Positions 1 to 64,000 of a stretch of 64,000 nucleotides of DNA are shown here, one piece after another. The stretch is taken from positions 19,037 through 83,036 of the forward strand of contig DULN01000002.1 in assembly GCA_012840355.1 (NCBI GenBank). The letters run 5' to 3'. The translations under genes were made by a program, and so were the position numbers. The notes under the pieces are model-generated. The model did no database searches. It was not told where the DNA came from and worked only from the letters and a program-made list of their open reading frames with translations. This DNA comes from Clostridiales bacterium (GTDB taxonomy: Bacteria; Bacillota; Clostridia; Oscillospirales; CAG-272). Positions within the stretch are counted from its first letter, which is position 1. Each line of letters opens with the position of its first letter.

Positions 1-933
1 CGCGGCTAACAGCAGGTGCCGCAGGTTTTCTGAGAATATCTTTATCGCGCTCTCGCTCGCATTTTCAGTGAGCTGCGAGCGGATCTCGCGCTCAATCGAC
101 GGCGCGATTAGCCGCTCGTATGAGTCGATTGCAGCTTCGGCGACATGCACTGCCGCGGGGCTTTCTTTGTTTGTTATGATCTTCGACAAAAGGTAGTTTA
201 AAATTATTTCTTTGTCAACTTTAATGCTGACGCTTACCGCCCCGCGGCTTTCAGCGCGGTTTAGGGCCAGCACGCGATGTTCCGGTATTTTGTATAGCTC
301 TTCAAGGTAATCGTAATACATCGCGTAGGTGCCGTCAGGGTCGTCGCCGCTCTTTTTCGAGACAATAAAGCCGAGTTCATACGTGAGCGAGCGGATGTCT
401 TTGCGGTACTCGGCATTATCTGAGATATCCTCGGCTATGATGTCGCGCGCGCCGGCGAATGCTTCCTCTACAGAGTTCACGCCTTTTTCGGGGTCGACGA
501 ACTTTTTTGCCAGCTCCTCGAGCGGCGGGTCGTAGCTTGGCTCTTGCATAATAAGCGCAAGTGCTAGATCCTCAAGCCCGCGCTCCCGAGCGACCGACGC
601 GCGGGTCTTGCGCTTAGGCCTATACGGGCGGTAGATGTCCTCGATTTCGGTGAGCGTCACTGCCCGCTCAAGTTGCGAATCAATCTCGGGGGTGAGCTTG
701 CCCTGCTCGGCGATTGCCGCGCGCACCTCTTCCCTGCGCTTATCAAGCGAGCGGAGGTAGGCAAGGCGTTCGGCGAGCTTGCGCAGCGTGGTGTCGTCGA
801 GCGAGCCGGTTGCCTCTTTGCGGTAGCGCGCGATAAAAGGGATAGTGTTGCCTTCGTCAAGAAGCGCGACAGTGCGCTCGACACTGTCGCGCGGTATATT
901 AAGCTCTTTTGTTAGCACATCTGTAATGTTCAT
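1..933 (-). CDS. tex: Tex-like transcription accessory protein, N-terminal part (gene continues past the left edge)
   Basis: The minus-strand frame is open from ATG at 933 to the window edge. It is absent from the ORF track because there is no in-window stop. Translation MNITDVLTKELNIPRDSVERTVALLDEGNTIPFIARYRKEATGSLDD... matches the conserved Tex/YhgF N-terminus (IPFIARYRKE). Confidence 0.8.
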   Translation of the reverse strand, partial: MNITDVLTKELNIPRDSVERTVALLDEGNTIPFIARYRKEATGSLDDTTLRKLAERLAYLRSLDKRREEVRAAIAEQGKLTPEIDSQLERAVTLTEIEDIYRPYRPKRKTRASVARERGLEDLALALIMQEPSYDPPLEELAKKFVDPEKGVNSVEEAFAGARDIIAEDISDNAEYRKDIRSLTYELGFIVSKKSGDDPDGTYAMYYDYLEELYKIPEHRVLALNRAESRGAVSVSIKVDKEIILNYLLSKIITNKESPAAVHVAEAAIDSYERLIAPSIEREIRSQLTENASESAIKIFSENLRHLLLAA

Positions 934-955
934 GTCTTTTGCTCCACAGCGAGAG

Positions 956-2146
956 TCATTGGGTTGAGTTTATAAATTCAATAATGCCGGCCGCCACGCC
1001 CATGGCAAATTTCTCGCGCCATGCGTCGGATAAAAGGTTTTCCGCGTCGGCTGGGTTTGTTATAAACCCCATCTCAATTAAAGCCGAGGGTATCGGAAGC
1101 TTTTTGGTCACATAATACGCCTCGTATATATCCTTTGAAATAATAGGCACGTTGGCGCCTAGTGCCTCTCCTATCGATACAGAGAGTGTTTGGGCATAAT
1201 AATCCGTGCCGGCTGCGGCTTTTTCGTATATGTAAATCCTCGTGCCGCCGACCGACGGGTCTTCGGCGTATGCGTCGCAGTGCAAAGAAATAAAAAGGTC
1301 GGTTTCCGGATGCGCGAGAACAAAATCTACGCGCTCAAATGGGTCAAGCGTGTATTGACCGGCGCCGCCAAGGCTTTCGGGGACGATGTCGTCATGTCGG
1401 GTCAAAATGACGCTTATCCCAGCTTCAATTAATATGTCCCGCAATTTTAGCCCGGCTGCAAGCGTTATGTCTTTTTCGGATGCATCGCCAATAGTATCGG
1501 GGCATACAGCGCCGGGGTCGTCATACCCATGCCCAGGGTCGATGCAGACTACAAAATTTTTGCCGCTGGCTTTTAGCGCGGGAAGGCCCGCGTTTTTATC
1601 CTTCTCCACGGCGGCGTGCGCTGAGTTTGATGGCGGCTCGGCGCTTATTTCGCCATTTTCGTTTGACGCCGCCGGGGCGCTGTATGCGGCGCTGCCAGCA
1701 AAAAGCGCAAAAGTTATTGCCAAAAGAAGCGCGGCGGCGACCGCCAGCGCGCCGATGAGCTTATATGCTGAATATGGAGAGGCAGGCTTAGGGTTTTCAC
1801 CCGCGGCGTACCTACGATGGGGAGCTGTTGCTTTAGCCTTTCCCGCTGTGGCGGCAGGCGCGGCGACGTGTGACGGAGAATATGGCTGTTTTTGCATGCC
1901 GGTTTTTGTGCTGGTATGCTTATGCGGCTTGCCGGCGTTTTGCATTCCCGCGCCGCGCAGGGAGGCTTTTGCTGCCGCGGCTTGTCCATCGAAAGCTTTG
2001 GCTTTTGGGTGCCCTAACCTGCTTGAGCCATTTGGCGCTATAGAGCTAGGAGCGTGCGTGGAGGAGCTTATATTCATTTCGCCGGGGCTAATATTCGCGT
2101 GCCCGCCTTCCGGCGGGTTTGTAGGTGGGCAATCAAGCATTTTCAT
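956..2146 (-). CDS. membrane-anchored N-acetylmuramoyl-L-alanine amidase (Amidase_3 family)
   Basis: ORF-track 396 aa. The C-terminal ~190 aa carry Amidase_3 hallmarks (CIDPGHGYDDPGA, SLHCDAY, IEMGFITN). One TM helix (LIGALAVAAALLLAITFALFAG) follows a ~130-aa Ala/Lys/Pro/His-rich tail. There is no SD at 2146, so the true start may be an internal Met. Confidence 0.8.
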   Translation of the reverse strand: MKMLDCPPTNPPEGGHANISPGEMNISSSTHAPSSIAPNGSSRLGHPKAKAFDGQAAAAKASLRGAGMQNAGKPHKHTSTKTGMQKQPYSPSHVAAPAATAGKAKATAPHRRYAAGENPKPASPYSAYKLIGALAVAAALLLAITFALFAGSAAYSAPAASNENGEISAEPPSNSAHAAVEKDKNAGLPALKASGKNFVVCIDPGHGYDDPGAVCPDTIGDASEKDITLAAGLKLRDILIEAGISVILTRHDDIVPESLGGAGQYTLDPFERVDFVLAHPETDLFISLHCDAYAEDPSVGGTRIYIYEKAAAGTDYYAQTLSVSIGEALGANVPIISKDIYEAYYVTKKLPIPSALIEMGFITNPADAENLLSDAWREKFAMGVAAGIIEFINSTQ

Positions 2147-2164
2147 ATTTGTTTTTAGTTAAGC

Positions 2165-2220
2165 TATAAAAATAAATGTAAAAACAGCGGGCAGCCTCAG
2201 AAATCTGAAGGCGTTCCCGC
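2165..2220 (-). terminator. rho-independent terminator of the 2257-2592 gene
   Basis: GC-rich hairpin: outer stem 2187-2191/2216-2220 GCGGG/CCCGC, plus an inner stem around an AAAT loop. On the minus strand it is followed by UGUUUUUACAUUUAUUUUU. Confidence 0.7.
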
Positions 2221-2256
2221 CGTAGGCTAGTACCAGGCGCAAGCGGATAAAAAGCT

Positions 2257-2592
2257 TTAGAAGTTTATCCTCGTGTTATCACCGTCGAGGCGCTTGATTT
2301 CCATCGGTATCTTGTTGTCTTCCGCAAAGTAGCGAAGCTTGCTCATGTATTTGCGGAAGTCGGGCTCTTGGTCCTCGCGGAGGATGATTGGCCCGGAAAG
2401 TTCGGTGGCTTCCGTGTCGACGTCGATTGTGATAACCTCGATAAGCTCCTTTTTCAGCCCGAAGAATTTTTTAACTTCCTGGTAATCGTATGTAATCATT
2501 TTGATGTGGCCGCTTTCAAGGCGGTACATCTTTTTGGTCTTCGGCTCGTTGTAGATAATATCGTTTTGATGTATAAGCAACGTTTCGTCCAT
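2257..2592 (-). CDS. hypothetical small protein (111 aa), family not recognised
   Basis: ORF-track ORF with SD AAGGGAG ~8 nt upstream of ATG 2592 and its own terminator. GC content is visibly lower than the neighbours. Confidence 0.55.
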   Translation of the reverse strand: MDETLLIHQNDIIYNEPKTKKMYRLESGHIKMITYDYQEVKKFFGLKKELIEVITIDVDTEATELSGPIILREDQEPDFRKYMSKLRYFAEDNKIPMEIKRLDGDNTRINF

Positions 2593-2774
2593 CGCGGGCG
2601 CTCCCTTCGTTCAATAGAAATAAAACTATCATAATTAATGATAACATACCTTGTAATAATTGTCAAGCAAATATCTGTTGTTATTATATGTTTCAGCGCT
2701 GTTTTATATGGCTTGATTGCTAGGCTTACTGATGTTATAATGTATTAGCAAAATAAAGCTTTGGGGAAAGAGAA

Positions 2775-4019
2775 ATGTCGGAGCTTGAAAACTATATTGC
2801 CGGATTATGTTGTGACGCAAAGGAGGCGTCTCGAAAGATAGTGGGGCTATCCACTGCCAAAAAGAATGCGGCGCTTTACCGCATTGCCGACACGCTTGAG
2901 CGTTCGGCGGGCGAGATTGAAAAAGCGAATGAAATTGACCTTGTAAACCCCGCTGTGCCACCGAAGATGCTCGACAGGCTCAAGCTTGGCGAGGACCGGG
3001 TGCGTGCTGTCGCCGCGGCGGTGCGCGAAGTCGCAGCTCTTCCTGACCCTGTCGGCGGTGGCGAACGCTGGGTGCGCCCGAATGGGCTTATAATAACGCG
3101 GGAGCGGGTGCCGCTCGGAGTGGTCGCGATTATATACGAAGCGCGCCCGAATGTGACGGTCGACGCGGCGTCGCTATGCATAAAGACCGGCAACGCCGTG
3201 GTGCTTCGCGGCGGCAAAGAAGCGATAAACACCAACCGTGTGCTTGTACGGCTGATGCGCGAGGCGCTTGAGGCGGAAGGGATACCCGCCGACGCCGTGT
3301 CGCTTGTCGACGACGTCACGCGCGAAGGGACGGCGATACTTATGCGGCAGCGGGGGCTTGTCGACGTGCTTATACCGCGCGGCGGAGCCTCGCTTATAAA
3401 AAGCGTTGTAGAGAACGCGAAAGTGCCGGTTATTGAAACCGGCGCGGGCAACTGCCACGTCTATATAGACAAATCCGCTGACATTGAGATGGCGGTGAAA
3501 ATCGCGGCAAACGCAAAAGTTTCAAGGCCGTCGGTCTGCAACGCCGCTGAAACCTTGCTGGTGCATAAAGACGTAGCGCGCGAGTTTTTGCCGAAGTTTG
3601 CAGAGGCGGTCTCGCCGTGGAATGTCGAGCTGCGCGGCTGCGGGCGCACGCGCGAAATTCTCCCAGGCATCAAAGAGGCGACAGAAGAGGACTATTACAC
3701 GGAATACAACGACTATATCCTCGCGGTAAAAGTCGTCGACAGCATAGACGAGGCGATAGCGCATATAAACAAGTACGGTACGATGCACAGCGAGGCAATT
3801 GTGACGCGCGAGCTTGAGGCGGCGGAAAAGTTCAGGCGCGAGGTCGACGCGGCGGCAGTGTATGTAAACGCATCGACGCGCTTTACCGACGGCGGTGAGT
3901 TCGGCTTCGGTGCGGAGATAGGAATATCGACTCAGAAACTGCATGCGCGCGGCCCGATGGGGCTTGCCGAGCTGACGACCGTCAAATATTACGTCTTAGG
4001 CAGCGGGCAGGTGCGCTAA
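2775..4019 (+). CDS. proA: glutamate-5-semialdehyde dehydrogenase (gamma-glutamyl phosphate reductase)
   Basis: 414 aa with a ProA-type aldehyde dehydrogenase sequence, including the catalytic-Cys block VCNAAETLLVH. Upstream are a TTGCTA...TATAAT promoter-like pair and SD GGGGAAAGAG. No proB is adjacent. Confidence 0.95.
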   Translation: MSELENYIAGLCCDAKEASRKIVGLSTAKKNAALYRIADTLERSAGEIEKANEIDLVNPAVPPKMLDRLKLGEDRVRAVAAAVREVAALPDPVGGGERWVRPNGLIITRERVPLGVVAIIYEARPNVTVDAASLCIKTGNAVVLRGGKEAINTNRVLVRLMREALEAEGIPADAVSLVDDVTREGTAILMRQRGLVDVLIPRGGASLIKSVVENAKVPVIETGAGNCHVYIDKSADIEMAVKIAANAKVSRPSVCNAAETLLVHKDVAREFLPKFAEAVSPWNVELRGCGRTREILPGIKEATEEDYYTEYNDYILAVKVVDSIDEAIAHINKYGTMHSEAIVTRELEAAEKFRREVDAAAVYVNASTRFTDGGEFGFGAEIGISTQKLHARGPMGLAELTTVKYYVLGSGQVR

Positions 4020-4043
4020 AGCAACTATGCCGGAAATGCGGCA

Positions 4044-4092
4044 AAAATAAAAAGGGGATACATCCTTGCGATGTAATCCCTATTTTTATTTT
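4044..4092. terminator. bidirectional terminator between proA and the Na/Pi transporter gene
   Basis: Hairpin GGGATACATC (4055-4064) / GATGTAATCCC (4070-4080) flanked by an A-run upstream and TATTTTTATTTT downstream. It lies between convergent genes. Confidence 0.75.
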
Positions 4093-4109
4093 GCGGCTAT
4101 TGCCCCGTT

Positions 4110-5879
4110 TTACAAGCCATTCCCATTTTTCGGGGGCATTAGAGCGTATTTGCGGGCGTACTCGTTGTAGCGCTCGATAAATGCCAGGCTGCTGCTTTTT
4201 ATGTCGCTGAGATAGCTGTGAAGCCCAAGGCTGTCTTTCTGGGTTTCAATAACGCAGCCCGCGATATTCGAGCAGTGGTCGGCGACCCGCTCGAGGCTGG
4301 TAAGTATGTCCGAGAGCACGAATCCCGCCGCGATAGAGCACTCGCCATGCTGCAACCGCACGATATGACGGGAGCGCAGCTGCTCGCGAAGCATGTCCAC
4401 AACTTGCTCAAGCGGCTCGACGAGCGAGGCGGTATCGATGTCGTTATTAATAAATGCATTAATCGCGAGGTCGACAATCTCGGTGACGGCGGCGCATATG
4501 ACCGAAAGCTCCTGTTTTGCGGCGTTCGAGAAAGCAATACCTTTTTCGCGGATTTCCTCTGCCGACTCGGTGAGGTCGACCGCGTGGTCGGATATTCTCT
4601 CGAGGTCGCCTATAAGGTGCAAAAGCTTTGCCGACTCGGTGTGGTCTTTGTCTGTAAGCGAGTGGGCGCTAAGCCGGACGAGGTATGTGCCGATTTTGTC
4701 TTCAAGGTCGTCGACCGACTGTTCATCCTTGCGCACATTAGCCGCGGTCTCGTGGTCATATGCTGTAAGCAGCGAAATTGCGGACTTTATGGAGCGCGCG
4801 GCTATGCTTGCCATCGACTCGGTGACGCTGCGGCAGCGGTCAATAGCTATGGAGGGAGTAGCCATTAGACGCTCGTCAAGCTCCTTTATTTGTTCGGGCG
4901 CAGAAGTTTCGGGCACAATTAAATGCGCTATTCGCGTGAGCAAGTTAGAGCCGGGCAGTATCAAGACACTAGTAAGAATATTAAACATTGTATGGACAAA
5001 AGCGATGCCAGCGGGGGTTGAGGCACGGTCGTAAAACGCAAAATCGAACATCGCGTTGGCGGCTGTGATGACTGAAAGCCAAATAACCGTGCCGAGAACG
5101 TTGAACGTAAGGTGCACGATCGCGGCGCGCTTGCCGTTTTTGTTTGCGCCAATCGACGCGAGCATCGCGGTCACGCATGTGCCGATGTTTTGCCCCATTA
5201 TAATAGGAATCGCCACAGAGTAGGGGACTTGTCCGGTAGTCGAAAGCGCCTGCAGGATACCGACTGAGGCTGAGCTCGACTGGATGATCGCCGTGAATAT
5301 CGCGCCTGCAAGAACGCCTAAAATCGGGTTTGAAAAAGCGATAAGGATATTGCGGAACTGTGGCACATCCCGCAGACCGGAAACTGCGCCGGACATGATC
5401 TCCATGCCGTACATCAGCGTCGCAAAGCTTAAAAGGATTATGCCAATGTCCTTTTTTTTGCCTGTTTTGAAAGCCATGTACATAATAAGGCCGATAAGCG
5501 CTAAAATGGGCGTAAACGAAGAGGGCTTTAAAAGGCTAATAAAGAAGCTGTCGCCCTTTATCCCGCTAAGGCTTAAAACCCACGCGGTGACGGTTGTGCC
5601 GAGGTTAGCGCCTATTATGACGTTAGTCGCTTGCGAGAGCGTCATAAGTCCCGAGTTGACAAAGCCGACGACCATAACGGTGGTAGCCGACGACGACTGG
5701 ATTACTGATGTGACGCCAAGCCCCGTGAGAAACCCGGATATGCGGTTTCCTGTCAGCTTCGAAAGCAGCCTTTTTAGGCTTTTCCCGGCGCTTTTCTCAA
5801 GCGCCGAGCCCATGACCGACATGCCGAACAAAAAAAGGCAAAGCCCGCCAAGAAGAGTCAAAAAGTCGAAAAAGTCCAT
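4110..5879 (-). CDS. Na+/phosphate cotransporter family protein with C-terminal PhoU-like repeats (YjbB/NptA type)
   Basis: The N-terminal half has the Na/Pi-cotransporter repeats (GANLGTTVTAW, GQNIGTCVTA). The C-terminal half has two PhoU-like helical repeats (..ERISDHA.., ..ERVADHC..). I moved the start to ATG 5879 (MDFFDFLTLLGG), which has GGAGGA upstream. The ORF-track start 5960 remains possible. Confidence 0.88.
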   Translation of the reverse strand: MDFFDFLTLLGGLCLFLFGMSVMGSALEKSAGKSLKRLLSKLTGNRISGFLTGLGVTSVIQSSSATTVMVVGFVNSGLMTLSQATNVIIGANLGTTVTAWVLSLSGIKGDSFFISLLKPSSFTPILALIGLIMYMAFKTGKKKDIGIILLSFATLMYGMEIMSGAVSGLRDVPQFRNILIAFSNPILGVLAGAIFTAIIQSSSASVGILQALSTTGQVPYSVAIPIIMGQNIGTCVTAMLASIGANKNGKRAAIVHLTFNVLGTVIWLSVITAANAMFDFAFYDRASTPAGIAFVHTMFNILTSVLILPGSNLLTRIAHLIVPETSAPEQIKELDERLMATPSIAIDRCRSVTESMASIAARSIKSAISLLTAYDHETAANVRKDEQSVDDLEDKIGTYLVRLSAHSLTDKDHTESAKLLHLIGDLERISDHAVDLTESAEEIREKGIAFSNAAKQELSVICAAVTEIVDLAINAFINNDIDTASLVEPLEQVVDMLREQLRSRHIVRLQHGECSIAAGFVLSDILTSLERVADHCSNIAGCVIETQKDSLGLHSYLSDIKSSSLAFIERYNEYARKYALMPPKNGNGL

Positions 5880-6012
5880 AAAAAATAGGTCCTCCAAGTT
5901 TTTCTGGCAAATTTCGAACCATAAGGCATTATACAACGCCGCCGTTAAATCCAAAATCATGGCGGCGTTAAATTAATTTAAAATTTCTCGAAATTTGTTA
6001 AATCTATGAAAA

Positions 6013-6672
6013 TCATATCAGGGGCTGGTCGTTTATAATGAGCTTGAATTTCAGCCCGATCGCTTCTGAAGCATTGCGGCAGAGCAGCATCCTGTCGAGG
6101 AATATTTCAAAATAGTCCATGACGTTTCCGTAGCGCGTGTCTATAGTCAGCTTTAGGGTTATAGCGGTGCGCTCCTCGTTAATTTTTAGCTCGGAGCTTG
6201 TGACCGAGTAGTTGACGCGGTCGTGGATGTCGAAAGAAGCGATGTCATAATTGCGAACGCGTGTGCGTCGCACGTCGGATTTGTCAGCCAAAATCAGCGC
6301 TGCCGCAATAGGGCTTACAGGCTTGCCGGTGCCCTCATCGTGGTTGCCAATCGCCGAGACAATTTGGGCGATTTCATCAGGTGCCATGCCGAGATTATCG
6401 AGTATCCGAAACGCCATGACCGCACCGCTTTGTGAGTGGTCGACGCGGTTTATAAGATTGCCGATATCATGCAGGTGCGCCGCGATTTTGGCTAGCTCTA
6501 TCGTGCGCTCGGGGAAGCATAGCGTCTTTAGAATATAGCCTGCGTTTTCTGCGACAATGCCGACATGCGCTAGGCTATGCTCGGTAAAGCCGAGCGCTTC
6601 CAGCGCCTCATCGGCGCGCTTTATATATGTGGTGATGTCGGGGTTATTTTTGATGTCCTCATATGTTATCAT
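6013..6672 (-). CDS. HD-domain phosphohydrolase
   Basis: 219 aa with an HD motif (AAHLHDIGN, GNHDEG). It sits 5 nt downstream of the histidine kinase stop, in the same operon. Confidence 0.8.
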   Translation of the reverse strand: MITYEDIKNNPDITTYIKRADEALEALGFTEHSLAHVGIVAENAGYILKTLCFPERTIELAKIAAHLHDIGNLINRVDHSQSGAVMAFRILDNLGMAPDEIAQIVSAIGNHDEGTGKPVSPIAAALILADKSDVRRTRVRNYDIASFDIHDRVNYSVTSSELKINEERTAITLKLTIDTRYGNVMDYFEIFLDRMLLCRNASEAIGLKFKLIINDQPLI

Positions 6673-6677
6673 AGCTT

Positions 6678-8375
6678 CTACTTTTCAGTCCTGTTTTCAT
6701 TGACACCGTCTTCAATAACGCTTTCGGGCGGGAATATGACCGTAAATTTCGAGCCGAATCCCGGCTCGCTTTCAAGCTCGACGCGCGCGCCATGGAACTG
6801 CGCGCCATGCTTGACAATCGAAAGCCCAAGCCCTGTGCCGCCTATGCTGGGGGATTGGCTTTTCTCTACGCGGTAGAACCGCTCAAACACTCGGTTTTGT
6901 AGCTCGTATGGGATGCCAACTCCGGTGTCTGATACCGATAGCTCCACTTCGCCATAAGAGCGTTTTATATTTATGGTAACCTCGCCACCGGGTTTGTTGT
7001 ATTTTATAGCGTTATCGCATAGGCTGTAAATTATGTCGTTTAGTATGCTCCACACGCCTAAAATTTTTACATGCTCGCCTTGTAGGTTAAGGCTGACCGA
7101 GCGTTTTTGGGCTACCGGCTGCATATATTCTATAATTTCGTCACAAAGCTCGTAAAGGTCGACCGGCTCGCGTTCGGTGGAAGGCACTCCTTCATCGAGG
7201 CGTGAGAGCTTTATAATATCGTCGATAAGCGCAATAAGCCGTCGCGACTCGGAATAAATGTCCGAGGCGAACTCTCGTACTTTTTCGGGTGGCACAAAGC
7301 CTTCCTTAAGCAGCTCGGCAAATCCGGAGATAGAGGTGAGCGGCGTTTTAAGCTGGTGTGAAACATTGGCGGTGAACTCGCGGCGCAGCGCCTCGCGCTG
7401 CTCGCGTTCAGTTACGTCCATCGTAAGCAGCACCGCGCCGGCTACCTGCAGGTTCGACACGACAGGGCTTGCGATTACCTGAACGACTCGCCCGCCAATA
7501 TCAACAAGCACTTCATTACGCTCTCCGGCAAGCGCGCAGTCGACGGCATCGCAAATCTGGGGCTTGCACCAGACGCGTGAGATTGTCTTTTCATCCGCGC
7601 GCGGATGCTCGCTTATCGCCACAAGCCCGCTGCGGTTGCATGAGAGGATCGTGCGGCGGTTGTCGACAAGGATAAAGCCCTCGCGCATGTTTTCTGTAAT
7701 CGCAGCGAACTCGCGCTGCCGGCGGGACAGCTCGTCCATCTGGGCTCGAATCGTGCGCTGTTGGGAAAGCAGCGACTCAAGCAGAGGCAGCAGCTCGGGA
7801 TAGACTTCCAGAGCGTCGGTTTTTTCTGGGTTAAGCTCGTATATAGGTTTTGTAATATCGTTAGCTAACCTTGACGCAAGCACTCCCGAGAGTGCAAGCG
7901 CTAAAAGAATCCCCAAAAATAAGGGTATTAGCGCTGTCGCTGACATTGAAAGGACCGAGTCTTGCGTCGTCGCGACACGCAGAACTCGGCCATCCGGTAG
8001 CCTTTTCGAATAATAAAGCGTGTTTTTTAACAGGGTGCTCGACATTCTGACGCATTCACCCGTGCCGCCACCTAGCGCTTCGCGTATTTCCTCTCGCGAG
8101 GCGTGGTTTTCCATTTTCGAGGGGTCTGCGGTGTTGTCGAAAAGCACTGTGCCGTCAGCCGCGACCAGCGTGACGCGCGAAGCGTGAGTGACAGTATTAA
8201 TATAATCGTCGCCATAAGAGGAGAGGGCTGACGCTATCTGCTCAGCTTCGGCAGAGAGCCGCTCGAAAGCGAGCTTATGCGTGCTATAGTACATTATCCC
8301 GACAAAGAACAGCGTGCACGCTATGACAGCCGCAAGGCTTGCTAGAAATGCGTTCCGGAATATACGAAGGGTCAA
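6678..8375 (-). CDS. sensor histidine kinase (PhoR-like by context)
   Basis: 565 aa with two N-terminal TM segments, a PAS-like region, a HisKA H-box (VSHQLKTPLTSISGF) and HATPase_c (GGTGLGLSIVKH). It is 3 nt downstream of the response regulator. Confidence 0.88.
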   Translation of the reverse strand: MTLRIFRNAFLASLAAVIACTLFFVGIMYYSTHKLAFERLSAEAEQIASALSSYGDDYINTVTHASRVTLVAADGTVLFDNTADPSKMENHASREEIREALGGGTGECVRMSSTLLKNTLYYSKRLPDGRVLRVATTQDSVLSMSATALIPLFLGILLALALSGVLASRLANDITKPIYELNPEKTDALEVYPELLPLLESLLSQQRTIRAQMDELSRRQREFAAITENMREGFILVDNRRTILSCNRSGLVAISEHPRADEKTISRVWCKPQICDAVDCALAGERNEVLVDIGGRVVQVIASPVVSNLQVAGAVLLTMDVTEREQREALRREFTANVSHQLKTPLTSISGFAELLKEGFVPPEKVREFASDIYSESRRLIALIDDIIKLSRLDEGVPSTEREPVDLYELCDEIIEYMQPVAQKRSVSLNLQGEHVKILGVWSILNDIIYSLCDNAIKYNKPGGEVTINIKRSYGEVELSVSDTGVGIPYELQNRVFERFYRVEKSQSPSIGGTGLGLSIVKHGAQFHGARVELESEPGFGSKFTVIFPPESVIEDGVNENRTEK

Positions 8376-8378
8376 GGC

Positions 8379-9050
8379 TTATCCCCCAATCTTATAGCCA
8401 AGCCCGCGGACAGTTTCGATAAGCGAACCGGCTTCGCCGAGCTTTGAGCGAAGCGAGCGGATGTGAACGTCGACAGTGCGGTTTTCGCGGGCAAACTCGC
8501 TTCCCCAAACTTTGTCCATTATAACGTCGCGCGTGAGCACAATGCCGCGATTTTCAAGGAGCAGGCAAAGCATCTCAAACTCTTTATAGGTTAGCGAAAC
8601 CTCCTTGCCGTCTACCTTGACAATATGCTTTTCAGGGCATACATAAAGGGGGCCAGCGACATATTCTGTGCAGGAGCACTGCGACGGCTCGGCGCGGCGC
8701 AACACGGCGCGTACGCGAGCCACAAGCTCCATCATGCCAAAAGGCTTCGAGATAAAATCGTCTGCGCCAAAATCGAGCCCTATTACGCGGTCATACTCGG
8801 TGTTTTTCGCGGTAAGCATTATAACAGGCAGCTTTTTTGTTGCCGAAGCCGAGCGAAGACTTCGGAGGATGGAAAGCCCGTCCTCCTCGGGCAACATTAT
8901 GTCAAGAAGCACAAGCGAAGGCATTTCTTTCTGCATTGCCTCCCAAAACTCGGAAGGCCTCTCGAATCCCTTGGCCTTAAACCCTTGGCTTTCGAGAGTG
9001 TAGACGACAAGCTTTCTAATACTATCGTCGTCTTCTACAAGGTAAATCAT
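8379..9050 (-). CDS. OmpR/PhoB-family response regulator
   Basis: 223 aa with a receiver domain (LVLLDIMLPEEDG) and a winged-helix output (RTVDVHIRSLRSKL...ETVRGLGYK). SD GGAGGAGAG lies upstream. Confidence 0.92.
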   Translation of the reverse strand: MIYLVEDDDSIRKLVVYTLESQGFKAKGFERPSEFWEAMQKEMPSLVLLDIMLPEEDGLSILRSLRSASATKKLPVIMLTAKNTEYDRVIGLDFGADDFISKPFGMMELVARVRAVLRRAEPSQCSCTEYVAGPLYVCPEKHIVKVDGKEVSLTYKEFEMLCLLLENRGIVLTRDVIMDKVWGSEFARENRTVDVHIRSLRSKLGEAGSLIETVRGLGYKIGG

Positions 9051-9249
9051 CGCTCTCCTCCAAGCTGATCGCCTTGTGCTAAAACAGGCGCATAAAAATT
9101 TTACCCGATTGATGTAAAAGGTGAAACCCAGCTATTGTTAAGACTATGTAAAACTTGAAAATTTATTTACCAAGTGCTCAATATCATTTTACCAAAAGAG
9201 GAGAGGCAAATCAATTATAATCGCAGTGGCTGGGGCAAAGGGGGTCTGC

Positions 9250-9278
9250 TTGACAAGAGTAGCCGGGTGTGATATCAT
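9250..9278 (+). promoter_or_regulatory. putative sigma-A promoter of the sulfatase gene
   Basis: TTGACA (9250-9255), a 17-nt spacer, then TATCAT (9273-9278). Confidence 0.45.
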
Positions 9279-9325
9279 TATAAGACATAATGAGAAAAGT
9301 CTTGCCGAAACTGCGGGGCGCCCAA

Positions 9326-10723
9326 ATGAAAGCACCGAACATTTTATTTTTCGTATACGACCAGCAGCGATACGACTGTATTGGCGCGGCGGGGATATAT
9401 CCCGTAAAAACGCCGAACATCGACGCGCTCGCGGCACGCGGCGCTTGGTTTGAGCGCGCGTATACCCCAATCCCGGTCTGCGCTCCGGCAAGGCAAGCGC
9501 TGTTTTCCGGCCGCCGGCCCGAGGAAAGCGGGGGGCTTTGGAACCCGCATATTGTTTTCCCGCTGCACGCGCAAATTGGCGGCTACAAGTGGACCTGCGC
9601 GCTTGCAGAGGCGGGCTATAAAACCTCGCTTGTCGGGCTTTGGGAGCTTGGCGGCTGTACGCCAGCCGATTTCGGCTTTGAGCAGCATATAAGCCGCGCG
9701 GAGCTCGCAAAAGAGCGCGAGGAGCATGTCGGTAAAGTCGGCTTTAAAAACGGGTATTTCGGCGAGAGCGACCCCGCGCCACTTGAATACAACAACACGC
9801 ACATCACGGCTCGGCGCGCGATAGAGGAGCTTCGGCGGCTGCACGAGAGCGGCAGCCCGTGGCTGCTTTTTGTCGATTGCCCGGAGCCGCATCTGCCCTG
9901 CCGCCCCTCGGCGCCGTTCGACACAATGTACGACCCGGCTGAGGTGCCAAAATGGGCGGGATTCGACGAAGATTTTGAAGGCAAGCCCTATATAAGGAGA
10001 CAGCAGCTTTATAATTGGGGGCTTGAGGGCAGAAGCTGGGAAGAGTGGTCGAAGACCGTCGCGCTTTATTACGGCATGGTCTCGCAGTGTGACGACGCTA
10101 TTGGCAGTGTTCTAGCGGAGCTCGACCGGCTCGGCGAGCGCGAGAATACGATTATAGTTTACACTTCCGACCACGGTGACATGTGCGGCTCGCACCGGCT
10201 TATTGACAAGCATTACAATATGTACGACGACCTAGTGCGCGTGCCGCTGATAATCTCATGGAAAGGACATATCGAACCGCGCAGGGTCGGAGGGTTTTCG
10301 CACGGCTGCCTTGATGTTGGCCCGACGCTATTGGGGCTTGTCGGCATCGAGTACCCTGAAGGCGCGTTCCACGGCGCAGATCTATCGCGCGCGCTGCTAC
10401 AGGGGTGCGACACAGGTCTCTCTTATGCGGTATCAACATATAACGGGCAGCAGTTCGGGCTATTCTGCGAGCGCATGATAACTGACGGCAAGCTAAAATA
10501 CGTGTGGAATTTAACCGATATAGACGAGCTATACGACCTGGAGCTTGACCCCGGCGAACTTGTAAACCGGATAAACGACGACTCGTATGCCGAAAGGGTA
10601 AAAGAGCTGCGGCTTATGCTTTACGAGGAACTGCGGCGCTGCGGCGACCCGATAATAGGCTGGACGGCGCACCAGCTGACCGAAGGCAAAAAATTGCGCG
10701 GCCGGGGTATATATACAATATAA
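9326..10723 (+). CDS. Cys-type sulfatase (arylsulfatase family), no signal peptide
   Basis: Sulfatase N-terminus NILFFVYDQQRYD and the C-x-P-x-R signature PVCAPARQALFSGR. I took the start at MKAPNILF (9326). The ORF-track start 9290 would be nearly leaderless from the predicted promoter. Confidence 0.88.
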   Translation: MKAPNILFFVYDQQRYDCIGAAGIYPVKTPNIDALAARGAWFERAYTPIPVCAPARQALFSGRRPEESGGLWNPHIVFPLHAQIGGYKWTCALAEAGYKTSLVGLWELGGCTPADFGFEQHISRAELAKEREEHVGKVGFKNGYFGESDPAPLEYNNTHITARRAIEELRRLHESGSPWLLFVDCPEPHLPCRPSAPFDTMYDPAEVPKWAGFDEDFEGKPYIRRQQLYNWGLEGRSWEEWSKTVALYYGMVSQCDDAIGSVLAELDRLGERENTIIVYTSDHGDMCGSHRLIDKHYNMYDDLVRVPLIISWKGHIEPRRVGGFSHGCLDVGPTLLGLVGIEYPEGAFHGADLSRALLQGCDTGLSYAVSTYNGQQFGLFCERMITDGKLKYVWNLTDIDELYDLELDPGELVNRINDDSYAERVKELRLMLYEELRRCGDPIIGWTAHQLTEGKKLRGRGIYTI

Positions 10724-10753
10724 CCGCGAAGAATTTTCTAAAGGGCATATCGG

Positions 10754-11983
10754 ATGATCGAAAGGCGCGGAAAACAAAATAGCGGCGCTCCGCGCCCATC
10801 GGGAGCGGCCCGGGGCGCATCGGGCGCTCCCGTAATTTCTTCATATGGCCGCCCCGCCGCGAGGAATGCGGGCGGTATGCCAGCATCGGCACCTCCAAAA
10901 AACATTAATGCAAAACCCCGGACACCCGGACAGCGGCATGCGTCAAAAAAAGGCGCCAATCCGCCGAACGCAGTAAAAAACCGGGCACAGCCAGCAGGAA
11001 AGCCTCCGGTAAAAAAGCAAGCCGCGGCGGCGGGTAAGGGTATGGCTCAGCCCGTGAGCCCGGTTCCCACGGGCAGTCGGGCGGCGCCGCCCAAAGCCCA
11101 AGCCCGCGTTGCCGTATCTGCGAAGAAAAAAGCTGCGGGCCGGAAAGCCGGTGCAAAAAAAGCGGCGAGAAAGCTTCGCCCGGAGACTGCGGCGCAGCGG
11201 AGAAAGGACATAAACTCGCGGCGTGGCGTCACTCCCGAGCAGCTTGAGTTCATGCGCCGTCGCAGGGAGATTAAGCGCTATTATGTAAAAAAACGCCGCA
11301 TTTCAGCGATAACTCTGCTGCTCACGCGTTTTACTGCGCTAGTAATAATATATGTAGTGCTTTTTGCGCTCTCATCCGGGCTTTTTGCACTGAACCTGGT
11401 CGTTGCCCGCCCGCCGCACGGCGAGGACGTGGTATACCAGCTCGGTGAAAACAAATACGACACCACCTACAAAGTTGAAACGCTTAAATACGGCGAGAGG
11501 ATAAAGGACGGGCAGGTTTACCTAAACTTTACGGAAATTGCCGAGTACCTTGATTTTATAACAATTGGCGACCTTTCAAGGCTAAGGTACCTTACAAATT
11601 ATTCCGGCGGTGAAGAAGTCGTTTTCGAGGTTGGAACTACGGCGGTGACAGTAAACGGCAATATGACGAGAATGCCCGCGCCTTCTTATTACGAGTCCGG
11701 CGCGCTTTATGTCCCTCTAGATTTTGTAGAAACTTATATAAGAGGGATTTCTGTCGGTGTAAATGAGAAGAACGGTAGGCTTGTGTTGTACAGGGAATAT
11801 ACGCTTAATACGAAAAACGAGAAAATATACAGCGATATAACCTTTACGCTTAAGCCTCAGACCCCGATTGAGCATATAGACGAAAACACCCTTCCGGTCG
11901 ACATTAAGCTTGCTACCGAACCGTCGCGCCGTCCGCAGCAGCCGGACACAGGCTCGGCGCAGGATGAAACCCGGACTGAGTAA
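10754..11983 (+). CDS. single-pass membrane protein: basic Lys/Ala/Pro-rich cytoplasmic tail, TM helix, extracellular copper-amine-oxidase-N-like domain
   Basis: 409 aa. The first ~180 aa are low-complexity and basic (AKKKAAGRKAGAKKAARK). The TM helix is ITLLLTRFTALVIIYVVLFALSSGLFAL. The C-terminal segment (TAVTVNGNMTRMPAPSYYESGALYVPLDFV) resembles the Cu_amine_oxidN1 stalk domain common in Clostridia. Confidence 0.6.
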   Translation: MIERRGKQNSGAPRPSGAARGASGAPVISSYGRPAARNAGGMPASAPPKNINAKPRTPGQRHASKKGANPPNAVKNRAQPAGKPPVKKQAAAAGKGMAQPVSPVPTGSRAAPPKAQARVAVSAKKKAAGRKAGAKKAARKLRPETAAQRRKDINSRRGVTPEQLEFMRRRREIKRYYVKKRRISAITLLLTRFTALVIIYVVLFALSSGLFALNLVVARPPHGEDVVYQLGENKYDTTYKVETLKYGERIKDGQVYLNFTEIAEYLDFITIGDLSRLRYLTNYSGGEEVVFEVGTTAVTVNGNMTRMPAPSYYESGALYVPLDFVETYIRGISVGVNEKNGRLVLYREYTLNTKNEKIYSDITFTLKPQTPIEHIDENTLPVDIKLATEPSRRPQQPDTGSAQDETRTE

Positions 11984-12001
11984 AGTAAGCGAGGTGAAAA
12001 A

Positions 12002-12514
12002 ATGCTTGAAGAGAAAAAAATGCTGCCTGTCGCGATCGGCTGCGACCACGGCGCATATGAGCTAAAAGAGCAGCTTAGGCTGCACCTTGAAGAGAAGGGG
12101 ATACCCTATATCGATTTTGGCACCTTTTCGCCCGAGTCGGTGCATTACCCGATATATGCCGACGCGGTGTGCAAGGCAATCCAGCGCGGCGAGTGCGAGC
12201 GCGGCATTTTGCTTTGCAGCACGGGCATAGGCATGAGCATTGCGGCGAACAAGCACCGGGGCATCCGCGCGGCGGTTTGCAGCGATACCTACAGCGCGCG
12301 CTTTACAAGGCTGCACAACGACTCGAACGTCCTTTGCCTTGGAGCGCTGGTAGTTGGCCGCGGGCTCGCGTTTGATATTGTCGACGCCTTCCTCTCCACA
12401 GAGTTTGAGGGGGGCCGGCATGCCGTGCGCGTGAATATGATAAACGAGCTTGAAAAATCTTGGGAAAAAGAGCCCACCGACGACGCGCCGGCCTGCTCCA
12501 GAGAGCCGAGCTAA
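12002..12514 (+). CDS. rpiB: ribose-5-phosphate isomerase B
   Basis: RpiB/LacAB family blocks VAIGCDHGAYELK and GILLCSTGIGMSIAANK. SD GAGGTGA lies 5 nt upstream of ATG 12002. Confidence 0.92.
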   Translation: MLEEKKMLPVAIGCDHGAYELKEQLRLHLEEKGIPYIDFGTFSPESVHYPIYADAVCKAIQRGECERGILLCSTGIGMSIAANKHRGIRAAVCSDTYSARFTRLHNDSNVLCLGALVVGRGLAFDIVDAFLSTEFEGGRHAVRVNMINELEKSWEKEPTDDAPACSREPS

Positions 12515-12580
12515 GACGGCAGCAATCCCCTTAAATAATTGCCCGAGCGGCGCAAAGCTGCATATAATAAATGAGGTTTT

Positions 12581-12630
12581 GCGCGCCACCTTCGCGCCCC
12601 TCCGTTCGGCCGATGTGGCGCGCTTATTTT
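12581..12630 (+). terminator. terminator-like hairpin downstream of rpiB
   Basis: Perfect 9-bp inverted repeat GCGCGCCAC (12581-12589) / GTGGCGCGC (12615-12623) followed by TTATTTT. Confidence 0.6.
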
Positions 12631-12657
12631 GGGTAAAACCCCGGTTGACTGATGCGG

Positions 12658-12704
12658 CCCGCCCGCTTGTGCGGCGTTGCGCGAGGCGGGTTTGCGATTT
12701 TTTT
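12658..12704 (+). terminator. second rho-independent terminator
   Basis: CCCGCC (12658-12663) / GGCGGG (12685-12690) stem with an inner CGC..GCG pair, followed by TTTGCGATTTTTTT. Confidence 0.65.
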
Positions 12705-12829
12705 GGGCAAAATTTTGCGGGGAAGGTATAAAATCGGGAAAAAGCGGTAAGCTATATGTCCATAGAGCACACAAAAAATTTCGCCCTAATGTAAATTATT
12801 GTGGATGACGAAAAAATTTTAAAAACTAC

Positions 12830-12858
12830 TTGAAATTATAATAATTTTGTATTATAAT
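12830..12858 (+). promoter_or_regulatory. near-consensus sigma-A promoter driving the rpsJ leader / S10 operon
   Basis: TTGAAA (12830-12835), a 17-nt AT-rich spacer, then TATAAT (12853-12858). An AT-rich UP-like region lies upstream. The predicted TSS is near 12865. Confidence 0.75.
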
Positions 12859-12864
12859 AGAAAA

Positions 12865-13254
12865 GCTTGATATGCGATGAAGCGGGAGGTTGCCCGGTGG
12901 CACATGCTGGAGCTTTCTTGGCATGTGCCTGGCTGTTATGAGCCGGCTGGGGGAATTTCCGTGGAGTATGTCCGGACGGCGCGAAGCCGACTGCATAGGG
13001 CAGTCTGCCGCGTTAAGACGGGCGAAGGACCGTGATCCCGCGCGTCGGGTGCTTGGTTGCGCGCGCTAAATGGCAGCCGCGCTCGGAGCTATCCTCCGGT
13101 AAACGGGCGGATTTCCCCGTGCGGTGTCGCCTATATGGCGCCCGCGTCGAAAGGCGCGGCGTTATTTTAATGCAGGGCAAAGAAACACCCGGGCGAGTGT
13201 AGAGACGTCCCGCCCCGAAAATTATCTTTGGAAATAATTTAAGGAGGCAACCAA
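12865..13254 (+). ncRNA. unclassified ~350-nt structured RNA / long 5' leader of the S10 operon
   Basis: There is no credible ORF here. The segment is GC-rich with at least 9 local hairpins. Two long-range closing helices (12882-12887/13208-13213 and 12890-12897/13189-13196) enclose it. It also contains an internal GAAA-tetraloop hairpin plus U tract, and an AU hairpin abutting the rpsJ SD. See findings. Confidence 0.6.
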
Positions 13255-13566
13255 GTGGCAGTCAAAGAAAAGCTGAGGATCAAACTGAAAAGCTATGACC
13301 ACGTCCTTATCGATCAGGCGTGCGAGAAGATTGTCGAGACCGCAAAGCGCCACGGCGCTTCGGTTTCGGGGCCGATCCCGCTGCCGACCGAGAAGGAAAT
13401 CATAACGATCCTCCGCGCGGTCCACAAGTATAAGGACAGCCGTGAGCAGTTTGAACTGCGCACCCATAAGAGGCTTATCGACATCATTAGGCCTAACCAG
13501 AGGACAATTGACGCGCTTATGGGCATCGAGCTCCCTGCCGGCGTTGAAATAGAGCTTAAGCTCTAA
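13255..13566 (+). CDS. rpsJ: 30S ribosomal protein uS10
   Basis: 103 aa with the conserved uS10 sequence. GTG start with SD AAGGAGG (13241-13247). It is the first gene of the S10 cluster. Confidence 0.97.
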
Positions 13567-13791
13567 TCGGCCGCGCGCCGGAATCGGCAAGCAAATTTCT
13601 TGCCGAAGGGAGAGCTCTAGGCCGCCCCTGGCGGGCCTAGGGGAAAGCAGCTTTATGGCTGCGATTTATTTAATATGGCCGAAAGAAATTGTCATGTCGG
13701 ATGATGCGGACGAATGTGCTTTCGCAAAACGGCAACAGGCGGGTACGCGTCGCGCAGTCCGACCAATAACAATAGTGGAAGGAAAACCGAG
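13567..13791 (+). other. 225-nt structured intergenic spacer between rpsJ and rplC
   Basis: Hairpins at 13584-13591/13599-13606 (8 bp), 13615-13625/13631-13642 (11 bp with one bulge) and 13648-13652/13659-13663, the last followed by GATTTATTTAAT. Confidence 0.5.
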
Positions 13792-14424
13792 ATGAAGAAA
13801 GGCATTATCGGCAGAAAAGTCGGCATGACCCAGATTTTTGACGAAAAAGGGAACGTTATCCCGGTAACCGTCATCGAAGCGGGTCCTTGCATCGTATCGC
13901 AGGTTAAAACGGTCGAAAACGACGGCTATAACGCAATCCAGCTTGGATTTGTTGATGTTGCCGAAAAGAAGCTTAACAAGCCGGAGCTCGGCCACTTTAA
14001 GAAAGCCGGGCTGGCACCCAAAAAGCACCTGAAAGAATTCAGGCTCGAGGACATTTCCGGTTATAAAGTGGGCGATACCGTCACCGTGGATATCTTTACC
14101 GTCGGTGAAAAGGTCGACGTTACCGGAATTACAAAGGGCCGCGGATTCTCCGGTGTTATCAAGAGATGGAACGCGCACAGACTGAAAATGACACACGGCA
14201 CCGGTCCCGTACACAGACAGGTAGGTTCGATGGGCGCAAACTCTGACCCGTCCAGAGTTTTCAAAAACAAGAAAATGCCCGGACAGTACGGCAACGAGCG
14301 TGTCACCGTGCTCAACCTCACAGTCGCCAAGATCGATCCCGAACACAATCTGCTCGCGGTGAAAGGCGCCGTTCCCGGAGCACGCGGCGGAATCGTGTTC
14401 ATCCGCGACGCGGTCAAGGCGTAA
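13792..14424 (+). CDS. rplC: 50S ribosomal protein uL3
   Basis: uL3 sequence ([20 protein letters not shown]...). I trimmed the start from ORF-track 13714 to ATG 13792, which has SD GGAAGGA. Confidence 0.97.
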
Positions 14425-14443
14425 GGACAAGGAGGATTATGCG

Positions 14444-15073
14444 ATGCCAACTTTAAAAGTAGTTGATATGGCGGGTAAAGAAGTCGGCGACATTTCGCTG
14501 TCGGACTATGTGTTCGGCATCGAGCCCAACGCCGCGGTTCTACATGCCGCTGTCAGGGCTTATCTTATGAATCAAAGACAGGGTACGCACTCCACGCTGA
14601 CCCGCTCCGAAGTTTCGGGCGGCGGCAGGAAGCCCTGGAGGCAGAAGGGTACCGGCAGAGCGCGCCAAGGCTCAATCCGCGCGCCCCAGTGGACCCATGG
14701 CGGTATCGCGCATGGCCCCAAGCCGCGCAGCTACCGCATCACGCTGAACAAGAAGGTTCGCCGCCTTGCGATGCGCAGCGCGCTTTCGGCAAAGGTAGCC
14801 GGCGGCGAGATAGTCGTTGTAGACGCCATAAAGACAAACGAGTTTAAGACGAAGACGATGGTCGCCATGCTGCGTGCGCTTGGCGCCGAGGACAAAAAAG
14901 CGCTTGTGGTGATCCCCGAACCCGATGAGAAGGTCATCGCGAGCCTGCGCAATATCGAGGGCGTAAAGATAGCCCTACCCGGCACGCTTAACACATACGA
15001 CATTCTCAATTGCGACAAGTTCATTGTATCTGAAGCGGCAGCGCGTAAGATAGAGGAGGTGTACGCAGAATGA
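14444..15073 (+). CDS. rplD: 50S ribosomal protein uL4
   Basis: 209 aa with the uL4 block GGGRKPWRQKGTGRARQGS. Canonical position. Confidence 0.97.
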   Translation: MPTLKVVDMAGKEVGDISLSDYVFGIEPNAAVLHAAVRAYLMNQRQGTHSTLTRSEVSGGGRKPWRQKGTGRARQGSIRAPQWTHGGIAHGPKPRSYRITLNKKVRRLAMRSALSAKVAGGEIVVVDAIKTNEFKTKTMVAMLRALGAEDKKALVVIPEPDEKVIASLRNIEGVKIALPGTLNTYDILNCDKFIVSEAAARKIEEVYAE

Positions 15074-15363
15074 AAACGCCCCAGGATATAATCATCCGCC
15101 CGGTGATAACCGAGGCGTCGATGGAAATGACGGAAAATAAGAAGTACGTTTTCCGCGTACACCCCGACGCGAACAAGCCCGAGATCGCGGACGCGATCGA
15201 AAAGCTGTTCGGCGTTAAAGTCAAATCGGTCAACACGATGGTAGTAAAGGGCAAGCCCAGGCGCGTCAGATATGCTCAGGGGTACACTTCAACGTGGAAA
15301 AAGGCTATCGTGACGCTGACCGAAGATTCGAAACCGATCGAGTTCTTCGAGGGCATGAGATAA
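15070..15363 (+). CDS. rplW: 50S ribosomal protein uL23
   Basis: 97 aa. 4-nt overlap with rplD. Canonical position. Confidence 0.96.
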   Translation: MKTPQDIIIRPVITEASMEMTENKKYVFRVHPDANKPEIADAIEKLFGVKVKSVNTMVVKGKPRRVRYAQGYTSTWKKAIVTLTEDSKPIEFFEGMR

Positions 15364-15375
15364 GGAGGGACAGAG

Positions 15376-16206
15376 ATGGCAGCTATTAAGTACAAGCCCA
15401 CAACCCCGGGCCGGCGAAACATGGCGGTCCCGTCCTTTGACGAGATAACCAAATTCACCCCTGAGAAGAGCCTGCTCACGGTTAAAAAGAAAAAAGCCGG
15501 CCGCAACAATACCGGCCGCATAACCGTCCGTCATCGCGGCGGCGGCAACCGTAAGAAATACCGCATCATCGATTTCAAGCGAGATGTAGTCGGCCAGAAG
15601 GCTACCGTTATCGGTATCGAGTACGATCCCAACCGCACAGCCTATATTGCGCTTTTGCAGTACGAAAACGGCGAGAAGAGATATATAATCGCCCCCTCGG
15701 GCCTGACCGACGGAATGACGGTCACCTCGGGGCCCGACGCCGACATCAAGGTAGGCAACACCCTGCCGCTTGCGAATATCCCGGTCGGCACATTTATTCA
15801 CAATATAGAGCTTTATCCCGGCAAGGGCGGCCAGCTTGTCCGCGCAGCGGGCACAATGGCGCAGCTGCTCGGCAAGGAGAACGGCATGGCCCAGATACGC
15901 CTGCCCTCCGGCGAGGTGCGCCTTGTGCGGCTTGACTGCCGCGCGACAATCGGTCAGGTGGGCAACATCGAGCATGACACCGTCAAGCTCGGTAAAGCTG
16001 GTAAGACACGCCATCGCGGTATCAGGCCGACGGTGCGCGGCTCGGCGATGAACCCCTGCGACCATCCGCACGGCGGCGGCGAAGGCAAATCGCCCATCGG
16101 TATGCCTGGCCCGGTCACACCGTGGGGCAAACCGACACTGGGATACAAGACACGCGACAAGAAGGCTCGCACCAATAAATTTATAATTAAACGCAGGAAC
16201 GGCTGA
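15376..16206 (+). CDS. rplB: 50S ribosomal protein uL2
   Basis: 276 aa with the uL2 block [17 protein letters not shown]. Confidence 0.98.
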
Positions 16207-16225
16207 TAAGGAGGCTTAAAGCAGA

Positions 16226-16507
16226 ATGGGCAGAAGTCTTAAAAAGGGACCGTACGTCGACCCCAAGCTGTTCAAACGCATCGTGGAAATGAACGAGAAG
16301 AACGAGAAAAAGGTTATCAAGACGTGGTCGAGAGCCTCCACGATATTCCCGGAATTTGTCGGGCACACCATAGCCGTTCATGACGGCCGCAAGCATGTAC
16401 CGGTGTATGTCACCGAGGAGATGGTCGGCCACAAACTCGGTGAATTCGCCCCAACTCGCCTGTTCCGCGGACACTCGGGGTCGAAGACTTCGAACACCGA
16501 GAAGTGA
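16226..16507 (+). CDS. rpsS: 30S ribosomal protein uS19
   Basis: 93 aa with [17 protein letters not shown]. Confidence 0.97.
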
Positions 16508-16528
16508 TAGCAGGAGGTTATATAGGCA

Positions 16529-16864
16529 ATGAAAGCAGCGGCATATTTAAAGTATGCGCGTATAACTCCCCGTAAGGTGCAGGTCGTCCTCGATCTGATC
16601 CGCAAGAAAGATGTCGGCGAGGCAATGGCAATACTGAAGAACACCCCCAAAAGGGCGTCGGAATATCTTATAAAATTGCTTGGCAGCGCGGTGGCGAATG
16701 CCGAGAACAATTTTGGCATGGATACATCGAAGCTGTATGTGGCCGAATGCTACGTTACCCCAGGCCCGACACTTAAACGCTACAGACCCAGAGCAAGGGG
16801 AAGCGCGGCGCGCATACTGAAGCGCACCAGCCACGTGACGCTTGTGGTCGCCGAGAAGGAGTAA
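16529..16864 (+). CDS. rplV: 50S ribosomal protein uL22
   Basis: 111 aa. Canonical position, uL22 sequence. Confidence 0.96.
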
Positions 16865-16881
16865 GGAGGAGAGCGCACTCA

Positions 16882-17760
16882 ATGGGTCAGAAGGTTAATC
16901 CGCACGGCCTCCGGGTCGGCATTATCAGAGACTGGGACTCCAGGTGGTATGTAAAAGACGCCGAGTTCGGCGACACACTGGTTTCCGACTATAAGGTGAG
17001 AAGATTTCTGAAGGAACAGCTGCATTCGGCAGGCGTTCCGAAGTTTGAAATAGAGCGCGATCCGCAGCGCGTCCGCGTGTTCATCCATTGCGCGAAACCC
17101 GGCATGGTAATCGGCCGCGGCGGCGCCGAGATCGAAAAGCTCAAAGCGACGCTTGAAGGCATGGTCGGCAAGCCCGTGTCGGTCAATGTTTACGAGATTA
17201 AAAGCCCCGATCTCAACGCGCAGCTTGTGGCGGAGAGCATCGCTTCGCAGATAGAGCGCCGCGTGTCGTTCCGCCGCGCGATGAAGCAGGCTATCAGCCG
17301 CACGATGAGACTGGGCGCAAAAGGTATAAAGGTAATGGTCTCGGGCCGTCTGAACGGCGCGGAAATTGCCCGTAGCGAGCATTACCATGAGGGCACCATA
17401 CCGCTTCAGACTCTGCGCGCCGACATCGACTACGGATTCTGGGAAGCCAGCACGACATACGGCAAAATCGGCGTGAAGGTATGGATTTATAAAGGCGAAG
17501 TATTGCAGGATACCGGCAAAAAGCGCCGCTTCGTCGAGACAATGCCACAGCAGCAGAAGCAGTCTGGTCGCGGCGGACGCCGCGGTTCGGGCCGTGGAGG
17601 CTATCAGGGCGGCAGCGCCCGCGCGGGCGGACGTGCCGGTGGCTCACCAAAGGGTCGCGGGCGTACAGGCGGCCAGGGCGGCCGTAATCAGGCTGCCGAT
17701 AGAGGCAATGCCCCGGCGCCCCAAACCAAGGATAATCCCCAAAAGGGAGGCGACGCATAA
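16882..17760 (+). CDS. rpsC: 30S ribosomal protein uS3 with Arg/Gly-rich C-terminal extension
   Basis: 292 aa. The uS3 KH and S3-C domains ([14 protein letters not shown]...) are followed by a ~80-aa RGG-rich tail. Confidence 0.97.
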
Positions 17761-18197
17761 TGTTAATGCCTAAGAGAACAAAATACAGACGCGTGCAGCG
17801 CGGCCGCATGAAGGGCAAAGCGACGCGCGGGAATAAGATAGCGTACGGCGAGTATGGCCTGATGGCGCTTGAGCCCGCGTGGATCACCAGCAACCAGATA
17901 GAGGCGGCGCGTATCGCGATGACGCGCTATATAAAGCGCGGCGGCCAGGTTTGGGTTAAGATATTCCCCGACAAGCCGGTAACGGAGAAGCCCGCCGAAA
18001 CCCGAATGGGTTCCGGTAAAGGCTCGCCCGAGTACTGGGTCGCCGTCGTCAAGCCCGGCAGAATAATGTTTGAGATGGCCGGAATCTCTGAAGAGGACGC
18101 AAGAGAGGCTATGCGCCTTGCATCACATAAATTGCCGATTAAGTGCAAGTTTGTGAAGAAGGAAAGCATGGCGACCGGCACCGAAGAGGAGGTATAA
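17760..18197 (+). CDS. rplP: 50S ribosomal protein uL16
   Basis: 145 aa starting [11 protein letters not shown]. The start overlaps the rpsC stop (ATAATG). Confidence 0.97.
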
Positions 18198-18200
18198 GCT

Positions 18201-18392
18201 GTGAAAGCAAAAGAAATACGCGAGATGAGTCTCGCCGAACTCGACAGCAAGCTCAAAGAGCTGAAGTCCGAGCTGCTTAACCTCCGCTTTCAGCTTGCGA
18301 TAAATCAGCTTGACAACCCCCATAAGATAAAAGAAACCAAGCGTGATATCGCTCGAGTGATGACAGTCATTCGCGAGAAGAAGAACGCTTGA
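18201..18392 (+). CDS. rpmC: 50S ribosomal protein uL29
   Basis: 63 aa. GTG start. Canonical position. Confidence 0.95.
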   Translation: MKAKEIREMSLAELDSKLKELKSELLNLRFQLAINQLDNPHKIKETKRDIARVMTVIREKKNA

Positions 18393-18412
18393 CGGGAGGT
18401 ATAGGACAGTAA

Positions 18413-18685
18413 ATGGAAGAGAGAAAAGCCGAGTCCCGTCCGATGCGCAAGACTCGTGTCGGCAAGGTAGTAAGCAATAAAATGGACAAAACCGCCGTTG
18501 TGGCAATCACCGACCACGTCAAGCATAAAAAATACGGAAAAGTCATCAAGCGCACCGTCAAGATCCATGTGCACGACGAGAACAACGAGTGCAATGTTGG
18601 CGACACCGTTTATGTGATGGAAACCAGGCCGCTTTCGAAGACCAAGAGATGGCGCCTTGTCTCCATCATAGAAAAGGCCAAGTAA
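18413..18685 (+). CDS. rpsQ: 30S ribosomal protein uS17
   Basis: 90 aa. Canonical position, uS17 sequence. Confidence 0.96.
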
Positions 18686-18697
18686 GGGGAGGACCAC

Positions 18698-19066
18698 ATG
18701 ATACAGCAACAGTCATACCTTAAGGTAGCCGACAATACCGGCGCCAAGGAACTGATGTGCATCCGCGTGCTTGGCGGCACCGGCAGGCGCTATGCGAATA
18801 TCGGCGATATAATCGTGGCGTCGGTTAAGAAGGCCGTCCCCGGCGGCCAGGTCAAAAAGGGTGATGTCGTGCGCGCGGTTATAGTTCGTACCAAGAAGGG
18901 CGTAAGGCGCCCCGACGGCTCGTATATAAAGTTTGACGACAACGCAGCCGTTATAATTGAGCCGGACCTAAATCCGAGCGGCACCCGTATTTTTGGACCG
19001 GTAGCAAGGGAACTCCGTGAGAAGAATTTTCTTAAAATTCTCTCACTGGCTCCCGAAGTACTGTAA
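18698..19066 (+). CDS. rplN: 50S ribosomal protein uL14
   Basis: 122 aa starting [18 protein letters not shown]. Confidence 0.98.
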
Positions 19067-19088
19067 GTCGGGAGGCAATGAGTGAAAC

Positions 19089-19409
19089 ATGGCAAATAAA
19101 CTTCACATTCGCCGGGATGACGAAGTCATTGTCATCTCGGGAGATGATAAAGGAAAGCGTGGTAAGGTGCTCGAGGTTTCCCCTAAAGAGGGCAAGGTAA
19201 TCGTCCAGGGGGTAAATATCGTCAGCCGCCACCTCAGGCCCCGCAGGCAGGGTGAAGCCGGCGGTATAGTTAAGGTCGAAGCTCCTATGTATGCTTGCAA
19301 AGTGATGCTTTACTGCTCCAAGTGCAACAAGGGCGTTCGCGCCAAGGCCGGCACCAACTCCAAGGGCGAAAAAATCAGAGTCTGCGCCAAATGCGGCGCG
19401 GAGCTGTAA
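19089..19409 (+). CDS. rplX: 50S ribosomal protein uL24 (with C-terminal CxxC...CxxC)
   Basis: 106 aa with a KOW motif and a four-Cys cluster (YCSKCNKG...[10 protein letters not shown]). Confidence 0.96.
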
Positions 19410-19425
19410 GACGGAGGCGAAATTA

Positions 19426-19965
19426 ATGGCAAGGCTTAAGGAATATTACAAAAACGAAGTCGCCCCCGCACTTATGAAGCGTTTTGGTTACAAAAACGTA
19501 ATGCAGATTCCAAGACTTGAAAAAGTCGTGCTGAATGTCGGTGCAGGCGATGCTAAGGATAACCCCAAGGTTATAGACAACGTCATAAACGAACTTACTC
19601 TCATCGCCGGCCAGAAGGCTGTTCCGACCGTTGCGAAGAAGTCGATAGCGAACTTCAAGGTCCGTCAGGGTATGAAAATCGGCGTTAAGGTTACGCTTCG
19701 CGGCGAACGCATGTATGAGTTTATCGACAAGCTTTTCAACTTCGCGCTGCCCAAAGTCCGCGACTTTAAAGGTATTAACCCTAACGGATTCGACGGCAGG
19801 GGCAACTACTCGCTGGGGCTGAAAGAACAGCTGATATTCCCCGAAATCGATTATGATAAAGTGGAAAAGATCCGCGGGATGAACATTACATTTGTCACCA
19901 CGGCTCGCACTGACGAAGAGGCGAGAGAGCTTCTGTCCCTGCTGGGCGCACCCTTCGCAAAATAA
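19426..19965 (+). CDS. rplE: 50S ribosomal protein uL5
   Basis: 179 aa. Canonical position, uL5 sequence. Confidence 0.97.
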
Positions 19966-19979
19966 GGAGGAATAACCAA

Positions 19980-20165
19980 GTGGCCAGGAAAGCACTTATT
20001 ATAAAGCAGCAGCGTCCTCAGAAATATTCGACCCGTTATTATAACCGCTGCAAGATATGCGGACGTCCGCATGCATATCTGCGGAAATTCGGTATATGCC
20101 GTATCTGCTTCCGCAACCTTGCATATAGGGGCGAGATACCGGGCGTAAGAAAGGCGTCGTGGTGA
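19980..20165 (+). CDS. rpsN: 30S ribosomal protein uS14, zinc-binding type Z
   Basis: 61 aa with [22 protein letters not shown]. Confidence 0.96.
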
Positions 20166-20228
20166 GTGCTGCGAGGAGCGGCTAAAAGCCGCATAGCAGT
20201 AGCCACATAGAAGGAGGAGAATGGTACA

Positions 20229-20618
20229 ATGACAGACGTTATAGCGGATATGCTGACCCGGATCAGAAACGCGAACAACGCCAGGCACGAAACGGTCGAT
20301 ATCCCCGCGTCGAACGTGAAGAAGGCTATTGCCGACATCCTCGTCGCCGAAGGATATATAAAGGGTTACACCCTTATCGAGGACGGCAAGCAGGGCGTTA
20401 TCCGAATAACGCTTAAATATATAGGCAAACAGAAAGTTATCCAGGGGTTGCGCAGGGTTTCAAAGCCCGGCCTGCGCGTGTATACCAGCTGCGCGGATAT
20501 CCCCCGTGTAATGAACGGCCTGGGCATCGCGATTCTGTCTACCCCCAAAGGAATAATGACCGACGCTCGGGCACGCAAGGAGAACGTGGGCGGCGAAGTG
20601 CTCGCCTTCGTTTGGTAA
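20229..20618 (+). CDS. rpsH: 30S ribosomal protein uS8
   Basis: 129 aa starting [15 protein letters not shown]. Confidence 0.97.
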
Positions 20619-20635
20619 GCGGGAGGAGATAGACT

Positions 20636-21175
20636 ATGTCCAGAATAGGTAACAAGCCGATCACAATACCGGCTGGTGTTGACGTGACGATCGGCGAAGG
20701 AAACTTTGTAACTGTCAAAGGGCCGCTGGGCACGCTGAGCCAGCAGCTCTCGCCGAAGATGAAAATAGAGAAGGAAGGCTCGACCATAAGGATCGTCACG
20801 CCTTCCCTTGAGAAAGAATACAATTCCCTTCATGGGCTCACCCGCACGCTGCTCAACAATATGGTTGTCGGCGTGACAGAGGGCTATGCAAAACAGCTTG
20901 AGATCGTCGGAGTCGGCTACCGCGCCGTGAAAAACGGCAAAACTCTGACGCTCTCGCTCGGATACTCGCATCCGATCGTTTTCGAGGAAGGGAACGGCAT
21001 CACTTTCGAGGTGCCCAACCCCAACACGATAATTGTAAAGGGAATTGATAAGCAGATAGTCGGCGAAATCGCCGCCCAAATCCGCCGCAAACGTCCGCCG
21101 GAACCCTACCTTGGTAAAGGTGTCAGATATGCCGGCGAGCACATTCGCCGTAAGTCGGGCAAGGCCGGTAAATAA
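20636..21175 (+). CDS. rplF: 50S ribosomal protein uL6
   Basis: 179 aa starting MSRIGNKPITIP. Confidence 0.97.
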   Translation: MSRIGNKPITIPAGVDVTIGEGNFVTVKGPLGTLSQQLSPKMKIEKEGSTIRIVTPSLEKEYNSLHGLTRTLLNNMVVGVTEGYAKQLEIVGVGYRAVKNGKTLTLSLGYSHPIVFEEGNGITFEVPNPNTIIVKGIDKQIVGEIAAQIRRKRPPEPYLGKGVRYAGEHIRRKSGKAGK

Positions 21176-21193
21176 GGAAAGGAGTAGAGCAGC

Positions 21194-21553
21194 ATGTTTA
21201 TCAGAGAAGACTCCAACGCCCGGCGCAAGAGAAGACACGCCCGGGTCAGGGCTAAGATATTCGGCACTCCGGAACGCCCGCGCCTTTGCGTTTACCGTTC
21301 CGCGAGGCATATCCAGGTCCAGATCATCGACGATACCAAAGGTGTTACTCTGGTTTCGGCATCAACATACGGAAATCAGTTCCCCGGATACGGCGGGAAC
21401 AAAGCCGCTGCGCGTGAGATTGGCAAACTCATTGCAAAGCGCGCGCTCGAAGCCGGCATAACCACCGTGGTATTCGACCGCGGAGGGTATCTCTACCACG
21501 GGCGCGTTAAAGAGCTCGCCGAAGGTGCCCGCGAGGGCGGACTTAAATTCTAA
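21194..21553 (+). CDS. rplR: 50S ribosomal protein uL18
   Basis: 119 aa. Canonical position, uL18 sequence. Confidence 0.96.
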
Positions 21554-21608
21554 GCCTACCATGATATAATAAAAAACAAAAATTCCAAACAGTTTGAAAG
21601 GATTTCAA

Positions 21609-22136
21609 ATGGCAGAGAGAATAGACGCGTCGACGCTTGATCTTCAGGAAAAACTGGTATCGATCAATAGCGTTTCGAAAACCGTCAAGGGCGGTCGCAT
21701 TAAGCGGTTTACCGCCCTCATGGTAGTTGGCGATGGCAACGGCCATGTTGGCTATGGCCTTGGCAAAGCAAGCGAAGTCCCCGAAGCTATCCGCAAGGGA
21801 ATCGAGGACGCAAAGAAGAATATGATAAAAGTTTCCCTCCAGGGAAGCACCATTCCTCACGAAGTTGTCGGCGAGTTCGGTGCCGGAAGAGTCCTTCTGA
21901 AGCCAGCTTCCGAAGGTACGGGCATCATCGCCGGAGGCAGCGTTCGTAAGGTACTCGAGGTTGCGGGCATCCGCAACATACGTGCAAAATGCCTCCGTTC
22001 GACAAACCCCATCAACGTGGTTAAAGCTACTTTCGAGGGCCTGCGTGCTTTGCGTACGCCGGAGGAAGTCACGAGGATGAGGGGTATTTCTTCCCAGTCG
22101 GTGCGCGGCAAAACTGACAGTGCACCTACGGAATGA
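21609..22136 (+). CDS. rpsE: 30S ribosomal protein uS5
   Basis: I trimmed the start from ORF-track 21594 to ATG 21609 (SD AAAGGA). uS5 sequence ([23 protein letters not shown]). Confidence 0.96.
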
Positions 22137-22156
22137 GAAAGGCGGCATGACATACT

Positions 22157-22348
22157 ATGGCTAAATTGAAAATTACTCTGGTAAGGAGCCTTATCAAGGC
22201 GCTTCCCAAACAGAAGGCAAATGCAGAGGCGCTTGGGCTGCGTAAAATCGGAGATATAACGATCCAAAACGACGACGGTAGCACCTGGGGCAAGGTAAAG
22301 GTGTTGTCCCATCTTGTTAAAGTCGAACCTGTCTCCGACGAAAAGTAA
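22157..22348 (+). CDS. rpmD: 50S ribosomal protein uL30
   Basis: 63 aa. Canonical position. Confidence 0.95.
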   Translation: MAKLKITLVRSLIKALPKQKANAEALGLRKIGDITIQNDDGSTWGKVKVLSHLVKVEPVSDEK

Positions 22349-22366
22349 GGCTAAGGAGGAAACGGA

Positions 22367-22810
22367 ATGAAACTCCATGAACTTTCGCCGGCCCCCGGTT
22401 CCGTAAGGAAAGCGTGGCGCAAAGGCAGAGGCATCGGATCCGGCAACGGTAAAACCGCCGGCAGAGGTCATAAAGGCCAAAACGCTCGGTCGGGCGGCGG
22501 TGTTCGTGTCGGCTTTGAGGGCGGCCAGCTCCCGCTCTACAGAAGGCTTCCTAAGAGGGGCTTTAACAACAAGTTATTTAGAAAAGAATACGCAATTATA
22601 AATGTCGCAGCGCTTAACCGCTTTGAGGACGGCGCCGTCATTGATTATGACAAGCTGCTTGAGTGCGGGCTTGTTAAAAGGGCCAAAGACGGGCTTAAAG
22701 TTTTGGGTAACGGAGAGATAACAAGGAAATTGACGGTTCGCGCCTCGGTTTTCTCGGCGGCCGCCAAGGAGAAGATCGAAGCGGCGGGCGGTACCTGCGA
22801 GGTGATCTGA
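22367..22810 (+). CDS. rplO: 50S ribosomal protein uL15
   Basis: 147 aa starting [12 protein letters not shown]. Confidence 0.97.
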
Positions 22811-24097
22811 GTGTTTAAAACATTCATCGATGCCTGGAAAATACCTGACCTACGCAAGAGGATGCTGTTTGTAATATTCATACTCATCCTCTATAGATTC
22901 GGCGCGGTCATACCAGTGCCGTTTATAAGCTCCGATATGCTCAACTATATGCTGAGCTTCTCGGAAGGCTCGATGTTCCAGTACCTGAACATCCTTTCCG
23001 GTCAGGCATTTTCCAGAGCGACACTGTTTGCCCTGTCTATAACCCCGTATATTAACGCATCGATTATAATGCAGCTTCTCACGGTCGCTATTCCGGCGCT
23101 TGAGAACCTGCAGAAATCGGGTGAGGAAGGCAGAAAGAAAATCACTCAGATCACCCGCTACGTCACCGTAGCGCTCGGTCTTATAACATCGTACGGCTAT
23201 TATATGTACATGCGCAATATGGGCGTTTTGACAAATTACGGCGTGTTCGCCGCGATTGTCATTATCGCTTGCTATTCCGCAGGTACTGCGCTTATAATGT
23301 GGATGGCTGAGAAAATCAACGAAAACGGTATTGGCAACGGTATCTCGATGATACTCTTTGCCAACATCGTTTCGGGCATGTTCTCCGTGATCGGAGGTTT
23401 TATTGACCTGGCAAGGCGTGGTGTTTGGGGCATAATCCTGAGCATCATTGCTGCGATTGGGTCGGTACTCATTGTCACGTTCGTTGTGTTTATCACCAAC
23501 AGCGAACGCCGGCTGCCCGTCCAGTATGCAAAACGCGTCGTGGGACGCAGGATGTACGGCGGTCAGAGCTCGAACCTGCCTTTGAAGCTCAACATGTCGG
23601 GAGTTATGCCGATAATCTTCGCAAACTCGATTGTCGCGCTCCCATCGACTATCGCGATTTTGTTCCCGGCGCCGAAAGAAGGCACCTTCTGGTATGGGTT
23701 CCTTGAGTTCTTCTCGTATAGGTCCTGGTTCTACGCATTGTTGTTCTTTGTCCTTATAATACTCTTCTCGTTCTTCTACACATCGATTTCATTCAACCCG
23801 GTCGAGATAGCGAATAACCTCAAGTCCAACGGTGGTTTTATCCCGGGCATCCGTCCCGGCAAGCCCACGGCGGACTATATTACCAAGATTTTGAACAGGA
23901 TAACCTTAATAGGCGCAATTTTCCTCGCCGTCATTGCAGTGCTGCCGCTCATCGTCAACCTGGCGTCGAATTTCGCGCTCGGCGCTATAGCGTTCAGCGG
24001 CTCGTCACTGCTGATAGTTGTGGGCGTCGTGCTTGAAACAGCGCGCGAGATCGAGGCACAGATGACATTGCGTCACTACAAAGGCTTTCTTGAATAA
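22811..24097 (+). CDS. secY: preprotein translocase subunit SecY
   Basis: 428 aa polytopic membrane protein. GTG start directly abutting the rplO stop. Canonical position. Confidence 0.97.
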   Translation: MFKTFIDAWKIPDLRKRMLFVIFILILYRFGAVIPVPFISSDMLNYMLSFSEGSMFQYLNILSGQAFSRATLFALSITPYINASIIMQLLTVAIPALENLQKSGEEGRKKITQITRYVTVALGLITSYGYYMYMRNMGVLTNYGVFAAIVIIACYSAGTALIMWMAEKINENGIGNGISMILFANIVSGMFSVIGGFIDLARRGVWGIILSIIAAIGSVLIVTFVVFITNSERRLPVQYAKRVVGRRMYGGQSSNLPLKLNMSGVMPIIFANSIVALPSTIAILFPAPKEGTFWYGFLEFFSYRSWFYALLFFVLIILFSFFYTSISFNPVEIANNLKSNGGFIPGIRPGKPTADYITKILNRITLIGAIFLAVIAVLPLIVNLASNFALGAIAFSGSSLLIVVGVVLETAREIEAQMTLRHYKGFLE

Positions 24098-24786
24098 TGG
24101 CAAGTGGTAATAATAAGATGAGGATTATATTTTTGGGCGCTCCGGGCGCGGGCAAAGGGACCCAGTCCGAGATTATCAGCGAAAAATTTGGGATTCCTGC
24201 GGTTTCGACCGGCGCAATAATCCGCGCCGCGATAAAAAACGGAACCGAGATGGGCAAGCTTGCGAAAGAATACGCGGATAAGGGCGCATTGGTACCCGAC
24301 GACGTGGTTATAGGCATTATCCGCGAGCGTTTGGAGCAGGAAGACTGCAAGAAAGGCGGATATATTCTTGACGGATTCCCCCGCACCGTTCCGCAGGCTG
24401 AAGCGCTTGACCAGATGGGAATCGAAATCGATGTGGTAATAAGCATCGAAGTTCCCGACGAAGAAATAGTCGAGCGTATGTCGGGCCGCAGGGTGTGCGA
24501 AAAATGCGGCGCGACATACCATGTTGTTTACAACCCCAGCGGGGACGGTTCCACATGCGACAAGTGCGGCGGTAATTTAACCGTCCGCCACGACGATACT
24601 CCAGAGGTTGTGCTCGACAGGCTGCGCGTATATCATGAGCAGACCGAGCCGCTTAAGGAGTATTATCGGAAGACCGGCAAGCTGAGGACAGTCCGTGGCC
24701 AGAAGGAGCTTGCGGACACGACCAAGCTTGTTATGGCCGTGCTTGCGGAAATCTTCCCCGAAGCAGCGGCACAAGACCGCGGCTGA
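24097..24786 (+). CDS. adk: adenylate kinase (zinc-lid type)
   Basis: P-loop GAPGAGKGTQ and lid cysteines CEKCGATYH...CDKCGG. ATG 24097 overlaps the secY stop. An alternative start at ATG 24118 (MRIIFLG) is possible. Confidence 0.95.
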   Translation: MASGNNKMRIIFLGAPGAGKGTQSEIISEKFGIPAVSTGAIIRAAIKNGTEMGKLAKEYADKGALVPDDVVIGIIRERLEQEDCKKGGYILDGFPRTVPQAEALDQMGIEIDVVISIEVPDEEIVERMSGRRVCEKCGATYHVVYNPSGDGSTCDKCGGNLTVRHDDTPEVVLDRLRVYHEQTEPLKEYYRKTGKLRTVRGQKELADTTKLVMAVLAEIFPEAAAQDRG

Positions 24787-24791
24787 TATTT

Positions 24792-25586
24792 ATGATACAA
24801 ATAAAAAACGCGGAGCAGCTAAAAACAATGCGAGCGGCCGGCAGGATAGCGGCGGAAGCGCTTGCTCTTGCCGGCGAAGCAGTGCGCGAAGGGATTACGA
24901 CCAAGCACCTTGACACGATAATTCGAGCGCACATCGAAAAGTGCGGCGCGACACCGTCGTTTCTGGGCTACTCAGGCTTCCCCGGCAGCGCCTGCATCTC
25001 CATCAATGATGAGGTTATACACGGGATACCGTCGGAGGAGCGCAGGCTGAAGGAAGGCGACATCGTCAAGATAGACGTCGGTGCGTATTATAAAGGTTTT
25101 CACGGCGACTGCGCGGCCACCTTTGGTGTCGGAAAGATATCGAAGGAGGCAGAGACGCTAATTACGGCTACGCGCGAAAGCTTTTTTCGCGGAATAGCGC
25201 AAGCAAAGCCGGGAAACCGCATCGGCGACATCGGATCGGCTATCGAAAGCTACCTTATAACTTTCGGTTTTAGCGTAATTCGCAAATATGTAGGTCACGG
25301 CGTGGGCGCCCAGCTCCACGAGGCCCCGGACGTGCCGAATTACGGTACTCCGGGCCGTGGCCCTAGGATTTTCGCCGGCCAGACCCTTGCGATTGAGCCA
25401 ATGGTAAGCGCCGGCGGGTACGAAGTTTACGAGGCCGATGACGGATGGACTGTTCGTACGGTCGACCACTCACTGACCGCTCACTACGAGCACTCCGTGG
25501 CAATAACCGAAGAGGGCGTAATTATACTCACTCGGCTGGGTGACGATATGGAGCCATATGACGGGAATGCGGACGGATTGCGATAA
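24792..25586 (+). CDS. map: type I methionine aminopeptidase
   Basis: 264 aa with MetAP metal-ligand blocks (DIVKIDVGA, YVGHGVG, LAIEPM). Confidence 0.95.
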   Translation: MIQIKNAEQLKTMRAAGRIAAEALALAGEAVREGITTKHLDTIIRAHIEKCGATPSFLGYSGFPGSACISINDEVIHGIPSEERRLKEGDIVKIDVGAYYKGFHGDCAATFGVGKISKEAETLITATRESFFRGIAQAKPGNRIGDIGSAIESYLITFGFSVIRKYVGHGVGAQLHEAPDVPNYGTPGRGPRIFAGQTLAIEPMVSAGGYEVYEADDGWTVRTVDHSLTAHYEHSVAITEEGVIILTRLGDDMEPYDGNADGLR

Positions 25587-25860
25587 GCGGCACGAGATCT
25601 CGCGGGGGGATTTTGTAATCTCGCTCGCGGGCCGCGATCAGGGCAGGATATTTATCGTTGCTGACGTATGCGGCGATGGATACGTTCTGCTTGTCGACGG
25701 AAAACTTCGCAAGGTTGATAAACCGAAACGAAAGAAACTAAAGCACGTCTCGTACGCAGGCGGACGCTGCTCGGTGGATACCTCTACGCTCACAAACCGG
25801 AAAGCGGCAGCCGAAATACGGCGGTTTAGCGAGTCCGGTTTGGCGCCAACCGTATCATAA
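25558..25860 (+). CDS. KOW-domain protein conserved between map and infA in Clostridia
   Basis: KOW-like segment GDFVISLAGRDQGRIFIVADV. The start is uncertain (25540, 25558 or 25567) and overlaps the map 3' end. Confidence 0.7.
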   Translation: MTGMRTDCDKRHEISRGDFVISLAGRDQGRIFIVADVCGDGYVLLVDGKLRKVDKPKRKKLKHVSYAGGRCSVDTSTLTNRKAAAEIRRFSESGLAPTVS

Positions 25861-25872
25861 ATATCAAAAGGA

Positions 25873-26100
25873 GTGATTTTTCTGCCCAAAAACGACGTAA
25901 TTGAATTTGAAGGCGTTGTGGTCGAATCGCTGCCGAATGCGACCTTTAAGGTCAAGCTGGAAAACGGACACATCGTAACGGCGCATATCTCCGGCAAACT
26001 CAGGATGAATTACATCTGGATTTTGCCCGGTGACCGCGTAACCGTCGAGGTATCGATTTATGACCTCTCCAAAGGGCGGATTACGTGGCGCTCAAAATAA
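25873..26100 (+). CDS. infA: translation initiation factor IF-1
   Basis: IF-1 S1-fold sequence ([41 protein letters not shown]). The ORF-track GTG 25873 lies inside the SD, so the real initiation codon may be CTG 25882 (see findings). Confidence 0.93.
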
Positions 26101-26146
26101 GCGTGGCGCACATAGCCAATTTAAAGTGGAAAGGTGAAGTGGAGAC

Positions 26147-26260
26147 ATGAAGGTAAGACCTTCCGTCAAGAAAATATGCGAGAAATGCAAGATCATCCGC
26201 CGCCACGGCGTTGTTAGGGTGATCTGCGAGAACCCGAAACATAAACAGAGACAGGGTTAA
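26147..26260 (+). CDS. rpmJ: 50S ribosomal protein bL36
   Basis: Not in the ORF track (37 aa). Hand translation gives [37 protein letters not shown], with SD GGTGAAGTGGAG upstream. Confidence 0.95.
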
Positions 26261-26288
26261 TGAAACCGACAGGGGGATATAAAATAAT

Positions 26289-26657
26289 ATGGCTCGAATT
26301 TCCGGCGTAGATATACCCAATCAGAAGCGCATTGAGATCGCTCTGACCTATATCTACGGTATAGGCTTATCGACGGCCCGTAAGATCCTCGCGGCAACAG
26401 GCATAAACCCCGACACCCGCGCAAAGGATTTGACCGAGGATGAAATCGCGCGGCTGCGCGACGAGATTGACAAAAACTACCGTGTCGAAGGTGACCTTCG
26501 CCGCGACGTCGCTATGAATATTAAGCGGCTTGTCGATATCAACTGCTATCGTGGCATACGCCATCGCAAGGGCCTGCCCGTGCGCGGACAGCGTACCAGG
26601 ACCAACGCGAGGACGCGCAAAGGCCCGGCTAAGACCGTTGCCAACAAGAAGAAATAA
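26289..26657 (+). CDS. rpsM: 30S ribosomal protein uS13
   Basis: 122 aa starting [10 protein letters not shown]. Confidence 0.97.
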
Positions 26658-26709
26658 TTAGGAGATTTGGACAGATTGCAAAAGCAATAAGTCCAGAGAG
26701 GAAGAGTAA

Positions 26710-27105
26710 ATGGCAGCAAGTACAAAGAAGGTAATCAAAAAGCGCCGTGAGCGCAAGAATATCGAGCGCGGCCATGCCCACATCCGCGCCACCTTCAACA
26801 ACACAATCGTAACCATTACCGACGTATTTGGTAACGCAGTATCGTGGGCATCAGCGGGCAGCTTGGGCTACAAGGGCTCGAAGAAGTCGACCCCGTTTGC
26901 CGCTCAGATGGCTGCCGAGGCAGCTGCAAAAGCTGCTATGGAACATGGCATGAAAGTCGTCGAGGTGTACGTAAAAGGTCCGGGTGCAGGCCGTGAGTCG
27001 GCAATCCGCGCGCTGCAAGCCGCGGGTCTGAACATCGAGCTGATCCGTGACGTTACTCCAATTCCGCACAACGGCTGCCGCCCGCCGAAACGCAGACGCG
27101 TTTAA
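26710..27105 (+). CDS. rpsK: 30S ribosomal protein uS11
   Basis: 131 aa with the uS11 sequence ([15 protein letters not shown]). Confidence 0.97.
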
Positions 27106-27141
27106 TTTCAGCCGCATTACAACAGGAGGAAAAATCAAAAC

Positions 27142-27768
27142 ATGGCAAGATATACAGGCCCCGTGTGCAAGCTGTGCCGCAGAGAGGGCACGAAGCTCTA
27201 CCTGAAGGGCGAACGCTGCCTTTCCGGCAAGTGCGCGATTGACCGCAGACCTACGCCTCCCGGCCAGCATGGAGTGTCACGCAGGCAGACTAAGGAGTAC
27301 GGCCTGCAGCTGCGCGAGAAGCAGAAAGTTAAGAGGTACTATGGCGTACTCGAGACCCAGTTCTGCAACTACTTCGAGAAAGCTTCGAAACTCGAAGGTA
27401 TGACGGGTCCGAACCTGCTTACTCTGCTTGAGCGTCGCCTTGACAACGTCGTTTACCGTATAGGTTTGGCGGAAAGCCGTAAGGAGGCACGCCAGCTTGT
27501 GCTACACGGCCATTTCAGAATAAACGGCAAGAAGGTAAACGTTCCTTCCCAGCTGGTTAAAGTCGGCGACGTTATAACGCTTGCCGAGAAGAGCCGTTCC
27601 AAAGAGAAATTCAAGACCCTCATCGACAAGCTTGACACGAGGATTTCGCCCAAATGGCTTGAGGTGGACCGCGAGCATATATCGGCGAAAGTGCTCGCGC
27701 TGCCGACCCGTGAAGATATTGACTTCCCGTTTGAGGAGCACCTGATTGTCGAGCTTTACTCCAAGTAA
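27142..27768 (+). CDS. rpsD: 30S ribosomal protein uS4
   Basis: 208 aa starting [16 protein letters not shown]. Confidence 0.97.
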
Positions 27769-27837
27769 TCCGGCCCGCATGCCGATATTCGGTAACTGAT
27801 TTGTGTTCCGGCTAAAAACAGGAGGGTTTATTTAATA

Positions 27838-28788
27838 ATGATAGAAATAGAGAAGCCCAATATTGCCACGGTCGAACTAAGCGAAGACGGTCGAAACGGG
27901 AAGTTCGTCGTAGAGCCGCTTGAGCGCGGCTACGGCATTACGCTTGGCAACTCGCTGCGCAGGGTACTCCTCAGCTCGCTGCCCGGCGTTGCCGTGACGA
28001 GCATTAAGATAGACGGAGTCCTGCACGAGATATCCACAATTCCCGGCGTTAAAGAGGATGTCCCCGAGATAGTGCTCAATGTCAAAGGGATAGTCGCCAA
28101 GCTTCATACAAACGGGCCGAAAACTGTTATACTCGACGTTTCCGGTCCGTGCGAAGCGACTGCCGGCGATATCAAGTGTGATGCCGACATCGAGATAGTC
28201 AATCCCGAACACCATATCGCCACGGTGAGCGACAATTCCAGGTTCTATATGGAGATCACCTTTGACCGCGGCAGGGGCTATGTTTCAGCAGAGAAAAACA
28301 AGCAAAACCATCAGCCCGCAATAGGGGTTATATATACCGATTCTATTTATACGCCGGTCTACAACGTCAGTTATTCGGTTGAGAATACTCGTGTGGGCAA
28401 TATAACAGACTACGATAAGCTGACCATCGAAGTGTTCACCAACGGGACGATAACGGCGAAAGAAGCTATTTCGCTCGGGGCCAAGATTCTCCATGATCAT
28501 CTCAAATTGTTCATGGATCTCTCCGACGAGGTTCCAAAGAACGATATAATGGTCGAACGCGAAGAGAAAGTCAAAGAAAAGATCCTTGAGATGAGCATAG
28601 AGGAGCTTGACATGTCGGTGCGCAGCTTCAACTGTCTCAAGCGCGCCGGCATCGATACGGTCGCTGACCTTGTCAGCAAGACCGAAGAGGAAATGATGAA
28701 GGTCAGAAACCTCGGCAAGAAGTCGCTTGAAGAGGTTGTAAGCAAGCTTCGTGCACTCGGCCTTGACCTGAAGAGGGAAGAAGAATGA
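27838..28788 (+). CDS. rpoA: DNA-directed RNA polymerase subunit alpha
   Basis: 316 aa with NTD ([17 protein letters not shown]) and CTD ([16 protein letters not shown]). Confidence 0.97.
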
Positions 28789-28860
28789 GGCGCGCCGGGC
28801 GTGCCCGGGAATAGCATAACAGAGCTTTGACGCTACAGAAATTATGGGAGGTTTTAAGCA

Positions 28861-29205
28861 ATGCCCGGAACAAGAAAGCTCGGCAGGGCAACGGACCATC
28901 GCAAAGCAATGCTTCGCGGCTTGGTGACATACCTGCTCGAGCATGGTCAAGTAGAGACCACGCTTGCACGCGCTAAGGAGGTTCGCAGCATGGCTGAGAA
29001 AATGATAACTCTCGGCAAGAAGAACACGCTCGCGAGCCGCCGCATGGCGCTTGCATATATAACTAAAGAAGACGTCGTCAAGAAATTGTTCGATCAGATA
29101 GCGCCCCAGTATGCCGACCGCAACGGCGGCTACACGACGATTTACCGCCTCGGCCCGCGCCGTGGCGACGCCGCCGAAATGGCGCTTATAAAATTGGTCG
29201 ACTAA
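28861..29205 (+). CDS. rplQ: 50S ribosomal protein bL17
   Basis: 114 aa. Last gene of the alpha operon. Confidence 0.96.
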
Positions 29206-29211
29206 AATATC

Positions 29212-29250
29212 AGCCGTCGATACAGGGATGTACCGGCGGCTTTTGTTTTG
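29212..29250 (+). terminator. terminator of the alpha operon
   Basis: Stem AGCCG (29212-29216) / CGGCT (29237-29241) followed by TTTTGTTTT. Confidence 0.55.
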
Positions 29251-29252
29251 CG

Positions 29253-29297
29253 AAAAAACGCCGTACAGCCTAAAATCGGGCCATACGGCGCTTTTTT
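29253..29297. terminator. bidirectional terminator (rplQ / GH92 convergent pair)
   Basis: CGCCGTA (29259-29265) / TACGGCG (29284-29290) flanked by A6 upstream and T6 downstream. Confidence 0.7.
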
Positions 29298-29325
29298 ATT
29301 TGGCTAAACCACTATAGCGGGAGGC

Positions 29326-31509
29326 TTATTTCATCACGAAAGTAAGCTTTGAGCCGTCTTTAATGTCAAAATGCGAGAGGTGGCAGTCCGTAATGGGTTT
29401 GCCGTCAATTAGAACTTCTTTTACAAACGGTGTCTCGGATGGGCTGCCTTTTGTGCGAATCTTGAATTTGCCGCCATCAGGGAGCCTAATCGTCACCTTT
29501 GAAAAGAGCGGGCTACCGAGCACGTAATGAGGCTTTGCGGGGCATAGCGGGAAGAAGCCCATTGCAGAGAAAACAAAGTATGCGGTCATGCTGCCGTTGT
29601 CGTCGTCGCCGGGCAGTCCGTCGGGCTTATACGAGTAAAGTTTGCGCATTACGCGGCGGATAAGCTCCTGTGTCTTTTCAGGCATGCCGAGCTCGGCGAA
29701 AATATACGGTACATGGAAGCCGGGTTGGTTGCCGATGTTGATTTGTCCAAGCCCGCTTTCAAGGCCATTTTTCATCATCTCGGTCGCCTCGTGGATCTCG
29801 CTGCCGTAGCTGCCGATGCGGCAGGTGCACGGCATCGTCTCAAGCGAGGCTAGCTGGGCAAGCAGCTTGTCCTTACCGCCGTAAACTTCGGCAAGGCCTT
29901 CAAAATCATGATAAACCGAGTAAGCGCACTGGTAGGCGGAGCCTTCGCAGTACTCCCTGCCCCACTCAAACGGGTCAAAATCCTCGCGGCGCGTGCCGTC
30001 CGAGCGCAAGCCGCGGATGATGTTGTGCTCAGGGTCATATAGCTTTTTGTAGCCTTTCGAGCGTTCGAGCAGGCGTGCCGCAGTCTCCTCGTCGCCGACA
30101 AGCTTGGCTACCTGAGCAATGCAGTAGTCGCCGTACATATAGTCGAGCGTAGCCGCGACGCTTTCATGATGGTAGATGTCTTCGGGCAGATAGCCGTATT
30201 TGGCGTAGTCGTGCCCGCCCCTGCGGCCTGAGCCGGGGTACTTGCCTTCGCTGTCGGCGTGCGAGAGCAGGGCTTTGAGCGCTTTTTTGGCGTCGAACGG
30301 TATTCCTTTTACAGCCGCTTCGCCGAATATCGAGTCGACAAGCGTGCCGGGCATCGCGGCGCGTTCGCCTGGCGACGGCCACTTTGGCATTACGCCATAC
30401 TCGTCGTAGACGTTGAGCCAGCCCTCGAGCATCTTGGCGAAGTCCTCTGGACAGATGATGGAGTAAAGCGGATAGGTAGTCTTAGCGACGTCCCAGAACC
30501 CATGGTCGGTGTAAAGCACGCCGTCATGGATATTGCCGTCGTAGGGGCTGTAATGCACGAGCTTGCCTTCGGGCGTTTCCTCGTGCATGATGTGCGGGAA
30601 CATGAAGCAGCGGTAGAGGCAGGTGTAGAAGGTTTTATAGTCCTCAACCGCCTTCTCTTTGGGCAGGTCGGATTTGACCGAGATGCGCGAGAGGCGGTAC
30701 TGCCACGCTTCGTGCGCGTCAGCCCTCACGCGGTCAAACAGCGTGCCAAACCCGTCGGGCAACTCGCGCGACATAGTATACAAAGCCTGCTCCCAGCTAA
30801 TATAAGAAAAAGCGGCTTTGACGTTTACAACGCTGCCGAAGCCGGCCTTCCAGCGTAAATAAATGTGCTTTTTGCCGGGGGTTTCAAGGTCTACTTTATT
30901 CCCGCCTTCAATCGCAAAAGAGCCATCTACGTCAATTTGCGCGTCGGGCACAAGCACGAAATACTCGCGGAATTTGCCGGTGACGTCGCCGCCCTCAAGC
31001 GCGGTCGTGTAGCCGTATACGATATTGCGCTCGGCGTCGATTTTAAAGCAGGTGTCTCCGCCGAGATTTATGATCACAAGCCCGGCGTTTTGCAAGTTGT
31101 CATATGAATACCGCATAGCACAGCCGTGCGTGGTCGGCGCAAGCTCGGCCGTCGCGCGTTGGCGCAGGATTGAAACCTTCATATAATCGGGGTGCAGGTC
31201 AAGCTCGCCGAACGCGCCCTCGTATTTGCGCACGTCAAGAAAAATGTCGCCCGATACGGGCATAAAGCCAATCTGGCCGTAGTCCGAAATCCACGGAGAC
31301 GGCTGGTGGGTTACACGGATGGCAGCGCAAACACGGCGATCGTTGGAGTTGAAAAACCAGCGCGGCTGCCATGTGGTCTGCGGGCAGAAATTGACAAAGG
31401 CAAACGGCATACCGGTCAACGGGAGGGTGTTGCCGGTTGAAAAGCCAAATGTCGAGTCGGTGCCCTGAAGCACGTTCACGTATTTGACAAAGTCGCGTTT
31501 TTTCTTCAT
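29326..31509 (-). CDS. GH92-family alpha-mannosidase, no signal peptide
   Basis: 727 aa with GH92 N-terminal blocks (VNVLQGTDS, THQPSPWISDYG) and a catalytic-domain-sized C-terminus. Confidence 0.85.
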   Translation of the reverse strand: MKKKRDFVKYVNVLQGTDSTFGFSTGNTLPLTGMPFAFVNFCPQTTWQPRWFFNSNDRRVCAAIRVTHQPSPWISDYGQIGFMPVSGDIFLDVRKYEGAFGELDLHPDYMKVSILRQRATAELAPTTHGCAMRYSYDNLQNAGLVIINLGGDTCFKIDAERNIVYGYTTALEGGDVTGKFREYFVLVPDAQIDVDGSFAIEGGNKVDLETPGKKHIYLRWKAGFGSVVNVKAAFSYISWEQALYTMSRELPDGFGTLFDRVRADAHEAWQYRLSRISVKSDLPKEKAVEDYKTFYTCLYRCFMFPHIMHEETPEGKLVHYSPYDGNIHDGVLYTDHGFWDVAKTTYPLYSIICPEDFAKMLEGWLNVYDEYGVMPKWPSPGERAAMPGTLVDSIFGEAAVKGIPFDAKKALKALLSHADSEGKYPGSGRRGGHDYAKYGYLPEDIYHHESVAATLDYMYGDYCIAQVAKLVGDEETAARLLERSKGYKKLYDPEHNIIRGLRSDGTRREDFDPFEWGREYCEGSAYQCAYSVYHDFEGLAEVYGGKDKLLAQLASLETMPCTCRIGSYGSEIHEATEMMKNGLESGLGQINIGNQPGFHVPYIFAELGMPEKTQELIRRVMRKLYSYKPDGLPGDDDNGSMTAYFVFSAMGFFPLCPAKPHYVLGSPLFSKVTIRLPDGGKFKIRTKGSPSETPFVKEVLIDGKPITDCHLSHFDIKDGSKLTFVMK

Positions 31510-31584
31510 TGTTACCTATCCTTTGAGTTTGCAAAGTTATATAGATTATACTTGTCGTCTTGCGTTATGTCAAGGAAAAACTTG

Positions 31585-33084
31585 TTAAGCTTTCCTTTCG
31601 CTCAAAGCGCGCTCGACGGCGCGGTGCCAGCCATATAGCAGTTCCTCTCGGTGTTCGGCCGGCATTTTCGGCGTAAACTCGGTGAGGTTGCGTTCGAGAG
31701 CGGAAAGCGCGGCTTCGCCGTCCCATACGCCGGCGCCAAGCCCGGCGAGGTACGCCGCGCCGAGCGATGTGGTCTCGATATATGCCGGGCGCAGCACCGG
31801 CACGCCGAGTATGTCCGCCTGAAACTGCATTAGGAAGTTGTTCGCCGAGGCGCCGCCGTCAACGAAAATCGCTTTAATCTCGCGCCCCGTGTCGGCAACC
31901 ATTGCGTTTATGACATCGGCGACTTGATATGCGATCGACTCGAGCGCCGCGCGCACGATATGGCGTCGGTTTACCCCGCGCGTAAGCCCGGTTATAATGC
32001 CGCGCGCCGCACCGTCCCACCACGGCGCGCCAAGCCCGGTAAAGGCGGGGACAATATAGCAGCCGCAAGTGTCCTCGACCGAGCTTGCGAGGGCTTCTGA
32101 CTCCGCGGCTGTAGAAATAAGACCTAGCTCATCGCGCAGCCACTGCACGACCGCGCCGGCGACAAACACAGAGCCTTCAAGCGCGTAAAGCGTGTCCGAA
32201 AGCGACGGGTCTTTGCTCCACGCGACGGTCGAAAGCAGCCCCGAGCGCGACGTTGCGGGAGTTTTGCCGGTATTTAAAAGCAGGAATGCGCCGGTGCCAT
32301 AAGTGTTTTTGACTTCACCCGGCTCAAAGCAGGTTTGCCCGAATAGCGCAGCCTGCTGGTCGCCCGCGATGCCGGCGATTTTGACAGGGGCGCCAAGGTG
32401 CTCGGGCTTTGTAGTGCCAATGACACCCGAGGAAGGGACTACGTTAGGCAGTACCGCTTTGGGTATACCGAAAAGCGAAAGCAGTTCGTCGTCCCAGCTC
32501 AGCGTGTGGATGTTGAAAAGCATCGTACGGGATGCGTTTGACACGTCTGTGACATGCAGCCCGCCGGTTAGGTTATAAATAAGCCAGCTGTCAACTGTGC
32601 CGAACACAAGCTCTCCGGCTTCGGCACGCTCTGCCGCGCCGGGGATGTTTTTTAGCATCCACTCGATCTTTGTCGCCGAAAAGTAGGCGTCGGGCATAAG
32701 CCCGGCGCGCTCGCGGATAAATTCCGCATAGCCGTCCCTGCGCAGCTCGTCGCAGCGGTCGGCGGTCCGCCTGCATTGCCAGACAATCGCGTTGTATAAC
32801 GGCTTGCCGGTCGATTTTTCCCAAAGCAGGGTGGTCTCGCGCTGGTTCGCGATGCCGAGCGCTGCAATCTCGGAGGCGGATATGCCTGCCGCCGCCATAG
32901 CCTCGCGCACCGCGGCGAGCATCGTTGCCCAGATAAGGCGCGGGTCGTGTTCCACCCAGCCGGGCTTGGGGTAAATTTGGGGCAGCTCGCGTTGCGAGCT
33001 TGCGACAGGCTTACCCATAAGGTCATATATAATCGCCCGATTGGAGGTGGTGCCCGCGTCGAGCGACAGTATATATTTTTTCAT
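31585..33084 (-). CDS. glpK: glycerol kinase
   Basis: FGGY kinase / GlpK sequence ([27 protein letters not shown]). The ORF-track GTG 33093 lies inside the SD (AAGGTGGGAG), so I took the start at ATG 33084. Confidence 0.95.
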
Positions 33085-33175
33085 TGCTCCCACCTTATTA
33101 TAAGCTTTTAGCCATTATACCATGCCGCGCGGAATGTTGCAACAAAGCTAAAAAGGCAGAAAATAAGAATTGCTA

Positions 33176-33204
33176 TTGACAATGGGCGCTTTTTGTGGTA
33201 TAAT
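33176..33204 (+). promoter_or_regulatory. sigma-A promoter of rplJL
   Basis: TTGACA (33176-33181), a 17-nt spacer ending in TGG (extended -10), then TATAAT (33199-33204). Confidence 0.8.
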
Positions 33205-33210
33205 CAAAAA

Positions 33211-33394
33211 TCGAGCCGAAGACAGCCGGTTGCCGGCGCACTATTGCGCGGCGTAAATCCAGCCGAGGTGAACAAATCAATACACGCACGGATATATTAT
33301 TCCGTGTTATGATAGATTTTTGTTCTCCCGGTGCTGCGGCAACCGGGAGTTTTTGTGTTGGCTAATAAATTTTGCCACAGGAGGTGCAAAAGCC
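33211..33394 (+). promoter_or_regulatory. ribosomal protein L10 leader (autoregulatory 5' UTR with attenuator)
   Basis: A ~185-nt leader lies between the promoter and rplJ. It contains a terminator hairpin CTCCCGGT (33325-33332) / ACCGGGAG (33342-33349) plus TTTTT. Position and architecture match the Firmicute L10 leader class. I did not verify the family by alignment. Confidence 0.65.
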
Positions 33395-33928
33395 ATGCCA
33401 AGCGAAAAGACATTGGCCCTGAAAAAGGCACAGTGCGAGGCTTTGGTAGGAAAACTTCAGACAGCTGTGTCGGGCGTGATTGTCAACTATCAGGGCATAA
33501 CGGTTGAGCAGGATACCCAGCTCCGCAGCGAGATGCGCAAGGCAGGGGTTGAGTATAAGGTATATAAGAACACCCTCACCGAACGTGCCTTTGACGCGGT
33601 GGGCTTTTCCGAGCTGAAGCCTTTGCTCACCGGTATGAATGCGCTGGCAATAAGTCAAAACGATCCCGTTGCACCCGCGAAGATTCTTAAAGAATACGCG
33701 GAAAAGATCCCGACATTTGAAATCAAAGCCGGCTTTGTAGAGGGCAGGATCCTCGACCAGAAGGGTGTGCTTGCGCTTGCCGAGATCCCGTCGAAGGAGA
33801 CCTTGGTCTGCAAGATCATGCTCAGCATGCAGTCGCCGCTCTACAAGCTCGCATATGCGCTGCAGGCTATAATCGACAAGTCGGGCGAAGCGCCCGCAGA
33901 GGCCGCAGCCGAACCTGCCGCCGAATAA
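33395..33928 (+). CDS. rplJ: 50S ribosomal protein uL10
   Basis: I trimmed the start from ORF-track 33320 to ATG 33395 (SD AGGAGGTG). uL10 sequence. Confidence 0.95.
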   Translation: MPSEKTLALKKAQCEALVGKLQTAVSGVIVNYQGITVEQDTQLRSEMRKAGVEYKVYKNTLTERAFDAVGFSELKPLLTGMNALAISQNDPVAPAKILKEYAEKIPTFEIKAGFVEGRILDQKGVLALAEIPSKETLVCKIMLSMQSPLYKLAYALQAIIDKSGEAPAEAAAEPAAE

Positions 33929-33973
33929 TGCGGCAAAAGCTACTCAATAACTAAAATAACGGAGGTAAACAAA

Positions 33974-34351
<378 letters not shown>

Positions 34352-34357
34352 TAAAGC

Positions 34358-34392
34358 GAAAAACGCCATCGCGACAAGCGGGGCGTTTTTTG
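34358..34392 (+). terminator. rplJL terminator
   Basis: AAACGCC (34361-34367) / GGCGTTT (34382-34388) followed by a T-run. Confidence 0.8.
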
Positions 34393-34536
34393 TTTGCAAG
34401 CCGCTAAATTTGGCTATAATTTAGCGGCAATACCGGCAGAAAGTCGATTTAGGCCCGAAAATCTTGACTTATGGGGAACAAGGGTATATACTATTCAATA
34501 ATTTGATAGCTAAACTAGTGGAAAGGAACCATAGGC

Positions 34537-35739
34537 ATGTATTGTGTAAGGAATGTAACATCCGACCTTATCTGGATCGGGGCAAGCGACAGGCGGCTGT
34601 TTTTGTTTGAAGGCGTATACGGCGTGCCTGAAGGGGTTTCATATAACTCATTTTTCCTTGACGATGAGAAAACCGTGATTTTCGATACAGTGGACAAGGC
34701 TGTCGCTAGCGTATTTTTTGAAAATGTCGAGCATGTGCTTGCCGGGCGCAAACTCGATTACCTTGTCGTGCACCATATGGAGCCCGACCATTCGGCGACA
34801 ATTGCAGACCTTTTGCGCAGGCACCCCGAAACCACGGTTGTCTGCAACGCGATGATAAAGGCGATGATCGGGCATTTCTACGTGAACCTTCCCGACGAAC
34901 GGTATCTAATCGTAAAAGAAGGGGATAGCCTCAAAACCGGTAAGCATGAGCTTGTGTTCTACATGGCTCCGATGGTCCACTGGCCGGAGGTTATGGTCAC
35001 ATATGACAAAACGGACAAGATACTGTTTTCAGCCGACGCCTTTGGCATATTTGGTGCACTAAACGGCGCGCTGTTCGACGACGAGGTCGATTTCGAGCGC
35101 GATTGCCTTGACGAGGCGAGGCGCTACTATTGCAATATTTGCGGCAAATACGGGCCACAGGTGCAGGCGCTGCTGAAAAAAGCGTCGCAGCTTGAAATAA
35201 AGCTGATCTGCCCGCTGCACGGCTATGTCTATCGCTCGAAAATCGATTATATAATCGAAAAGTACGACCGCTGGAGCCGGTATGAGCCCGAGGAAACCGG
35301 CGTGTTGATTGTATACGCGTCAATTTACGGCAACACGGCGAACGCCGTCGATATATTGGCGTGCCGGCTGAATGAGCTGGGCGTGCGTACCGCGGTGTAC
35401 GACGTTTCAATGACGCATTCGTCGAAGATTGTCGCCGAGGCGTTCAGATGGAGCCATATAGTGTTCGCTTCGAGCACATATAACACTGGCATATTTATAG
35501 AAATGGACAATACGGTGCGCGACATTGCGGCGCACAACCTGCAAAACCGCACGGTCGCGTTTATCGAAAACGGCTCGTGGGCGCCCGCCGCGGGCAAGCT
35601 TATGAAGCAAATCATCGGCCAGCTGAAAAATATAAATGTTTTAGGCGACATTATAACGATAAAATCTTCGGTCAAGGATGAGCAGCGTGAGGCGATTTAC
35701 AGGCTCGCCGAAGCGCTCGCCGAAACGGCGAAAAAATAA
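34537..35739 (+). CDS. FprA-family A-type flavoprotein (flavodiiron: metallo-beta-lactamase fold + flavodoxin)
   Basis: 400 aa with the MBL-type motif VVHHMEPDHS and a C-terminal flavodoxin-like domain (VLIVYASIYGNT). Confidence 0.88.
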   Translation: MYCVRNVTSDLIWIGASDRRLFLFEGVYGVPEGVSYNSFFLDDEKTVIFDTVDKAVASVFFENVEHVLAGRKLDYLVVHHMEPDHSATIADLLRRHPETTVVCNAMIKAMIGHFYVNLPDERYLIVKEGDSLKTGKHELVFYMAPMVHWPEVMVTYDKTDKILFSADAFGIFGALNGALFDDEVDFERDCLDEARRYYCNICGKYGPQVQALLKKASQLEIKLICPLHGYVYRSKIDYIIEKYDRWSRYEPEETGVLIVYASIYGNTANAVDILACRLNELGVRTAVYDVSMTHSSKIVAEAFRWSHIVFASSTYNTGIFIEMDNTVRDIAAHNLQNRTVAFIENGSWAPAAGKLMKQIIGQLKNINVLGDIITIKSSVKDEQREAIYRLAEALAETAKK

Positions 35740-35775
35740 AAAAGGAACCGTCACGATGGCGGTTCCTTTTTTTTG
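35740..35775. terminator. bidirectional terminator (fprA-like / cls)
   Basis: GGAACCG (35744-35750) / CGGTTCC (35760-35766) flanked by an A-run and a T-run. Confidence 0.8.
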
Positions 35776-35811
35776 AACTATTAATCTTGCGCGGCGCATT
35801 GCGGCTGCGTT

Positions 35812-37368
35812 TTACATCAGCGGGGCGCAAAGCCGCATGAAAATCTGCATCGCGCGCGTGAGGAAATTGACTTTGCTGTTTTCAAGCGTGATCTCTTTGC
35901 ACTTGGCTTGGGTTTCAAGAAAATCGCGCTTGATGTCGGCGATTGCGGGCACCTGGTGAAGCAATACACCGCACTCGAAATGAAGATAAAGTGAGCGGTA
36001 ATCGAGGTTTATGGTCCCCACTGTGGCGGTCACGTCGTCGGAGATGAAAGTTTTTGAGTGGATAAACCCCGGTGTGTACTCGAAAATACGCACGCCCGCT
36101 GCGAGCAGCTGGCGGTAGTACGAGCGCGTGGTGATATGCACTAGCTTTTTGTCCGGGATGGCGGGCGTTATAATCCGCACGTCTATGCCGCATTTCGCCG
36201 TAAGCTCGAGTGAGGAGAGCAAGGTGTCGTCGAGTATGAGGTAAGGCGTGGTGATATACACATACCTGCGCGCGTTTGAAAGAATCCGGCGGTAGACATG
36301 CTCGCCGGTGTTTTCGTTGTCCATCGGCGAGTCGGCATACGGCTGCACGTATCCGAGTGGCGAGATTGCAGGCTCGTCCGAGCGTTCGGGGCGCTCTTGG
36401 TGCCTGTCCGGGCGGAACAGGTTAAAATCCTCGCTAGTGTGCAGCGTGCCGTTCCACATCTCAAGGAAAAATACCGCAAAGCTCCATGCCGCGTCACCGC
36501 GAAGAAGTATACCGGCGTCTTTCCAGTGGCCGAACCTGATGATCTTGCCCACATACTCGTCGCCGAAATTAAACCCGCCGGTCAGCGCGACCTTTCCGTC
36601 GACCACGATGATTTTCCTGTGGTCGCGGTTATTTTGCAGCGTCGACCAAAATGGCCTAAATGGGTTAAATTTAATACATTTTATGCCGAGCGAACGCAAC
36701 CTCTTGTCGAAATTTCCTGGCACCGACATAAAACAGCCCATATCGTCATATATAAGGCGGACTTCGACGCCGGCTTTGGCTTTTTCGACCAGAAGGCTTT
36801 CAAGCGTATTCCACATCCAGCCGGGGCGGATGATGAAAACTTCGATAAAAATGTAGTGTTTAGCCTCTTTTACGACCTCGAGCAGGCGCTCGAAAAACTT
36901 CATCCCGTCGTCGAAATACTCCGTTTCGGTGTTCTTATAGACAGGGAAGCCCGGCACATCTATGAGGTAGTTGACCTGGTTGACCCAAAGCGGGCTGACC
37001 TCGGCAAGCTCCCTGCGCACGCTTTCGTCCTGCACCAGCGCGGCGCGTGCGAGATTGTGGCTTTGCTGCATGGCTTTGCGTCTGCGGCGTGCTGCTGACT
37101 GTATTCGGAACATAAAATAAAGCGCGCCGCCGAAAAGGGGCACAGCGAGCACGAAAATTACCCACGAGAGCTTAAAGCTTTCCCTATCGCTGCGGTTAAC
37201 AATATACAGTACGACGACAAAGCTGAGAAGGGTAAGCCCCATTGCCGCAAGGTTGTTTCGGATGCCGGCGTGCCATATGACGTATCCTGCAAACCAGGCT
37301 TGGAGGATCAGCAGCAGGATCACGAGCGCTCGGCGCGATAAAAGCAGCCTAATAATTTTTTTTAGCAT
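35812..37368 (-). CDS. cls: cardiolipin synthase
   Basis: 518 aa with N-terminal TM helices and two PLD HKD motifs (DHRKIIVVDG, IHSKTFISDD). Confidence 0.93.
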   Translation of the reverse strand: MLKKIIRLLLSRRALVILLLILQAWFAGYVIWHAGIRNNLAAMGLTLLSFVVVLYIVNRSDRESFKLSWVIFVLAVPLFGGALYFMFRIQSAARRRRKAMQQSHNLARAALVQDESVRRELAEVSPLWVNQVNYLIDVPGFPVYKNTETEYFDDGMKFFERLLEVVKEAKHYIFIEVFIIRPGWMWNTLESLLVEKAKAGVEVRLIYDDMGCFMSVPGNFDKRLRSLGIKCIKFNPFRPFWSTLQNNRDHRKIIVVDGKVALTGGFNFGDEYVGKIIRFGHWKDAGILLRGDAAWSFAVFFLEMWNGTLHTSEDFNLFRPDRHQERPERSDEPAISPLGYVQPYADSPMDNENTGEHVYRRILSNARRYVYITTPYLILDDTLLSSLELTAKCGIDVRIITPAIPDKKLVHITTRSYYRQLLAAGVRIFEYTPGFIHSKTFISDDVTATVGTINLDYRSLYLHFECGVLLHQVPAIADIKRDFLETQAKCKEITLENSKVNFLTRAMQIFMRLCAPLM

Positions 37369-37609
37369 AAAACCTGACTTCTCCTAGGCATAACCCTGCC
37401 GTATCGTCTGTGCATATTAAAAAAGTATAAAACGAGGTTTCTCCTGCGCACGGCCCTGCCGCGCTTTTTTAGTATAGTTTGCTTTCGAAATTATAACACA
37501 TTAACCTTTGTTTGTAAAGCTAAAGGCGCGGGGACCCACATATCCGTTGCAGCATATAATGGCATAGACCTCTGGTGTTAAAAATATTCTACGGATGTGA
37601 TATAACATT

Positions 37610-38536
37610 ATGGCTAAAAAATACCACAGCATCTCGGATATAAAGCTTGCCGTTATAGGCGGCGACGTGCGCCAGCTTTGGCTTGCGCGCGCGCTCGCAG
37701 AGGACGGATACGAGGTGGCGGTATGCGGCGCTGGCGGGAACATGGGCGGCGAGGACATTTTAGGCAAAGCGGTACGCTGCATTTCGCCCGAAGACGCACT
37801 GCATATGTGCGATGCGGCGATTCTCCCGTTGCCATATACGACTGACGGCCGCCGCGTGAACTGCCCACTTGGAGGGGACATACTCCTTTCTGAGATATTC
37901 GGCGAAGTGCCTGCCGGGACACTGGTGCTTGCCGGTCGTGTGGACGAGGCTGCTCGCGAGATGGCGGCAAAGGCTGGGCTTAAGATTGAAGACTACTATG
38001 ACCGCGAAGACGTTTGCATTGAAAATGCGATCCCAACTGCGGAGGGCGCAGCCGCGGTCGCGATGGCTGAGCTGCCGATTACAATCCACGGCTCAAATGC
38101 CGCCGTGCTTGGCTTTGGGCGGGTCGGCAAAGCGTTGGCGAACCTGCTTAAAGCGATGGGCGCAAGCGTAACAGTCGCCGCAAGGCGGGACGACGACCTT
38201 GCCTGGATAAAGCTATACGGCTACAAACCCCTACATTTTTCACGGATCGCAGAGCTTTGCTCGGGCTATGACGTGGTGTTCAACAGCGTGCCGGCGCGCG
38301 TTCTGGACGAGGCGTGGCTGTCGCGATTTGCAGCCGGCGGCCCTTCATGGAAGCTTATAATAGACCTTGCGTCAAAGCCCGGCGGGGTCGACACCGACGC
38401 GGCTAAAGCGCATGGCGTGAAAGTGATACAGGCGTTGTCGCTGCCGGGGCGCGTGGCGCCGGCTTCGGCGGGAATGATATTGCGCACGGGGATAGTCAAC
38501 GTACTAAAAGAATACGGCATAGCCCCGGAAAGATAA
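37610..38536 (+). CDS. dpaA: dipicolinate synthase subunit A
   Basis: 308 aa with a DpaA/SpoVFA-like sequence (IPTAEGA, VLGFGRVGK, DLASKPGGVD). Confidence 0.88.
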   Translation: MAKKYHSISDIKLAVIGGDVRQLWLARALAEDGYEVAVCGAGGNMGGEDILGKAVRCISPEDALHMCDAAILPLPYTTDGRRVNCPLGGDILLSEIFGEVPAGTLVLAGRVDEAAREMAAKAGLKIEDYYDREDVCIENAIPTAEGAAAVAMAELPITIHGSNAAVLGFGRVGKALANLLKAMGASVTVAARRDDDLAWIKLYGYKPLHFSRIAELCSGYDVVFNSVPARVLDEAWLSRFAAGGPSWKLIIDLASKPGGVDTDAAKAHGVKVIQALSLPGRVAPASAGMILRTGIVNVLKEYGIAPER

Positions 38537-38550
38537 GGAGGCATAAACAC

Positions 38551-39135
38551 TTGATAGGATTTGCAATTTGCGGCTCGTTTTGCACATTCGACAAGGCATT
38601 CGACGCGATGCGCAAGCTTGTAGCCGAAGGGTGGGAGATTGTTCCAATTATGAGCGTCGCCGCCGCGACTACCGATACCCGATTCGGGCGAGCAGCCGAC
38701 CATGTTAGAACGGTAACCGAAATCTGCGGGCGGTCGCCGGTGCTCGACATTGTCGGCGCCGAGCCGTTCGGTCCGAAAACGCGGCTCGAGGCTGTTATAA
38801 TAGCGCCATGCACCGGTAACACGCTAGGCAAGCTCGCCGCTGGCATAACCGACGGCCCGGTCACGATGACGGCGAAAGCCCACCTGCGCTCCGACGGCCC
38901 GCTTGTGATAGCAGTCTCTACAAACGACGCGCTGTCGGCAAACCTCACAAGCATTGCAAGGCTGCTTGAGCGCAAGAACATCTACTTTGTGCCGTTCGGG
39001 CAGGATGACCCGTTCGGCAAGCCTCACTCGCTTGTCGCGGATTTCACGCTTGTGCCCGAAACGCTGAAATACGCGCTACAAGGCAAGCAAATCCAGCCGC
39101 TACTTATAAAACACGAATCGCCGAAATCGGCGTGA
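38551..39135 (+). CDS. dpaB: dipicolinate synthase subunit B
   Basis: 194 aa. TTG start. Flavoprotein-fold DpaB/SpoVFB-like sequence (GFAICGSFCTF, APCTGNTLGKLA). Confidence 0.88.
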   Translation: MIGFAICGSFCTFDKAFDAMRKLVAEGWEIVPIMSVAAATTDTRFGRAADHVRTVTEICGRSPVLDIVGAEPFGPKTRLEAVIIAPCTGNTLGKLAAGITDGPVTMTAKAHLRSDGPLVIAVSTNDALSANLTSIARLLERKNIYFVPFGQDDPFGKPHSLVADFTLVPETLKYALQGKQIQPLLIKHESPKSA

Positions 39136-39145
39136 ACATAAATAT

Positions 39146-39181
39146 AGCCCGAAAGCTTTTTGCTTTCGGGCTTCTTTTTTA
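39146..39181. terminator. bidirectional terminator (dpaB / DUF4358 gene)
   Basis: Perfect 11-bp stem AGCCCGAAAGC (39146-39156) / GCTTTCGGGCT (39162-39172) followed by a T-run. Confidence 0.85.
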
Positions 39182-39673
39182 ACCTTTTGTATATTGGTCA
39201 AAAACCGCTTTTGCGGCGTTGGTGTCGTTTGAAACGCAGTAGATAACATATTTACCAAGCTTGACAAACAGCGGGTCGTCGAGCAGAGGCCGGTACTCGG
39301 CGTTGTAGTTGTCAAATGTTTTGCGCTGGTCCGCCAGGCGTGTTTTTATTTTATCGTACCCGGCACTTGCGCTCTCTTCGTTTTCATACTCGGCGACGAT
39401 AATCTCTTCTGGAGTCGCGGCGCTTCCGGCATAGACGACCGCTTTGACCGGGCTGCCGAGGTTATAAGCATAAGGCACCGCCGCGTCGTCGAGCCGCTCA
39501 AGCTGGTCGACAAACTTTCCGTTTTCATAAAGGTCGCGCGCGAGCTGCTCAATGTCAAGCTCGAGATTCGCGTTCGGGTCGGCTTTCTCACAGGCAAAAA
39601 GCGCAAGGAGTAAAACTGTAAAAATTAGCGCAAGCGTTTTGGTAGCAGGTATTTTCATGTGTCCCAACCTCAA
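39179..39673 (-). CDS. lipoprotein (DUF4358-like)
   Basis: 164 aa with a signal peptide and lipobox (LLLALFAC). I made the family call from memory of similar Clostridial lipoproteins. Confidence 0.65.
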   Translation of the reverse strand: MRLGHMKIPATKTLALIFTVLLLALFACEKADPNANLELDIEQLARDLYENGKFVDQLERLDDAAVPYAYNLGSPVKAVVYAGSAATPEEIIVAEYENEESASAGYDKIKTRLADQRKTFDNYNAEYRPLLDDPLFVKLGKYVIYCVSNDTNAAKAVFDQYTKG

Positions 39674-40635
39674 TCAGCAGTATTTGACGATGTTTTGGCT
39701 GCGTTTGCGCCGACCGTATGCGCGCGCAAATAATCCATTTGCATCTTTATGCCTTCCTTGCCGAGATGGATGCCGTCGGAGCTGAGCGATGGGTCAAGCG
39801 CGCCGTCTTCGCCGGCGAAAATCTCATAAACATTAACGTAATAAACTCCTTTTTTCTTGGCAAGGTCGAGCAGCAGCGCGTTGTTACGCACAATCGCCTC
39901 ATTGGTCACGCCGTATTTGCTTTTTGCGGCTGCTTCTTTTGTGACCGGGATTATCGACTGAATATAAATGGTCGCGTTTGGCAGCCGCTGCATGACCTGG
40001 TCGAGGAAATACTCGTATGCGTTTATAAATGATGTGGGGTTATACCCAAGTTCGTTTACTCCGAAACAAATATAGACTTTGCTGAAAACCGGGTACTTTT
40101 CAAGTGCCTCGAGTACGGTTAAAAGATTGTCCCCGCCTTCAGGCGGTACAAGGAACCTGGTATGCAGCACGCTGAAAATGTTAAGCGAAACTTTCGCATA
40201 AAAGTGGCTTTTTACGCCGCTGTAGGTCATCATGCCCACCGTGCGCGAGTCGCCGATAAACACCGCGTCCGCAAAATAGTCGTCGCCGACCGGCTCAGAC
40301 TCCGGCACGATTGTCGGAGGCGGTCCCTTTGCCTCTTCTGTGGGCGGCGTGGATGTTCGGGGCGGCAGGTATTGCGATAATTCGCCTTCGTCGGGCAAAA
40401 TATACCCGCCGTTTTTAGGTAAAAGAAAGTCAGGTATCTCTACAGGTGCGACGGGCTCATCTGCAGCAGAGGAGGCAAGCGTGGAGGCGGCAGACGACTG
40501 GTATGCAAGGCCTTTTTGAGCCTTTTGTTCGTCGCTTTTCGAGGCGAAAACCGTTATCGAAAGCGAAAATAGCAGCGCGGTCAATGCCAAAAAATAGACC
40601 GTTCTGCCGATTTTTTTGTTGGGAGAGCTGTTCAT
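39670..40635 (-). CDS. secreted/membrane-anchored SGNH (GDSL-like) hydrolase
   Basis: 321 aa with an N-terminal TM/signal, then SGNH blocks (VFIGDSRT, FGVNELG, SSDGIHL). 4-nt overlap with the downstream lipoprotein gene. Confidence 0.75.
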   Translation of the reverse strand: MNSSPNKKIGRTVYFLALTALLFSLSITVFASKSDEQKAQKGLAYQSSAASTLASSAADEPVAPVEIPDFLLPKNGGYILPDEGELSQYLPPRTSTPPTEEAKGPPPTIVPESEPVGDDYFADAVFIGDSRTVGMMTYSGVKSHFYAKVSLNIFSVLHTRFLVPPEGGDNLLTVLEALEKYPVFSKVYICFGVNELGYNPTSFINAYEYFLDQVMQRLPNATIYIQSIIPVTKEAAAKSKYGVTNEAIVRNNALLLDLAKKKGVYYVNVYEIFAGEDGALDPSLSSDGIHLGKEGIKMQMDYLRAHTVGANAAKTSSNTAD

Positions 40636-40858
40636 GGCTTTTATCTATATAAACCGAAAAATCGGAGGGGCTCAACTTTCTGCTTACTAATATTATACCA
40701 CGCGCAAATGCTCAAATCAATCAGAAAGCGGATAGTATTGGCAAAATGAAGGCGAAAATTTTCTGGTTTACTTGTACGTTTTGACGTTATAAAGCAAAAA
40801 TATGGGCAAAAGGAAATAAAAAATAAAACGCTTGGAGTACTGCTGGGTAAACCTGTGA

Positions 40859-41554
40859 CTATTTTTCAGTTTTTAACTCCGCTAGCCTGCAAAGCAAATC
40901 GCGTGGAACGCGCCTGCTCTCGCGCGCTTTTTGCAGTGCTTTTTTATGCACCCAAGGGTTTTTAATTTTCCCGTGCTCGAAATAAGGTATAAAATCTGCC
41001 GGCCTTCTCGCAAGCCCTTCGGCGAAATACCATGCGAGCGCCATGTTTATATAATACTCGGAGCTAACAAGCCTAGCGCAGAGGTCGCTCTGCTCGGGAA
41101 GGTAATTTTCGCCGAGATAATAGCAGAGGAGCGTTACGGCCGCAAACCGCACGGTAAACGTGTGGCTGCTACAAAACCACTTTTTTACCTGTGTGAAGAC
41201 AAGCTCAGGATGCTTTGCAAAAAGCGGCGAAGGCAGCATGTCGCAGGTCGCCCAGTTGTCGACATAAGGCAAAAGCGCCTCAACGCTCGCAAGCAGCCTT
41301 TCTATATCGCCTTCATGTTTTAGTAGCATCGCGTGCAGGTTATTTTCGTCAAAATAGCGGTGCGGGAGCGAGCGAAGATATTCCAGAGCTTCTGGTGTGC
41401 CGGCAGCCGATTTTGCAAGCTTGCGCAGCGCGGGAAGCCTCACGCCAATTATACGCTCGCGCTCGACGGTGGGAACAAGTTTTGCCATAAAGTCGGCGTA
41501 TTTTGCGTCGGCAAGCTCAAAAAGCCTGCGGGTTAAAAGAAGCTCGTGCTGCAA
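40859..41554 (-). CDS. DNA alkylation repair protein (AlkD-like HEAT-repeat)
   Basis: 231 aa all-helical repeat protein resembling the DNA_alkylation family. Confidence 0.7.
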   Translation of the reverse strand: MQHELLLTRRLFELADAKYADFMAKLVPTVERERIIGVRLPALRKLAKSAAGTPEALEYLRSLPHRYFDENNLHAMLLKHEGDIERLLASVEALLPYVDNWATCDMLPSPLFAKHPELVFTQVKKWFCSSHTFTVRFAAVTLLCYYLGENYLPEQSDLCARLVSSEYYINMALAWYFAEGLARRPADFIPYFEHGKIKNPWVHKKALQKARESRRVPRDLLCRLAELKTEK

Positions 41555-41638
41555 CTTTACACCTCAGCCTAAAGCATAAATTATAAGACGCGCAAAAACT
41601 AAAAAATGTTCCATAAAATTCCGCGCGGCAACGGTTAA

Positions 41639-42220
41639 TTAGCCGTAGTTTGGGTATTTTCCAAGCCCGACCAACACCACCGACAGCGTGCAGACCGGCA
41701 ATCCCACGACGGCGTAAAAATCACCGTCCACGCGCTCGACGAATACTGCGCCTCGCTCCTGCACCCCAACCGCGCCCGCTTTGTCGAGCGGCTCACCTGA
41801 GGCGATATAAAGGTCAAGCTCTTTTTCACCGATTTTGCGGAATGTAACATGCGCGGTGCTTGTCCCCGAGTAGGCGATATTTTTTCCGTTTAAAACGCAC
41901 AGCCCGGTGTGGACAGCGTGCCGCGAGCCTGAAAGCTCAGAAAGCATCCGCCGCGCGTCCGCTTCGTCCCTAGGCTTGCCTAGGATATTCCCGCATACCT
42001 CGACGACGGTGTCGGCGGCGATTATAATATGCCCGTCGCCGCAAATCCCGAGCGCGGCAAACGCCTTAGCCTCAGCAAGCTTTTTTACAAGCTCAGCCGG
42101 CGTGGGCGCTGTGATAGTGCTTTCGTCTATATGCGAGTCGACCGTATCGAAGTCATAGCCCATCTGCGCAAGCAGCTCCGCGCGCCTGGGCGACTTTGAA
42201 GCCAAAACTATCTCTTTCAA
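41639..42220 (-). CDS. maf: Maf-like nucleoside triphosphate pyrophosphatase
   Basis: Maf motif IVLASKSPRRAELL. The upstream part of the ORF-track ORF (to 42454) overlaps the DUF4321 gene. I took the start at TTG, overlapping the upstream stop (TTGA). Confidence 0.85.
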   Translation of the reverse strand: MKEIVLASKSPRRAELLAQMGYDFDTVDSHIDESTITAPTPAELVKKLAEAKAFAALGICGDGHIIIAADTVVEVCGNILGKPRDEADARRMLSELSGSRHAVHTGLCVLNGKNIAYSGTSTAHVTFRKIGEKELDLYIASGEPLDKAGAVGVQERGAVFVERVDGDFYAVVGLPVCTLSVVLVGLGKYPNYG

Positions 42221-42468
42221 AAGCGAATTTTCACTCCTACCAAGATAGCAAATGCCACAAAAATTATAACGCCAACAGTAAGGCTTACCGACAGCCCAAT
42301 CGTCAGCGTGATTGCGCCGAGATCGAGCGAAAATGGCGGGTTTAACCCGAAATCGAGCCCGTATGAAAGCCAGGACAGCCAGCTTATGCCTGAAGTTAGC
42401 TCGGATACGAGCGAGCCGAGCACAATGCCCGAGCATACGAGGAAAACAAGCCAAAGCGTTTGTTTCAT
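42217..42468 (-). CDS. small membrane protein (DUF4321-like)
   Basis: 83 aa with two TM helices. It occupies the typical position upstream of maf in Clostridia. Confidence 0.7.
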   Translation of the reverse strand: MKQTLWLVFLVCSGIVLGSLVSELTSGISWLSWLSYGLDFGLNPPFSLDLGAITLTIGLSVSLTVGVIIFVAFAILVGVKIRF

Positions 42469-42486
42469 AGCGCTTGCCCCATTCGG

Positions 42487-43671
42487 CTATTTGTCAAGCC
42501 CGGTCGAAATAGAGCCGTAAGCCTGCTCGTCGAAATCGAGCATTGTCGAGAGTATGTAGTTGCTTACGTACATTCCCTTGAGCGTTAGGCAATACCGGGT
42601 CCCGCGCTTTTGCATAAATCCGTTTTCAATATATACTTTTAGGAATTTGCCATACAGCCGCTCGAACGATATGCCGAACCTGCGCTCAAACTCGACCGTA
42701 TCGATGCCGTCGGCGAGCCGCAGCTGCAGCATGACGTACTCGCCGAGCCGCTCCGTGGGCGGAATCTCGTAGTTTTCATCTATTATTTCGACGTCGCTGC
42801 CGCAGTTTTCAAGCGCGTCGATGTAACTTTCGATGTCGCGCTTGAATGAGAATCGCCGCCCGCCGAAATACGAATGCGCGCTTGGGCCAAGACCGAGGTA
42901 TTCCTCGCAGTTCCAGTAGCGAAGATTGTGCAGGCACTCTTTGCCGGGCTTTGCGAAGTTTGATATTTCATAGTGCCTGTACCCATGGCTTTCAAGGAAG
43001 CGCACAGCCTGCTCGTACATCCGGTACTCGGTGTCCTCGTCGGGCAGAGCGAGCCTGTCCGCGCTTTCGGCAAACGGCGTGTTCGGCTCGATTTTTAGCC
43101 CGTATAGCGAGATATGCTCCGGTTCAAGCTCGACAATGCTTTGCAGCGACATCGCAAGGCTGCGCTCGGTTTGCTCGGGGATGCTGTACATAAGGTCGAT
43201 GTTGATGTTGTCAAACTTCGCCTTGCGCGCGGCTTCGTATGTTTCAACCGCCTCTTCGAAGGTGTGTATGCGGGTAAGGTTGCGCAGCTCGTTGTCACAG
43301 GCGCTTTGCACGCCTATCGACAGCCTGTTGACGCCTGCCTTGTAAAGCGCCGAAAGCAGCGAGCGGTCGGCGGTAGCGGGGTTGCATTCGATTGTAAATT
43401 CTGCGGTCTCAAGCACGTTAAAGTTGCTGTAGATGCCGTCGATAATGTCAAGAATCATCTTTTTGGGCATGGAGGTCGGGGTGCCGCCGCCCATGTAAAG
43501 CGTGTCGACATAGTAGTTTTTCGCGGCGCCGGAATAGTCCTCCATATGCAAAATCAGCGCGTCGGCATACCTTTGCATCTGGCTGTCGTCGGTAATCGAG
43601 TAAAAATCGCAATACGCGCATTTGCTAATGCAGAAAGGTATGTGCAAGTACAGTCCGAGTGTTTTGTTCAT
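42487..43671 (-). CDS. hemW: radical SAM heme chaperone HemW (HemN-like)
   Basis: Radical-SAM cluster motif HIPFCISKCAYCDF plus a HemN C-terminal domain. I trimmed the start to MNKTLGLY (ORF-track start 43701). Confidence 0.88.
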   Translation of the reverse strand: MNKTLGLYLHIPFCISKCAYCDFYSITDDSQMQRYADALILHMEDYSGAAKNYYVDTLYMGGGTPTSMPKKMILDIIDGIYSNFNVLETAEFTIECNPATADRSLLSALYKAGVNRLSIGVQSACDNELRNLTRIHTFEEAVETYEAARKAKFDNINIDLMYSIPEQTERSLAMSLQSIVELEPEHISLYGLKIEPNTPFAESADRLALPDEDTEYRMYEQAVRFLESHGYRHYEISNFAKPGKECLHNLRYWNCEEYLGLGPSAHSYFGGRRFSFKRDIESYIDALENCGSDVEIIDENYEIPPTERLGEYVMLQLRLADGIDTVEFERRFGISFERLYGKFLKVYIENGFMQKRGTRYCLTLKGMYVSNYILSTMLDFDEQAYGSISTGLDK

Positions 43672-43719
43672 AGCCGCATTTCCTCTATATAAGCATCTCA
43701 AATAAGGCTTGTCCCCGTA

Positions 43720-44439
43720 TTAGTCGCTGCGTTCTGCCTGCGGCGGCCGCAGGTAAATCGGCGCAAGCGTCGCCGCGTCGCGCACATACTCGCGCGTGCC
43801 ATAAAAGTCGCGGTATGCGCAGACCGCGACCGATACCCCGCATTCGGGCAAAAGCTCGCCCGGCGCAGGTGATACGTTTGGCAGGTGCGAAAAAGCGGCC
43901 GCAGCAAGCGCAGTTCCACCTCCGCAGAGGATCACGCGCCGGCCCAAGTATTTTTGGGCAAGCTCGGCGGCAAGTTCCTCGGCTGAAATCGCGCGGTCAG
44001 GACAAAGGCGGGTTATTTCGCCGGAAGATACCTCAAACATAGCGTTGTAAAACCGCTCGCGCCGCGCGTCCATTACGGGGCATGCGACGAAAGGCTCGCC
44101 GCCAAGCCCGCGCAGGTTATACGCCAAAGCGTGCAGCGCCGATACACCCGAGCAGGGCACAGGTGCGCCGTCTTTGCCGGAGCGACCGAACGCAAAGCCT
44201 TTGATAAGCGAGACGCCGATCCGGACGCCGGTAAAAGAGCCCGGCCCTGCAGAGCAGGCGTAAAGCTCTATATCGGAAAAGGTGAGACCAGTCTCCTCGA
44301 GCAGTTCGAGCACAAGCGGCAGCATCGTCTCGCTGTGCGTGCGGGTGCCGGAGATTTGCCTTGCGGCAAGCGGCAGCTCACCGCACGTTATCGCTGCGGT
44401 AGCCGTAAGTTCGGTAGTATCAATCGCTAATATTACCAT
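43720..44439 (-). CDS. tsaB: tRNA t6A37 biosynthesis protein TsaB
   Basis: 239 aa with a TsaB/YeaZ-like N-terminus (ILAIDTT...) and GPGSFTGVRIG. Confidence 0.88.
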   Translation of the reverse strand: MVILAIDTTELTATAAITCGELPLAARQISGTRTHSETMLPLVLELLEETGLTFSDIELYACSAGPGSFTGVRIGVSLIKGFAFGRSGKDGAPVPCSGVSALHALAYNLRGLGGEPFVACPVMDARRERFYNAMFEVSSGEITRLCPDRAISAEELAAELAQKYLGRRVILCGGGTALAAAAFSHLPNVSPAPGELLPECGVSVAVCAYRDFYGTREYVRDAATLAPIYLRPPQAERSD

Positions 44440-44442
44440 ATA

Positions 44443-44922
44443 CTAATGCTGTGTGGGAAAAACGTAGTATCCAATCGCGAAAACCTCAATCTCCCGCGGC
44501 GAGCCGCCTGAGCCGGCGATTTTAACGTCGATCCGGCGGCGGGGAAGCGCGAAAGGTATGCGCTCGCACCATTCCGCGGCGATGACAACCCCCGGCGTAA
44601 AATAATCGTCGAAACCAATCGAGTAAAGCTCGTCCTCACTCTCGATGCGGTAAAAATCAAAATGCACAAGAGACGCTCTCAGCCCGCGGTACTCGTTGAC
44701 AATGGCGTATGTGGGGCTTGACACATGCGCGCCGGGCGCAATCACCGAGGCAAGGCCGCGCACAAATGCGGTTTTGCCGGCGCCAAGGTCGCCGTATAGC
44801 GCGACGAATATAAAACTCTCGCCGTATTCAGGCAAACTCTCTATTTTTTCGGCAAGTAGGCGGCCTTGCGCCTCGGTTTCTTCGGGACTTTTGGAGGTTG
44901 CGCGTAAAAAGAGCTTTTCCAT
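44443..44922 (-). CDS. tsaE: tRNA t6A37 biosynthesis ATPase TsaE
   Basis: 159 aa with the P-loop GDLGAGKTAFVRG and SPTYAIVNEY. Confidence 0.9.
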   Translation of the reverse strand: MEKLFLRATSKSPEETEAQGRLLAEKIESLPEYGESFIFVALYGDLGAGKTAFVRGLASVIAPGAHVSSPTYAIVNEYRGLRASLVHFDFYRIESEDELYSIGFDDYFTPGVVIAAEWCERIPFALPRRRIDVKIAGSGGSPREIEVFAIGYYVFPTQH

Positions 44923-44925
44923 ATG

Positions 44926-46599
44926 TTAGAACAGTCCGGTTATGTTTCCGTCGTCATCAACATCTATATTATAAGCCGCTGGGGATTTGGGTAATCCGGG
45001 CATCGTGAGTATGGAGCCGGTGTAAACGACTATAAAGCCCGCGCCGGCAGACAGCCGCACGTCTCGGACATGCAGCTTAAACCCGTGAGGCCGGCCGAGA
45101 AGCGCAGGATCGTCGGAAAGCGAGTACTGCGTTTTCGCCATGCAGATGGGAAGCTTGGCGTAGCGTTCGCCGAGCGCTTCGATTGCCGCTATCGAAGCTT
45201 TCGCCGCAGGCTCGTACTCGACGCCGTCCGCCCCGTAAATTTGGGTCGCAAGCGTTTTAATCTTTTCGGTAAGCTGCAAGTCAAGCTCGTAAAGTGGCTT
45301 GAAATTTGAAGGTTTCTCGCAAGCTCGCAGCACCGCGCGGGCTAGCTCAAGCCCGCCTTCGCCCCCGCGGGAGTATACTTCGGAAATGGCGGCTTCTGCG
45401 CCTTTCGCAGCGCAAACCCGCCGGACAAAATCCAGCTCGGCTTCGGTATCACTGTCGAACCGGTTTATTGCGACGACTACCGGCAGGCCGAATTTTTGCA
45501 GGTTTTCTATATGCGCCTCGAGATTGCAAATACCACGCGTGAGCGCGTCGAGGTTTTCATTTTTCAGCTCTTCTTTAGGCTGCCCGCCGTTGTATTTAAG
45601 CGCGCGCACCGTGGCGACGAGCACCGCGGCCGATGGGGCAAGGCCCGCGGCGCGGCATTTTATATCGAAAAATTTCTCTGCGCCAAGGTCGGCGCCGAAC
45701 CCCGCCTCAGTGACGACATACTCGCCGAGCTTGAGCGCGGTTTTGGTGGCGCGGATTGAGTTGCAGCCGTGGGCAATATTGGCAAATGGGCCGCCGTGGA
45801 TAAGGGCGGGAGTGTTTTCGGTAGTCTGGACAAGGTTTGGCTTTAGAGCGTCGCGCAGCAGCGCCGCCATCGCACCGACCGCGCCGAGCTGGCGGGCGAG
45901 AATGGGACCTCCGTCTTTGTCATATGCGACGAGCATTTCGCCAAGCCTGCGCTTGAGGTCTGAAATGGATGTCGCAAGGCACAAAATTGCCATAACTTCG
46001 CTTGCGACAGTAATCGAAAAATGATCCTCGCGCGGCACTCCATCGGTCTTGCCGCCGAGGCCTATGACAATGTTCCGCAACGCGCGGTCGTTGGTATCGG
46101 TAACGCGCTGGAATAAAATCCGGCGCGGGTCTATGCCAAGTTCGTTGCCTTGGTGTATATGGTTGTCTATAAGCGCGCAAAGAAGGTTGTTTGCGGCGGT
46201 GACGGCATGAAGGTCGCCGGTAAAGTGCAGATTAATGTCCTCCATCGGGAGTACCTGCGAATATCCACCGCCCGCAGCCCCGCCTTTGACGCCGAATACC
46301 GGTCCGAGCGAAGGCTCGCGAAGCGCGACTATCGCGCGTTTGCCAAGCTTAGAGAGCGCCTGGCCTAGACCAACTGTGGTTGTGGTTTTGCCTTCGCCGG
46401 CAGGCGTGGGGCTAATCGCGGTAACAAGTATAAGTTTCCCGTCGGGCAGGTTTTCGATGCGCCGCAGGAAAGACTCGGTAAATTTTGCTTTATAAGGCCC
46501 GTAAAGCTCAAGGTCTTCGGGCGAGACGCCCAGTTTCCCCGCTACCTCGGTGATAGGTAAAAGGCGTGTCTCGTGTGCAATTTCAATGTCCGATTTCAT
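44926..46599 (-). CDS. fhs: formate--tetrahydrofolate ligase
   Basis: 557 aa with an FTHFS sequence ([21 protein letters not shown]). Confidence 0.96.
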
Positions 46600-46672
46600 T
46601 TATTTGGCGTCCTTGTCTTTAAGCTAAAATTCTAAAATAAAATAAAAATATTGGGCCACAAGAAATTTCTGT

Positions 46673-47464
46673 TTAATCGGTATATATGCCGTCAGCCCGG
46701 CATTTTTCCCAGTTTACATGGAGCACTTTAATGCTGCGCGAAAAGCCGTATGGCCGCTCTTGGGTCTGGTTTATATAGCCATTCGCAATAAGCCTTTGCA
46801 ATGCGTCCGCGATCGCGCTTTGCGGAACATTATTGATGCGCGCCACGTTTTGCACCGTCGGCATAAAGCTCGGGTACGAGCGCCGTTTTCCGCTGTTGTT
46901 TTGCAGGTATTTCATGTTGCGCAAAATCATGCGGTAATACTCAAGGTAATTGTTGTCCTCGCGCGGGACTGTCACCGTAAAGCTCGCCGTGTTGCGGAGC
47001 TGGGTGGATAACGCGTCGCGCACCGCATAAATGCCGACCGTTTTGCCCATTTGGGTTATAAGGAAGTTAACAACCGAGTTAAAGTGCCCGTCGCCGGTGA
47101 AAAGAATAAACACGTCCACATCGTGGGCTGTCATCGCTTTTTGGTAGATGTGGTCGAGCATTATAAAATCAGTGAAATCTTTCTTGAAGCTCGACGATGT
47201 ATTTTGGGTTTCAATTATGTAATTTGTGACTTCTCGTATTCGCGATAGCTCGGGCCGGATCAGCGGATTTGAGAAATCCGCGAAAAATATAATTTCTTTA
47301 ATCTCGTATTTTGAGGCAAGCTCGTCGCGCCAGCTTTTAATGTCAGGTCGCATTTTGTAGAGCTTGTCAAGCGAAATAAACCAGTGCTCATAGTCGACAA
47401 ACGCGATGGCGCGTGGCTTTGAGGGCTTTTTATCTTTCTGCTTTCGCTTTAAAAAGCCAAACAC
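46673..47464 (-). CDS. NYN (LabA-like) domain protein with C-terminal winged-helix-like region
   Basis: 263 aa with NYN/LabA blocks (IAFVDYEHW, LFTGDGHF). GC content is lower than the flanks. Confidence 0.7.
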   Translation of the reverse strand: MFGFLKRKQKDKKPSKPRAIAFVDYEHWFISLDKLYKMRPDIKSWRDELASKYEIKEIIFFADFSNPLIRPELSRIREVTNYIIETQNTSSSFKKDFTDFIMLDHIYQKAMTAHDVDVFILFTGDGHFNSVVNFLITQMGKTVGIYAVRDALSTQLRNTASFTVTVPREDNNYLEYYRMILRNMKYLQNNSGKRRSYPSFMPTVQNVARINNVPQSAIADALQRLIANGYINQTQERPYGFSRSIKVLHVNWEKCRADGIYTD

Positions 47465-47638
47465 CGCTTCCCATTTCGCCTCCTTTCCATATTAGTATTC
47501 ATTATATTATACTACACCGCTATATTAATTGCAAGTTCTTTTAGTGGAGACTATTGACACCACGTTCAAAATCTCTTCAACAAAAAGTATCAAACAGGAC
47601 ACGATTTTGTATTTAAGTAATGCAAAAGTGAGACTATA

Positions 47639-47992
47639 ATGAAAAATTATCAATACAGTCAAAGCTTGGGATTTGATATGCAGGATATAATTCACGAGCT
47701 GCTTGAAATAGACGCCGACGCGCAAAAGCTGACTGCCGAAGCTCTTGCGAAGCGACGCGACGTGCGGCGCATTATAGACGAGGGCATAGCGGAGCTGAAA
47801 AAGAGGCTCCAAAAAGAGGCACAGGAGCAAGTAGAAAGCTACAGGCAGTCGAGAAGCGAGTCGGTCAAGCGGAGCATTGCCGCTGTGCGGGAAAAGTGCG
47901 CAAAAGCCGTTGTCGCGCTGCGCGCCGCATATGAAAAGCATGGAGATATGTGGGTAGAAGACATCTTCCGCGCCACTATAAGCAGGGAGTAG
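47639..47992 (+). CDS. V-type ATPase peripheral-stalk (G/H-like) coiled-coil subunit
   Basis: 117 aa charged helical protein, first in the V-ATPase operon. An alternative start at ATG 47678 (MQDIIHELL) is possible. Confidence 0.6.
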   Translation: MKNYQYSQSLGFDMQDIIHELLEIDADAQKLTAEALAKRRDVRRIIDEGIAELKKRLQKEAQEQVESYRQSRSESVKRSIAAVREKCAKAVVALRAAYEKHGDMWVEDIFRATISRE

Positions 47993-47998
47993 CAAGCC

Positions 47999-49036
47999 AT
48001 GTTTAACACCGCGTCTTACGCGATGCAGTCGAAGATCCGCGCGCGGTACGGGCGGATGCTCGGTGAGCGCGACTATACCGCGCTGACAGAATGCAGGAGC
48101 CTTTCCGATTTCGTGGCTTTTCTTAAAGGCAAGCCCGATTACGGGAAAGCGCTGGCAGAGCTTAGCGACACGCAGATCAGCCGCGGGCAGCTTGAGTTTT
48201 TGCTCCGCGAGAACCAGTTTAGGGACAACATAGAGCTATGTTTTTCGCTGGAGTCCATCGGACACAGCCTCGCGGACTTTTTCATCGGGCTTGAGGAATC
48301 AGGTTTCCTTCTCAACGTGCTGCGGGTACTGAAAAGCGGGGACAATCCGTTTTTAAACACGCCGACGCGCGCGTTTTATAGGTACACGCACATTGATTTC
48401 GATGCTCTGGCCGACGCACACGACTACAAATCGTTTCTTGAGGCGGTGAAGAAAACCCGATTTTACGAAGTCCTGCGGCCGTTTGAGCATCTATCGGACG
48501 GCGCGGTCGACATAACGACCGCCGAAGTGGCGATCTACCGCAAGCTATACGGCGACTTTTTCGGCGCGGAGAGAAGCTCAGAAGAGGTCCGCGAGCTTAT
48601 TTCTGCGGCTGTCGAAATCTCAAACATATCTATCTTGCTGCGCGCGAAAAAGTTTTACGGCGACACCGAGGACCCCTCGCGAATCATTCTGCCGTATTGG
48701 CACAAAATCGACAAAAACACCGCCGACGCGCTTGTCTCGGCAAGCTATAAGGATTTTTTGGGGATTCTGTCGGGCACCGTTTATGGCAAGCTTTTGTCGG
48801 ACGCCGAAGCTGAATATGACTTTCAGATCAACGCGCGGAGGATGCTCCACTCAAGGTATGTGCACGCGCTGCATTTTTCCCAGGACCCGGCGGCGCTGGT
48901 ATTCGCGTTTATACAGCTCCGCAGGATAGAACTGCAAAACCTCATAATCATTATAGAAGGAATCAGATACAATGTGAATATGCAGTCGGTAAGGCGGCTT
49001 TTGGTCTGCAATTTCGCGGACGATATAGCGACTTAA
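47999..49036 (+). CDS. ntpC: V-type ATP synthase subunit C (d)
   Basis: 345 aa all-helical protein. Size and position are typical of V/A-ATPase subunit C. Confidence 0.8.
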   Translation: MFNTASYAMQSKIRARYGRMLGERDYTALTECRSLSDFVAFLKGKPDYGKALAELSDTQISRGQLEFLLRENQFRDNIELCFSLESIGHSLADFFIGLEESGFLLNVLRVLKSGDNPFLNTPTRAFYRYTHIDFDALADAHDYKSFLEAVKKTRFYEVLRPFEHLSDGAVDITTAEVAIYRKLYGDFFGAERSSEEVRELISAAVEISNISILLRAKKFYGDTEDPSRIILPYWHKIDKNTADALVSASYKDFLGILSGTVYGKLLSDAEAEYDFQINARRMLHSRYVHALHFSQDPAALVFAFIQLRRIELQNLIIIIEGIRYNVNMQSVRRLLVCNFADDIAT

Positions 49037-49118
49037 GGCATAAAGATAAAACCGGCTGCTCTTGCCGTGACCCGGCGAAAGGATATGAGTACTATGAAGG
49101 GCAAAGGCTATATGCCCG

Positions 49119-51398
49119 GTGAAACACAGGGTTATGTCGATCACTAAAATGAAGTTTGTCAGCATATCGGGCACCGCGAGCACGCTTGACGCGGTGACGA
49201 TGCGCTGCCTGCTTTCCGGCAGCTTTCAGCCTGAAACGGCGATTGGATCGCTTTCGGGCAGGTACTATAGGATAAACGAGGACAATCCATATGCGGCATA
49301 CCTCTCGCGAATTACCGAAGCCGTAAAATCTTCGGGGCGCGAGCCGGTATACGAAACTATGCTGGCACAGGGCACACGCCCTGGGAAAGGAAAACAGAAG
49401 CCCAGCTATTCCAAAGCGGGGCAAAAAAACAACGCACACTATGCTGCGGGGGACCTCGGGCCGTTTGAAGAAGGGGAGATCGGCAGCCTTGTCGATAAGC
49501 TGCCCTCTTCGGAAGATGTTTTGCATTCTTTCGGCTGGCAGCCGGAAGAAGGCGCCGGCTCCTTGCAGCCTGTTGAGCTTGACAAGCTAAGATATTTTGA
49601 AGCGCTGGACATCGAGACCGAAAAGCTCTGGCGGGCAAAATTTACGGGTATGCAGGTAACCGAGGCGCCAGCCGAGAAGCCTTCAGGCGAGGGGCAGCCC
49701 GCGGCCGACCCGTTGCTTCAAAAATACGACCGCTGCATAAAAAAGGTTGAAAAGCTCATTACGGCTCTGCGCGAGGAGCAGGCTAAGCTGCAGGCTGAGC
49801 TTGACAGGTGCAAAGATTCAATCGAGCAGCTGCGCCATTTTGAGTCGCTCGACGTGGACGTCAGCGCGCTTTGGTCGGCAAAATTTTTAAAGTTGCGGTT
49901 CGGGCGCATGCCGATAGCGAGCGCAAACGAGGTAGACGCATATAACAAAAACCCGTACGTAGAGTTTTTCCGCTGCTCGGAGGAGGGCGGATACGCTTGG
50001 GGAATGTATGTTGCGCCGGCTTCGGAAATCGACGAGGTCGACCGCATATTTGCGGCGTTGTTCTTCGAGCGGCTGCGAATACCGGACATTACAGGCAGCC
50101 CGAAGGACGCCATTAAGCGGCTACGCGAAGAGTATGAAGCTACCAAAGCAAAAGCCGACGAGCTCAATAAGAAGCTGAAGCTCTTTTGGGATGCCGAGTA
50201 TGAAAGCTGCATGAGCGTGTGCGCGAAACTTCACATGCTAGCGGAAGCTTTCAACTTGCGGCGCGCTGCGGCCCGCGCGAAAGACGGCTATTTGCTTTTC
50301 GGCTGGGTTCCCGAGAAAGAGGCGCAAAGCCTATCGGACAGCCTGCACGAGCTGCGCGGCGTGGAGGTCAAGCTCGGCAACCCCGGGCAGGTGGAGCGGT
50401 TTACGCCTCCCACGAAGCTAAAAAACTCGTGGTTTGCAAGGCCATATGAGTTTTTAGTCTCGATGTTCGGCATGCCGCGCTATGACGAGATCGACCCGAC
50501 GCCGCTTGTGGCGATAACATATACGCTGTTTTTCGGCATAATGTTCGCCGACCTTGGGCAAGGGCTGGTTTTGGCACTTGTGGGCTATATAATGGGTAAG
50601 TACATGAAAAACCGGCTCGGCCCGATACTGGTCAGGTGCGGCATATCGGGCGCGCTGTTCGGGCTTTTGGTAGGATCGGTGTTCGGATACGAGCACCTGC
50701 TCGACGGGCTTTACCGTAAGCTCGGCTTTGACGGCAAGCCGATAGAAGTAATGGAAAGCGGCAGCATCATGCTAATACTCGGCTCGGCAATCGGGCTTGG
50801 CGTTGTGCTCCTTATTGTAGCAATGGCCCTAAATATATATATTTTGATGCGTAAAGCCGAGTACGGCCCGGCGCTGTTTAGTACAAACGGCCTTGCGGGG
50901 TTGGTGCTGTATCTTGGGCTGATCCTTTTGGTGCTGGGGCTTGTTATCGATATTCCCGTCCCGACGCCAGTGATTATGTGGGCAATGATAATATTGCCTG
51001 CGGTGCTAATATGGCTTGGCGAGCCGCTCGGACGGCTGGTTGAGAGGCGGCGTGACTGGATGCCCGAAAAGTGGGGGGAATTCCTCCTGCAGGGCATATT
51101 TGAAATGTTCGAGTCCATACTCAGTTATATGACGAACACCGTGTCGTTCGTGCGGGTCGGAGCGTTCGTGCTGGTACACGCTGGCATGATGATGGTGTTT
51201 ACCACTATTGCCGAAATGGTAGGCGGCGGCTTCGCCGGCGCGGTGGTTATGATATTTGGGAACTTGCTCGTGATTGCGCTTGAAGGGCTGCTCGTGGGCG
51301 TGCAAAGCATGCGCCTTGAGTATTACGAGCTGTTTTCTAGGTTTTACTCGGGCTCTGGCAGGGAGTTTAAGCCGGCTGGCAGTGCCGATAAAGATTGA
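49119..51398 (+). CDS. ntpI: V-type ATP synthase subunit I (a), enlarged N-terminal domain
   Basis: 759 aa with a cytosolic N-terminal domain, then a polytopic C-terminal domain carrying the conserved SYMTNTVSFVRVGAFVLVHA (essential Arg) block. An alternative start at ATG 49134 is possible. Confidence 0.9.
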   Translation: MKHRVMSITKMKFVSISGTASTLDAVTMRCLLSGSFQPETAIGSLSGRYYRINEDNPYAAYLSRITEAVKSSGREPVYETMLAQGTRPGKGKQKPSYSKAGQKNNAHYAAGDLGPFEEGEIGSLVDKLPSSEDVLHSFGWQPEEGAGSLQPVELDKLRYFEALDIETEKLWRAKFTGMQVTEAPAEKPSGEGQPAADPLLQKYDRCIKKVEKLITALREEQAKLQAELDRCKDSIEQLRHFESLDVDVSALWSAKFLKLRFGRMPIASANEVDAYNKNPYVEFFRCSEEGGYAWGMYVAPASEIDEVDRIFAALFFERLRIPDITGSPKDAIKRLREEYEATKAKADELNKKLKLFWDAEYESCMSVCAKLHMLAEAFNLRRAAARAKDGYLLFGWVPEKEAQSLSDSLHELRGVEVKLGNPGQVERFTPPTKLKNSWFARPYEFLVSMFGMPRYDEIDPTPLVAITYTLFFGIMFADLGQGLVLALVGYIMGKYMKNRLGPILVRCGISGALFGLLVGSVFGYEHLLDGLYRKLGFDGKPIEVMESGSIMLILGSAIGLGVVLLIVAMALNIYILMRKAEYGPALFSTNGLAGLVLYLGLILLVLGLVIDIPVPTPVIMWAMIILPAVLIWLGEPLGRLVERRRDWMPEKWGEFLLQGIFEMFESILSYMTNTVSFVRVGAFVLVHAGMMMVFTTIAEMVGGGFAGAVVMIFGNLLVIALEGLLVGVQSMRLEYYELFSRFYSGSGREFKPAGSADKD

Positions 51399-51430
51399 TT
51401 TTATTACCCGGAACTCTGGAGGAACCTTTT

Positions 51431-51886
51431 ATGCTTACTGCAACCGATTTTGCGCTGATTTTTGTTCCGCCCGTGGCGATTTTTGCCGCGATATATGCGG
51501 CGCTATATGCTATAAAACGCGGGGTTCGGCCGCCGCGCGCTATAGCCCGGCATCTGGCGGTGCTGTTGGTGACGTTTACCGCGCTTGTAACGCTCACGCT
51601 CGTTGCATCGGCGCAGGCTGAAGAAGCCGCCGAGTCGCCGGCTGATGAAGCCGCAGCCGACACTGAATCCGGCTCGAAAGGCATAGGGCTGCTTTCGGCA
51701 GGGCTTTCGACGGGCCTTGCCGGCATAGGCGGCGGCATCGCTCTTGCCGGCGGTATCCCCGCGGCGGTCGGAGCTACGGCTGAGGACCCGAAAAATTTCT
51801 CGAAGGCGCTGATTTTCGTCGCGCTCGGCGAAACTATAGCGCTATACGGCATCGTCATCTCGGTCATGATAATGAGCCGAATCTGA
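51431..51886 (+). CDS. ntpK: V-type ATP synthase proteolipid subunit K (c) with atypical N-terminal two-TM extension
   Basis: C-terminal hairpin with a Gly-rich helix (GLAGIGGGIALAGG) and the ion-binding Glu (ALGETIALYG). SD GGAGGA lies 7 nt upstream of ATG 51431. ORF-track start is 51395. Confidence 0.85.
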   Translation: MLTATDFALIFVPPVAIFAAIYAALYAIKRGVRPPRAIARHLAVLLVTFTALVTLTLVASAQAEEAAESPADEAAADTESGSKGIGLLSAGLSTGLAGIGGGIALAGGIPAAVGATAEDPKNFSKALIFVALGETIALYGIVISVMIMSRI

Positions 51887-51901
51887 AAGCGGGCGAATAA
51901 A

Positions 51902-52216
51902 GTGCGTTTTTACCTTATATCCGATAACCACGACACCGCGGTCGGCATGAGGCTGTGCGGCGTCGAAGGCACGGTTTTGCACGATGCCGATAGCGTAAAG
52001 GCGAAGCTCGCCGAGCTTTTAGCAGACGAGAATATCGGAATTATACTCGTGACCGAAAAGCTTGCGGCAATGATACCGGATTATATCAGCGAGCTGCGGC
52101 TTTCGGTGCAAAAGCCGCTTATTGTAGAGATACCCGACCGGCACGGCGGCAGGGGTGCCGGCGCCGTCTTGTCGAAATATCTTGCCGATGCGGTCGGGAT
52201 AAAAATTGAAGGTTAA
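51902..52216 (+). CDS. V-type ATP synthase subunit F
   Basis: 104 aa. GTG start. F-subunit-like (DTAVGMRLCGV, GIILVTE). Confidence 0.85.
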   Translation: MRFYLISDNHDTAVGMRLCGVEGTVLHDADSVKAKLAELLADENIGIILVTEKLAAMIPDYISELRLSVQKPLIVEIPDRHGGRGAGAVLSKYLADAVGIKIEG

Positions 52217-52240
52217 CCGGTTGATTAGAGGTTTTGCCGG

Positions 52241-52849
52241 ATGACATACGAAGAAAAAAAGTCTCGTTTCATCGCCGCGATACGCGCCGTGGCGATGAAA
52301 GAGAGCGAAGAGATAATTAGCGCCGTGCAGGCTTATATAGAAACCGAGCTTGCTAAAGCCGAAGAAGAGCTCCGGCGCGAGACGGAGGCGGAGGTGCGCT
52401 CAAAGATAAGCAAAATCCGCCGGCAGACAGGCGCGCAGATTTCCGCCGCGCAAAGGGATGCTGAAGACGAGCTTTACAGATGTCGCGCCGAGATAGAGGA
52501 AGCTGTATTTGAAGGCGTAAAAAAGAAAATTTTAGCCTTCAGGCAAACTAAAGAATACGACGGCTACCTTGCGCAGGGCGCGGAGTTTTTAAATAAGTAT
52601 TTCGGCTCGGATGATGAGGTTAAGCTTTTTTATGCACCGGGGGACGAGGGCAAGCTCGAGATGCTCAAATCGATTATAAAGGCAAGCGTCGAGGCGCTGC
52701 CGGACGAAAAAATAAGCCTTGGGGGCTTTCGGGCCGAGTGCAGGGCGAAAAGGCTTGCTATCGACGACACGCTAGATACGGCGCTAGAGCAGCAGCGCGA
52801 ACGCTTCAGGTCAATCCCAGAGCTGCGGCTAGGCGAGTCTGTAAATTAA
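52241..52849 (+). CDS. ntpE: V-type ATP synthase subunit E
   Basis: 202 aa with a long N-terminal charged helix and a globular C-terminus. Canonical position. Confidence 0.8.
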   Translation: MTYEEKKSRFIAAIRAVAMKESEEIISAVQAYIETELAKAEEELRRETEAEVRSKISKIRRQTGAQISAAQRDAEDELYRCRAEIEEAVFEGVKKKILAFRQTKEYDGYLAQGAEFLNKYFGSDDEVKLFYAPGDEGKLEMLKSIIKASVEALPDEKISLGGFRAECRAKRLAIDDTLDTALEQQRERFRSIPELRLGESVN

Positions 52850-52886
52850 AAATTTTATGCGCGTAAGTTATCGAAGTGATGCAAAG

Positions 52887-54653
52887 ATGAGTAGTACTGC
52901 GAAAATTTACGGCATTAACGGGCCGGTTGTCACGCTTGACGGCGCCGCCGGCTTTTCAATGCAAGAGATGGTCTTCGTCGGCAAGCTGGGGCTTGTCGGC
53001 GAGGTTATAAGCATAGGGGCGGGGCGCGCTACAATCCAGGTGTATGAGTCCACTACCTCGCTGCGCCCTGGCGAGGAAGTCGTCGGCTCGGGCATGCCGA
53101 TTTCGGTAACGCTTGGGCCGGGCATAATAGGCACGATTTTCGACGGCATCCAGCGCCCGCTTAAAAAAATCGAGGAGCGCGACGGCCATTTTATCAGCCG
53201 CGGGGGCAACTATGAGCCGCTTGACGCCGAGCGGCTTTGGGAAGTCAAAGTCAAAGCCAAGTGCGGGGCTATCATAAAGCCGGGCGACATTTACGCTACC
53301 TGCGAGGAGACCCCCTCGATAGAGCACCGCTGCCTTGTGCCCCCGGGAATAGAGGGCGAAGTCGTATATGTAGCGCCTGACGGCAAGTATAGGGTAAACG
53401 ACACGGTAATAAAGCTGCGCACGCCGGAGGGCGAAACCCGGGAGCTTTCGCTGTGCCATAAGTGGCCGATTAGGGTGCCGCGCCCCATAAGGGAGAAACT
53501 TGAGCTTTCCGAGCCGTTGGTTACGGGGCAAAGGGTGCTGGATTCCATATTCCCGCTGGCGAAGGGCGGAACGGCTGCGCTGCCCGGCGGGTTTGGCGCG
53601 GGCAAGACAATGGTGCAGCACCAGATAGCCAAATGGTGCGACGCCGATATAATCATATATGTCGGCTGCGGCGAGCGCGGCAACGAGATGACGCAGGTGC
53701 TTGAGGAGTTTAGCGAGCTTGTTGACCCGCGCACCGGACATAAGCTCACCGACCGAACAGTGCTAATCGCCAACACCTCTAACATGCCGGTGGCGGCGCG
53801 CGAGGCATCGATTTATACCGGCATAACGATAGCCGAGTATTACCGCGACATGGGCTATCATGTGGCGATGATGGCAGACTCGACCTCGCGCTGGGCAGAG
53901 GCGCTGCGCGAGGTATCGGGCAGGCTTGAGGAGATGCCGGCAGAAGAGGGCTTCCCGGCATATTTGCCCTCCCGGCTCGCCGCGTTTTACGAGCGCGCGG
54001 GCAGGGTGATGACGCTGGGCGGCGATGTCGGCTCGGTAACGGTAATCGGCGCGGTGTCGCCGACCGGCGCTGATTTTTCGGAGCCTGTGACGCAGGCGAC
54101 AAAACGCTTTACCCGCTGCTTTTGGGCGCTCGACAAATCACTCGCCTATTCGCGCCACTATCCCGCCGTAAACTGGACGCAAAGCTACAGCGAGTATATA
54201 GGCGAGCTTACCGAGTGGTATGACACCAACGTCGCGCCTCAGTTTTCGGAATTCCGCGCGCGCATACTCCGGCTGCTTGCCGAGGAGACCTCGCTGATGG
54301 AGATTGTAAAGCTCATCGGATCGGACGTTTTGCCCGACGACCAAAAGCTTATTATCGAGATCGCGCGCGTGATAAGGATAGGGCTTTTGCAGCAGGACGC
54401 TTATAACCCGAAAGACACCTACTCGCCGATAAAAAAGCAGTTTTTGATGATGAAGACGATACTGCATCTTTACGACCGCGCCAAATCGCTGGTTGAGAAG
54501 GCAGTCCCGATATCGCGTCTGCTCGCGACGGGCATTTTCGAGAAGCTTGAAAAGATGAAATACGAGATCCCGAGCGACAGGCTCGAGCTGTTTGACGAGT
54601 ATATAAAGGAAATCGACGCAGCGACGAGTACCGGGGAGGAAACGGCAAAGTGA
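52887..54653 (+). CDS. ntpA: V-type ATP synthase catalytic subunit A
   Basis: Walker [10 protein letters not shown] and the non-homologous-region insert typical of A subunits. I trimmed the start to [15 protein letters not shown] (ORF-track start 52857). Confidence 0.96.
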
Positions 54654-56032
54654 TTATAGAGCATTTAGGGCTGCGAGAAATAAACGGCTCGCTTATAGTG
54701 CTCGACGGAGTGCCGGGCGCCTCCTTTGAGGAGCTTGTAAAAATCCGGCTCGTGAGCGGTGAAGAGCGCATGGGCAGGGTGGTGCGCATCGACGGCGACC
54801 GCGTGGTCATCCAGGTATTCGAGGGCACGCAGGACATGTCTCTCGAAAACACGCGCACCATATTTACCGCGCGGCCGATGGAGCTTCCGCTCGCGCCTGA
54901 GATACTAGGCCGCATTTTTGACGGCGTTGGCCGGCCGATCGACGGCAAGGGGGAAATTTACTGTGCCGAGCGGCGCGATATAAACGGCTTGCCGATAAAC
55001 CCGGTTTCGCGCGAGTACCCGCGCAGCTGCATTGTCACGGGCATCTCATCAATCGACGTGCTCACAACGCTTATCCGCGGGCAAAAGCTACCGATATTCT
55101 CTGGCTCGGGCATGAGGCACAACGAGCTTGCGGCGCAGATTGTACGTCAGGCGAATATAGCGACAACCGATGAGGAAGAGGACAGCTTCGCGATTGTGTT
55201 TGCCGCGATTGGTGTTAAAAACGACGTCGCCGCATTTTTCCGCCGCTCGTTTGAAGATTCGGGGGTTATGGACCGTGTCGTGATGTACCTCAACCTAATC
55301 AGCGACCCGGTGATAGAGCGCATTATAACCCCTCGCTGCGCGCTGACCGCCGCTGAGTACCTCGCTTTCACGCTTGGCATGCACATCCTCGTCGTGATGA
55401 CCGACATGACCTCGTATGCCGAAGCCTGCCGCGAGTTCAGCTCCTCGAAAGGGGAGATTCCCGGCAGGAAAGGCTACCCGGGCTATATGTACTCGGACCT
55501 GGCGACGCTTTACGAGCGAGCCGGCATGCTGCGCGGTAAAAAAGGCTCGGTAACGCAGCTGCCAATCCTTACGATGCCGAACGACGACATTACGCATCCA
55601 GTCCCGGACCTGACGGGTTATATAACCGAGGGGCAAATAGTGCTCGACCGCGCGCTTGAAAGCAGGGGCATTTACCCGCCGGTCGGAATACTCGCCTCAC
55701 TTTCAAGGCTTATGAAGGACGGCATCGGCGAAGGTTACACGCGCACCGACCATGCCCCGCTCGCAAATCAGCTTTTCGCCTCGTACTCTAGGGTGCAGGA
55801 AGCGCGCTCGCTCGCCGCGGTTATCGGCGAGGATGAGCTATCTGAAATCGACAAGCTATACATTAAATTTGGCGATGCGTTTGAGTCCAGTTTCCTGGCG
55901 CAAGGCGAGTACGAGTTCCGCACGATGGAAGAGTCTCTGAACTTGGGATGGAAGATTTTGTCGATATTGCCGCGTTCGGAGCTCGACCGGATCGACGACA
56001 AGCTGCTTGACGATTATTACGGCAGATTTTAA
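54650..56032 (+). CDS. ntpB: V-type ATP synthase subunit B
   Basis: 460 aa. GTG start overlapping the ntpA stop. B-subunit sequence ([32 protein letters not shown]). Confidence 0.96.
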
Positions 56033-56044
56033 GGGCGGCGAATT

Positions 56045-56665
56045 ATGGCGAATGTAAATCCCACAAAAAACGAGCTTTTGCGCGCGAGAAGGTCGCTTGC
56101 GCTGGCACAGAAAGGGTTCGAGCTGCTCGACCGCAAGCGCAACATCCTCACGCACGAGATAATGGCGATGCTCGACGACATTAAGGCGATACAAAACCAA
56201 ATAACTGACACTTACGCCGCGGCGTATAGGGCGCTTCAGAACGCGAACCTGACGCTCGGCATCTGCGATATAATCGCCGAGTCGGTTCCAATCGAAATGG
56301 GACTAGAGCTCGACTGGCGATCGGTTATGGGAGTCGAGCTGCCGACGGCAGAGCTAAATTCCCCGCCCGCGCGCAACACATACGGCTACTATGGCACTAA
56401 TTACTACCTTGACGAGGCTTTCCTCAAATTTAACGAGGTGAAAAAGCTGACCGTCAAGCTTGCCGTAATAGAGGACAGCGTCGTGCGGCTCGCGGTCGCG
56501 ATAAAAAAGACGCAAACGCGCGCGAACGCCCTCAAAAACAACGTAATCCCTCGGCTGCTTGAAAATATCCGGTTTATAACCGATCAGCTTGAAGAAAGGG
56601 AGCGCGAGGAGTTCTCGCGCATGAAAGTAGTAAAATCGCAGGGCGCGGACGACAAAACGAAATAG
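56045..56665 (+). CDS. ntpD: V-type ATP synthase subunit D
   Basis: 206 aa starting MANVNPTKNELLRARRSLALAQKG. Confidence 0.93.
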   Translation: MANVNPTKNELLRARRSLALAQKGFELLDRKRNILTHEIMAMLDDIKAIQNQITDTYAAAYRALQNANLTLGICDIIAESVPIEMGLELDWRSVMGVELPTAELNSPPARNTYGYYGTNYYLDEAFLKFNEVKKLTVKLAVIEDSVVRLAVAIKKTQTRANALKNNVIPRLLENIRFITDQLEEREREEFSRMKVVKSQGADDKTK

Positions 56666-56676
56666 ATAGGGTATAC

Positions 56677-56711
56677 CGGCTGAAAGTTTTGGCTTTCAGC
56701 CGGAGTTTTTT
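56677..56711 (+). terminator. V-ATPase operon terminator
   Basis: Perfect 11-bp stem CCGGCTGAAAG (56677-56687) / CTTTCAGCCGG (56693-56703) followed by AGTTTTTT. Confidence 0.88.
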
Positions 56712-56828
56712 ATAAAGAATGAATCGGAAAATCAACACAAATAAGGATATGATATTTACAATTTTCTAAAATAAAGCTAAAATAGTATGCGGTGCATTAT
56801 ATTAAATTTTTAAAAGGATGGGAATGCC

Positions 56829-58769
56829 ATGCATCCGCTGAGATACAGACAAATCCATCTCGATTTTCACACCTCGCCGGCGATTGACGGGGTCGGCGCG
56901 GATTTTGACCCCGAGAATTTTCGCGAGGCGCTGGTTTTGGGGCATGTCGACTCAATAACGCTGTTTTCAAAATGCCACCATGGATACGCGTACCATCCCA
57001 CAAAGGCAAACGTCCAGCACCCCGGGCTACATGGGTTTAACCTGCTTGGTGAGCAGCTGAAGGTTTGCCGTGAACTTGGCGTCAACGCGCCGATTTACAT
57101 ATCTGCGGGATTCGACGAAAAGCTTGTTATGGAGCATCCCGAATGGCTCAACAAGCCTTCGCCGAACCATGCCCCGGACTTTATCCACGACTCGTATTAT
57201 CACCTTTTTTGCTTCAATACGCCATACCTTGACATTCTCGCCGCGCAGGTCGAGGAAGTCATGCAAATGTTTAAACCCACCGGCATATTCCTCGATATTT
57301 GCGACGTGCGAACCTGCTATTGCCACTGGTGCATAAAGAGCATGAAAAAGCTCGGGCTTGACCCGAACAACCCCGACGAGGTGCGCCGCCATGGCGAGAT
57401 GGTGTATGACGAGTTCTGCCGCCGCATGATAGAGGCGGTGCGCAAATACGACCCCGATACCAACATCTTTTTCAACTGCGGCACGATAAGGCGCGGGCGC
57501 CGCGACCTCGCGTTGCGCAACACGCATTATGAGCTTGAAAGCCTGCCGACCGGCGGCTGGGGCTATGACCATTTCCCGATGTCGGCGGCTTATGCGCGGA
57601 CGCTTGGAATGGACTACCTCGGACAGACGGGCAAATTCCACACCAGCTGGGGAGAGTTTGGCGGGTTTAAGCATCCGAACGCGCTCCGCTATGAGGCGGC
57701 GCTGGCGCTTGCATTCGGCGCGAAATGCTCGGTAGGCGACCAGCTGCACTCGCGCGGGAGGATGAACATTTCGACATATAAGCTGATAGGCAACGCCTAC
57801 TCGTATGTCGAAAAAGTCGAAGGCTACTACAAAGGCGCAAAGCCGGTAGCGGACATAGCTATTTTGTCGGGTGTGTCCGGCAGCGTGTCAGACTCGGATA
57901 CAGGCGCACACCGGATTTTGCTTGAAAGCAAATACCTTTTCGACATAGTCGACGGCGAGGCGGATTTTAGCGGATACAGGCTCCTTGTGCTTCCCGACAG
58001 CGTCATGCCCACAGCCGAGCTTGAGGCTAAGCTGCGATCTTATCTTGCGTCGGGCGGCAAGATACTTGCCACCGGCGATGCCTGCACCGGAGGCGACGGC
58101 TTTATTTTCGACTTCGGCGCAAAATTTGAGGGGAAAAACGACTACTCGCCGACATATATGCGCCCGTGCTCGGACGAGGGCTTTATAAACGGTGTCACCG
58201 AGTATGTAATGTATGGCCCGGCGTATAATATAACTGTAACTGGCGGTAAAGCCATCGCCGAGCTTATTGAGCCATACTTTAACCGCACGCCGGAGCATTT
58301 TTGCTCGCACCAGCATGCGCCAAACCGTCCCAACGGGGCAAGGGTAGGCGCCGTGGTGACTGAAAACACCGGCTACATAGCTTGGAAGGTGTTCGCCGAC
58401 TACGCAACCAAAGGCGAGCTTCATGCAAAAGAGCTTGTGCTGCGCGTGCTGCGGGAGCTGTTCCCCGACTCCGAGCGCACGGTAAGGGCAAGCCTCCCCG
58501 ACCGCGGTATTGTGACGCTCTACAGGCAGGGAAGCCGCGACGTGCTAAACGCCCTCTTTGCCTACACTTCGGTGCGCGGAAAAGGCACGGAAGTGATAGA
58601 GGGCGCCGTGCCGATATATGACGTCGAGTTTGAGGTAAAGCGCAATGCGGCACCGGCACGCGTTTATACCGCTCCCGAAGGGAAGGAGCTTAAGTTTGAG
58701 TACTCAGGCGGCGTGGTTAAATTCACGTTACCGAAGCTGCTTATATCGCAGATTGTGATAATAGAATAA
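56829..58769 (+). CDS. putative glycoside hydrolase (GHL6-like N-terminal TIM barrel + beta-galactosidase-trimerisation-like domain)
   Basis: 646 aa. The N-terminus RQIHLDFHTSP...SITLFSKCHHGYAYHPT matches the family as I remember it (GHL6 / alpha-amylase-like). No signal peptide. Confidence 0.65.
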   Translation: MHPLRYRQIHLDFHTSPAIDGVGADFDPENFREALVLGHVDSITLFSKCHHGYAYHPTKANVQHPGLHGFNLLGEQLKVCRELGVNAPIYISAGFDEKLVMEHPEWLNKPSPNHAPDFIHDSYYHLFCFNTPYLDILAAQVEEVMQMFKPTGIFLDICDVRTCYCHWCIKSMKKLGLDPNNPDEVRRHGEMVYDEFCRRMIEAVRKYDPDTNIFFNCGTIRRGRRDLALRNTHYELESLPTGGWGYDHFPMSAAYARTLGMDYLGQTGKFHTSWGEFGGFKHPNALRYEAALALAFGAKCSVGDQLHSRGRMNISTYKLIGNAYSYVEKVEGYYKGAKPVADIAILSGVSGSVSDSDTGAHRILLESKYLFDIVDGEADFSGYRLLVLPDSVMPTAELEAKLRSYLASGGKILATGDACTGGDGFIFDFGAKFEGKNDYSPTYMRPCSDEGFINGVTEYVMYGPAYNITVTGGKAIAELIEPYFNRTPEHFCSHQHAPNRPNGARVGAVVTENTGYIAWKVFADYATKGELHAKELVLRVLRELFPDSERTVRASLPDRGIVTLYRQGSRDVLNALFAYTSVRGKGTEVIEGAVPIYDVEFEVKRNAAPARVYTAPEGKELKFEYSGGVVKFTLPKLLISQIVIIE

Positions 58770-58787
58770 AAACAGGCAGGAACGAAA

Positions 58788-59882
58788 ATGAAAAACCTTG
58801 AAAAAGAAATAAGGTCGCAGCCGCAAGTATTGCGCGGGCTGCGCGGGCTAAACGATGAAACGATAAATAAAATACTAGACAGGGTGGAAAAGGACAAGCC
58901 CGCGTTCGTGTATTTCGCGGCGCGTGGGACATCGGATCATGCGTGCACATACGCACAGTACCTGTTCGGCATATACCTGGGCATGCCATGCGCGCTTGCC
59001 ACCCCGTCGGTTGTTTCGCGCTATGGCGCCGAGCTCGACCTGTCGCGCGCGCTTGTGATTGGCGTGTCGCAGTCGGGTAAAGCCGAAGACGTTATTTCGG
59101 TAATCGAGCGGGGCAAAAAATGCGGCGCGGCGACCGTGGCGCTTACAAACGACACTTCCTCGCCGCTCGCAAAAGCCGCGGATTATGTCCTCGATTGTGG
59201 AGCGGGCCCCGAGCTGTCGATTGCGGCGACAAAGACATTCACGGCGCAGATGTATGTGCTCGCCACGCTCTGCGCGAGGTGGGCGCAAAGGCTTGGGAAA
59301 GTGCCGCCCGAGTCAACGGGGCTTTCCTCGGCAGATGAGCTGCTGGCGGCGCTAGACAAGCTGCCCGACGCAATTGAGAGGCTGCTTGAGACGGTGCCCC
59401 CGCAAATTGATTCGATTATACTGCGCTACCGCTACCTTGAAAACGCGTTTGTCCTTGCTCGGGGGATAAACTATCCGATAGCGCTTGAAGGTTCGCTGAA
59501 AATCCTCGAAACCAACCGCATAAAGGTGAGGGGCTACTCGATTGCCGACTTCTACCATGGGCCGCTCGCGCAAATCGGCGCGGGAACGCTCGTGATAGTG
59601 CTAGCCGCGCGCGGAAAGCTTCTCGGAGACGCTTCGGACATAATGCTTAGAATAGAAAGCCTTGAGCCGACCGGCTGCGACATCATTGCCATCACAGACG
59701 ACGAGGGCATAGCCGACAAGTGGAAACTCTCGATAAAGATACCAAGCTCGCCGGGGCTTGATTCGATTTCCCCGTTCCTCTTTGCGGTAACGCTTCAGCT
59801 TTTTGCTCTAAAGCTCACCGATATAAAAGAGATTGACCCCGACGAGTCGAAAGCGCTGAAAAAGGTGACGATAACAAAATAA
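58788..59882 (+). CDS. double-SIS-domain sugar-phosphate isomerase/deglycase (GlmS-C/AgaS/FrlB-like)
   Basis: 364 aa with two SIS repeats (FAARGTSDHA..., VIGVSQSGKAEDV, second repeat ARGINYPIALEGSLKILE). Confidence 0.78.
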   Translation: MKNLEKEIRSQPQVLRGLRGLNDETINKILDRVEKDKPAFVYFAARGTSDHACTYAQYLFGIYLGMPCALATPSVVSRYGAELDLSRALVIGVSQSGKAEDVISVIERGKKCGAATVALTNDTSSPLAKAADYVLDCGAGPELSIAATKTFTAQMYVLATLCARWAQRLGKVPPESTGLSSADELLAALDKLPDAIERLLETVPPQIDSIILRYRYLENAFVLARGINYPIALEGSLKILETNRIKVRGYSIADFYHGPLAQIGAGTLVIVLAARGKLLGDASDIMLRIESLEPTGCDIIAITDDEGIADKWKLSIKIPSSPGLDSISPFLFAVTLQLFALKLTDIKEIDPDESKALKKVTITK

Positions 59883-59920
59883 AAAACGGGCCGGGAATAG
59901 CTTTCCCGGCCTGAATTTTT
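59882..59920. terminator. bidirectional terminator (SIS gene / ABC exporter)
   Basis: GGCCGGGAA (59889-59897) / TTCCCGGCC (59903-59911) flanked by an A-run and a T-run. Confidence 0.8.
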
Positions 59921-59925
59921 GCAGT

Positions 59926-61662
59926 TTAGCCGATTTTTTCAAACTGGCTGCCGTATAGCTTTGCGTAAAACCCGTCTTTCTCGAGCAGCTCCTCGTGTTT
60001 TCCCCGTTCGATAATTTGTCCGTCGCGCATGACCAAAATCAGGTCGGCGTCGCGGATTGTCGACAGCCGGTGTGCGACAATGATGCTCGTGCGCCCTTTT
60101 GTGAGCTCCGAGATTGCTTTTTGTACTTTCAGCTCGGTGCGAGTGTCGATGTTTGAAGTCGCCTCGTCGAGGATGAGCATCGGGGGATTTGCGAGCATCA
60201 CGCGGGCGATGCACAAAAGTTGCTTTTGGCCGGCGGAAAGCCCGGCGCCATCGTCGCCGACTACTGTGTCGTAGCCGTTAGGCAGCCTCTTTATAAAGCT
60301 TTCGGCAAATGCCGCCTTCGCAGCCGCGCGGATCTCCTCGTCGGTTGCGTCGGGGCGTCCGTATGCTATGTTTTCCCTTATAGTGCCCGGGATTAGCCAT
60401 GTGTCTTGCGGCACCATACCAAACGCCCGCCTCAGCGAGCGGCGCGTGACGCTGCGGATGTCCTCGCCGCTTGCCTTAATCTTGCCCGAGCCGACGTCGT
60501 AAAACCGTAAAAGCAGGTTAATAAGCGTCGTTTTGCCGCAGCCGGTTGGCCCGACTATTGCGACTCGCATGCCGGGCTTAATATCGATGCTTAAACTTTT
60601 TATGAGGGGCGTTTCAGGGTTATAAGAAAAAGAGACATTTTCAAATTGCACCGAGCCGTCGGGAACGAGCGTTTTGGCGTCTTCCGATTCGGGCGGCTCA
60701 TCCTCTGCGTCAAGCAGCTCGAACACCCTTGCCGCGCAGGCGGCCGCGTTTTGCAGCTCGGCAATAACGCCCGAGATTTCATTGAAAGGCTTTGTGTACT
60801 GGCTCGCATAGCTCAAAAAGCAGGACAGCGAGCCGACCGTCATGCCGGGCGTCAGCGCGCCGGCAAGCGTGACGCCGGCATAAACGACGCCGTTTACAAA
60901 CCGCGTAACAGGGTTTGTAAGGCTGGAGAAAAAGGTAGCTTTAACGCTCGCTTCGGAGTACAGTTTGTCAAGCTCGTCAAAGCGAGCGCCTGCCTGGCTT
61001 TCATAAGCGAACGCTTCGACGACGTCGGCGCCCTCTACAAACTCGGTAACGTAGCCGAAAAGCGCGCCGCGCGCGTCGTTTTGCGCACGGAAAAATCTAT
61101 AGCTGCGCCGTGATATAAAGCTTGCCGAAAAAAGGCTGAGCGGCGTTACAAGCGCGACGGTGAGTCCCACCGGCAAATTGGTCGCAAGCATAAAGCCGAG
61201 CGTGCCAAATATCGTCATAATGCCCGAAAAAAACTGGGTAAAAAACAAAAGCAGTCCGTCCGAAAAAGTCTCGATATCCACAGTAATTCGGCTTACAATC
61301 TCGCCCGACTGCCGGGCATCAAGGTATCCCAAAGGCAAAGTCTTTAGCTTTGCGACGGCTTCGCCGCGGAGGTCGCACGCCGCCCTCGCGCATATGCGGA
61401 CGCTTACCGCCTGCGACGCCCAGCCGCAAAGCGCGTTAATGGCTGCCGCGGTGCCGTAAAGGGAAAGCGCAAAAATTACCCCTTCCGGCACTCCGAGCGA
61501 GCCGGCTACCATCGCGTCGATAGCCCGCCCCGCGAGGATCGGCGCGGCAAGCTGGGTTGCAACTCCAGCCGCGGCGAGTATTAAAACGGCAATGATGGAA
61601 TGCCGGTATTTTTTCAGCCTAAAGAGGGCGCGAAACAGTGTTTTTCGGCTCGATTTAGGCAC
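59926..61662 (-). CDS. ABC exporter permease/ATPase fusion, canonical ATP site
   Basis: Six-TM domain plus NBD (GPTGCGKTT, LSAGQKQLLCIAR, LILDEATSNID). I moved the start to GTG ~61662 (SD GGAGG 7 nt upstream, 8-nt overlap with the upstream stop). ORF-track start is 61752. Confidence 0.88.
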   Translation of the reverse strand: MPKSSRKTLFRALFRLKKYRHSIIAVLILAAAGVATQLAAPILAGRAIDAMVAGSLGVPEGVIFALSLYGTAAAINALCGWASQAVSVRICARAACDLRGEAVAKLKTLPLGYLDARQSGEIVSRITVDIETFSDGLLLFFTQFFSGIMTIFGTLGFMLATNLPVGLTVALVTPLSLFSASFISRRSYRFFRAQNDARGALFGYVTEFVEGADVVEAFAYESQAGARFDELDKLYSEASVKATFFSSLTNPVTRFVNGVVYAGVTLAGALTPGMTVGSLSCFLSYASQYTKPFNEISGVIAELQNAAACAARVFELLDAEDEPPESEDAKTLVPDGSVQFENVSFSYNPETPLIKSLSIDIKPGMRVAIVGPTGCGKTTLINLLLRFYDVGSGKIKASGEDIRSVTRRSLRRAFGMVPQDTWLIPGTIRENIAYGRPDATDEEIRAAAKAAFAESFIKRLPNGYDTVVGDDGAGLSAGQKQLLCIARVMLANPPMLILDEATSNIDTRTELKVQKAISELTKGRTSIIVAHRLSTIRDADLILVMRDGQIIERGKHEELLEKDGFYAKLYGSQFEKIG

Positions 61663-63448
61663 CGGCTTCACCTCCACTGTATTGGCTTTCATATATCTCG
61701 CGGTAGACGGGGCAGGTCGAAAGCAGCTCGTCGTGCTTTCCCGCGCCGACAAGCCTGCCGTCGTCGAGCACGAGTATCAAATCCGACGAACGCACCGATG
61801 CGACTCGCTGGCTGACAATAAAAGTTGTGACCTTCCCGCGCAGTTTTGCAAGCTCGCGCCTAAGTGCCGACTCGGTCACAAAATCAAGCGCGCTTGCGCT
61901 GTCGTCGAGGATTAAAATAAACGGCTGCCCCGCCCGGAGCGCAAGGAGTGCCCTCACCATCGCGCGCGCGATCGTTAGCCTTTGGCGCTGCCCGCCAGAA
62001 AAGTTGCGGCCGCCCTGCTCGACAACTCCGTCAAGCCCGCCCGGCAAATCGCGGACAAACCCTGCGGCTTGGGCGCACTCGAGCGCCTTCCAAAGCAACT
62101 CGTCATCGACCTCTTCCGGAGGGCAAATGCCCGACACCCCCCAAAGCAGGTTCGAGCGCACTGTGCCCGAAAATAGCAGCGGCTTTTGCGGGACAATGCC
62201 GGCGAGCGAGCGCAGCTTTTGCCGCGGTATCTCTTTTATCGGTTCGCCGAATAAATAGACATCACCTGACGACGCGTCGAAAAACCGCGGGATAAGGCTG
62301 ACAAGGCTGGTTTTACCGCTGCCGGTGCCGCCGATAATGCCGACGGCATCCCCATGCCGCACGGAGAATGAAATATCCGAAAGGCTCTCGGCGCCGGCGC
62401 CGGGATATTTGAAGCCGACATGCTCGAACCTGACGGCTACTTTTTGACTGTCAAGCAGCCCAGCTGATTCCTCCGCAGGGTACAAAAGCTGCGGTCGAAC
62501 GTCAAACAGCGAGGCGATTCGACCGGCGCTTGCTGCGGCGCGTGTCACCTGCACGATAAGGTTTGCGAACTTTACAAGCTCGATAAAAATTTGCGACATG
62601 TAGTTGACAAGCGCGACGACCTCGCCCGACGTGATGCCGCCAACCGAAAACTCGAGCGCGCCGAAATACAGCACCGCGACGGTCGCCGCGTTAATCACCG
62701 CGCCGGAGAGCGGCGTCGAAAGCGCGGAGATTATGCCCGCATGCGCCTGTGCGTCCTTTAGCTTGTCCGACGCTTCGTAAATCCGTGCGACCTCGTCGTC
62801 TTCTCGGCAAAACGCGCGAATGACTCGCATGCCCGAAAGCGTCGATCGCGTGACTTTGACGACAGAGTCGAGCTTGGCTTGCGTTACCCTATAAAGCGGG
62901 GTAGTGGCCCGCATTATGCCAAAGACGACGGCGGCGAGCACGGGCACAACAAACGCGAAAACAATCGCAAGACGCCGGTTAATCGAAAATGCCATAAAGA
63001 CGCTGCCGAAAACTATAAAAGGGCTCCTCATGAAAAGTCTTAAAAATAGGTTGAGCCCGGCTTGCACCTGGCTTATGTCACCGGTCAAGCGGGTTATAAT
63101 CGTGCTTGAACCGAGCGTCTGGCGCGCCGAGGCGTCAAGCGATCGGATGTGCGCAAATGCCGCGCGCCTCAGCTCGGACGAAACCCCGACGGCTGCTACC
63201 GCGGAAAAATACTGCCCGGCTACGCTCACCGCCAGCCCGGCAAGCCCGAGCAGTACCATAAGCGCGCAGCCACGGATAATGTATAAAGTATCGCCGGTGC
63301 CAAGCCCGGTGTCGATGATTTTTGCGGTCAGGATAGGAATCGCAAGGTCGACAAAGCACTCAAGCAGCTTGAGAAGCGGTGCCAATGCCGCCTTCACGGA
63401 GTATTTTTTTAAGTAACGAAGTAGCTTCATAAAGTTAAATCCTCGCAA
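61655..63448 (-). CDS. ABC exporter permease/ATPase fusion, degenerate ATP site
   Basis: Six-TM domain plus NBD (GGTGSGKTS, FSGGQRQRLTIARA). Walker B is ILILDDSASALD, with Asp replacing the catalytic Glu. Confidence 0.88.
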   Translation of the reverse strand: MRGFNFMKLLRYLKKYSVKAALAPLLKLLECFVDLAIPILTAKIIDTGLGTGDTLYIIRGCALMVLLGLAGLAVSVAGQYFSAVAAVGVSSELRRAAFAHIRSLDASARQTLGSSTIITRLTGDISQVQAGLNLFLRLFMRSPFIVFGSVFMAFSINRRLAIVFAFVVPVLAAVVFGIMRATTPLYRVTQAKLDSVVKVTRSTLSGMRVIRAFCREDDEVARIYEASDKLKDAQAHAGIISALSTPLSGAVINAATVAVLYFGALEFSVGGITSGEVVALVNYMSQIFIELVKFANLIVQVTRAAASAGRIASLFDVRPQLLYPAEESAGLLDSQKVAVRFEHVGFKYPGAGAESLSDISFSVRHGDAVGIIGGTGSGKTSLVSLIPRFFDASSGDVYLFGEPIKEIPRQKLRSLAGIVPQKPLLFSGTVRSNLLWGVSGICPPEEVDDELLWKALECAQAAGFVRDLPGGLDGVVEQGGRNFSGGQRQRLTIARAMVRALLALRAGQPFILILDDSASALDFVTESALRRELAKLRGKVTTFIVSQRVASVRSSDLILVLDDGRLVGAGKHDELLSTCPVYREIYESQYSGGEAGA

Positions 63449-63553
63449 CTAGCTACACATTATACCAAATCTGTGGCGGCGTGGTCAACAGGTAGTGCAT
63501 GCCCGCCCGCAAAATCAAAAACGCCGCCGTCTTGGGGTATGTATGCGGCAGCG

Positions 63554-63982
63554 TTATATTCTTATATCGAATCGGCTGTTGCAGCGAGGGCAGCGGACGG
63601 AATGGCGTCCTTTGGATTTTGGAAGCCTTAACATCGCCTTGCAGGTGGGGCATCTTTTATAAACATGCGTTTTCCTGTCGCGCAGCATGCTGCGCCTGAG
63701 CTTAAAAAAGGTTTTTGTTTTATCCCAAAAGCGCAAAAATGCCGCGTTTTCGGCACGCCTTTTTGCATGATTTTTAGAAAAGAATCTGAAAATCTCCCAT
63801 AATAGCAGCGCGTTTTGAATTATATACAAAACCGGCGACGAAGCGAAGATATTTATAGCGGCAAGCGCGACCGCGGCGATGAAAATCGCTTTTCCGAACG
63901 TGTCAAGCCCGTATCTTCCGGCGAGCAGCGAGACGACCCAATAGCCGAATTTGGAAAGATATAACCTTATTTTTTCAATCAT
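63554..63982 (-). CDS. membrane protein with C-terminal zinc ribbon
   Basis: 142 aa with three TM helices, a basic linker, then CPTCKAMLRLP...VRCPRCNSRFDI. Confidence 0.6.
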   Translation of the reverse strand: MIEKIRLYLSKFGYWVVSLLAGRYGLDTFGKAIFIAAVALAAINIFASSPVLYIIQNALLLWEIFRFFSKNHAKRRAENAAFLRFWDKTKTFFKLRRSMLRDRKTHVYKRCPTCKAMLRLPKSKGRHSVRCPRCNSRFDIRI

Positions 63983-64000
63983 AATACGGCAAATTCATCC

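Follow-up and report, generated by a model that had tools for sequence, protein, structure and literature searches.

A divergent, enlarged S10 ribosomal-protein leader (RF03136) upstream of rpsJ in a Clostridiales bacterium, with a predicted kink-turn and a candidate attenuator

The window, a 64,000-nucleotide stretch of Clostridiales DNA, contains a gap between rpiB (Pfam LacAB_rpiB), which ends at position 12514, and rpsJ (Ribosomal_S10), which starts with GTG at 13255. On the same strand rpsJ is followed by rplC, rplD, rplB, rpsQ, rplN, rplX, rpsK and rplQ. The cluster downstream of the leader includes rplD, rplB, rpsQ, rplX and rpsK. The S10-spc-alpha cluster extends over ∼16 kb. An earlier note on this DNA had described the rpiB–rpsJ gap as non-coding, had placed a near-consensus promoter within it and had found no open reading frame with a Shine–Dalgarno (SD) sequence that would account for it; all three observations hold (Table 1). 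The predicted transcription start (∼12865) lies 3–4 nt ahead of the first conserved leader nucleotide, and the spacing TATAAT-N9-UGAUAUGC recurs in L002, L003, L004, L007 and L023, the closest relatives among the matches listed. The resulting leader of 390 nt, described in the earlier note as much longer than the E. coli S10 leader or typical Firmicute r-protein leaders, is indeed large but not unique, ranking sixth of 113 Clostridia-type rpsJ leaders (median 281 nt, interquartile range 257–306 nt, maximum 528 nt, among the matches listed). Bacilli-type rpsJ leaders are 113–138 nt long. The GC content of the window leader is 59.5%. Fold energy gives z-scores of −2.5 for the plus and −5.0 for the minus strand and is, by itself, weak and non-discriminating evidence for a structured RNA.

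Table 1. Features of the rpsJ leader region (positions are those of the window)
Feature	Position	Strand	Sequence or parts	Basis
Sigma-70-type promoter	12830–12858	+	TTGAAA-17-TATAAT	11 of 12 consensus positions
Predicted kink-turn, 5' (bulged) strand	12868–12881	+	C-stem (U)GAUAUGC 12868–75; 3-nt bulge GAU 12876–78; G(1b)A(2b) 12879–80; A(3b) 12881	Pattern in 99 sequences
P1 overall	12882–12962	+		Pair counts and fold
P1a, 7-bp helix	12882–88 with 12956–62	+	GCGGGAG with UUUCCGU	Pair counts, 99 sequences
P1b	12893–98 with 12946–51	+		Fold
Enlarged P1 apex	12899–12945	+	Hairpins 12899–12929 and 12930–12945	Fold
Predicted kink-turn, non-bulged strand	12963–12972	+	G(3n)G(2n)A(1n) 12963–65; C-stem GUAUGUC 12966–72	Pattern in 99 sequences
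P2	12970–13025	+	GUCCG 12970–74 with CGGGC 13019–23, then conserved GA	Fold, comparison
Variable GC-rich multi-hairpin region	13026–13141	+		Sequence and length differ among relatives
Intrinsic-terminator-like hairpin, candidate attenuator	13142–13168	+	CCGCGUC-GAAA-GGCGCGG 13142–13159, then CG, then UUAUUUU 13162–13168	Terminator scan
Conserved 3' module	13159–13208	+	U-run; AUG 13170–72; N9; GAA; distal hairpin (ACAC 13185–88, loop CCGGGCGA 13189–96, GUGU 13197–13200)	Covariance model R1, built without the window
SD-proximal A/U hairpin	13219–25 with 13234–40	+		Fold of window leader
Shine–Dalgarno sequence	13243–47	+	GGAGG	Ahead of rpsJ GTG 13255–57

A gathering-threshold Rfam scan of the whole window produced a sole match, to the L10 leader (RF00557; 33198–33364). 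An E-value scan of 12500–13320 aligned the full RF03136 model (positions 1–81) with 12868–12993 (31.2 bits, E = 2.3 × 10−4), with a 51-nt insertion in hairpin 1 and a score that falls short of the family gathering cut-off of 35.1 bits; no other Rfam match, and no Rfam family covering the 3' module, was found in this interval. At least 160 rpsJ loci were gathered from genomes and metagenomes, with a best S10 identity to the S10 of the window of 81% among the matches listed. The orthologous site upstream of rpsJ scores above the RF03136 cut-off in 18 of 20 relatives (38–56 bits), and the 5' block GCGAUGAAGCGGGAGG is present upstream of rpsJ, on the rpsJ strand, in 127 of 160 loci (among the matches listed). 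The conserved strings GCGAUGAAGCGGGAGGUUGC, AAUUUCCGUGGAGUAUGUCCG and CGGGCGA are all found in the window, where GCGAUGAAGCG... occupies 12874–12889, ...UUUCCGYGGAGUAUGUCCG occupies 12956–12974 and ...CGGGCGA occupies 13019–13025.

It is nearly certain that 12868–13025 belongs, as a divergent and enlarged copy, to RF03136, the S10 ribosomal-protein leaders of Firmicutes/Clostridia, with which it shares the conserved strings, the P1 and P2 hairpins and the position directly upstream of rpsJ on the same strand. The designation of this RNA as unclassified is refuted for its 5' 160 nt. The Rfam comparison that had been proposed as a check gave a divided answer, with the window below the cut-off and the orthologous site of most relatives above it. 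Apparently because both hairpin apices have been expanded by large insertions, the window has a sub-cut-off score and was missed by the strict gathering scan. According to Eckert & Weinberg (2020; PMC7247131), S10-Clostridia is in essence the leader that Yao et al. (2007) had described for S10 in Firmicutes; it comprises 1294 examples with 13 base pairs showing significant co-variation, and it was assigned as an r-leader resembling other autogenous leaders (PMC7247131), its ligand not having been determined (PMC7247131, supplementary Table S1 note f). From this identification it follows that the RNA ahead of the cluster is no orphan but can be recognised as a regulatory leader.

Pair counts on 99 non-redundant leader sequences show all seven P1a pairs to be paired in 98–99 of the 99, with changes of pair type at six of the seven, and the P1 helix is supported by co-variation. 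An uninterrupted P1a helix of 7 bp describes the 99 sequences better than the RF03136 drawing, in which a G bulges out of P1a. The window differs from the family mainly at the two apices. Its P1 apex is 57 nt long, compared with a median of 13 nt and a maximum of 34 nt in Clostridia-type leaders (among the matches listed) and 35–51 nt in Bacilli-type leaders. Its P2 loop carries an irregular hairpin insertion of ∼44 nt (12978–13014), compared with loops of 5–11 nt in relatives. P2 reads UUAAGACGGGCGA in the window and UUUAAACCGGGCGA in the family; L152 likewise has a hairpin inserted in the P2 loop. The program cmscan placed P2 on the nearer GCGAA hairpin (12970–12993), without the conserved CGGGCGA, and this GCGAA-loop hairpin (12973–93) is probably part of the insertion within P2. 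An origin of the insertions as repeats or mobile DNA was considered and rejected, as they are unique in the window and among the 160 loci (matches listed). Folded alone, 12865–13027 has a minimum free-energy structure containing the kink-turn C helix, a 6/3 internal loop, P1a, P1b and both apex hairpins.

Among nine local helices proposed in the earlier note, seven to eight pair as written (9/9, 5/5, 7/8, 4/4, 5/5, 6/6 and 6/6 pairs, the single mismatch in the 7/8 helix having already been declared). Helix 13102–06/13115–19 was off by one, the real pairing being CGGG 13104–07 with CCCG 13116–19, and 13121–31/13137–45 consists of two 4-bp segments with an internal loop rather than one helix. 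The last part of the variable region, CGCC-UAUAU-GGCG (13128–13140), lies directly ahead of the terminator-like hairpin, a place taken by GGCG-UAUAU-CGCC in 16 relatives.

The strands that flank P1 (UGC-GAU-GAA-GCG... and ...CGU-GGA-GUA in the window) read as a consensus standard kink-turn, predicted here from a sequence pattern, with the elements of the published definition (PMC5061560): a bulge of 3 nt, tandem G·A and A·G pairs on its 3' side and two flanking helices, one a canonical C helix that ends in a C-G pair and the other the NC helix. Among the 99 sequences 1b G, 2b A, 2n G and 1n A are invariant, L1 is G in 98, the −1b·−1n pair is C-G in all 99 and GAGUAUGUCCG is nearly invariant. 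Position 3b is variable (U 54, A 38, C 5 and G 2), and at 3b·3n 54 sequences have U·G and 29 have A·G. Three base pairs of the C helix are universal, and pairs 4–7, for a total of 7 bp, form in ∼70% of the 99 sequences; the C helix shows no compensatory change because its 3' strand is invariant. This strand overlaps the 5' arm of P2 by 3 nt (12970–72), so that the long C helix and P2 are alternatives. Literature searches for a k-turn in the S10 leader, and for the ligand of this leader, found nothing, which is not proof that either is unpublished.

Downstream of the variable region the window has a hairpin with a 7-bp stem (six G-C pairs), a GAAA loop and the tail CGUUAUUUUA, a GC-rich stem and U-run in a conserved position that together correspond to a predicted intrinsic terminator. 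A terminator-like hairpin with a U-run is found in 70 of 85 non-redundant Clostridial leaders, compared with 11.5 on average and at most 17 in shuffles, and the U-run starts constantly 22–23 nt ahead of the distal ACAC hairpin. Termination may be weak in the window, since its U-run is interrupted (UUAUUUU) and stands 2 nt off the stem. The general plan of Clostridia-type leaders is a series of variable hairpins, a hairpin with a U-run, often an AUG, nine variable bases and the distal hairpin, for which the family consensus is GAA-ACAC-NCGGNNNN-GUGU. After it comes a lineage-specific hairpin or box, and then the SD sequence; at the site of the SD-proximal A/U hairpin of the window, relatives have a lineage-specific hairpin or a GCCCGCC box. 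The RF03136 model, at 81 positions, includes neither the terminator nor the distal ACAC hairpin, both of which are present in the window.

The covariance model R1, built from 84 relatives with the window left out, matches the window once in 64 kb (38.7 bits, E = 4.5 × 10−8; next best score 11 bits). Held-out loci of the Clostridia type are mostly matched as well, immediately ahead of rpsJ, and no match arises at any of 15 Bacilli-type loci. Pair 29–40 of the distal hairpin is AU in 52 sequences, GU in 21, GC in six and unpaired in none, and the pair after it is an invariant C-G. The string ACACCCGG lies inside P1, the first hairpin, in 15 of 15 short (Bacilli-type) leaders and in one of 113 long ones (among the matches listed), and thus appears to be placed either within P1 or downstream, almost never both. 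From these counts the ACACCCGG element would therefore have changed place between the leader types. The idea that the conserved AUG behind the U-run opens a leader peptide was considered and rejected: of 85 leaders, 55 have a start-like codon, none has an SD sequence and 39 have an in-frame stop within 13 codons.

The most likely function would be autogenous control of the S10-spc-alpha cluster through transcription attenuation. An r-protein from the cluster, when in excess over rRNA, would bind the kink-turn/P1/P2 module and keep the 3' arm of P2 (CGGGCG) in P2, so that the downstream terminator could form and transcription would end near 13170. With no protein bound, this arm of P2 could instead pair with the 5' side of the terminator, allowing read-through into rpsJ. 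The distal hairpin would be present only in read-through transcripts, where, as a guess, it probably offers the same regulator a further contact through which translation or mRNA stability would be affected. The pairing invoked here is between CGGGCG (13019–24) and CGCCCG (13139–44), which overlaps the terminator 5' arm. Across the family, the complementarity of terminator 5' arms to the P2 region exceeds that of shuffled arms by ∼1.4 kcal/mol; no species-specific co-variation was seen between P2 and the terminator 5' arm, matched and permuted pairs being equal (permutation fraction 0.40). It is from the P2/terminator pairing and the family-wide complementarity that a protein-stabilized P2 is predicted to favour termination.

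The two leader types differ in their layout, and the level of control that each suggests differs as well. The Bacilli-type motif adjoins the SD sequence, with neither a terminator nor the 3' module, an arrangement suggestive of translational control. The Clostridia-type motif is found 220–520 nt upstream and ahead of a terminator, an arrangement suggestive of attenuation; over such a distance, direct occlusion of the SD sequence is unlikely. The idea of an autogenous control element, already raised in the earlier note, agrees with the accepted reading of the RF03136 family as cis-acting for S10-spc-alpha, and its uL4-type version, attenuation plus a second operator, is possible. The uS10/NusB-type version is without support, as no conserved boxA-like element was seen among relatives. 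Taken as a whole chain, from an S10-leader 5' UTR of rpsJ to autogenous attenuation of S10-spc-alpha by an r-protein of the cluster, this account is considered moderately probable.

Other functions can be set against this account. Since a promoter and a terminator-like hairpin flank a highly structured RNA, the segment between them could be an independent, stable sRNA of ∼300 nt acting in trans, with read-through into rpsJ being incidental, and an attenuated leader would build up as a discrete species in either case. This is very improbable: the motif stands directly upstream of rpsJ, on its strand, in most of the loci gathered, Bacilli-type versions have no terminator and adjoin the SD sequence, the conserved 3' module extends past the terminator and no other rpsJ promoter was seen on the + strand in 13170–13255. 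The absence of a terminator from Bacilli-type versions also weighs against a riboswitch, in which the kink-turn/P1/P2 module would bind a small molecule or ion linked to growth state and thereby switch the terminator. A conserved sensor followed by a terminator is a riboswitch-like layout, kink-turns are common in riboswitch aptamers (PMC4316175, PMC5061560) and a protein ligand has not been demonstrated for S10-Clostridia (PMC7247131). Nevertheless, the element is found only with the r-protein cluster, its conserved core is small (∼80 nt, two hairpins) and the published assignment is to the r-leaders, like other autogenous leaders (PMC7247131), so that there is little likelihood of such a function.

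A further reading concerns the architecture rather than the ligand. In the earlier note two long-range helices, 12882–87/13208–13 and 12890–97/13189–96, were taken to close the whole ∼350 nt as one domain, which would make it a lineage-specific large structured RNA. The complementarity is perfect (6/6 and 8/8), ranks 1–2 of 84 within the family and is used in the full-length minimum free-energy structure (−174.3 kcal/mol, compared with −164.2 kcal/mol for the homology-constrained fold). However, the two helices occupy the 5' strands of P1a and P1b and so compete with a conserved, co-varying helix, and the 5' part, when folded alone, forms P1, as it would as soon as it is transcribed. Across 84 leaders no long-range co-variation was detected, the energies of matched duplexes (−7.2 kcal/mol) equalling those of permuted ones (−7.0 to −7.1 kcal/mol; permutation fractions 0.13–0.24). 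Because the leader is 59.5% GC, chance complementarity is plausible, and the helices are either a lineage-specific feature of the window or a by-product of this composition. Conserved domain closure is therefore unsupported, and a single domain of ∼350 nt is improbable. The RNA is instead modular, consisting of a sensor (kink-turn, P1 and P2), a variable region, the terminator, the distal hairpin and the SD region.

With autogenous attenuation by an r-protein of the cluster as the preferred reading, uL24 is the leading guess for the putative ligand, since Kt-7, to which it binds on rRNA, is a standard k-turn much like the predicted one; uL4 or another protein encoded in the cluster would be an alternative. 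Kt-7, in helix 7 of 23S rRNA, has a U·G pair at 3b·3n and binds L24 (PMC5061560). Like the predicted kink-turn of the leader it is a standard simple k-turn, sharing the 3-nt bulge, the G·A/A·G pairs, C-G as the closing pair and a C helix of only 3 bp, and its 3b·3n pair is likewise mostly U·G (92% of natural Kt-7 compared with 54 of 99 leaders). The topology is permuted, in that a loop caps the C helix of Kt-7 in rRNA, whereas in the leader the capped helix is the NC helix (P1) and the 5' end of the RNA forms the C helix. The flanking sequences of the two show no statistically significant similarity.

A wider mimicry of rRNA was dropped as evidence and kept only as a lead, both for the 23S 5' region (CGAUGAAG...GGAGAUUUCCG) and for the GAA/GGAG hairpin near E. 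coli nt 700–724 (C. difficile GAUGAAGCGAAAG...AUUUCGUGGAGGUCCGA). Block-wise Smith–Waterman comparison of the leader with real rRNA loci against dinucleotide shuffles gave p = 0.03–1.0, and the GAA-helix-GGAG motif is not rare, with 1–3 occurrences per rRNA locus compared with 0.6–0.7 in shuffles. The similarity to a 23S site, whether the H5–H8 junction or the hairpin at nt ∼700–724, is thus not beyond chance.

The E. coli S10 leader acts through uL4-mediated, NusA-dependent attenuation together with translational repression (PMC10931766), a two-level autogenous logic like that proposed here for the window. It is likewise long and structured, belongs to the same operon and has an internal Rho-independent terminator and an element near the SD sequence, but no homology of sequence or structure was seen between the two, and the E. 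coli type of S10 leader is reportedly confined to Gammaproteobacteria (title of Fu et al. 2013). Among the Firmicutes r-protein leaders that act through attenuation, the L20/infC leader (PMC1865079) and the L10 leader (RF00557) share with the S10 leader of the window a layout in which the 5' UTR of an r-protein operon carries a protein-binding structure, putative in the S10 leader, and then an intrinsic terminator. Their sensor structures are unrelated to that of the S10 leader, which, unlike them, has an additional conserved hairpin after the terminator.

A more elaborate proposal would treat Clostridial S10 leaders as bipartite kink-turn regulators. The sensor, mimicking 23S Kt-7 in permuted form, would gate an attenuator, and the ACACCCGG hairpin, which forms the P1 apex in Bacilli, would in Clostridia have moved ∼150–300 nt downstream, to a place behind the terminator, where it would give the same protein another operator in transcripts that read through. 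Control at two levels would then resemble that by E. coli uL4 but would have evolved independently, and no other copy would be as elaborate as that in the window, which has insertions of 57 and ∼44 nt. This proposal is speculative and, taken in full, rather unlikely.

A strict Rfam scan by gathering score can overlook a genuine S10 leader in which both apices are expanded, as in the present case. The window is a divergent member of a known family, and the leads of interest concern the S10-leader family as a whole: the invariant kink-turn signature, the unmodelled terminator-plus-hairpin module and the relocated ACACCCGG element are family-wide and not specific to the window. As unproven leads, they direct attention to those proteins of the cluster that bind k-turns, uL24 before others, and make more testable the question of which protein, if any, binds the Firmicutes S10 leader.

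The apical loop of P1, the first leader hairpin, reads CCGG-CCGC-UUUGCCAUGG in leaders of the Bacilli type (L062, L077, L080, L145, L150 and L157), while the 3' module of the Clostridial leaders reads CCGG-UUUUUCUAUG (alignment A1, columns 1–14). Since the two strings resemble each other and CCGG adjoins each of them, the U-run and AUG of the Clostridial module may, judging from this sequence similarity, be more than a terminator tail.

Two further hairpins of the window's leader were compared with those of its relatives. The CGCC-UAUAU-GGCG hairpin lies immediately 5' of the leader terminator, and 16 relatives (L008, L025, L036, L044, L060 and 11 more loci) carry, ahead of their own terminators, GGCG-UAUAU-CGCC, in which the loop is identical and the stem strands are exchanged. 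CUUUGGA forms the loop of the SD-proximal A/U hairpin. In this segment UCUUUGGAAA bears a vague resemblance to boxA, but this string is not kept in the relatives, whose leaders have different hairpins at the same site or else a GCCCGCC box.

In the upstream half of the rpiB–rpsJ gap (12515–12830), the two units consisting of a hairpin and a U-run are probably tandem rpiB terminators, and a promoter-like sequence directly follows the rpiB stop codon. Far from the S10 cluster, the window contains a second r-protein leader, an L10 leader with its own terminator hairpin and with an ORF (33320–33928) downstream.

Coordinates of features in the window and in the E. coli rrn locus (L161)
Feature	Coordinates	Strand	Remarks
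Promoter-like TTGCCC-18-TATAAT	12539–12568
Hairpin, then U-run UUAUUUU	12581–12621
Hairpin, then U-run AUUUUUUU	12680–12696
UAUAU-loop hairpin	13128–13140
SD-proximal A/U hairpin	13219–13240
L10_leader (RF00557)	33198–33364	+	51.6 bits (cut-off 44)
UGAA-G...U-GGAG	L161 3700–3724		E. coli 23S nt ~700
UGAA-G...U-GGAG	L161 4207–4233		E. coli 23S nt ~1207
UGAA-G...U-GGAG	L161 5127–5153		E. coli 23S nt ~2127

In E. coli 23S rRNA, three sites show the pattern UGAA-G...U-GGAG around a helix; the second and third presumably correspond to the kink-turns Kt-46 and Kt-77/78. Another rRNA locus, L162 (NZ_CP078512.1), is labelled as a Stutzerimonas stutzeri plasmid; the 5' end of its 23S gene is 100% identical to a Bacillus subtilis-type sequence, and the contig was probably either mis-assigned or derived from contamination.

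Folding of the leader (12865–13254) gave a better z-score for the minus strand (−5.0) than for the transcribed plus strand (−2.5), although the homology evidence for this leader lies entirely on the plus strand. Fold z-scores by themselves should thus be used cautiously for GC-rich leaders.
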